A stretch of 64,000 nt of DNA, from contig NC_068995.1 in assembly GCF_001194135.2 (NCBI RefSeq), positions 38,033,426 through 38,097,425 on the forward strand, written 5' to 3'. Numbering within the stretch: the first letter of the stretch is position 1; each line of letters starts with the position of its first letter. A program made the translations under genes and the position numbers. Shown in pieces: positions 1 to 64,000 of this stretch. The notes under the pieces are model-generated. The model saw nothing but the letters and a program-made list of their open reading frames with translations. It did not search any database and was not told the DNA's origin. Origin of the DNA: Octopus bimaculoides. Taxonomy: Eukaryota.

Positions 1-449
1 TATATACATACATACATACACACGCACACACACACACACGCACATAGATATATATATACATATGTATACATATGTATATACTGTTGTGTCTGGTGTGAAT
101 CATTTTCTCTTTGTATCTTATAATTTAACACACTCACCGGTAAAATTTCCACTTATTCTTTGCTCTTATTTTTCTAAAATTTTCGTTGCGTCTTGCAAAC
201 TTCTCAATTGTCCTAACTCTGTCCGTTATTTACACTGCCTTCATTTTTGTTTGCTTGTGCACAATTGTGTGAGTCATTTTGTGTGTGTGTGCCTATCCAT
301 GTATGCATGTATGTATGAATGTGTGTATGTATATATGTGTGTGTATGCATATGTATATATGTATTTGTGTGCATCAGTATGTATCTATTCTGCATATTCA
401 TGTTCTTGCATTTCGTGTTTGTGTATTTTTATGTATGTGTGTGTGAACG

Positions 450-858
450 TGTGTTTGTTTATGTATGCACCTCTGTCTCCCTGTGTGTGCATGTCTGTGC
501 GTGTGTGTTTTGCAACTATGTACCACGTTTGTATGTATGGATATGCATCTCCATATGTGTGGAAACGTGTCTCCGTATGTGTCCTTGTGTGAAGTAAAGT
601 GTGTGTGTATATATGGTCATGTGTTTCAGTCTAATAAAAAGGAAATATACATAATAGATATCACAGTTTACACAGGTGGAATAGATTAGTTAGTGGGCTG
701 TTATGTAGATTGATGTATGTATGTATGTGTGGAGGGAGGGGGTACATATGTGTATATGCACATGTATGTAAGCATATGGATATGAAAATAAACAGATCAA
801 CATAGAGACAAATAGGTACATAGGTTATATGAAGAGACAAGCACACATACGCAAATGG
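450..858. repeat. Paralogous CA/TG-rich segment shared with 63580-64000, with one half inverted
   Basis: 450-632 matches the reverse complement of 63812-64000; 633-858 matches 63580-63811 directly. Confidence 0.85.
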
Positions 859-1532
859 GGACAGAAACAAAGGAATGTCCCACTGGTCTGCACATACTTT
901 CTTTAATCTTTTCAAATACGTTACTTAATGCATGTGGCAGGGTATCGGTATATGAATATATGTGAGTGACAACTGAGTAAACGTCAGTTATCTGCCAAAA
1001 GGGTATATGATGTTATCTGGATATAGATGGAAAACTGCATGAGATGGGAGTGATGCCCATCCAGNNNNNNNNNNNNNNNNNNNNNNNNNNNNNNNNNNNN
1101 NNNNNNNNNNNNNNNNNNNNNNNNNNNNNNNNNNNNNNNNNNNNNNNNNNNNNNNNNNNNNNNNNNNNNNNNNNNNNNNNNNNNNNNNNNNNNNNNNNNN
1201 NNNNNNNNNNNNNNNNNNNNNNNNNNNNNNNNNNNNNNNNNNNNNNNNNNNNNNNNNNNNNNNNNNNNNNNNNNNNNNNNNNNNNNNNNNNNNNNNNNNN
1301 NNNNNNNNNNNNNNNNNNNNNNNNNNNNNNNNNNNNNNNNNNNNNNNNNNNNNNNNNNNNNNNNNNNNNNNNNNNNNNNNNNNNNNNNNNNNNNNNNNNN
1401 NNNNNNNNNNNNNNNNNNNNNNNNNNNNNNNNNNNNNNNNNNNNNNNNNNNNNNNNNNNNNNNNNNNNNNNNNNNNNNNNNNNNNNNNNNNNNNNNNNNN
1501 NNNNNNNNNNNNNNNNNNNNNNNNNNNNNNNN

Positions 1533-1566
<34 letters not shown>

Positions 1567-1641
1567 CAGTGAATAATTTCACTGGAAAACGTTATATATA
1601 TTTGCAAAGGAATATCTTTCGCATCGAAGGTCGGCGGTTGT

Positions 1642-1686
1642 CGTACGCTGAAGACGGGTAAATACCCAGAAACTCGAGTCTGTACG
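1642..1686 (+). ncRNA. Minimal type-I hammerhead ribozyme motif (Penelope-associated type)
   Basis: CGTACG-CTGAAGA-C-GGGT-AAAT-ACCC-A-GAAA-C-TCGA-GTC-TGTACG. Stem I is 6 bp (one G-U), stem II is 4 bp, stem III is palindromic (ACTCGAGT), and the cleavage triplet is GTC. One deviation: a C.A mismatch at position 10.1/11.1. Confidence 0.65.
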
Positions 1687-3348
1687 TATCGCAGATCGAG
1701 ATGGGAAGGATGACTTCCCTTTGATAATATAGACAGGACACATGTGTGTCAATAGCCAGCTGGAGGAGATGTTCTCCTGGGGCTAAAAGCAACAGTAACA
1801 TCCACCCTTAACATTTCTAGTTATGTCCGTTCAAATTTATTTGTGATTTCAGGTGACGTGCACTACTATAAGTTCCTGCTGCAGACGTAAAAAAAAAATT
1901 AACAGAATTATGTATAAAACGTTTGGATTTGCAAATTAGATTAAATGAAATGAGATTATTTATTGTCATTTCCTGTTTTGTTTTGGAATCTCTTTGTTCT
2001 TTACTTTTATTCAGATTATATTTTCACACAATTTCCAGTATATCACTGCAAGAGACAAAATCAGATCCCGGACTTTCAGTGTCATTTTAGATCCGTTGAT
2101 TGTCACCTCTCATAAAACAAGGTAGTCTATCAAGTAGCACATGACAAGTTCAAAGTTATGTAGAGTACTTATGTAGAGTACTTGATGGAGAGATAAGAAC
2201 CGAAACTGGAGAGCTCATCACTAATTTTCCCCTGTAATTTTTGTAAAGTGTTTGTAGAAGAAATTGTACAGCATGCAGCCGTTTGCAAGTTCAGTATATG
2301 GGATGTTTTTTGTTTTGCTGAGCCTGTGAAAATTTCAGACTGTACTGAACATTTTGAAATTTGGTTTATTGATATAATATTCTACGCCGAACCTATGGCA
2401 ATATTTCACTTTTTTCAGAAGATGTTTTAAAAAGTTATAGAGCTTTAAAGTTTGATGAGTTTTACCTAGTCAGAAAACATAATTTGGAAGCACGTGAAAT
2501 AACAGCGGAATTCTGCTTTACGTACACCATATAAACCTTCGGAACTTATTGTTTTGAATTTTCAGAAAACTTTTGTGAATTTCTATTCTACACACGAGAA
2601 TTCATATGATTATGAAAGAACCAGAACAAAAACATTGGGAATGCGTGATTTAAGGCCTATTTAGCTGTTATGTTTATCACCTCTCACAGCCACCTAAATG
2701 AGTAAAACATATTTGTCAACACTTGCTCTCTTGCAGACAAAAGATTTCTCATGATTGGCTTGTTACTATGGAAATAGGCATCAATGTGTCTGTTGCTTAC
2801 AACTGGCCAAATTTGCACATTTATGGCGAAAATGAATTTATGTCAATGATTAGCCTATAAAATGACATCATTAAACCAAATATAAAGTCAAAAGTCAATT
2901 GGAACAGAAATTGTAGAAATTGAAGAGTGTCAGCCAAACAGAAAAGATCCAGTACATATTTCACTCTCTCATATACTTTTCCACCTTACAATTGTAGGCA
3001 GGTAGGACAAGCATGAAATTATTAATGTGTTAAAAACTTTTACTTTCATTACTGTAAGTAGATGCTAATCAAAATGAAAGGCTTTCGTTTTAATTGAAAT
3101 ACGTTTACGATTTTTTAACATATCTCAATTGTCAAGATTCTGACTTATAGACATACACATGCAGATGATAAAACGGACAAATAAGTGAATAATCTCATTT
3201 TCTCTTCTTTCATATTTATTTCATTATTAATTTTTTGTAATTTATGCCAAGCTATAATGGATTTAGGAAATAACATTTAGTGACCTGGTCATGAATATTG
3301 AATAAATCTTACAGACATAATAGGTAAATAATTTTATTTCACTTTATT

Positions 3349-4372
3349 CTATACTAGCAGTATAACCCGGCGCTGCTCGGGATTAAGCTAGGATTATTAA
3401 ATGATTAAGTCCTTTATTTCAAACCAAAATAAGTAACATCGACATCAGATTTGAGCGAAATCCGTTGAAATTGGTTTGGCTGAAAATGGTTTGCTGGCAA
3501 TTTGATTGGGAAATTCCATAAGGAATCAGTTTATTGGTTATTTTCACTTATTGATTCTTTTTTAAAATGTTGCATTAGAGATCTGCATAGGAGAAGGTTG
3601 ATCTGAAGGTTTGCATTGGGGATCTGGATTGGAGTAACTTAGGAAAGCTTACCAACAACCTTAACCAAAAAATAAGGAGCCTGTCCCTTCTATGTTAACT
3701 CTNNNNNNNNNNNNNNNNNNNNNNNNNNNNNNNNNNNNNNNNNNNNNNNNNNNNNNNNNNNNNNNNNNNNNNNNNNNNNNNNNNNNNNNNNNNNNNNNNN
3801 NNNNNNNNNNNNNNNNNNNNNNNNNNNNNNNNNNNNNNNNNNNNNNNNNNNNNNNNNNNNNNNNNNNNNNNNNNNNNNNNNNNNNNNNNNNNNNNNNNNN
3901 NNNNNNNNNNNNNNNNNNNNNNNNNNNNNNNNNNNNNNNNNNNNNNNNNNNNNNNNNNNNNNNNNNNNNNNNNNNNNNNNNNNNNNNNNNNNNNNNNNNN
4001 NNNNNNNNNNNNNNNNNNNNNNNNNNNNNNNNNNNNNNNNNNNNNNNNNNNNNNNNNNNNNNNTCTTTCTCTCTCTTTCTTTCTTTCTCCTTCTCTTTCT
4101 TTCTTTCTCTCTCTCTTGCTCGCTCTCTCCTTCACGCACGTACGCAAAGATTTGACTTCGCCATGTCAACAAACTTCAAAATTGGTAAAAGTTTCTCGAT
4201 TTTTACAGCTATACGCGGGTGCCTCTGTGAGAAAAAGTTGACAAAAACACAGATAGGGTCATGAACAATGTCCTCCTAAAATTGGAGCGATATGCGTGCT
4301 AATTTGTGGACGTGCATAACCCACATCACGTACACACACACACAAACATCTTGTGTTTTATAGATATTGATT
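3349..4372. mobile_element. Helentron/DINE-like non-autonomous element (HINE-type), gap-interrupted
   Basis: Begins ctatactagcagtataaCCCGgcgctgctCGGG (short hairpin); internal (TC)n; ends cacacacaaacatcttgtgttttatagatatt. Architecture resembles Lep1/DINE-type elements. Confidence 0.45.
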
Positions 4373-6012
4373 ACATTTGAATTCATGCAAACGACACTTA
4401 AAGAAGAAAGTTTATAAAAAATATTTAGTTATCCTTAAAATTCTTAATCTGAGTTGAAACCAGTACATATATGATTGGTTGCCATACATTATATTTCCAA
4501 AATATGCACAAACATTAAATGGTAATACGCTTTGAAATTAGAAAAAAAAAAAAACTTCCAGTGCAGTTTCTATGTTCCCTGTATTTCCGTTTGATATATA
4601 TCTAGACAGATACACATATACATGTGTGTATCTGTGAATATAGAAATATGTTCAAAAGCGATAGCTTAAAGAGCTTGCCTAGAGTGAATTATTGATTATA
4701 AGTTTGTTAACTGTTGCTTCAAAGTTCAGCTGAATTGAGTTTATTCAAACTCTACATAAATAAAATATTAGTTGGATATATACGTAACATTGAAGTTATC
4801 GAGTAGATGTTGGAATTTGTCAAAGTAGGAAAGGAGAGTCAAATAATCGGCTGATCTGTTGGTTGAATGAATGCAGGTGGTGGGAATTTAATCTCTGTGG
4901 AGATGGTTAGAAGAAGGTAGAAAGTATTTGTTGGTGTAGTAGCAAAATTTTGTTAGGAAAATTGAGGATGTGATACTCAATGATTTAACACAGAAATAAC
5001 GAGAAAATTACAGCAAAGCTGTGTGATAGTGGTGTCAGACATAGCATGCAGCCCATCATATAATTGTTTCATATCGTGTTTTTATTCTTCCCTTCCTTTA
5101 TACGAATTCAGTGTGCACATATGCATTGCTTGTTTGTACTTCTCTTTACGGTTCCTACTCAAAACTGTTTACATATCACGACCATCTCATAAACCTGCGT
5201 TAGGGAAGAACGCTTCACGTTCTAATGTTTGCGACTAAAGTTCGAATGTAACACTAGAACCTGTGTATTGAAGGAGGTTGTCATTTGTTATACTGCAGAA
5301 TATCAGCAAGAAGACTGGGGTTGGCCTGCTAGAATATTTTCTTAAATTATGAATCATGTTAGTATTTATAACTGTGAAGCTATAGATTATGTGAGAAAAG
5401 AAGGCTTCTTTTTGCAAGTTCCTTCATAAGTCCCACTACGTTGTTTTAAAAAACTAACATGTGATCTTGGAGTAATCAGTATCTTAACGTTAAATTGTAT
5501 CCTTGGGAAATAATTGAAGCTTGTTCTAAATTCTATCTTCACACGAAATATTCTCTGGTCCTTTAACAAAAATATATGTCAAATGCTTGAATTTTCCTCG
5601 CATCTGGGGTGGATTGCTCCACGCAAGTGTAAGTTGATCAGAGCCTCAAATAAAGATAATTGAAATACAAAACCATTTTGCGGTCTGAAAAATATATTTA
5701 ATGTCGTGACTAAACACTGAACGGAATGGTTACCTTGTGCGCAGTGTTACAATAGTCAGTTGAAAAGAAATCGAGTCAAAAAAGTTTAGATTGTCAACTG
5801 AAATAAGAAAAATCAACTCCATTCAGCTGCCATAGTTTAAACTCACAATTAAGCAAAACCTGTTCGAAATACAACCAACAGTCAGAAATACCAATAGTCA
5901 GATTCTGACAAACTAAGGCACAATATCTCGTTCCTCGATGCCAACATCATCATTTAGGTATGGAAAAGTAAGATTTCACAAATCAATCCAAGTAAGCTGC
6001 CAAGCTAATAAA

Positions 6013-6750
6013 TCACAGTGGAACACGATCTGGTCGTGACTCTCTGAAGCCGTGACAAATTAGTATGACGTCTTGCAGTTCGAAACCTGCTTTATCCTTT
6101 GGATTTGGAGCAAACATTGGAATGTCACCTCCAAATCTCCCGTCAACCGTTTGCAGGAAGGCGCCTTCGAACAGAAATTCCTCTCCATTGAGTACATCAA
6201 GCTGAGCAATGTAATGTAGAAATCGTGATTTGCCAGCGCATTTGAGAAACACAAAGTGACCTTCAATGATATCCAAGAGTAGTCGGTTGAAATTAGTAGC
6301 ACGTCCCAAAAATGTCACTTCTGGAATTCTTATTGCCAGTTCTGTTGCGTCTTGAAGCCTAACCGACACTCTTGGCCTGCTTCATTATCACGATTCCAGC
6401 CGGATGACACAACAAGGTTGTTTCTTTTAGCTGCCCATATGTCAGTGAACACCAACTCCTCACCGACAAACTGCGACACGTATCTGCCAACTGTTTCAAG
6501 TAATCAGCTCCACATTTCTCCATGCCGTGAGGAAACACCAATCGTCACAAGATCATGGGAGATTTAGCAATCCTTTATTGTCTATATCTCTTTCCAATAT
6601 ATCGCTTAAGTGTCATTCGATGGATGGCAAAACCCTTAGTCGCACTCCGCACACTCTTTCCACCTGCAATAATATCAACCCCTCATTCAATACCATCATG
6701 GGGAGTTTGTCCGTAATTTGTCTTTCGCATGTTGTTTACGCGTTTCTCAT
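6013..6750 (-). mobile_element. Decayed pogo/Tigger-like (CENP-B/Tc5-type) transposase remnant
   Basis: Minus-strand reading across stops and frameshifts: RKTNYGQTPHD..GGKSVRSATKGFAIHRMTLKRYI (HTH_psq-like), VFPHGMEKCGADYLKQLAD (second HTH-like), LAIRIPEVTFLGRATNFNR (pogo-like R.PE.TS.GRA..FNR linker). Confidence 0.75.
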
Positions 6751-6982
6751 GTGCTTCTGAAAAAAAGAAAAAAAATGAATATTAAATGCGTTGTATATGT
6801 TAACGAAAGTTCACTTCAAAACATTTTATTTTCTTAAACGCTATGAGTTAAATTGGATTTATTGGAGTTATTCTCTCGTTCTATCAATGCAGTTAGTCCT
6901 CTAGGCGTTCTCGCAGCTACCAGACATCACACGTATTATTCGTGGTGATTTTCCAATTGGTCTTATCATAAGCCATAGCTCA

Positions 6983-7049
<67 letters not shown>

Positions 7050-7070
7050 ATAATAATAATAATAATAATA
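6983..7070. repeat. Compound microsatellite (CTA)n(TAA)n
   Basis: Read directly from the sequence. Confidence 0.98.
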
Positions 7071-7074
7071 CTTG

Positions 7075-7490
7075 TTAAAATAGATGAGCTACAGCAAATA
7101 TTCTGCTCAATACTACAAATTTGCTTGTCAGTTTTTTTTTACCTTAACCAGTCGAGTAATCTCTGAGCACGAGCAGAGGTTGTGGGGTGGGGGTGGGGGG
7201 TAGCATCATAGCCATTTCTTGAGAGGAATTCTTTAGGATTTTAATAATCCACCACATGGGTGTTTCGTGCAACATCCATAATCAACCCTGATTCAGAGAC
7301 CTTTTGAACGGGATGTGCCTCTCGACCTGAAGAAAAATCTAGCTGGGCTGCACCTGCGAGGTCGCGCGCTGTTTATCTTGATATGAGATCACCATATCGT
7401 GCACATAAGTTTGTGATGTATGTTCCTGGTATACTCATATCAGACAGGTAGTGATGATGCGTATATGTGGCTTCGTATATATTGCTGCTG
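7075..7490 (+). mobile_element. Interspersed repeat family A (about 550-bp full unit, TAA-array associated), 5'-truncated copy
   Basis: Collinear with 44752-45308 (gctacagcaaatattctg, agcatcatagcc, gctgtttatcttgatatgagatcacc). Confidence 0.85.
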
Positions 7491-7611
7491 TTACGGCCGT
7501 TTTGAGCATTTTAAGAGTGAATCTGTAATGTTGCCTACGTACAGCTAAATGGTATTAAATATTGAGTTCAAATTTTAGCGCACTTTCAGGAATAGGAGAA
7601 ATTGGCTAAGT

Positions 7612-7748
7612 TTTCAACTGGTACTTATTTTAACGACCCCGAAGGATAAAAGACAAAGTCGACCTCGGTAAAATTTGAACTCGGAACGTGTGGACGGACA
7701 AAATGCCGTTAAGCATTTTTCCTTCACGTGCTACCAGCTCGCCGCCTT
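7612..7748 (-). mobile_element. SINE family 1 (tRNA-derived, cephalopod type)
   Basis: Reverse complement reads aaggcggcgagctgg..gagttcaaatttt..gaggtcgactttg..ggggtcg; same family as 10599-10800 and 21234-21418. Confidence 0.8.
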
Positions 7749-8504
7749 AGTGGCATTAAATATTCGCAGTTAAATGCTTTCATAACGATAACACAATACT
7801 GATGTGTGTGTTTTTAGTGACGAGCATTTAGAGGCTGGTTCATAAAGATCGTATATAGTCTATCATGTATCACGCGTTCAGGCTAAACACATGCGAATAA
7901 TTACTGCTACATAAGTTTATTATTCATTAATCGACAATTAGTGAACATTAGTTATTGCGGTACGGTGTTGTTATAATATCTTTGTATGGAGTAATGCTCC
8001 CGATAATACTTTCATTGATTTTATATCGGAATTACATGATAATAGAAATTTATTAGCAAAAATACACAGTTTTACGACTGTAATGATTTTTTTTCATTTC
8101 CGTTTAATAACATAATTCTCAATACATATAGGCAAATTAAGAGCCTGCTCTAAAAGCTAAGTTTTCATAATGTATATAATCGTCTCTCTTCAAGGAGTGT
8201 TGCATTGTTATCACATGTGTTTGTAATTTATCGTCATTATTATTCACGTTTCATTTGAGACTAAGTTTTCAGAAAGCATCTTAGAAAGACAACGATTTTC
8301 ACATCGATCACTCCAATGGTGCATGTCTTATGTGCATGTATTATGTATGAAGGCAAACACATATAGACATACATACAAAAATAATACACATAATCATACG
8401 TACATATAAATACATACATATACGTATATAAACATACATATGCATACACATACTTACACACATGTATATATGCATCTCTCTCCCTCTCTCCCTCTCTCTC
8501 TCTG

Positions 8505-8536
<32 letters not shown>

Positions 8537-10278
8537 CTATAAGATAGATAGAAAGAGAGAGAGTGAGATTGAAAACTATAGATAGATAGAGATATGTACA
8601 CACGCGTCCACGCACACCGATACACTGAGATACATCGGTATAAAGTAGATACAGTCTCAGTTGCGGAGCATTCCCTTCAGCCATCAACTGGAAATCACAA
8701 TGATATGGGCATATGTTTCTTTCAACATGTTCTCCAAACACTCATAATAACAAGAAATGTCTGGATTTCGTAGGTGCACACTACAGCATGCGCTTCATCT
8801 CCGTTATCAATTCAGCAACGACACGAAACACTGTGTATCGTGAAAGGACACCAAACACATTAGAAGTTCAGTTTCTTTACCGAGACTTTAGGTTTATTCT
8901 TCATATATTTTGACATATTCATGACTGATAAAGCAATTTTTAGGTTCGTTCTCCAATTACTGATTCACTACAGCGTTGTTTCTGAAGTCTTTTACATGAA
9001 ACATAGAACATAGTGGTTGGAGATTAAAGAAATATCATCGCGTTATCATATGTATAGAAAGCACTCTAAAAGTATTTCTCCGCTGAACTTTGACAAGTAA
9101 GTCCACAAATTTATTTATATTCTATGTATTTATTCATTAGCCAAAGCTGGCCACATTAAAATCAATGCCGCTGCAATTTTTGTACGAACCACTGCATTTG
9201 ACAGACAAAAAATAGATGAATATTTAAAATATAGTCAGATCTACTACATTTTTCGTACATTTACACACCCTCTGCTTTAAAGTTTACAGTATATATATAT
9301 ATATNNNNNNNNNNNNNNNNNNNNNNNNNNNNNNNNNNNNNNNNNNNNNNNNNNNNNNNNNNNNNNNNNNNNNNNNNNNNNNNNNNNNNNNNNNNNNNNN
9401 NNNNNNNNNNNNNNNNNNNNNNNNNNNNNNNNNNNNNNNNNNNNNNNNNNNNNNNNNNNNNNNNNNNNNNNNNNNNNNNNNNNNNNNNNNNNNNNNNNNN
9501 NNNNNNNNNNNNNNNNNNNNNNNNNNNNNNNNNNNNNNNNNNNNNNNNNNNNNNNNNNNNNNNNNNNNNNNNNNNNNNNNNNNNNNNNNNNNNNNNNNNN
9601 NNNNNNNNNNNNNNNNNNNNNNNNNNNNNNNNNNNNNNNNNNNNNNNNNNNNNNNNNNNNNNNNNNNNNNNNNNNNNNNNNNNNNNNNNNNNNNNNNNNN
9701 NNNNNNNNNNNNNNNNNNNNNNNNNNNNNNNNNNNNNNNNNNNNNNNNNNNNNNNNNNNNNNNNNNNNNNNNNNNNNNNNNNNNNNNNNNNNNNNNNNNN
9801 NNNNNNNNNNNNNNNNNNNNNNNNNNNNNNNNNNNNNNNNNNNNNNNNNNNNNNNNNNNNNNNNNNNNNNNNNNNNNNNNNNNNNNNNNNNNNNNNNNNN
9901 NNNNNNNNNNNNNNNNNNNNNNNNNNNNNNNNNNNNNNNNNNNNNNNNNNNNNNNNNNNNNNNNNNNNNNNNNNNNNNNNNNNNNNNNNNNNNNNNNNNN
10001 NNNNNNNNNNNNNNNNNNNNNNNNNNNNNNNNNNNNNNNNNNNNNNNNNNNNNNNNNNNNNNNNNNNNNNNNNNNNNNNNNNNNNNNNNNNNNNATATAT
10101 TTATGAAGCAAGTAAACGTGTTGATGTGTTTGCTGCATAAATAATGAATGTAACGTGATCAAGATTTGATTGATAGATTTAGGTCTCAGATTGTAAAGGA
10201 TATTTTTGTTGAAGCAATGCAAAGTGACTTCTCAGGTATATTTTTCGTTCTTTAACAATATTGAATATAGAGATAATA

Positions 10279-10425
10279 GGCGCGGGAGTGTGTGTAGTAA
10301 GTAGCTTATGTAGCAACCGCATGGTTCCGGGTATAGTCCCACTGAATGGCACCTTGGATAAGTGTTGTCTACTAAAGCCTTGTGAGTGAATTTGGTAGAG
10401 GGAAACTGAAAGAAGCCCGTTGTAT
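10279..10425 (+). mobile_element. SINE family 2, 5' (tRNA-like) half followed by (TA)n(TG)n
   Basis: ggcgcgggagtg..ggttccgggtatagtcccactg..gccttgtgagtgaatttggtag..gaaactgaaagaagcccg; matches the reverse complement of 61597-61757. Confidence 0.85.
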
Positions 10426-10464
10426 ATATATATATATATATATAGATATGTCACATAGATATAC

Positions 10465-10554
<90 letters not shown>

Positions 10555-10598
10555 AAATATATATATATACATTTATATTTTGATATTTCGCTTAGGAA

Positions 10599-10800
10599 AA
10601 GGTGGCAAGCTTGCAGAATCGTTACCATGGCGGGCAAATTTCTTGGCAAAATTTTGTCTGTCTTTATGTTCTGGGTTCAAATTTCGCTATCCTTATTTTG
10701 GGGTCGATAAAATAAGTATCAGCTGAGCACTGTGTCGATGTATTCGACTTACCTTCTCCCCCGAAACTTGCTGACCTTGTGCCAAAATTTGAAACCAATA
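10599..10800 (+). mobile_element. SINE family 1
   Basis: aaggtggcaagcttgcagaatcgtta..ggggtcgataaaataagta..gaccttgtgccaaaatttgaaacc. Confidence 0.8.
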
Positions 10801-11714
10801 TTTCGCTTGGGAATTGCGGTGCTAATAACCTGGTGTTTGAATTCAATGTACATATGCTTTAGAACGAAAGGGAAGTCAAATAAATAAGAAACCGAAATGA
10901 AAAAAATTAATAAATAATTATATTATGAACTTGTTTAACTTACACCTGTTTCTGCTATAAATTCCGATGCAATAATAATTTATATTTATATATACATAAG
11001 TGCGTATGTATATAGACTATCAAGCACGACATATAATTAAGGAGAATATTAGAATTACATAAGCAAGTGATGTTGTTTAGCACCTGGTCTATATTAATCC
11101 ATGTCTCTATGCAGACTACTTTAAATAGAAATATTTATTATAAAATTAATCTTACATTCAAAGGAGAATTTAATGTGATTCACACAGGTTGAAAGCTATT
11201 TGTAGTAGTCCTAGTAATCACGTATTGGGGCCACTTGGTTGTAAAATATGTATATATATATCCACTCTTGAACTCTTTTTCAGACAAGTAGTAACATACA
11301 TAACTATATAATTATAGGTAGTATTATGTCTGAAATAAACGGACAAAAGAATGGGGTTTTCTCCGTTTCCTTTGCAAATTTGTTTTCCTATCCTTTCTTC
11401 TTTTTCTTTTATATCTATCTTAATTTAGTGCAAAACTTAGGATTCTGAATATATGTGTGTATACATAAACCCACATCAATGTGGTGTTTTCTCGTCTACG
11501 TTTTGTTTGCAATGTCCTGTACCCAGATATGCACCTATACATACAGGTGGATGTCGGTATGCACATACCTGTACGTATATATGCATATACTCATTTACCA
11601 TTTGTTTTTACATGACTTGAACGCAGCGTCTCCAATTGTAAGTAGTTTTCGTAAACGTATATCTTCCGACGCTACTCTATCTCTTTCTCTTTCTCTTTCT
11701 CTTCCTCTATCTTT

Positions 11715-11812
11715 TTCCCCCTCTCGTTCTTCCTCTTTACTACTACGTATCTCGCTTTACCCTTCTCGTTCTTCCTCTGTTACTACTACGTATCTCTTTT
11801 TCCCCCTCGTAC
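11715..11812. repeat. About 42-bp pyrimidine-rich minisatellite running into a gap
   Basis: Two copies of ctcgttcttcctct..tactactacgtatctc. Confidence 0.7.
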
Positions 11813-12449
11813 NNNNNNNNNNNNNNNNNNNNNNNNNNNNNNNNNNNNNNNNNNNNNNNNNNNNNNNNNNNNNNNNNNNNNNNNNNNNNNNNNNNNNNNN
11901 NNNNNNNNNNNNNNNNNNNNNNNNNNNNNNNNNNNNNNNNNNNNNNNNNNNNNNNNNNNNNNNNNNNNNNNNNNNNNNNNNNNNNNNNNNNNNNNNNNNN
12001 NNNNNNNNNNNNNNNNNNNNNNNNNNNNNNNNNNNNNNNNNNNNNNNNNNNNNNNNNNNNNNNNNNNNNNNNNNNNNNNNNNNNNNNNNNNNNNNNNNNN
12101 NNNNNNNNNNNNNNNNNNNNNNNNNNNNNNNNNNNNNNNNNNNNNNNNNNNNNNNNNNNNNNNNNNNNNNNNNNNNNNNNNNNNNNNNNNNNNNNNNNNN
12201 NNNNNNNNNNNNNNNNNNNNNNNNNNNNNNNNNNNNNNNNNNNNNNNNNNNNNNNNNNNNNNNNNNNNNNNNNNNNNNNNNNNNNNNNNNNNNNNNNNNN
12301 NNNNNNNNNNNNNNNNNNNNNNNNNNNNNNNNNNNNNNNNNNNNNNNNNNNNNNNNNNNNNNNNNNNNNNNNNNNNNNNNNNNNNNNNNNNNNNNNNNNN
12401 NNNNNNNNNNNNNNNNNNNNNNNNNNNNNNNNNNNNNNNNNNNNNNNNN

Positions 12450-12495
<46 letters not shown>

Positions 12496-12929
12496 TGTGT
12501 GTGTGTAGTTACAATATAGTTAAACATGCGTGTGTACAAAAATAAATAATAAGGTTAATATATTTTAAACCATTATAAACGTTAGATCCAAAGATGTCTA
12601 GAGTTAAGGTGTCTCTCGGACCCATTTGTCTGCCTTTTTAAATGTAAATGACCGCCTATGACTTATTTTAATTTTATATTCTATGACAGTAAAATATAAT
12701 TCTTAACCTTCGTGTTCTGTACTATTCTTGATTGCCAGTTTCATGCCACAGTTTAATAAATCAGTGCCTTTGACTGTAACTTCACTTGTCTGAGGATCAC
12801 TCGATTACACGACCAATCTGGTTCGCTGTTTTACTTTGTTTTAAATATTACCCGATAAACCGTGAGAATTTCATATCTTGCACAATTGCCAAAAATCCTA
12901 AATCGATTGCTTTGTTCAATTATTGATGT

Positions 12930-12961
<32 letters not shown>

Positions 12962-13126
12962 ACACGCACAAACATATCTGCGTATATTCATATATATATG
13001 TTTGAATGTTTATAATATATATACCTATATATGTATATGTTTATGTATATATTATATATACGCATACATATGCATACGTACGTACGCACGTAGGTACGTA
13101 CGTACGTACCTACCTACCTACATACA

Positions 13127-13207
<81 letters not shown>

Positions 13208-13208
13208 A

Positions 13209-13520
13209 GACGCACAATGGCCCTGTAGTTATGGCAGCGGACTCGCGGTCGTAGGATCCCGGTTTCTTATTCCCAGACCGAGCCTTGTGAGTGTTTATTG
13301 ACTGAAGACGCCTAAAAGCTCCACGAGGCTCTGGTAGGGGGGGCACCCCTGTTGTCCTCTTTCGCTCAACTTTCTCTCACTCTTTCTTCTTACTAGATAA
13401 CACTCCGATGGACTGACGTCCCGTCCAGCTGGGAGAACACATACGCCATAGAAACCGGGAAACCGGGGCCCGTGAGCCTGGCTAGGCTTTAAAAACGCGC
13501 ATAAATAAATAAATACATAA
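13209..13520 (+). mobile_element. SINE family 3 (tRNA head, gatggactg..cgtccag core, (AAAT)n tail)
   Basis: A-box-like caatggccctgtagttatgg and B-box-like ggtttcttattcccagacc; internal gatggactgacgtcccgtccagctggg..agaaaccggg; ends ataaataaataaata. Confidence 0.7.
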
Positions 13521-14243
13521 ANNNNNNNNNNNNNNNNNNNNNNNNNNNNNNNNNNNNNNNNNNNNNNNNNNNNNNNNNNNNTATATATATATATATATAT
13601 ATATGCATATCTGTGTTTATGTGTTCGTGTGGTAAGATCATTATTCCGTACTTTGTAAAGGTATCGTTGGATCCTTTACATTTTTCTTTAATTATTGCTA
13701 CGTTTATGTCAATGAGTGTAGTGGTTGGCAGATGGTCAACAGAAACATATTACATATGTGCTTTTCAAGCTTAATGCGTTTGTATGATTTGATACAATGA
13801 ATTATCGTTTTGTTTCAGATTGCTGATTCAACCCATGCATGACAATCTGCTGTTTTACATATCGTCAATGGAAATACAGAGTAAATTTTGTCACACGGAA
13901 CATATTTGCTAACATAATTTCCAGTTGAGATTAAATTTGCTAATATGGGAAGATAACTAATATACTTCACTAATTAATCTAATGAAATTTACAAAATGGA
14001 CGTACTGAAATGAGAAGACTTTTGCAAACTGGCAAATTCTGTTGACATCTGTAGTGTAAAAATTCACCGATAACACACAATAGCAAATTTATTAGATTTC
14101 ATACTTTAAAACGAAAATCAGAAAGGTTTAATCGCAGCATATTTTGATAATCATGTCTTTCATGTCGTTATGTGTAATGGAATTACTCCTCCATATTGCA
14201 GATGTTAGAAATATATCGTAATATTACCATTAATTTAATAACT

Positions 14244-14261
14244 GCTTTTCTTTCATTCAAG
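14244..14261 (+). promoter_or_regulatory. Probable 3' splice acceptor of a 5'-UTR intron of the CR gene
   Basis: gcttttctttcattcaAG (AG at 14260-14261), preceded by a ttaat branch-like motif, 75 nt upstream of the ATG. Confidence 0.55.
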
Positions 14262-14336
14262 ATAATTGAACAAATTGTAAAATTACCAGTAATCTATAAG
14301 ATGACAATGTTAAATCACACACGGAAACACTGAAAA

Positions 14337-15530
14337 ATGATGTCAAAACAATATTTTGTGATTCTGATACCGGTTATATCGATAGTAATTTCGTGCCCCA
14401 CGTACAAGGATGAAACATTATTACAAGCAACTTTATTATCTAATTATAACAAAGGTGTGAGGCCTGTTATTGATTTATCTACAACTATCAATATCGAAGC
14501 TGCTTTATTTCTTCACACATTCTATGGTCTGGACTTTGTAAATAATATAGTTACAGCTCGGTACGACTTTAGTCTAGAATGGACTGACGAACTTCTGACT
14601 TGGAATCCTCTAGACTACAACAACATTACAGTTATATACATAGAAAAAGATAAGCTGTGGACACCAGAAATCGTAATGTGCAATGCAATGAAGGAATCAG
14701 AAGAGAAAGGTAGCTTTCTTGAAGTAAAGGTTTTTAATAATGGACGTGTACAAATGCGGTCACTAAAACTGCTGAAATCCTATTGCACATTTGATGCTTA
14801 CGCCTATCCATTTGACCAGCATGACTGCGAAATATACATTTGCGTTGCTTTGCATGATCCTGTCCATACAAGAATAAGAACACTTACATATGATAATTTA
14901 AATTATTCCCCAAACTATAACTGGGACATCGACTACAATGGTATAAAAAATGCTTCCGACCAGAGATTCAGCGTCGTATTTGCTCCATTGCATTTACGAC
15001 GTAGACTCACAATAGCTATTGTAGCTATGCTGATTCCAACAATAATGATGACTATTTTGACTATATTTGTCTTCCTTCTACCTCCAGAATCAGGGGAAAA
15101 AGTTTCTCTAGCTACGACAATATTTTTATCAAACGTTTTGTATCTTGTTGAAATCGAGAAAACTACACCGAGGAATTCCAAATTTCCTCCACTTCTTATG
15201 ACATACTTGATGCTATTATCACTTTTAAGTGGTATCGCAACACTTGGGTCGGTGATTATATGCAAGTTGTATGTCATTCAGTCATCTGATGAAAAGACAT
15301 CGAACCTCCCAGATCAAACAACAAACAAATCTCGAAGCAACAAAATTGCGGATAGTTCAACAATTACCACGAGAGAGAACGATCCCGTAACTTTGAACTC
15401 AAAATCAAATACGAAAACTAAATTTTGTATAACCGAATATTTCCGACTTGATGAGACATTCCTGAAAATTAGCATTATAACAACAGTAATAATTTCAATA
15501 TTATTTACTTCTTTCTTGTGTACACAATAG
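14337..15530 (+). CDS. Cephalopod chemotactile receptor (CR)-type pentameric ligand-gated cation channel subunit; atypical nAChR-like, CRT1-like paralog; single coding exon, 397 aa
   Basis: Uninterrupted ORF with a signal peptide (MMSKQYFVILIPVISIVIS) and the pLGIC motifs NY..GVRPV, WTDELLTWNPLDYNNIT and LWTPE. Cys-loop C150-x13-C164 (CTFDAYAYPFDQHDC); M1 ending FLLPPESGEK, M2 VSLATTIFLSNVLYLV, M3 and a terminal M4. Loop-C vicinal CC, loop-B Trp and loop-A Tyr are absent. Exact paralog name cannot be assigned without a search. Confidence 0.95.
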   Translation: MMSKQYFVILIPVISIVISCPTYKDETLLQATLLSNYNKGVRPVIDLSTTINIEAALFLHTFYGLDFVNNIVTARYDFSLEWTDELLTWNPLDYNNITVIYIEKDKLWTPEIVMCNAMKESEEKGSFLEVKVFNNGRVQMRSLKLLKSYCTFDAYAYPFDQHDCEIYICVALHDPVHTRIRTLTYDNLNYSPNYNWDIDYNGIKNASDQRFSVVFAPLHLRRRLTIAIVAMLIPTIMMTILTIFVFLLPPESGEKVSLATTIFLSNVLYLVEIEKTTPRNSKFPPLLMTYLMLLSLLSGIATLGSVIICKLYVIQSSDEKTSNLPDQTTNKSRSNKIADSSTITTRENDPVTLNSKSNTKTKFCITEYFRLDETFLKISIITTVIISILFTSFLCTQ

Positions 15531-15583
15531 AAGAAAAACTAGATGAGCAAGACATCATAATAGTAGATTTAGAACGACGGGTG

Positions 15584-15589
15584 AATAAA
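15584..15589 (+). promoter_or_regulatory. Candidate polyadenylation signal of the CR gene
   Basis: AATAAA 53 nt after the stop codon; weak evidence in AT-rich DNA. Confidence 0.35.
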
Positions 15590-16439
15590 TATATAACATC
15601 TTGAAATTCATATTTCTAATATCATAAATTTGTGTAATTTTGAGCAGTTTTAGCAACATATGAGAAGCTACATCATATAAGTTCATAAAACTACCGGAAT
15701 GATTACCAGATGCTGACTGAAAATCTGAAAAAATTAATGCGAATACAGACTGAAATTCTTTGAAATTTATGAAATCGCGAATCAAACATATCTACTACTG
15801 GATTGTGAACATGGTTTCTTACAATTTTCATTCGTGTGTATTATACATAAAACATAACACACAGTTTACACAATTATTCATACTTCAACGTCTGTATGAT
15901 TATATTTATAATTTATGACACTAACACAGGATCTTACAGGCATATGTGTCTAGGCACTAAAACACGGTGATACAAATAGACGGAGCTACGACGACTAACT
16001 CAAATGTTTGTATTTACATACAGTCGAATACATTTCCTATTCGACTATTCTATATAACAGACCATTACAGAAATCTGTCAATTTCACCACATCTGCTGAT
16101 AAAAGGAAAATCATGGAACCATATAGTTCTCTCAGAATTTCACAACTACCTCTCTATATATCAGGTTTAATAATATGCGATACAAGTATAAATTTTGTGC
16201 GATTTCATTAACAAAAACTTCATCTCTGTCTTAATGGCATGTGCAAATGTTTATTATTTTTACTGTTGAGAGTTTCCATATAATAATATAGTCATTGCAG
16301 ATATACGATTTTTTCCTCACGTGGATGTGAGTTCGAGTCTCATGGCTGGCCGCAGTCAGATTTTTCTGCAAAATATGGATAGTTTATCCTGTTCGTGCTC
16401 TTATATTAGCTTTATTCTACGTTTGAGAATAATTTGTTT

Positions 16440-16483
<44 letters not shown>

Positions 16484-17289
16484 CGCCNNNNNNNNNNNNN
16501 NNNNNNNNNNNNNNNNNNNNNNNNNNNNNNNNNNNNNNNNNNNNNNNNNNNNNNNNNNNNNNNNNNNNNNNNNNNNNNNNNNNNNNNNNNNNNNNNNNNN
16601 NNNNNNNNNNNNNNNNNNNNNNNNNNNNNNNNNNNNNNNNNNNNNNNNNNNNNNNNNNNNNNNNNNNNNNNNNNNNNNNNNNNNNNNNNNNNNNNNNNNN
16701 NNNNNNNNNNNNNNNNNNNNNNNNNNNNNNNNNNNNNNNNNNNNNNNNNNNNNNNNNNNNNNNNNNNNNNNNNNNNNNNNNNNNNNNNNNNNNNNNNNNN
16801 NNNNNNNNNNNNNNNNNNNNNNNNNNNNNNNNNNNNNNNNNNNNNNNNNNNNNNNNNNNNNNNNNNNNNNNNNNNNNNNNNNNNNNNNNNNNNNNNNNNN
16901 NNNNNNNNNNNNNNNNNNNNNNNNNNNNNNNNNNNNNNNNNNNNNNNNNNNNNNNNNNNNNNNNNNNNNNNNNNNNNNNNNNNNNNNNNNNNNNNNNNNN
17001 NNNNNNNNNNNNNNNNNNNNNNNNNNNNNNNNNNNNNNNNNNNNNNNNNNNNNNNNNNNNNNNNNNNNNNNNNNNNNNNNNNNNNNNNNNNNNNNNNNNN
17101 NNNNNNNNNNNNNNNNNNNNNNNTCCCCACCTCCCACCTCCCAACACCCTCACATCACACCACGCTACACCATATCCCACAACACATCACTTCACAACAC
17201 ACCACCACGCACACACCAGCACTGACCAACTCCCTTCCCCACCTTCACACCTACATACACACATAAATACGTTAAGATCACCAGCATTC

Positions 17290-17630
17290 TTTCTCACACA
17301 CACAGCTTCTTGTCTTGGGTTCACCACTTCTTTGTTATCTCCTCTTTTTGTTATCTCCCCTTTGTTATATCCCTTTTTTTCTTAGCTCTCCTGTGTGATC
17401 CTTCTGTCCGGCATTCGGCATGATAGATCGCTGACCACTACATTTATATTTTTTTCTCCTTGTTTCTCTCCTTATTTCTTTCTGTGTTCCTTTCAGTTGA
17501 AGAGCGTAGCGCGAAACGTCAAAGACTTTCTCTATTCCCGAGCGTTAAACTAATACATCCATTTGTTGTTTACACCAGCTGTCTTCGTCTGTTGTTTTTT
17601 TCGTAAATTCTTTCTCCCATATATAAATAT
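17290..17630 (+). mobile_element. Probable 3' terminal region of a Penelope-like element, containing a hammerhead-like core
   Basis: ttgaagagcgtagcgcgaaacgtc followed by an AT-rich tail; assignment inferred from the core motif. Confidence 0.4.
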
Positions 17631-18408
17631 ATATATATATANNNNNNNNNNNNNNNNNNNNNNNNNNNNNNNNNNNNNNNNNNNNNNNNNNNNNNNNNNN
17701 NNNNNNNNNNNNNNNNNNNNNNNNNNNNNNNNNNNNNNNNNNNNNNNNNNNNNNNNNNNNNNNNNNNNNNNNNNNNNNNNNNNNNNNNNNNNNNNNNNNN
17801 NNNNNNNNNNNNNNNNNNNNNNNNNNNNNNNNNNNNNNNNNNNNNNNNNNNNNNNNNNNNNNNNNNNNNNNNNNNNNNNNNNNNNNNNNNNNNNNNNNNN
17901 NNNNNNNNNNNNNNNNNNNNNNNNNNNNNNNNNNNNNNNNNNNNNNNNNNNNNNNNNNNNNNNNNNNNNNNNNNNNNNNNNNNNNNNNNNNNNNNNNNNN
18001 NNNNNNNNNNNNNNNNNNNNNNNNNNNNNNNNNNNNNNNNNNNNNNNNNNNNNNNNNNNNNNNNNNNNNNNNNNNNNNNNNNNNNNNNNNNNNNNNNNNN
18101 NNNNNNNNNNNNNNNNNNNNNNNNNNNNNNNNNNNNNNNNNNNNNNNNNNNNNNNNNNNNNNNNNNNNNNNNNNNNNNNNNNNNNNNNNNNNNNNNNNNN
18201 NNNNNNNNNNNNNNNNNNNNNNNNNNNNNNNNNNNNNNNNNNNNNNNNNNNNNNNNNNNNNNNNNNNNNNNNNNNNNNNNNNNNNNNNNNNNNNNNNNNN
18301 NNNNNNNNNNNNNNNNNNNNNNNNNNNNNNNNNNNNNNNNNNNNNNNNNNNNNNNNNNNNNNNNNNNNNNNNNNNNNNNNNNNNNNNNNNNNNNNNNNNN
18401 NNNNNNNN

Positions 18409-19311
18409 GGTTGAGTTTGATGTTAAGCTCCTTGAAGCATTACTTGAAGAAAATCCGGCATTATCAGCTGAAGAATCGGCAATAAAGCTTAGTTCAAAGC
18501 ATACAACTGTTCATCGTCATGTTCAACAAATTGGAAAGTTTCCTGAACTTGGAAAATGGGTGCCTCATGAATTGTCCGAAAACAAACCGCAAATCCTGTA
18601 TTGACATCTTCTCTCCATTTTCGTGGACTCATTTCACTCTTTTTGGATAGACTTGTGACTGGTGACGAAAAATGGATCTTCTATCGAAATGTTAAACGCC
18701 GTAAACAGTGGCTTGGTAAAAGAGAAAAGGCTCAACCACAACCGAGAAGGGAACTTCATAGGAAAACGTTTCTTCTCTCTATCTAGTAGGATTGCAAAGG
18801 AGTAATTCGCTTTGAATTGTTACCACCTAATGCAACAATCAATGCTCAAGTCTACTGACAGCAATTAGAGCGTTTGAACCAAACTTTGAAGAAAAAGTCC
18901 CACTTTAGTGAATCGAAAAAGAGTGATGTTTTATCCTGACAATGCGCGACCCCACACTGCAAAGATCACATCACAGAAGATCGAAGAGCTTGGTTGGGAA
19001 AAGAATTACTCATCCACCTTATTCTCCCGACCTTGCTCCTTCAGACTACTATTTGTTTCGTGGTTTATAGAATCATTTGGGGGACATAACATTCGCTAGC
19101 CAGGAGGAAGTCGAAACTGGCATTTCAGAGTGATTCGCTTTGAAACGAAAAGAGGTTTACATTGATGGGATTAAAAAGTTGTAAATAGATGAAAAGAAGT
19201 TATAGATAATCAGTAAAAGTACATTGATGATTAAATTTCAATTAAATATAACACTTGATCACATGTTTTCTTTATTCACAATTCGGACAGAACTTATGAG
19301 ATGAGCTGATA
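18409..19311 (+). mobile_element. Mariner (DD34D) transposase pseudogene with 3' TIR
   Basis: GKWVPHELSE, VTGDEKW, DNARPHTA and HPPYSPDLAPSDYY across stops and frameshifts; terminal cggacagaacttatgagatgagctgaTA. Confidence 0.92.
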
Positions 19312-19344
19312 TATACGTATATATGTATTTATACCTATATATAT

Positions 19345-20421
19345 TTTGAGTTAAACTGAGGAAGTCTACTATAGGGACATTGACCATGCTTCGTTAAGCT
19401 TACGGCGCGATGCAATGGACTTATGTAATGTTTCGAGTGGCACGGGCACTTCAAAAATGTTAGAGTGTCCCTGGAAGACCATGAGCGATCTGGAAGACCT
19501 ACTATAATGATCACTCCTGAAAATGTGGAGAAATTATCAGCTTGTGCATGAGGATTGCTGAAGGACAATTGTTGACATTGCTGATGCTGTTGGTCTGTCG
19601 TATGCAACCGTGTAGGCAATGCTAACTACTTAATTGAACATGCGGCGTGTCTTTGCCAAGTTTTGCCCCGCCTGATAATCACTGAGCAGAAAGAATATCA
19701 CATCCATGTCTATCAAGATCACCGCCAGTGTATCGCTGATGGCCTATCCTTTATGTCGAGGATCATCACCAGTGGGTACAGTTGGAACTACGAGACGAAG
19801 CACCAATTGTCACAATGGAAGAGACCTTCATCTCCACTATCGAAGAAAGCACAACACAGCCGCAGCTCAATCAAAAGCATAGTCATATCTTTCTTCGATA
19901 TCTGCGGCAATGTAAATCGAGAATTCGTTCCCCAGGGTTAGACCGTCAAACGAGAGTCATGCTGCCATGTTTTGAAGCGTTTCACGGAGGACATTCTTCG
20001 AAAGCGACCGGATGTGTGGAGAGCGAAGCATTCGACTCTTCATTATGACAATGCACTATGTCACCGAGCTCTCCTCTCTCGTGTTTCTCACTCAAAACAA
20101 CATAGTATCGCTTCCGCACCCGCCCTATTCGCCATATTTGGCATCTGCAGATTTCCGTCTCTTCTCTAAGACCAAAATAGATGGAAGTACAGCTCAAAGG
20201 TCACCGTTTTAACACTCCTGTCGAGATCCAGATTGAATCGCAGGTGGTCCTCGAATCGCTTACGGAAAACGGCTTCCAGTCCGGATTCCGAAAGTGGCAG
20301 GAACGTTCCGACCGCTGTATTGCTGCGCAACGTGACTATTTTGAAAGTGATTATGCTGAAATTTAGGTTATTTTTGTTATTAGGCATAACTAGTCCAGGG
20401 ACGTTTTGATAGCACCTTTAT
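19345..20421 (+). mobile_element. Second mariner pseudogene (different subfamily), 5'-truncated, with 3' TIR
   Basis: LEDHERSGRP, YETKHQLSQWKRP, HYDNALCH, LPHPPYSPYLASADF and LKGHRF; ends agtccagggacgttttgatagcacctttaTA. Confidence 0.9.
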
Positions 20422-21233
20422 ATGTATATATACCTGTATACAGACACACACTCACATATACACACACACACACACTCACATACACACACACACACACCCA
20501 CACACATATATATATATATTTATATATACATACATAAACCTGATTCAAACACACTATGGGGTTAACAACAACATATACAGCAAGATACAAAGAAAACCAG
20601 AGTGAAGGTATCTATACTTCAAATTTTGTACTATACGATGTAAGTTTTTTATATGATTTCCGTCACAAAGAAAACATATATCGGTTAATTCAATGTAAAA
20701 TTGTTTCTAACCGATTTTTGTAGAAGAATATATCTATTTATTTCATCTCGCATACTCACGCTCAAACACGCAAACACAAACGCATAAATTTACATTTGTC
20801 AATAAATATTGTGACTACACCGCTATATTCGTTCAAGATTTGTACTACGAAATGAATAAACACTCGAAAGCGAATAAAACTCTTCGTGTTTGTATAGCTA
20901 CATAAATTTCTGGAGTTAACAGTTAATGATTATTTCGACAGTTAGGATGCAGCAAAATGTAACCACATCTACAGAGGTTGGTGCTGCAAGCAAGTCACTA
21001 ACGATCGCACAAGGTTTCCCTACACAAACAAATTCAAATATTGCTACGCTCACATTCATACACTGTCACACCCCCACATATATATACACACATACACACA
21101 CTCACACACAAATAGATATATAGGAACGTATGACTTTATATATATGTTTATGCTTGTGTGTATTCTAAATTTTATTGCTGTTTAACATATCATTTTTCAA
21201 CTTAATTAAAACGACTAACCACATTTACTGTAT

Positions 21234-21418
21234 GGGCGAAATGCTTAGCGGTATTTCGTCTGTCTTTACATTCTGAGTTCAATTTCCACCGAGGTCGACT
21301 TTACCTTTCATCCTTTCGGGGTCGACAAATTTCTTACCAGTTGCGTACTGGGGTCGCTCTAATCGATTGGCCTCATACCCCAAAATGTCGGGCCTTGTGC
21401 TTAGAGTAGAAAAGAATA
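21234..21418 (+). mobile_element. SINE family 1
   Basis: gggcgaaatgcttagcggtatttcgtc..gaggtcgact..ggccttgtgcttagagtagaaaagaat. Confidence 0.85.
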
Positions 21419-22452
21419 TCTTGTAACACATTTAGCGTGAAGATTATTCGGGATTTTGACAAACACTGAAGAAGGTGTATTCAAATCATTGATTAGACCA
21501 CTGATACCTGAAAAACTCGTTTGACAAAGTAATCGATAAGTAATATTTTATGCTTATAATGAATAAGTGAACTACAACGAATTTATGTAATTTTACTGGT
21601 CCAATTGCACTCGAAATAATACGTGTCTGAACATTCTATTTAAGATAAGCAATCTTCGATGTAGAGGAAATTGAAAGATCTAAGCTAGAAATAGCTGTAT
21701 AAAGAATATGTTCTCTTTTCTCGAGAAAACTATAACATTGCGATGTCTCCATTTCTTACAAGTAACTGAATCGTATTTAAACTATGTATTACTTCCATCT
21801 TTTGTGTAACTCTCTAACTATGCTCAAATTCACAGAACAAAAAAAAATTCAAACTGACATTGATCAAAGTCAAATAATATAACCTACTTCGTGGGATAAA
21901 CTATTACATTCACCACAAAAGATGAAAATATTTCTATGTTTTCTAAAGTATTGTGGAGATGAAACTTTTGATACCTCTGCAACAAACTAATTTGAATAAA
22001 ACGACAGCTTACTGTCAGATTAATGCTCGAAATAAAATTTCTAAGCATGTTATTTTACATGAACAATCTTGCAAGTCAAATATAAATCGAAATATCCGTA
22101 AGTATATCCAAGCAACCAAGAAGTTGATTAACAATATTCTTCTTACTGCTCAAACAAACAAACGACAAAAACAAACCCTAGTTTGAAGTCACAAGACTCA
22201 GAGAGATGGAAGCAAATATATCACAATATCATCGATACAAATTTTATTGCTCGAACATATAATTTCAAAAGAGACTTAGTGATAAGGGATACAAGTTAAG
22301 CATACAAACATACAATGCCATCGAATTGATGCGAATGAAATTCCAAAGAAGCACCAATTCTCAAATTATTTCACACTAAAAAGCCACACTCCGTTCAAAC
22401 ATTTTGTTCTAGCTTCTGTGGAGGGATAATTGGGCTTGCCGTCCAAAACATA

Positions 22453-22490
<38 letters not shown>

Positions 22491-22558
22491 NNNNNNNNNN
22501 NNNNNNNNNNNNNNNNNNNNNNNNNNNNNNNNNNNNNNNNNNNNNNNNNNNNNNNNNN

Positions 22559-22597
<39 letters not shown>

Positions 22598-22619
22598 TAT
22601 TTGTCTGTATCTGTGTCTG

Positions 22620-22830
22620 TACCATCACAATCGCTTGACAACCAATACTAGTGTGTTTATGTCCTCATAACTTAGTGGTTTGGCATAAGTGACTCATGAA
22701 ATAAGTACTAGGCTTACAAAAATAATTCTTCGGGTCGATTTCTTCTTCGACTAAAACTCTTAAAACTCTTTCTGGTGGTGCTCTAGCATATCCACAGTCA
22801 AATGACTGAAACAAGCAAAAGTAAAATAAA
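22620..22830 (+). mobile_element. SINE family 2, 3' half after a (TG)n array
   Basis: cgcttgacaacc..taagtactaggcttac..ggtggtgctctagcat..aaatgactgaaacaag; matches 43149-43322 and the reverse complement of 61358-61550. Confidence 0.8.
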
Positions 22831-24059
22831 ATACTATACAAGTAACTTGAACTGACAGATAACAAGCCTCACACTAGCAAACATGGAACACTATTTGATG
22901 CAATTAATATTGTGCACGTGGTTTATAAGCATAAACGCAGAATTACATTTTGCACTTCCATAATACTTATAATTTTCTACTTTCAACAGAATGTGTGTCT
23001 TTGGATTCTGTTCTAAAAATTTCTAGAAGTTACACTACCACCACAGTGGACAATGGCTAGTTGCAGTCCGAAAGAACTAGGTCATATTAATATTCAACCC
23101 TAATGGAATTAGATGTTCTTTTTTTAAGGGCTAACTGCTATCTCTCTCGATACTCGCTGGTCAAAAGAGCAAAACAAAAATCATATATATAATATTTGTA
23201 AGTATCCAATCACTATATTTGTTCAACATCTACTTATTTAATTGAGAGAATTTCGGTTTTTATTACATTTTAAAAATTTAGTTAGATGCATTAGTCATAT
23301 TTGTTGATGCTATGCGTATTTTATATATTCAGTTAAATTAATTTTCATATATATCAATGGGGGTACGGTTTATATATATATCAGTGGGGGTATAAATGGG
23401 GCTACGATTCACTATGTATCACATGCATGGAGTTAGATTATATTCATAACATCCACTTAACTATCACAAATTAGTTAGAAACGAAATAACACACGAGCTA
23501 GAGTATAACAGGTAGCAATACATTAAGAATGATTAACAAAAATACCAAATAGATAATGCCTAATTATAAATAGGAGCTAAAACAACACATTTTGAACCTA
23601 AAATACCTACAATAAGCTTAAAAGATCACAAACTCAATTTTAACAGTAACCCTACGCACAGAAAGTTATAAAATTTAAAACTGTGGTTTAATACACAGAA
23701 AGTAATATATTGGTTTAATATATTAGACGCAGAAAGAGTAAACAGCACATCCAAAGTAATATAGATAGCTATTATTCATCAATTAACCCTATACTACAAA
23801 ATAATACTCTCTTGTTGGCAAAAAATGAATTCTAACCTGACTATAAGCGAAATCAACATGATATTAGCAGCTGGGAAACCCATAATAAAAGTTGATAATA
23901 AATATTGGGTTAGGAAGGACACAAGTGATAGCTTTGACATTACAATGGTATCTACTGGTGCAGCACAGGTCACAGACATATTGGAAGTATATATATTACT
24001 TAATTTAGGTAACGAATTTCTATAATTCAGGGACTGTCTATATAGGTATGATGCACTTT

Positions 24060-37771: not shown

Positions 37772-40700
37772 ATCTGTATTTGTGTGTGTGTGTGCGTGTA
37801 TGAGAATATGTTTACGAATGTATGCATATTTAGTTGTAAGTTGTAATCTTATTTGCTCGAGCAATATCCCAGGCTCATTTACAAATTTCTGTATACTATA
37901 AAACATAGTATAAACATACAAATACGTGTACATACGCACTAGACGTTTCTTCACACGCGCGCACACATTTCTAAAGGAAATTAGACGTAGTCTATCTGAA
38001 TACATAACAAACTAAATCAACGAGAAACGTTCTCTTTATCACTTATCTATCAATAGAATATTTGCTGTTTCGACGTGTCAAGATATTACCAAACACGTAT
38101 ACTTGGAACGTTGACGATCATAGATACTGTTGTTACTTCCTATTGCTAAGAAGATAAGTCTATTTTAATGCTTTCTTCGTTGTATTAATCGTTAATAAAC
38201 GCTGATGTGAGTGATTTCTGTCTTTGTTCCGTGTATTATATAACTTGTAACAACGTTTTTCCATTTAGATATGGACGCAGACCGTTCTACTATCAGTTCC
38301 ACTGTCACCACACTTTTTTTCGCTCTCCTTTTTGTTTTTTTCACTAGACCTATGCTGTCATTTCTCTTTTTCTCGATTTTCCTCGACTCATTTTTCTTCC
38401 TGAAATGTCAAAATATTTTCGAAAAATATGTAAATTTAAACCCAAGATCGTCATAAGAGGAAGCACATTATATCCCTTTCTTTTTTAATTTTAGCTAAAT
38501 TGAAACAAATCATATATAAATACAAACAAATCTGCAAATGCCCCATTAACTTCACGAATATATAATTGTGTATAATGATAAAAATATGATTAATTATACA
38601 AATAATGAAATGAGGCGGAAGTAATTGTAAAAATGGTCTATCATTTATGTTCTTCTGCTATATTCTTAATAGTAAACATGTTCCAGATAAATATGAAAAG
38701 GTTAAGTCGAATTAGGAATTTGATAATGCCTTGTACGATTTGAAGTGACAATGTTTAAATGCAAAAAATGATTACAAAACGATGAGCTAACCCGAGTCAG
38801 AATCTAACCGAAAATTGAACGCTAACACTGCTCTTTGCGCATCCCACTGAGCCAAAAGCTCACCAATCTTCACGGTGGTGCACCAGCATGACCGCAGCCA
38901 CTTGGCTGAAACACATAAATAAAAAAAAAAAATCAATTTCAGTCAAATATCCTTAATATATACTTAAACTGTCTAATACTACATATGCTATTTATAAACA
39001 AACGCGAAAGGCTTTGTAAGTAATGGAGACACAGCTACTTTGGAAGACTTGGAGTGTAATAAGAACTGAATAAAATTATCAAATTATATCACAATAATAT
39101 TTTATTCTTCGATTTGAAGCAACAATTGTTAAATACAAACAAATGAAGGGAAAATGATTAGCTAACACCATCCAGAATCAAACACACAAATCAACGCTGA
39201 CACACACATACATATACACATAACACATATACACATATACACACCCACACACATTTGTATATATAAAGAGAGAGAGAGGGAAACAGAAATAGAGAAATAA
39301 ATAGAGCGAGATAAATAGATAGATATAAATATATATTTTATCATCACTAATTGTGACTGAGTGCATTGAAGCACCTATATTACAAGAAATAAGAGGTAAA
39401 CACTCTTAATACTCTAAGAAACACGCAACATATATACACTGACCAAACACTTGGGCAAGTATATGCTTCATATCATTATCGACGAATATAGACGCAACTT
39501 CAAAGAAGCCCTTCACCCCCCACACACATGGTCAATTAAGAAAACAAACAAAAGTGAGGACGTAACACACTCAGAGACAGAAATGAATTGTTGCTTTACG
39601 TTTCGAACTTAGCTCTTCTTCGAAAACAGGAAAACAAGTAAGTCCACAGGGGAAGAGGAAAAAAGGAAGAAAAAGGTGCCAAAAGTCCAGGTGAGGTTGC
39701 ATTTCAGAAGTGATCGGAAGTAGAAGGAATGCAGGGTAAGTGTTTTCTCGAGCAGGGTAAGTGTTTTCTCGGTATGTGTGTCTGACAGTAACTGCGTGTG
39801 TGCGTGCGACGTAGCGTGTGTGCGTGTGGTGGTAACTATATGTTTGCCATGGTGGTATGTGTCGTCGTGTGGTATTAAATGTGTGTGTGTGTGTGTGTGT
39901 GTGTGTTTGTATTTGTGTGAGTAGTGTGTGTGTGTTTGTCTGGGTAAGGTGTAGGATCTGTGTGTGTATGTGTTAATGTCGCTCTCAGAGGTCAGCAGCT
40001 ATAGTAACAGGAGTGAGAATGGGTGGGTGCGGTTGTGTGTGTGTGTCTGTTTGCATCTGTACATATGTGGAGGGGTCAATAGTGATACAGACGCAGTTTG
40101 AAGCAGTCTCAAAGGTGTGTGAAGGGTTGGGTGTGACTACGTGTGTGCGTGTGGGAATGTGTGTCTATCTATGTGTATGTGAGTGTGTGTGGAAGTGTAT
40201 AGACGTGCTTGTAAATGTGTGCATGTGTATGCGTTGTGTGTATGTTGTTCGTGTGGAGGGGTGTGTGTGAGGGAGAGAGGGTGAGGTGAAAGTGTGTGTG
40301 GGTGCGATGGTCTAGCCAACGGTGTGGGTATTATGTGTGCGGGCATGCGTTTGTGTGTGTGTGTGTGTGCGTGTGTGTGTGGCTATGTGTGTGCGCGGTG
40401 GTGTGTGCATGTGTGCGCGTGTGTGGTGTGTGTACACGCGTGTGCATGTGAAGTGTGTGTNNNNNNNNNNNNNNNNNNNNNNNNNNNNNNNNNNNNNNNN
40501 NNNNNNNNNNNNNNNNNNNNNNNNNNNNNNNNNNNNNNNNNNNNNNNNNNNNNNNNNNNNNNNNNNNNNNNNNNNNNNNNNNNNNNNCATGTGTGCGCGT
40601 GTGTGGTGTGTGTACACGCGTGTGCATGTGAAGTGTGTGTACGTGTGTGTGTATAAGGTGTATGTATGTGTTAGCTCGTGGGTGTGTATGTGGTGTGTTG

Positions 40701-40984
40701 TATAGAAATATAAAATAAAAATTAATACAAGTAAATAATGAAAATTAAAACCTAGTAATAATAAGAAAATAAATGAAAAGGATTTTGTGAATAAATCAGT
40801 AACAGAAATAAAATAATACAAAAATTAGTAGCAAAAATAAGATCAGTAACAGAATACATAAAAAATAGAAATTATGAAAAAAAGTAAAATAAAATAAATA
40901 CTGGAATAAAGAAATAAACGAATATAAAATATGTTTGAGAAACATGTTTTTTTAGAAGGGGTGTGGGGAAAAATCACCGAGAAG

Positions 40985-41845
40985 TTGGTGTGCCGAAAGG
41001 AGTTTGAGTACGTGCAGTGAAGATTTAAAGCTGTTCCAGGCGGAGTCTAGAGTTGACGGATCCATGGTGAAGGGCAATGCCAAAGACGGTGATGTCTTAG
41101 GTGGAGTTGTTGGCTAAGCGAAAATGACGGGCAACGCGGGTATTCTTACGTAGACGAACGTCTGTTATGTGTTCGGTGAACCGGTTGGTTAGCCGACGTC
41201 CGTTCTGACCAACGTAAAGTTTATTGCAAAGATTTCACCCGATACAATAAATGAGTCTTGAAGAAGTGCAGACGAAGGAGTTCCTTATATTGAGGGTACG
41301 CTGGTTAGATCTAGTGGGGAAAGTAGTGTTGATGATGAAAGGACAGGTGCTGGAACAGGGTCTGGAATAAGGGAAGGGTCCGGGTGAGGTTCGAATGGAG
41401 TGGGGTGGTAGCTACAGACCAGTAGGTCACATGGGTTACTGGTACGTTTGAAGGAAGGCAAGCGTGGGTTAGTGAAAATAGTGGTTACTGGGATCTAGAT
41501 GGAGGCGACGGAAGGCCCTCAAGATATTCCAACGAATGGATGGAGAGATGAAAGAGGGGAAAGGGATCGGTTTGGGGAAGGGAGGAGTGGGTAGTGTGAT
41601 CTATTGGACGAGTGCATTTCGGACAAGGATGGAGGGTATTCATGAAACATGAATAAGAGGGCCAGGTATTGGGACTGGGTATTGAAATCCTGGTCCCAGT
41701 TGCACAGGCGTCGGAGGCGGAGAAACTGGGGAAACTAGGAGAAAGCCCATTTGGTGTGTGAGGGATGAGAGCAGGAAACGTTAAAGCAGAGGTGCGTGTC
41801 TGAGGTTTAAAAGAAGGTGAAGTTAGTGAGGGACTGGATGTGGGG
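40985..41845 (-). mobile_element. Penelope-like element (second subfamily), RT C-terminus plus GIY-YIG pseudogene
   Basis: SHPSHTKWAFS*FPQFLRLRRLC; CTSSRLIYCIG*NLCNKLYVGQNGRRLTNRFTEH (IY..YVG GIY-YIG motif). Confidence 0.85.
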
Positions 41846-41851
41846 ATCAAA

Positions 41852-41907
<56 letters not shown>

Positions 41908-42109
41908 TTCAAAGTAAACTCTGTAATCGCTACCAATATAGCATAAGATTTCACCTCAAAAAATCTTTAATTAGATTCATTAAGGATAAACTTCGGTGTT
42001 GATTCTCATGTTTAGTATCACTGAAATCATGACGAAAACATTTTTTAAACAGACATCAATATTGGGGATTCTTTCTTTTCTTATTGTCTTCTTTCTTATT
42101 TTTTATTTT

Positions 42110-42745
42110 CCAGATGGCTGCGTGACTGATCAAAAGCGAGCTTAGATAGCAGCATGCAATGAAGTGTAGAATTCCATTGTTATGGTTCAGAGATGGTGGC
42201 GAGCTTGGAAAGGTCAGCATGCAACACTACTTCAATAAAAAGTTGTCATGCAAAGCTGATGACAAGGCCTTCTGTGAACGATGCAAGAAGGGATCGTCCA
42301 ACGACATCCCGATCAGCGGAGAACGTGGCAAAAGTGAAGGAAATGTTTAATCGCAGCCTGGAAGAATCAACACGTCAAGCAGCTCGTAAATGTGGACGAA
42401 GAAGAGACACAGCACATACAGTGTTACATAAAGAATTGAATTTTCGTCCGTGGAAACCTCATGGAGAGCAGGATCTAAAACCGAAAGGCAGTGACTGCAG
42501 AATTGAATTTGGAATGGCCTCCAATATGTCGAGATCTCACGTCCTTGAGATTTTTACCTATGGGGTTATGCGAAAGTGGAGGGGCACAACACAAAACCTC
42601 GCACACTGCTGGACTTGGAAACACGGATTCAAGAGGTTCTCCGTGATATCAAGGATGATGTGCTTCAGAAGGTTGTTCATTCTATTCCTGGCCGTTTGAA
42701 GAAACTAGTTGACCCCACCAGTGCTTCCATTCAAATATGAAGATT
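42110..42745 (+). mobile_element. Tc1/mariner-superfamily element (rosa/maT-like), internally deleted
   Basis: RPTTSRSAENVAKVKEMFNRS..STRQAARK..LHKELNFRPWKPH joined almost directly to DFYLWGYAK..KPRTLLDLETRIQEV; most of the catalytic core is missing. Confidence 0.75.
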
Positions 42746-43148
42746 TACTTTCATTTTCTTATGTAATAAAGAACATGTATAATTTGTTTCAATAAATTAG
42801 TAAAAGGAATATAGATTTTATTACCAATTTATAATGCCCACTTACATTCCACCTACCTTATATATACACACATACATACATACATACATGCATACACGCA
42901 TANNNNNNNNNNNNNNNNNNNNNNNNNNNNNNNNNNNNNNNNNNNNNNNNNNNNNNNNNNNNNNNNNNNNNNNNNNNNNNNNNNNNNNNNNNNNNNNNNN
43001 NNNNNNNNNNNNNNNNNNNNNNNNNNNNNNNNNNNNNNNNNNNNNNNNNNNNNNNNNNNNNNNNNNNNNNNNNNNNNNNNNNNNNNNNNNNNNNNNNNNN
43101 NNNNNNNNNNNNNNNNNNNNNNNNNNNNNNNNNNNNNNNNNNNNNNNN

Positions 43149-43322
43149 ACAACCGATGATGGTGTGTTTAAGTACCCGTGACTTAGTGGTTCGGCAAAGG
43201 GGTCCGATAGAACAAGTACTATGCTTACAAAGAATAAGTCCTGGGGTCGATTTGCTCGACTAAAGGCGGTGCTCCAGTATGGCCGCAGTAAAATGACTGA
43301 AAGAGGTAAAAGAGAGTAAAGA
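43149..43322 (+). mobile_element. SINE family 2, 3' half
   Basis: acaaccgatgatggtgtgttt..gaataagtcctggggtcgatttgctcgactaaaggcggtgctccag. Confidence 0.85.
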
Positions 43323-44344
43323 GTATATATATGAAATATATATAAAACTAAAAAATTACGTACGTTTAGCGAGTTAAATTTAAGCCTCCATACTCACAGC
43401 GGGAATTCGAAGGTGTTGCCATGACAACTCCACTTAATTACTGAAATCTTATCTCTGCGATTTATGTGACATCGTAGGTGTGTGAAACAAGATTTCTTTG
43501 AAAACATACCGCAGTGTAATTTCGCTATTTTCTTATATGTTCTTGTTTTAGTTCGGCATGTCGAAGAACTGTGATATTGGTCATGTATGTAAATGTAAAT
43601 TTTGTTTGTTTTCCTTTCTTGTATTAAATTCTTCTTCTTCTTTAAAAAGATTAAATAAATAAAGAAAATAAATAAATAGAAATAAAGAAAAAAAATATGC
43701 CTATTGGTTTCCTTCTTCGTTTTCAACGATACTGTTTGTTGTGATGGCAAATACGTTGCCATGGTAGCAAATACATTCGGCATCCGCTGGTGAAGACACG
43801 ACTCGTTTCTTTGGCTAAGCATATATGATTTTAAATGTTCCTATAGTGTTAATCATTAAATTTTCGAAGCCTTGAATACAATAGTCGTCATCAGCATGCA
43901 AAATTACAGCTGTGTGGTGAATTTGAAAATAATCCATTTAGAAATGAAAAATGTTCAAGTGATCGGAAGATCAAAAGCTAAGCTGAAAGTACTTTAGATT
44001 ACTTATGCGAAACCTCAACCTTATAAAATGTTTCACTGTACCAAACCTTCACCAAATATAATGCTTCAGAAACACACACAAACACACAAACACACAAACA
44101 CACAAACACAGATTTACACACATACCAATGAGTGACTAAACAAAGAACAGAGGAACATTTAGATGGATTAACATATATTACTATTTAAAACAGGTTAATT
44201 CGGTCAAGTGTATCTTGAAGTTTCTCTAAGGAGTCAACAAAATTTGAAGACGCATGGGATAGAATCAAACTGCCTTAAATAACAACAACAACAACTACAA
44301 TGATGATAACAATAGTAATCGACGCACTTGTCACCAATAGTAAC

Positions 44345-44572
44345 TGGAGCAAATGATGCGAGTATTAACTGGAGCACTTGGCAGTATCAACGCTCATCTA
44401 CAAATAAGGCTCAAAATAATTGGTACGAATGTAAAGATAGAACACCTACAAAAATTACTAACGTAAGAATTCTTCGAAGCATCACCAATAAACAAGTGTC
44501 ACCTTAGGCTGGTGGCCGTGGATGGCTGACACGTTCCATCATGCCTAGCAAAGTAAGACGTGAGTTTTCATC

Positions 44573-44575
<3 letters not shown>
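44345..44575 (+). mobile_element. R4/Dong-clade LINE 3' end with (AAT)n tail
   Basis: GALGSI..IEHLQK..RILR C-terminal motif, then a short UTR running into the (AAT)n array. Confidence 0.6.
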
Positions 44576-44750
<175 letters not shown>

Positions 44751-44751
44751 A

Positions 44752-45308
44752 ATGCCCTGATGCAGTACCAGACAGTGGCTCTCATGGCTTCTGTTCTTAA
44801 CTGATTCGAAGTGTTATCATGAACATTGTTTTGCCTTGGTATAAAAGATGGGCTACAGCAAATATTCTGTTCAATGCCAAAGATTGCTTGTCAGTTGTTT
44901 GACCTTAACCAGTTGAGCATGTCCCTTGGTGGCTGACAATATGTGCATCTCTGATCATGAGCAGAAGTAGTGGGGGGAGCATCATAGCCATGTGTTGAGA
45001 GGAATTCTTTGGGGTTTGAATAATTCACCTTTGGAAACATGGGTGTTTTGCTCAACATCCTTAAACAAACCTTATTCAGGGACCTTTTGAGCGGGATGGG
45101 CTACTCGACCGGAAGAAAATTCTAACTGGGTCCCACCTGTGAGGTCATGCGCTGTTTATCTTGATATGAGATCACCCTGTCGCGCACATATGGTTGTGAT
45201 GCTTGTGCCTGGTGTATCTTATCAGACAGGTTATCATGATGGGTATACTGGGCTTCGTATATTTTACCCCAGTGTCACTTTGATCACATGCACGACTCTC
45301 TCACTCAA
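44752..45308 (+). mobile_element. Interspersed repeat family A, apparently full-length copy flanked by (AAT)n
   Basis: Starts atgccctgatgcagtacc after (AAT)n and ends ctctctcactcaataatgataat; homologous to 7075-7490 and 60478-60640. Confidence 0.85.
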
Positions 45309-46669
45309 TAATGATAATAAAAATAACAATAATAATAATAACATATCTATGTGCATGTCTGTCTGTCCATCTGTTTGTCTGTCTGTCTGCCTGTATGTAT
45401 GTATGTATGTATGTGTGTGAGTGAGTGTGTGTTTATAGGTTCGTTATAGCTTCGAAATTAAATAGATAAGAGCTTCATTAACGCATACTGGGAATAGAGA
45501 TGATCACCTTCGACAGTTATTGCAACTTCATTTTGTGTCGCTTGACCAACCTTCAATAATAAAGCAAAATATATAAAGAACAAAATGTGTGTAAAATACC
45601 AGAGCAGCTGCTAGGAGTTAATAACTACATCGCTAGAATTGGGTATTTGCTGACATATTGCTGCATCAAGCGGTAGACTTCTATATTTGGACTGACGGAA
45701 TACGGTGTAAGCTTTCCTCGATAAATATTCCAAATAGGAGCATGGTCAGTTGGGATATCACTCCGAGCTGCCAAAGCTCATATAATGTATTCAAGCGTTT
45801 ATATTTCGAAGCCTAACTAAATGTATGTTAATGAAGCGTATCACCAATGACATCTGTATTCATGTTTATTTCTAACCCAGCTGTGTTCGTAATGTGTATA
45901 TGTATCTATATTTGCATAATCCCTTAATAAAAAGAGGCCTCCATAGACATGTCTCTCAATTGGATTCATTAGCTTCAAACATGATTATACTCTCATAATA
46001 AATCGCTTGAATTGCCTCCAATATTTACGTTAAAAAAAATATGCCTACCTATCTCTCCCTTTCTCGCAATTTATCAATATATCTATCTAACTACATGTAT
46101 ATCTATGTATGTATGCGAGTGTGTGTGTATGTTTATGCGTGTGTATGTATGTTTATGTACATAGTCATACCACACACGCACAGACACAGACACACACTGA
46201 TATATACATGCTCGCACACACGCACACGCACACACATATACACAAAGACTAAGTTTTTAGAGTTTACGCGAATGGTCTAAGAAAGGGAGAAACAGAAGAC
46301 GTTTGATAGACTCATGTTCTGGAGGCGCAACTAAGTAACAATATTGCAGTTTAGTTGCATTATAAAGTGCTTCTTGTCCATTTTGATGAAGTAGTGTACG
46401 CCTTTTCACCGGCATTTTAGTTTCATCTTTCGTGGAATGAACCGAGTCGGAACTTAGCATGTACTTCATTGCTTACATCGATAACCTGTCTCTACTAAAA
46501 TTGATTGGTGCAGGCAATTGTGGAAATCTGAGAATAACAGAAATATGGGAAGCTATAACCAGCTAGACGAGGATCAGATTTCTTTTCAATGGTCTCTTCT
46601 ACGAGATCTACGCTTTTATGATTGATTTGTTCCGCAACCTATGTGGGAGGCCTTTAGCAGTTTATACCA

Positions 46670-48100
46670 TCAAAAGCATTCAGTAGTTTCGATCAACAGC
46701 TTGTTTCGGTTCTATCTTCAGCTACTGGATCGAAAAATGTACAGTAGCATCTGATCGATGGTTAGGGTGAATAGCCGCAACTGAGCAGTCAAATTGGTCG
46801 GGTGACTCACCCAGGCGAATAAAATTGTATAGCATGTACAAATCCTGTAAAGGTTGCCACTTCTTGACTCCTCTCTATGTAGGGATTTCTGAGAAAATAC
46901 CACCATAACTGTAAACATCGAATGATGTCCTGAGTGATGCGTAAATCTGTGTCGGTAGCTACAGATAAGGTCAAAGTAATAGTTTTTGACAAACAAACAC
47001 ATCAAACTACTTTGTTCTGGTGCAAGGAACTATGAAGCAGGTCAATGGAAAGACGGATCGGTGAAACAGCATGGTGTCTGGTTTGCCCTGGACTTCCAGA
47101 TGGGTAATACTTATGATGAAGTTACACGAAGAGCAACCAGTCTCATTTAAAAATGCGCCAGGAAGAAATTATTCCTGAAAAGTTGGACAGAGGTGACTAA
47201 CGCTCACATTACCTGTTTAGTAATAGATCTTGTCCCAGTCCACGTTTGGCGGGACTAGAGCGTTTACTTTTCTCCTTCCAACCGAAAGGACCTGCTCCAC
47301 TGGTTAAGTGACCCAACTATATGAAGTGCCCTCTGGAAATCAGGCTATGCTACTTACAGGACTTCCTGGTTGGTGAGACGGCGTTGTCTCGGTTTGCATG
47401 AAACAACTCACCGCAGCTCATCTACTGCAACCTCGGGTTAAGATATGTCCAAGATTAGGCGCCTGACATTTGTAATATCGCCATGTGCTCAGTGGCCTCC
47501 TCTACTAGCCTCACATTACCGTCTATAGAAGTTCTATAGTAGCAATATATAGAAATCTGGTGATGGGTAAGAGCGATGATATTCAAGTCGGTGACCACGA
47601 TGAACTAGCTGGTTTCTTTCGGAGGACTTTCGAACCCAGTATTACTATAGATAACTTCCAGAAATTGCTGGCCTGGAAGTGCTAAAGAGAAGCACTGTCT
47701 GTTCGAGATAAACTCTACAGCGTCGAGAACGTTCTGCATGCACTCGTGCAGTATCCGAGTTTTTCTGACTTGCGGAGTTATGTTGAATGTCTGTTATAGT
47801 ATGTAGGACAAATCTTACTATCGGCCAAATCCATCATGAGGTTCGCATCTATCTTTAACAAGGAAGGACAGGCTGTGTTCCTTTACCTAGCGGCTATGAC
47901 GTAAAAGGTTGAGCAGTGGATGAAATTGGAAGGATTGAGGAAAGACACCTACATCTTTGGTCAAGCTCACCTTGATTTCTAAAGTGTCATTTGGAGATGA
48001 AATTGAGGGTGGAGAGGGAAGTGCTACCACCCAATTAATTTGTGAAGCGATGGGTGACTGTGGAAAATTTGTTAGAGAGGCGCCTGTAGATTGGAGAGCA
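46670..48100 (+). mobile_element. L1/Tx1-like LINE ORF2 (RT and downstream region) pseudogene
   Basis: KAFSSFDQQL (KAFDRVDH-like), GCHFLTPLYV (QGCPLSPLLY-like), VATDKVKV (YADD-like), KKLFLKSWTEVTNAHI, LERLLFSF, LRVEREVL. Confidence 0.65.
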
Positions 48101-48974
48101 TGTGAGGGGGTTCTTACCTTCGGAAAGAAAGTTTTCTTTTCGAAATAGTGTTTAAAATATCAATATGGCAGAGTCTTCGCTAAACGGAGAAGATGGGATG
48201 GTGGGAGGTCGTTTTGAAGGCAAAGTTCTCTTTTGCAGCTCAACTTCCCAGGCTGCTCTAATAATCATTGAAAAAACTAGTAGCAGCAGAACCAACAGCA
48301 ACAATACGAACAAAAACAAAAGCAACAACAGCATCAGAAAAAAACAACAGCAAGAAGAGAAATTCACAATGTAACATGAAGATAGTGGCACTAACACCAC
48401 AATAACCATTACAAAAACCAACCAAATCAACAATAAAAATAAACCAGCAATTTAAGAAAATATTTCTTCACACATAACACGTGCAAATTCAACTACTGCA
48501 TTTAACACTTACCCCTAATAAAGCCAACACAGTCGCTGAAAATGATAAAAAATACAAAACGAGCTGTAAATATTTAACAGATGCAGAGCGTCAAACAAAA
48601 GAAAATATAAATCTTTCGATGGGAGATTTGAGAAATGTAAGAAACATATTAAAATAAAATGGATGAAGGTTAACTCTTAACACTCCGAAAGCCATACTGA
48701 GAAAAACAAAATCTTACAAAACAACAGGAATAAAATATCGTTGACTAGCAAACGCACTCGTCCGTTGGTCGGTTTAAATTGCTTTGGTAGTTTTTTTTAA
48801 CCAAATTATTGAACTACTAAGAAGTTTTATGAGTAGCACGGTAATCTATGTTTCCGATTAACCCAGGAAAAGAAAACTAGATTGAAGGCTGGTTATTGTG
48901 GAGGTCGTTGCACATTAATGATCATAGAACATATAAATTTGCAAGCGATGTAATGTAGGGCTATTGAAGTGTGT

Positions 48975-49322
48975 GCATTCAAAAGCTGCCAACACAACGA
49001 CAACTACTTGTTATTTATGGATGACCTCAAACTTTATGAATCCCAAGTCAGTTCCCTCGTTGATACGGTGTATACATTCAGTGCTGATATCAGAATGGTG
49101 TTCGGACTGAAAAAGTGTGGTGTGTTAGTCTTCATGGAGAGGCAAAATCAAATGTATGGACGGGCTAGCGATACCGTCGGGAGAAGTTATGAAGTAGGTA
49201 GAAGAGACGAGCTATAATTACTTGGTGTTAGTGGAAATGGATACATTGATGGAGAAAGAAATGACTGAAAAATGTAAGGTGGACTATTTGCGCAGACTGA
49301 AGCTGATCCTTAGGTCGAAATT
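48975..49322 (+). mobile_element. R4/Dong-clade LINE RT fragment
   Basis: NYLLFMDDLKLYE..IRMVFGLKKCG..YNYL..DYLRRLKLILRSKL. Confidence 0.85.
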
Positions 49323-49490
49323 ATTATTATTATGATTTTAATTCTTCTTCTTCTTCTTCTTCTTCTTCTTCTTCTTCTTCTTCTTCTTCTTCTTCTTCTT
49401 CTTCTTCTTCTTCTTCTTCTTCTTCTTNNNNNNNNNNATCTTCTTCTTCTTCTTCTTCTTCTTCTTCTTCTTCTTCTTCTTCTTCTTCTT

Positions 49491-49575
<85 letters not shown>
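49321..49575. repeat. Compound microsatellite (CTT)n(TTA)n
   Basis: Read directly from the sequence; source of the poly-L/K/R ORFs. Confidence 0.98.
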
Positions 49576-49579
49576 TCAT

Positions 49580-50615
49580 GTGCACACATCATATCAGACT
49601 GTTGAAAAAGAAAAACAAAACCTAACTCCGGGATACAACAGGTAACCCTAGATGCCAAGATCCATTCGAAGTATCCTAGCTGTCCTTAACAACACTAGTT
49701 TCTGGAGCTGTACTAAAGTGGGTTTGATGCCTATTTCCTTTATCTATCTCTTAAAATATTCAAGGATAGTTCCCAATGCACCCTAATGACTGGGTTACAT
49801 TTTATCCGCACTTTCTAGTATTTGTAATTCAGTCGCTAGGTCCTGATACTTTGCAATTTTTTCTATACATTTCATATTGATCTTTTAATTATTTGCGACT
49901 GTAAAGTCAGTTATCTGGCAGTTTCTATTCTACTACTACTAAATCAAACCTTCTTGCTCGTATTACTCTGTCAGTCTGAGTGTTAAATTCCCACATCTTA
50001 TATTTCTTACTTTATGGGACTTTACTAGGTTCCTGTTCATGCCGTTTTTCACTATGTTCAAATACAAGCTTTCTACATAAATTGCAGTGGATTACTTTCC
50101 CTAGATTGTCATGGCATTTCTTGTATTCTTTCACTTACTATATGAGTAACACTCTCCTCTTTTGATTTGCATAACCTACATTGAGAATCTACTTGGATTT
50201 TGCCTATCTTGACTTTTATCCAATTAGTCCTTAACGCTCGAGCTTGTGCAGTCACTAACAAACTTTCTGTATCCCTTTCCAGCTTTCCTTTCTGTAACCA
50301 TAACCATATTTCACTATTACTTTTTTAGCATCTATGTTTGGGAATCTACCATGCAATGCCTTCTATTGTCCGTCATATAATTTCTGTTCTTTTTTCTGAT
50401 ATTCAACTTCGTTTGGTTTCTTTTTTGTATCCCTATGTCTTGCTGTGACTCGATCAGATTTTGATAAATTGTCTTCATTATAACCTACATGGGAGTCTAT
50501 ATCTCCCCTAGCTAACTCCACGCAGTCTTCTACTGATATTAACCCTCTTCTGTCTTCCTTTCTTTTTATGTATAATGTTGCTACACCTGCTCTTATGTGG
50601 AGTCCTCCATTCATA
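49580..50615 (-). mobile_element. R4/Dong-clade LINE, 5'-truncated C-terminal part with zinc-knuckle and restriction-like endonuclease regions
   Basis: MNGGLHIRAGVATLYIKRKEDRRGLISVEDCV, KALHGRF, ESVTHIV, WEFNTQTDRVIRARRFDLVVVE and YQDL; flanked on both sides by (TAA)n on its own strand. Confidence 0.85.
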
Positions 50616-50624
50616 ATGAATTCA

Positions 50625-50635
50625 TATCATCATCA

Positions 50636-50709
<74 letters not shown>

Positions 50710-50775
50710 GAATTCCTATTATTATTGTTGTTGTTGTTGTTACTATTATTATTATCATTATTAATATTATCATTA
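50625..50775. repeat. Imperfect (TTA)n/(TTG)n microsatellite
   Basis: Read directly from the sequence. Confidence 0.95.
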
Positions 50776-51149
50776 TTATTTCACAGGCTTCTTACAGACA
50801 CCTAGCTCATTCAGGTTCAGATTACCGAATGAAGAGTCACATGAAAAACCAAGTTGGTTACCAGAAGCTGGAATGCTATTGGGGAATGCATATCCCAAGG
50901 CGTTGTCAGAAGTGCAATCGGCATTTTCAGCGACACCAGATTCATTGGTAAGAAGAATTTCCGGGACCGTGTATTTGGACAGGAATTGTTTATTATTTTC
51001 CTCGTGAATATGTGATATTTCACTATGTCCCATACCAATTATTGCTTCATCCTTAAAACGTCTACTCACTGGAATTTTTTCCCTTAATAATGAATTTCCT
51101 TTCTTTTTTTTATCAGTTCTTTTGCCTTTTGCTTTTGTAAAGTTATCAA
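50776..51149 (-). other. Candidate terminal coding exon of an unidentified gene
   Basis: 374-nt stop-free frame after tatgtAG (VDNFTKAKGK...VCKKPVK*); no family motif recognised. Confidence 0.3.
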
Positions 51150-54100
51150 CTACATATTTTTAGACAAAAGTTAAATGTATTGAACTCACTACATGCGTGC
51201 CCTTCCTCAACACTAAGTAAAAGAGGGTTAAGTAATTCCTACAACATCCAGGAAATTTCTCATATCCAGCACTCCAACTAACCAATACTGCTCACCTGAA
51301 GCAAATGACTACTCTTTATTTAATCTCTGAAGTTCACAAATAATTTGATGGTTTCTACTGCCTTGAAAAGTGCGCTTCCCTTTCATTTTGGCAATATAAG
51401 TAATTTAAATTTATATTAGCTTATTCCTTTGAATAAGTTAACAAAATTACATTTTCGTACTTTCAATTTTCTTGGCTTTCGGTTGATATGTTTAATAATG
51501 TTTTAGGCAGATAAAAAAAAAGCCAGTGCAAATGTTCAACTTCCTGTTTGATGATATATTCTGTAAATTGTAAGCAACTGCATAGTTCCAAGAGAGGGAG
51601 AGAGAGAAAAAGAGAATCAGAGTTGGTTAATTCGAAATGCATCATCACGAAACGTGCAGAAGTATATAAACCACGAAAGGGATATGTTAGAAACTTATTA
51701 CTTCATCCTCCTTAAATGTATTTATATGATTGACTGTTGTGTGAGTGTTATAAAATACAACGGTTCTAGCTTTGTTTTCGTTCTCTTTTCGTCCGCTTAA
51801 ATTACCTTCAGAGAAATATTTTTTTGCGTACATTTTATTCAAGTGATGCATGAATTCATTGCAGGATACCGTTCCATCGTGAATTGATCGATAGAACGTT
51901 GGTGCACATGTCAGCTATCATATTTTAACTATGCTAATTATGATGTATGAAGCTGCTACTTCTTCACTGTGGATTTTATTTTATGGTTTAAGAGCCGCAT
52001 AGTTTCTAGATGAGATATATGAGATATAATTTTCAAATTAAATAATATCCTGCTACAAAAATTCTCTTAACCGATGAGAAAATTTTACACGCGATTAAAC
52101 GTTGATTCTAGAACCCGTAAGGTAATATATGCTCTCTGAAATTTCACTTTTACAGTTTCTTCTGTACATGTTTTAGCTTTCTGCTTTAATAAATCATATA
52201 AACACACGAGAAATTCATAATCATACAATTACTTTCTATTTTGCAGTTAGATTTTTTTCTGAATATATCTACGTATGTATCCCTCTAACGGAAATTCTTG
52301 TGAATATTTGCCATTATAACCTCCATATCTAGCAATTCTCTTGCCTGTAATAGTACAATGCATTACCTTATCAAATGCATTATGACTTCTGACTAATTTC
52401 TCAAACCCTGTAACTTTTCTGGTTATATCCGTTCCACATTATATGATTATCCAAAAAAAATTGTTGCCTGTTGAGTTATGTAATCATGTTTTGATATTTG
52501 CGAAAACAGCCAAGGAAACAAATAGAATTGATATTTGCTTAATTCTACAGAGCTTCATCACGCATTTTGATATTCCTTGCCTGACACGGTCATATGTGAG
52601 ACAATTTTACCCGCTTAACATGCTATCATTTCTCTTGTAGAAAAAAAAACGAAAAATCGTGCCGACTATTTAAGAATTTTTAAAAATAGTATTATATATA
52701 CAATGTACCTCCCTTCTTTGTTTTTTTTCATGGTAACATAAATTTCTATATTGATGATATGTATTTCATTGCAGTTTCCTTATCATACATTTAGAGACAC
52801 GTGATAAAGTTAAATTTCAGTAAACCATTATCTTTCGATTAGAATCAATTGTTATGTCATCCAATTAAAGTGAACTGTTTTACATATTCAGTTAAACATT
52901 TTTGTTGGTGCATTGCAGAATAAACTTCATAAACTTTTCTACTTTTTAAAGTCAAAACTAAATAACATTGGTTTATACGACCCTGGTCAGTAATATGTGG
53001 TAATTATATGACATACACAATTATGTAGTCTATTCTCCATTGTTAGATTCATAAAATAAGTTTTTGAAAAGGATGTTCATATACAACATCAATGAAATAT
53101 AAAAGATATTGCAGTTAGCAAAAAATTTACAAAATATACGAGAATTAAATTCCACTTATGTAAAATACACATCATAAACTTGTTAAACATTGCATAAAGT
53201 TGAATGAACCATAAATCCAATTAAAATATAAATACATGCCGCAGAACAGTGTTTTAAAGAAGGCAAAAATTGTGTTCAATAGTATATAACATATACTATT
53301 AAATAAAATAAGTAAGATATATTGTATAAAAACATGCGGCGATACAGTCATTAAGACATGAAAGTAACAAGTCAAAGAGCCAGATATTTCTTTATTAAAT
53401 ACTCTCTCAATTTTCGAAACTCATTGGCTTTTGGTATCATAATATTTTAACCGAGTAGAATGTAATTCAACAAAATCTTTTGGCTTTTAAAATATATGAA
53501 TAAATTTGGGCAGAAGAAATTGGATTAGTTCAATTAATAACACGTTTGAAAGTTAATTGTTTCCGATTAACAATGTGACAACACATCGGATCATTGCATC
53601 AAATATCACAAAGATGTGAACATCTCAAAAAGGAAAATAGTTGCGTTATTGAATATGTGGTAACAGAAATTAAATAGACAACAAAATACTCGCATATATT
53701 CACACACGAAAAAATCTGATCTTAAATGAGAAAAACAAAACACAGAAAAGAAATAATAATAATTTGAAGAAGCAATCTACATTAGGATAATAAACTATGT
53801 TTAACTGTAGACAGCTTAGAAGAGTACGCAATATAGATAAAGTATTTATCAACAGAGTGAAATCTATTTATGATGTACTGCAGCGTAGCACATGCGGTAG
53901 AAAATTAAATTACGAATTAAACGTAGCTTTACTCTATTTTCAAATATGTCCCCGACCATCGAATTATATTTCCTTTTCCAAGTAATCTGCGCGCATGCTA
54001 TTTTGATAAGCCATAATAATGGAAAAATATCATTGAGAGATAAACATTATTCATTTTATAGAAGAAACGCGAAAAACCTGAGATAACAGTATAGAGAAAA

Positions 54101-54249
54101 GAGTAAAAACCGGTAAACGAAAAACGAGAAACAAAACCACAAACACTAAAATCTAAAAAGTAAAAGGTAAAAAAGTAAAAAACTTATCTTCCTTAGACCT
54201 TAAATGATAAGGCTGGAAAGATATCAAGTTAGTCAGGAATAAGTGGAAT

Positions 54250-55400
54250 TTTCATTTCTTCAATCTATATTTATAAATATGCTTGCAATCACTGAAACTT
54301 TCTGATCTAGAGTTCAGTAGAGAGTTACGCATCTTAGATCTGAATAGGAGCTGCGCTCTTTCAGCTAAACAAAACCTACATTTATTCAATCTATGCACAT
54401 AAGGTATAGATTTCTCAATTAATTTCCATTTAATCACGTGTGGTGTTTTGTTATCTTTCAAAGACCATGCGTAACTAAAGAAATTAGTAGCTTTGCATTG
54501 GTCCATATGCCGGAAGTGGGTATGTAATTGGCATAGCGATTTTTAAATTCACTTTCACATATTTAAGTATAGGTCTTCTCATCAGTTATGTTATGATTTA
54601 GCGTTGAAGTAACTTCTGCCTCATATATGATAGATTTAATCTTATATCGTTGGTCAAATGGTTGGTATGCTGGGTCGCGACAGTTGCAACTGGATTTAGG
54701 CTCTTGGTATTGACCACGTGTAATGATACTCTTCAAATTGGGCAGGAGCTATATGATAATTTTACAGAATGCCTATTAAATATTTTCCTGTATCTTTGAG
54801 TTGCTGGAAAATGTTTGTGTAGGTGAGACAGGAATTTCTTACTTATGTTAGTTTTTATATTAAGGGAAAAGGGAGAGTCGAACCTAATAATTTTCCGTGG
54901 CCTACTTTTAGGCTTCTGATTCTTACTTTGATGAATACTAGAGGGGTTATGTACTACTTTAACTTTTATGCCATTAAATCTATTATTAATATTTTGATTA
55001 TTATTAGAGAGATTATATATTAGTTTATCTTCGAAGCTACTATTGGCTAGGGCGTTGTTATAATAGAGGAAGCTTCTCGAAAATGTCTTTAAAAGAAGAG
55101 AGGTTAGGCACTATGTTGCTGTTACCAGGTTTTTAAATATCACAGGAAGATGACAAGGCTGTTTATGTATATATGCGAGTTTCTCATTAGGCTTATGGAA
55201 AGGTTTACCCGAAGAGGGGTTTGGATCTAGGAAAACATCTAAATGATCAACTGTAGAGCGATTAGTAGCTACTGTAATTTTAAGCTTGAATTGATTAAAG
55301 GTAGAAATAAGTTACTTTCTAAATAAATTCAAGGTGTGACCATCACACCCATGGGCAATACTCAAACCGTCGTCACGTTATAGGACATCGTCATGAGATG
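54250..55400 (-). mobile_element. Penelope-like element, RT plus GIY-YIG pseudogene
   Basis: L*RDDGL (YRDDG), DHLDVFLD, KPFHKPNEKLAYIHK; C-terminal WKLIEKSIPY..CRFCLAE..LLNSRSESFSDCKH. Confidence 0.88.
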
Positions 55401-57254
55401 GGTATTTACACCTCAATATGTTTAATATAGATAAACCGACAAGATCACAGACGCCAGTACTATCATATGACCACATGATGCATCAAATAGTTCGTCACCA
55501 TGCGAATGTTTTACCCATGCTAAACCTATGCTGAACAATAGTGTTGTCCTCGCATGCCTGCAGAATTGTTAATAAATACAATTTTGTAAACGTTTCGCGC
55601 AAGCAACATTATATGTCATAACATCTATAATTCATGTAATTCAGAAATTTACCATGTCTGCCGACCGATTATTGATTTGAATTGTTTGGCCTCACAAAAT
55701 AAATTTCCTGTGCAATTACTTTTATACATGATTACCAACATTTGCGTATCTAAACAACAAATCGAGATCTTGCTTAAGTCAAAGTGAAGAAAATTTGCAA
55801 GTGAGCGACCTCTTCCTTAAAAATGATGACAGGAAATGCTGGAATACGGAGAAACAGTGGCTTCAATATTTTAAACTTTTTATTACACATCATTTTGTTA
55901 TAAATAATTCAGAATTTCTCTTGCAATGCAACTTTTTTCTCCACCTTAAATTTTTTGAGCGTTTGTGCTAATGGATCGTTCTAGATAACTGAATTCTCGG
56001 TATTGCATTCACAGATTCGGGTACACCAAAGAGTATCATGCTACTTAAGGTTCTATCTTGAACAATTAAATGTTTACGACTACAGAAGAAAATAAAGGGC
56101 GGCGAGACCATCACAGAAAACCGACATATTCGTTGGAAGCACTGGGCTTAACGGTCCTTGAAGATCTGGTCGACTCACAAAATAGGGAAGGCAAGAGGGG
56201 AATATATGACTGACACTGATGTGTCAGACAGACATGAGGTTACCCAGTTCGGATGAGTAGCGGCCAGACTAATAGTGGTATGAAATACAGAGATTTGACC
56301 CTGCGCTGAAGTGTTTATCATTTGAGCTTATAAACATAACATTTATGCAAGAATTTAGAAAGTCTTCCGTATTCCAATTAAAATAATTAAACTAAAATAT
56401 ATCAGCAAAATTGAGAAGCCTTTCTAAAGCTCTTTGATGGTCTTTTCCTGAAGGGTAGCTAACATAACTATACGGAAGCAAACAAAACGAAAATTAAAGT
56501 TAGCGTTCAACGAAAAAGGTGAAAATGTATTTAGAACTGCTTTCGGAATTAAATCAGAAGTTAATAGAAGCCATTTGTTTGCAATGATACTCTTCTAACG
56601 AAATAATTTTGAAGATGCTTCGTTCAGATGATATTCCCTGGAGATAGTTCGCAGTAATGAAACACAAATGCACAAACAAAAAAAAAAAAACAATAACAAG
56701 TCATAGCGGTATTAATCGACGATAGAATATAATCTAAAACGAAAACGTTTTATTCTTAGATTTAGACTGGCGTAATAACTATGAATTCCTGTTGCAAACA
56801 ACACAAATATCAATTGTTAATCATTTAACAAACTAATTTTCAAGTTGATATTTCTATGTTACATTTGAAAGAACGATAACGGAAAACTGTTTGAATTGTA
56901 AATATATCTGTAGAAATAGTCATAATAAGCATGATAAGTCTAATGTTATACAATTCAACCCATCACTTAAAATGTTAAACAAAGTAGCTAATTGTAAAGT
57001 AACATCAACTACATCACAACCTAACAGCAATCTCGACAGTTGACAATAATTGATGATGTGTTTAAAGCAAGTATTCTACGACAGAAATTCATGGGCAAGA
57101 GGAAAATGACATAATTACTCACAATTCCATCCTTACGTGCAAATTCTCCACCTTCTAAGTCTTGTTGTTATAGTTTAGTGGCAACATTTTAGCGTGCAAC
57201 TATTTAATATTACGTTACAATTCAGGCCTTTTATCATTTCAAGATCGTTTAAAC

Positions 57255-57342
57255 AAATTACCAATCGAGCACTGGGGTCAATATAATCTACATTCCCACT
57301 CCCTGCAATTGCTGACCTTGTGCCAAACTTTTAAACCAATAT
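57255..57342 (+). mobile_element. SINE family 1, 3' fragment
   Basis: gagcactggggtcaatataatc..gctgaccttgtgccaaacttttaaaccaat. Confidence 0.7.
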
Positions 57343-57344
57343 TA

Positions 57345-58150
57345 CAAGGTGTGTTCATTAAAAATTTCTCATGTCCTACTTCCGGTTATTGCAGGAAATG
57401 AAACTTGTACAGGTATAATCATACATGTGTCTACATGTCATTTTTAAATTGCAGCTTTCCACTTGTATCCATTTAACATTTACGTTTGTTATGATGGAGG
57501 CAGTTGAATGCAGATCAGTAATTAGGTTCTTATACTTGAAAAGTCGTACACCAAAACAGACTTTCGACGAGGTGAAATAAGCTTATTTTGACAATGCACT
57601 ATCATAAGACGGAGTCAAACACTGGCATTTCCTGTCCAAATGTGGTCGGATATCGATGGTAACTGCTCCTATTTCAGGACAAACATATTCCGCTATTGAT
57701 GACGACACAGTCCATAAAATGAAAGCCGCAATTTTGGAGGATCACCGAATAACTATTCGCCGACCAGACCAAGAAGTTTAAATAAGTGTAGGGTCCATGG
57801 AAAAAAAAAATCATTCACGACCATTTGTACAAAGCGGAAGTTGTCTACATGATGGATTCCCCGGATGTTCAGAATATTTCATAAGCCGGAACGAGTCAAT
57901 TGCTCCAAGGCTCTTTTGTCAATATGCCACGAAATCTAGGAGGACTTTGTCGGCAGACTTATCACACAGGATGAAACATGGGTCTATCACTATAATCCTG
58001 AAACCAAAGCCCAGTCGAAGCAATAGAAACTAAAGTCCAGTTGCATCAATAGAAGGAGCGTGTCCAACCCTCAGCAGGTATGGTGATTCTCAGAGTCTTT
58101 TGGGACCAGCACGGAATAGTGAGGATGGATTTTCTGGCAAAGGGCACTAT
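57345..58150 (+). mobile_element. Mariner A: 5' TIR and 5' half of transposase pseudogene
   Basis: TA-caaggtgtgttca TIR; MEAVECRSVIRFLYLK, WIPRM, LITQDETWVYHYNPETKAQS, FWDQHGIV. Confidence 0.88.
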
Positions 58151-58259
58151 ATTTAATTTCTGCTTCTCTGCTGGAGATCTGTTAAAGGAAGGCTGCCTAT
58201 CTTACTCCACAGAAAACCTCTAGATGTCAATGTTTCAGACTGGTCATTTCGTGGTCACA

Positions 58260-59166
58260 GATTAACCCCGGTCAGCATGGCCAACTTCCACGACCACAGA
58301 GGACAAAGCCGAAACTGTATACGTCATGATTCTCGAGGAGAACAGGATTTCATCTAAAATCATAGCTGAGACTGTGGATTTCTTGCGAAAGAGTTGGCCA
58401 TGTTATACACAACATTCGGAACATGAGGAAGCTTCCAGCAAAATGGGTGCTAATATGCCAAAATTCAGATCAGTTTGTGACGACATAAATGGTGATCTTA
58501 GAGCGGTTTACTGAGGGAAATGCTGATTTTATGACTAATTTAGTCACCATGGATGAAACTTGGCTTGATCATCATGATACCTAGACGAAGCAGCAATAAA
58601 AAAATGGCATCACAGCGTTTCAACGCATTCTGAGATGTTTCGAACCTAGAGGTAAGCTGGAAAGATTCTGGTTTTAGTACTGTGGAACAAAATGGAATAT
58701 TCCTTATAAAATACCTGCGAATACGTTGCACCACCAAACGCAGAATGCTATATACCTATATTGGACGAATTGCATGAAATTGAAGCAAAAACACCGTGTA
58801 AACCTGAGCCGAGTTGTCCTGTCTCTGCAGGACAATCCACCAGCACTGGCAGCACAGTATTTTCGACGGAAAATACGCAACTTTTGCTTCCAATTGGAAG
58901 ACCACATACTTTACAATGCTGACTTAACCCACTCCAACTACCACATCTTTCCACAGCTGAGGAAACATCTCAAAGGAAGGAAATTTCACTCTGATTTGGA
59001 AGTGATCGCTGCTACAAAGCCCAGGGTGGAGGCCCAACATCCTGAGTTCTTTTTGACAAGGTTTAGAAACTGAATGAGAAGGGAATATGTTTAATTAAAA
59101 TATAATTCACTGATCCTCCAGTATTTTCTGTTACCAAAGCGAGGAACGTTTCTGCACATACTCGTA
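58260..59166 (+). mobile_element. Mariner B: 3' two-thirds of a different mariner pseudogene with 3' TIR
   Basis: MILEENRISSKIIAET, RKLPAKWV, VTMDETWL, LQDNPPA, ADLTHSNYHIFPQLRKHLKGRKF; ends gaggaacgtttctgcacatactcgTA. Confidence 0.88.
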
Positions 59167-60477
59167 TGATATAATACAATCGCTAATTCATGAATATTAT
59201 TGGTCACAAATTTAATTCTCAGCCCATTTGAACCTATTATATTCAATTGCATCTGTGCTATATAATCCCCAAGCTGACTATGACCGTAAAAAAAATGTCT
59301 TCATTCACTCACTTCTGATTAAAATTTGAACGTTCCTTATCGTGTATACACTCTGTAACCAAAACTCCAATAGAATACTGTTTCGAAGAGCTAAAAACGA
59401 AAATATTAGTTAATTGGTAGTCATTAACAATTACTTGACACATTCAATGTAGTTCCTCAACTATCAATTCGCTCTGCATGAGCACATACGAGGATGGAAA
59501 ATGTCGGTGAAGAGCTCAGAAATTGATATTTAGCTTGATCTCCATAACTGGATTTCCCACCACACACTTTTAGAGATATGAGGAATACATCTTTTGTTTC
59601 AAAGTTTACCGCCCTTTTGATCTAAATTCTTTGCTTCACTTTTCTAAGCTGCAATTCTTTCTGCCACTTGCTGCGTAATTGCATTTCTTATCCTTCTGTT
59701 CTCCTTCTCCATTCTTCCACATAGTATCATATTTATGCATACAAAGACAATCCATACACTTAAAACCATTTCGATATACACACTAACACATACTATCTTC
59801 GGCCAAACTGCACCACATATTAGCATTCTGTTATACATTTATAGACTTTTTATCTTTTAATATCTTCGCTTTTTCACACATACACAGACACAAACAACGG
59901 CATGTATACATACAAATGCATATTCACTTTTTGCAAATAAACACGCATTCATGAGAACCATAAATCCATTTTAACATAAAGGATCCTCCACCCTTTGGCG
60001 CTTTACAAGCTTCACAGCACACACATACACACACACTGGCATGCAGGTAAACACATACCTACATACACCACCACACTCAAATTCACTCTTTTACACCTTA
60101 GTAGTCTTTGAAGAAGTTATTTGGTTGGAATATATAAATCGATTATTAATTTACTCCAATTTAAACTTTCATTCCTCCTTGTCCGCTACAGAATTTTTTA
60201 CCTGCTAGCAAACAAAGACCCCACCCCCACCACACACACAAGAACACACACGTGCGTTCTTTCCGATTACACTGTGGAATATATATATATTTTTTTGTTT
60301 CAGTGTTTGGTCATTAAGTGGTATTTCATATTAGCTTCTATCTAGATATCGAACGAAAGAACTTCTATTCGCTTCAAACTTTGCTTTTGTGACCTCAACG
60401 TTTTGAAATTGACATATTTTCCATTGTGTTATTGACAAATTCAGCACAGAATTGCTGAGGCAGAAATATCATGATAG

Positions 60478-60640
60478 CAAATATCCTGTTCAGTACCAGA
60501 GATTTGCTTGTCAGATACTTGACCATATCCACTTGAGCTTGTTCCTTAGTGGCTGACATTATGTGCATCTCTGATCATGAGCAGATATAATGGTGGAGAA
60601 TTATAGCGATGTGTAGAGGGGATTTCTTTGGGGTTTGAGT
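60478..60640 (+). mobile_element. Interspersed repeat family A, internal fragment
   Basis: cagcaaat-like start, gatttgcttgtcag..ttagtggctgacattatgtgcatctctgatcatgagcag. Confidence 0.8.
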
Positions 60641-61357
60641 AAATGTAACAAAAGCAAAGTTTGAAGGAAATATTAGCTACTTTTTATACTTTCATGCCCT
60701 TTCTAAACTTTTGTCTTGGGTTTACTATATTCCCTGTCATTTTTCCCGCTCCTCGACTATTTCACAATGTCTCGAATATTTTACGCTGTTTTCGACTTTT
60801 TTTTTTATCAAAGAAACCGATTTCACATAATCTTTCCCTTACCTTCCACTTTGATTTGTAGCTGTATACCTGAAATTAAGTTTTCCAATTGCAATTATTA
60901 TTTATGCATTTGAGCACTCTCATATAACACCTTTCTCTTTACTCTCGCCATATCGTGTGCAACGGCAATATATTCATATACAAGCCTTCACACAACTCAC
61001 CTAACCACTCCAAATAACACCAGAAACCCGTCCAAAACGTACAGGTTTATAAGCACGCATTCACTAAAATAACACGTATGCACAACCTACTATACCACAT
61101 GCTATGTCTGCTTCAAGACTGAGGCACTTTCTGATACAAGCATCTGAGCGTTTATGCCTTCCTGTCTTTTTAGCTCTCCCCACAGAATAGCATTCCCATC
61201 TAGTTTATCATTCTATGCCTTCCCTTTATATCTTCCCTCTTATTTTTTATATTCGTGACAGATCGCAATCCTAGACAATAACGTTAATTGCTAAATATAG
61301 TCCGTAAACTGAAATCCTACTCCCTTACTTTGAACCTAAGTTATTTACTCTTTTACA

Positions 61358-61757
61358 CTTTTACTTGTTTCAGTCATTTGACTGTGGCCATGCTGGAGCA
61401 CCGCCTTTTTTAGCCAATCAAATCGACCCCAGGACTTATTCTTTATAAGCCTAGTACTTATTCTATCAGTCCCTTTTGCCGAACCGCTAAGTTACAGGGA
61501 CGTAAACACACCAGCATCGGTTGTCAAGCGATGTTGTGGGGACAAGCACATACATACAAACATATACACAGACATGCATATATATGCATACATACGAAGG
61601 GCTTCTTTCACTTTCCGCCTACCAAATCCACTCACAAGTCTTTGGTCGACTCGAGGCTATAGTAGAAGACACTTCCCCGAGGTGCCACGCAGTGGGACTG
61701 AACCCGGAACCATGCGGTTCGTAAGCAGGTTATTTACCACACAGCTACTCCTACGCC
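61358..61757 (-). mobile_element. SINE family 2, complete copy (head, CA/TA spacer, 3' half)
   Basis: Reverse complement joins the 5' half seen at 10279/29618 to the 3' half seen at 22620/43149. Confidence 0.88.
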
Positions 61758-63411
61758 TTAATGTAAATCTCTTACTCTTAATGTAAATCTTTAAACCATC
61801 AATAATTATTTACCACAAGTTCCTGCTGTAATTCTAAACTTTCAGCCTCTCATCCAGTGCGTAAATTCAATTTTCACACTAAATTAGACATAACACTTAT
61901 TCTAGTCCTAACCCAACTCTTACCATACGCATGTTTACATGTCTACAGAGATATATTATTCACTACATATTAATGGATATTGCTACGAAATTATTCTAAC
62001 TGTCTATTATTTCTTTTCTTACTTTTGTTTTAGATCATAAAGATTAACATCCCTATTACACACATTTAAAAGGGAATTTGGAGAATATGTTGTGGATATT
62101 TTCATTCTTTAACATTATTGAAGTATTTTGGAAATTCGTATGGAGTCTTTATGTGAATACATGCTAATTTTCAAGTCAATCGATTACTGTCGTGTATAGA
62201 ATGTACATAAAAAAGTGATATTGAATTATTCTATACTCGTATATTTAGATTCCTACTCGAAAATTATCTTGTCCAAACTAAGTGACAGTGGAAGATATCT
62301 GCCCAAAATAACTTCGCCATTAAGTTATTGGCACACGTGACAACAGTTTGATTTTATGGCATCTTAGAATTTCATCAGCAGGTATAACCATCCGATTCTA
62401 GTGAGCATCTTTTGATAACTCAAGAGTTATACAGCCTGTCAAACATTTCTGTTGTTTCATATCTTCTAGAATTCTACTCGGAACCTCCAATGCCATATTA
62501 TTGAGCCAATCTATTTCATTTTGCTTGCATCTTTTAGAAAACACCCTTAATCATGAGTGTGTAAACTATAAAGACAGGTTGAATGCAAAATAATCTGAGC
62601 ATCCTCTGTGTAACATTGTAGGTGCCGTACCAAATGAGGTTACTACTGCAAGCTATTATATTTTGATTAACGAATTAAGATATTCTTTTCCAGTCCTTCA
62701 GGAGATTCTAAGATTAGAAGCCTCAAATCTGTTGAGAGTTTCGATTAGACGTCAAGATGCAGTTCTCTGATTATGAATTGAAAACATGGCTTTGTTCTCC
62801 TTTATAAATGTAGTTAAGCAGTTGAAGTGACAAGATGATTCGAAAGTTACTTACAGTTTTGATACTGAATTGAGAATTTGCTAGAAAATTAAAGCTTACT
62901 TAATGATAATGACATGGACCACGGTATAATTTATCTTTTTAAGGTACACGAAATAAGATGAATAGGTTAGTATTTAATGAAATACCAGTACTAAAAGAAA
63001 GTTATTTTTCTTTGTTTTGCTTTATTTAAAAAGAACCCAACAAAATAGACAAAAGAGTAATTGCTTCACTTAAATATACTTTTATGAAATTTTAATTAAA
63101 TTGCTCATGAGAATTTACCACATTACTTTCCATTCCTTAGAATACAGCAAGGAATAATTTTATTTCCCTCCTCTCTGTTACAGTCTTTACGTTACAGCCA
63201 TTTATCCACAGTTTCATAATAAAATGCTAAACAAAAAACAAAATAAATAGCATCATTAATTGTTTTAAAATAACTGGTTATTATGAAGGTATGCTTAAAT
63301 TTAAAAACACGAACACTGGAATTCTTAAGGCAAAACTCACTTTTATGTGTGTGTGTGTGTGTGCGTGTGTGTGCGTGTGTGTGTGTGTATGTGTGTGTGA
63401 GCGTGTGTGTG

Positions 63412-63449
<38 letters not shown>

Positions 63450-63579
63450 TGTGTGTGTGTGTTGGATAATATTTTATATTTTACTTGTTTTAGTCATTAC
63501 ATTATGGCCATGCTGAAATCAATACCAGCTTACCCAATGTGAAATCTATACAAGCTTCACTTCAGAATGAAACTTCCCC

Positions 63580-64000
63580 AATACTAAATAGGAAGTATAC
63601 ATAGTAGATATCATACCTCCATACCCACAGTAAACAAGGTAGAATAGAATAGTTAGTGGGCTGTTATGTAGATAGATGTATGTATGTGTGTGTAGGTGTA
63701 TGTATATATGCACGTCTATGTAAGAATATGGATATGAAAATGTACAGACGGATATGTACATAGGTTAGGTACATAGGATAGGTACATAGACAAGCACACA
63801 TACGCAAATGGAGACTGAAACACATGACCATATATACACACGTACACTTTACTTCACACAAAAACACATAGAGACACATGTCCACACATATGAAGATGCT
63901 CATCCATACATAAAAACACGTACACAGTTGCAAAACACCCCACACACAAACACACACACACACACACAAGGAGACAGAGGTGCATACATAAACAAACACA
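63580..64000. repeat. Second copy of the segment at 450-858 (runs off the window end)
   Basis: Shared strings such as agttagtgggctgttatgtagat, gacaagcacacatacgcaaatgg and actgaaacacatgaccatatatacac. Confidence 0.85.

Follow-up and report, generated by a model that had tools for sequence, protein, structure and literature searches.

A paralog of the octopus chemotactile receptor CRT1 with charged residues at ligand-contact positions of its pocket

Chemotactile receptors and the nearest described channels

Canonical nicotinic acetylcholine receptors (nAChRs) bind acetylcholine (ACh) in an aromatic box, to which the α subunits add a vicinal Cys pair in loop C. The cephalopod chemotactile receptors (CRs) are becoming a textbook example of such a neurotransmitter receptor turned environmental sensor, with ligands known for a handful of the 26 octopus members. 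They were described from octopus in 2020, and structures followed in 2023 (van Giesen 2020; Allard 2023; Kang 2023, cited in PMC11526382). Up to 26 CRs are encoded by Octopus bimaculoides (bioRxiv 10.1101/2025.03.03.641191; PMC11526382). Cloning began with CRT1 and CR840, and a later lipid screen covered five CRs (bioRxiv 10.1101/2025.03.03.641191; PMC11526382; bioRxiv 10.1101/2025.10.28.685082); gating tests have been reported for a few others besides CRT1 and CR840 (bioRxiv 10.1101/2025.03.03.641191; 10.1101/2025.10.28.685082). Comparable histories are those of the insect and other protostome IRs, derived from iGluRs, and of the vertebrate TAARs, derived from amine receptors, both being tandem-expanded peripheral chemoreceptors that originated from neurotransmitter receptors (PMC11526382). 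The likeness of IRs and TAARs to CRs is conceptual only, however, as the protein folds are unrelated.

The gene studied here was found in a 64-kb stretch of O. bimaculoides DNA (the window; the gene and its product will be named hereafter the window gene and the window protein). We read it, with a probability of roughly 0.88, as encoding a CR subunit, that is, an nAChR-derived cation channel that does not bind ACh, that belongs to an orthogroup distinct from that of CRT1 and that is tuned to other ligands than CRT1. The CR family has already been published and enumerated in the O. bimaculoides genome, and the window gene represents no new type of system.

The closest described protein is CRT1 (formerly CR518; PDB 8EIS, 9E6B-D, 9YI4), which comes from the same species and family and is 60% identical over residues 8-394. 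Common to both are the M2 sequence from P249 to V271, a vestibule Glu (E104 in CRT1, E123 in the window protein), the loss of the ACh box, a cysteine pair of the C115/C169 type and a C-V-A-L motif in loop B. The two proteins differ in that they belong to separate orthogroups, that the pocket of the window protein carries seven changes (Y58D, W122R, F124L, S169L, L191R, Y39F and L37A, in CRT1 numbering), and that the outer M2 ring is Q17′/D19′ in CRT1 but E17′/E19′ in the window protein. Squid CRB1 (Doryteuthis; PDB 8EIZ) is likewise a member of the CR clade without vicinal Cys residues or a loop B Trp and with an SGEK pore, but it is distant (E 1.6e-37), has Tyr/Tyr at the C115/C169 sites and retains Y58 and W122. 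Canonical nAChRs (human α4β2, 5KXI, and α7) share with the window protein the pentameric Cys-loop architecture, the inter-subunit orthosteric site, the Leu gate at 9′ and the Glu at -1′, which is the classical determinant of cation selectivity in pLGICs. In contrast to them, the window protein, which is 20-27% identical to nAChRs, lacks the ACh aromatics and the C-loop disulfide and has about 5 residues fewer in loop C and a very short M3-M4 loop; moreover, its coding sequence has no intron, unlike the multi-exon nAChR genes.

A complete single-exon gene and its family

The window gene consists of a complete single-exon coding sequence on the plus strand (14337..15530), identified as that of a CR subunit and CRT1 paralog from the list of ORFs, Pfam and the match to CRT1. 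The reading frame is uninterrupted from ATG to TAG (397 codons plus the stop, giving 397 aa), and no other ORF in the 64-kb window reaches 200 aa without crossing an N gap. The start codon has an A at position -3. Just 5′ of the ATG, an in-frame TGA stop can be read from the sequence (14331..14333, plus strand); therefore, the frame has no 5′ extension inside the exon, which encodes the entire N-terminus, signal peptide included. Between residues 8 and 394 the window protein aligns colinearly with the solved CRT1 chain, interrupted by one 1-residue gap in the disordered loop, so that the gene contains no coding intron, as the earlier note on this DNA had claimed. A pattern search revealed a candidate polyadenylation signal AATAAA on the plus strand (15584..15589), 54 nt past the stop and the sole AATAAA or ATTAAA within 15531-16200.

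The protein starts with a signal peptide (residues 1-20, MMSKQYFVILIPVISIVISC; 14337..14396, plus strand, as are all features below) marked by a hydropathy peak at residues 2-20; its putative cleavage site agrees with the solved CRT1 chain 8eis, whose mature N-terminus aligns with residue 20/21. It is followed by the extracellular ligand-binding domain (residues 21-222; 14397..15002), delimited by Pfam (Neur_chan_LBD, residues 28-200, E 2.5e-31), by the beta-sandwich of the AF2 model and by residue mapping from CRT1. Alignment places within it the Cys-loop C150-x13-C164 with its YPFD motif (14784..14828). In an alignment of 34 sequences including the window protein, C150, P158, D160 and C164 are invariant, and all invariant pLGIC residues are present in the window protein. 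Helices M1 (226-247), M2, the pore helix (253-276), and M3 (286-322) occupy 15012..15302, as seen from the AF2 helices and from Pfam (Neur_chan_memb, residues 231-343, E 8.6e-14). A short disordered intracellular M3-M4 loop (residues ~323-360; 15303..15416; pLDDT <50 for 323-365) leads to the MA/M4 helix (residues 361-396; 15417..15524), which is an AF2 helix with a hydropathy peak at 378-396. When the AF2 model (mean pLDDT 78.4) was submitted to Foldseek, the best match was 8eis_A (E 7.4e-43, TM 0.95, RMSD 1.6 Å, 62% identity), nAChRs being found at E ~5e-27. These pLGIC features are far beyond chance, and each part of the complete subunit described in the earlier note (signal peptide, Cys-loop, four TM helices and the GEK motif) was recovered by Pfam, hydropathy, alignment or AF2.

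The pore begins with PPESGEK at residues 249-255, in which G253-E254-K255 is of the cation type. Glu254 lies at -1′, Leu264 at 9′ and Glu272/Glu274 at 17′/19′, and from P249 to V271 the M2 sequence is exactly that of CRT1. In the vestibule, E123 corresponds by alignment to CRT1 E104, a residue that tunes high Ca2+ permeation (bioRxiv 10.1101/2025.03.03.641191). Because Glu254, Leu264 and E123 are kept, the window protein is probably a cation-selective channel that is permeable to Ca2+.

An identical call of the window gene is present in O. bimaculoides assembly GCA_001194135.2, at 38,047,762-38,048,955 of the chromosome record CM046615.1 (58.16 Mb). It belongs to a set of eight CR-type genes that are all on the same strand within 240 kb of CM046615.1 (37.81-38.05 Mb), the other seven starting at 37,808,365, 37,831,647, 37,850,625, 37,889,003, 37,933,499, 37,956,802 and 37,983,027; the window gene is thus the eighth and most distal CR mapped in the cluster. 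Six of the seven other genes are plain single-exon models (seven of eight when the window gene is counted), and in the remaining one (P0012) the entire CR-homologous part forms one block. The window gene arose through tandem duplication inside this cluster. A tblastn search with the window protein detected no second copy or fragment in the window, including the 48 kb downstream of the gene. The window itself is draft sequence, rich in AT and interrupted by 15 N gaps that have microsatellites at their flanks. A tRNA scan of the window found none, and an ORF at 42163-42696 that looked transposase-like by eye gave no Pfam or PDB match.

The family assignment was examined by sequence searches and by a tree. 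CRT1 came out on top of a search of PDB sequences (9e6b, E 2.5e-148; 8eis, E 4.4e-146), with squid CRB1 and human nAChR α4 (E 2.8e-33) far below. In a large protein database, about 30 octopus and other cephalopod relatives matched at E <1e-75, followed by a gap down to molluscan nAChR-like proteins at ~1e-32, and an exhaustive representative search showed the same score gap between the cephalopod relatives and nAChR-like proteins. The neighbour-joining (NJ) tree was built from 153 sequences and 365 trimmed columns using Kimura distances, with the p-distance capped, and 200 bootstraps; it is distance-based and not ML, and its sampling includes some 10 of the 26 CRs of O. bimaculoides and few verified nAChRs from cephalopods. 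The window gene grouped with its O. vulgaris ortholog and an ortholog from Logan (P0002) in 200/200 replicates, within a clade of 25 octopus sequences that includes CRT1 (200/200) and a wider clade of 41 sequences that adds squid CRB1 (176/200). Outside the CR clades fell human α4, every gastropod 'nAChR' protein and the seven sequences having the full Tyr/Trp/Cys-Cys signature. CRT1 clustered with orthologs of its own (P0004 and P0006, 200/200), and therefore the window gene is a paralog and not an ortholog of CRT1; in keeping with a separate orthogroup, F192 is the only one of the CRT1 residues Y58, W122, F124, S169 and F192 that the window protein retains. Sequence comparisons thus support its membership in the cephalopod CR family. 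The earlier note had proposed just such an nAChR-derived CR, as opposed to a protein grouping with canonical nAChR subunits, and its proposal is borne out by the best match to CRT1, the octopus CR clade, the loss of the ACh site and the cluster position.

A ligand pocket with three charged residues

The published CRT1 numbering was checked prior to mapping (6/6 residues match, with a mature offset of 20). By alignment, CRT1 L37 corresponds to A56 of the window protein, Y39 to F58, Y58 to D77, W122 to R141 and F124 to L143. The loop B segment C150-V151-A152-L153 is unchanged as C169-V170-A171-L172, whereas E167-D168-S169 is replaced by D186-N187-L188 and E190-L191-F192 by Q209-R210-F211. That is, the window pocket keeps hydrophobic residues (F58, L143, L172, L188 and F211) and has charged ones, D77, R141 and R210, at CRT1 contact positions.

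In CRT1, residues Y58, W122, F124 and F192 contact every ligand, pocket mutations abolish activation by microbial ligands, and Y58V and F124V impair the responses to norharmane and progesterone (bioRxiv 10.1101/2025.03.03.641191; 10.1101/2025.10.28.685082). Since most CRT1 contact positions are changed, the window paralog would not be expected to share the agonists of CRT1; judging from its pocket, it would give no response to norharmane, H3C, lumichrome or progesterone and would be tuned elsewhere. A conserved paralog with a pocket chemistry this far from that of CRT1 makes a sensible candidate for deorphanisation.

The two substitutions at CRT1 positions 58 and 122 are unusual within the family. 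Across all 22 other octopus CRs sampled, position 58 is occupied by Y, W, L, V, F, M or I and position 122 by W, Y, V, S, T, L or A, neither being ever charged. Among the 25 octopus CRs sampled, which represent some 10 of the 26 genes of O. bimaculoides, D77 and R141 were each found in the orthogroup of the window gene alone; a profile search for additional CRs returned essentially the same set, so that this uniqueness refers to 25 octopus sequences. Moreover, D77, R141 and R210 are kept in all three orthologs. The charged triad may be the one point of this locus that is new. Given three charged residues in the pocket, the hydrophobic-pocket paradigm of CRs, as far as it concerns poorly soluble ligands, may not carry over to the window protein. 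As a tentative suggestion, the triad could make the protein either a sensor of polar or charged (e.g. anionic or zwitterionic) surface molecules or an accessory subunit that is salt-bridged and independent of ligand. If true, either possibility would broaden octopus taste-by-touch, in the chemical space that it covers or in the logic by which its receptors assemble.

If homology with CRT1 is a guide, channels would form from five subunits, as homomers or together with other CRs, and a small molecule on a touched surface would bind in the extracellular-domain pocket between subunits. Binding would open the M2 pore and thereby depolarise the sucker sensory cells in which the window gene is predicted to be expressed. 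The window protein might instead act solely as an accessory or modulatory CR subunit in heteropentamers, in the manner of nAChR β or α5 subunits, with the D77-R141 pair filling or closing the pocket. In that case its own pocket would be no agonist site, and the subunit would alter the pharmacology or conductance of its CR partners. CR subunits do form many multimeric complexes (bioRxiv 10.1101/2025.03.03.641191), the two aromatics replaced by D77 and R141 are ones that touch every CRT1 ligand, the replacing residues are opposite in charge and both located on the complementary face, and the pore and TM domain are the most conserved parts of the gene. However, the extracellular domain is also under purifying selection (ω 0.30-0.55), a pocket triad kept in three species fits specific binding equally well, and both CRT1 and CR840 function as homomers (bioRxiv 10.1101/2025.03.03.641191), so that a purely accessory role appears unlikely.

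Conservation of the gene and loss of the acetylcholine site

A positional ortholog exists in O. vulgaris (OX597828.1), where the locus is colinear over more than 12 kb and the frame is an uninterrupted 397 codons encoding a protein 84.6% identical to the window protein; the corresponding NCBI model (P0003, 329 aa) is cut short and ends in a foreign C-terminus. A third octopus carries a 397-codon ortholog that is 78.8% identical, with an identical CDS in five Logan runs. Neither ortholog shows any indel or stop. The five equal-length 3.5-kb Logan contigs carrying this 79% ortholog (runs SRR11869384-94) were considered as possible transcripts and rejected; they are genomic, because they stay colinear with the genome into the flanks on either side and terminate in microsatellites.

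Substitution rates (ω, Nei-Gojobori) were computed per region for the window gene against the two orthologs. For the whole gene, ω was 0.63 against O. vulgaris and 0.30 against the third species. The lowest values were those of TM1-3 (0.26 and 0.10, respectively), followed by the extracellular domain (0.55 and 0.30), whereas the intracellular loop with M4 had the highest in the gene (1.41 and 0.63). As judged from these values, selection acts on the window gene, and its ligand-binding domain evolves fast, as is the case in CRs generally (PMC11526382; bioRxiv 10.1101/2025.03.03.641191).

The constraint is weak for the O. bimaculoides-O. vulgaris pair (ω 0.63; nonsynonymous deficit, p = 0.035), in which the CDS is no better conserved (91.9%) than the 5′ flank (91.6%). 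Together with surroundings that are repeat-rich and gap-rich and contain transposon remnants, this is what would be seen if the window gene were a silent or degenerating duplicate, on its way to becoming a pseudogene within a tandem array of fast turnover. Such decay is nevertheless highly improbable, as the 397-codon ORF is intact without indel in three species, a frame accumulating substitutions at random up to the observed divergence would remain open with a probability of 0.026 (O. vulgaris) or 0.003 (third species), and the nonsynonymous deficit against the third species is pronounced (p = 1e-10 and 1e-7). Furthermore, ω is only 0.10-0.26 over TM1-3, and every invariant pLGIC residue is present.

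The ACh site was inspected in HMMER and MAFFT alignments to human α4, using the positions of the nAChR aromatic box. In the window protein, C115 stands in place of the loop A Tyr, A171 in place of the loop B Trp and D77 in place of the loop D Trp, and the shortened loop C is devoid of both Tyr residues and of the vicinal Cys pair. In the CR clade as a whole, the loop C Cys-Cys pair occurs in 0 of the 41 proteins. With all canonical ACh-binding residues gone, the window protein would not bind ACh in the canonical manner. A conventional ACh-gated nicotinic subunit, as the Pfam domains, the overall fold shared with nAChR/5-HT3 receptors and the automatic NCBI names of paralogs ('acr-2-like', 'alpha-like 2', '5-HT3A-like') might suggest, is effectively refuted by the missing loop A Tyr, loop B/D Trp, loop C Tyr and vicinal Cys residues, by a tree position outside the group with human α4 and all proteins having the Tyr, Trp and Cys-Cys signature, and by an identity of 60% to CRT1 against 20-27% to nAChRs.

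The residual interest of the locus lies in the conserved charged pocket triad and in the CR-specific cysteine pair 115/169. For annotators, this co-varying pair is a useful marker, and genes of this kind should be labelled chemotactile and not acetylcholine or serotonin receptors.

Within the 41-member clade, both positions 115 and 169 are Cys in 34 proteins and neither is in the other 7, a single Cys never being seen. In the third-species ortholog of the window gene, C115 and C169 have been lost together.

A co-varying cysteine pair in chemotactile receptors

In the chemotactile receptor (CR) protein encoded by the window, Cys115 (codon at 14679-14681, + strand) occupies the position of the loop A Tyr of nicotinic acetylcholine receptors in the family alignment, and Cys169 (14841-14843, + strand) lies two residues ahead of the loop B Trp position. 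Across the CR-clade alignment these two positions co-vary perfectly: both are Cys in 34 of the 41 proteins and neither is in the other 7, a single Cys never being found (0/41). In the ortholog from a third octopus neither cysteine survives, the two having gone as a pair (C to G, C to T). Such a pattern marks a putative CR-specific disulfide, which may already have been described in the structure paper of CRT1, the solved octopus CR.

The third ortholog (79%) comes from identical 3.5-kb genomic contigs in five sequencing runs of one octopus species (L006-L010; Logan SRR11869384, -85, -90, -91 and -94). Since its dS is ~0.36 to O. bimaculoides and likewise to O. vulgaris, this species is an outgroup to that pair.

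Flank conservation and public gene models

When window 13649-15604 was aligned with positions 5011-7052 of L005, the O. vulgaris locus carrying the ortholog, the 470 nt preceding the ATG proved as well conserved (91.6%) as the coding sequence (91.9%), and the 3′ flank diverged quickly beyond ~75 nt. A conserved promoter or 5′ UTR may account for the similarity of the 5′ flank, as may low overall divergence alone.

CR genes are frequently mis-modelled in public annotations. For the O. vulgaris ortholog, the annotated model (P0003) is multi-exon, covers 10 kb and encodes 329 aa; it lacks the first 73 residues and ends in a foreign C-terminus, despite the presence of an intact 397-codon single exon at 5785-6978 of L005 (OX597828.1). 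P0012 (locus L002), the model of another CR gene of the same O. bimaculoides cluster, has an N-terminal extension of ~75 aa contributed by upstream exons; by eye, this extension looks transposase-like. CR identity is moreover hidden behind automatic names such as "acr-2-like", "alpha-like 2", "5-HT3A-like" and "unc-29-like".

Gaps, simple repeats and a transposon remnant

The window contains 15 N runs (assembly gaps) totaling 5,062 N, for example at 1065-1532, 9305-10094, 11813-12449, 16488-17123 and 17642-18408, nearly all flanked by (TA)n, (ATAC)n, (TG)n or (CT)n microsatellites. These gaps and repeats also give rise to many of the window's long "ORFs", artefacts whose frames run across N stretches or microsatellite sequence. 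At 40001-42000, next to an N gap (40461-40587), the GC skew is locally strong (+0.50) and the sequence includes CA/TG-rich low-complexity stretches; this is probably a strand-biased simple repeat, and no gene was found in this interval. An ORF fragment on the - strand (24722-25060), lying past the 3′ end of the CR gene by about 9 kb, matches the HTH domain of Mos1/mariner transposases (Pfam HTH_48, E 2.4e-09) and is a decayed mariner-type transposon remnant.
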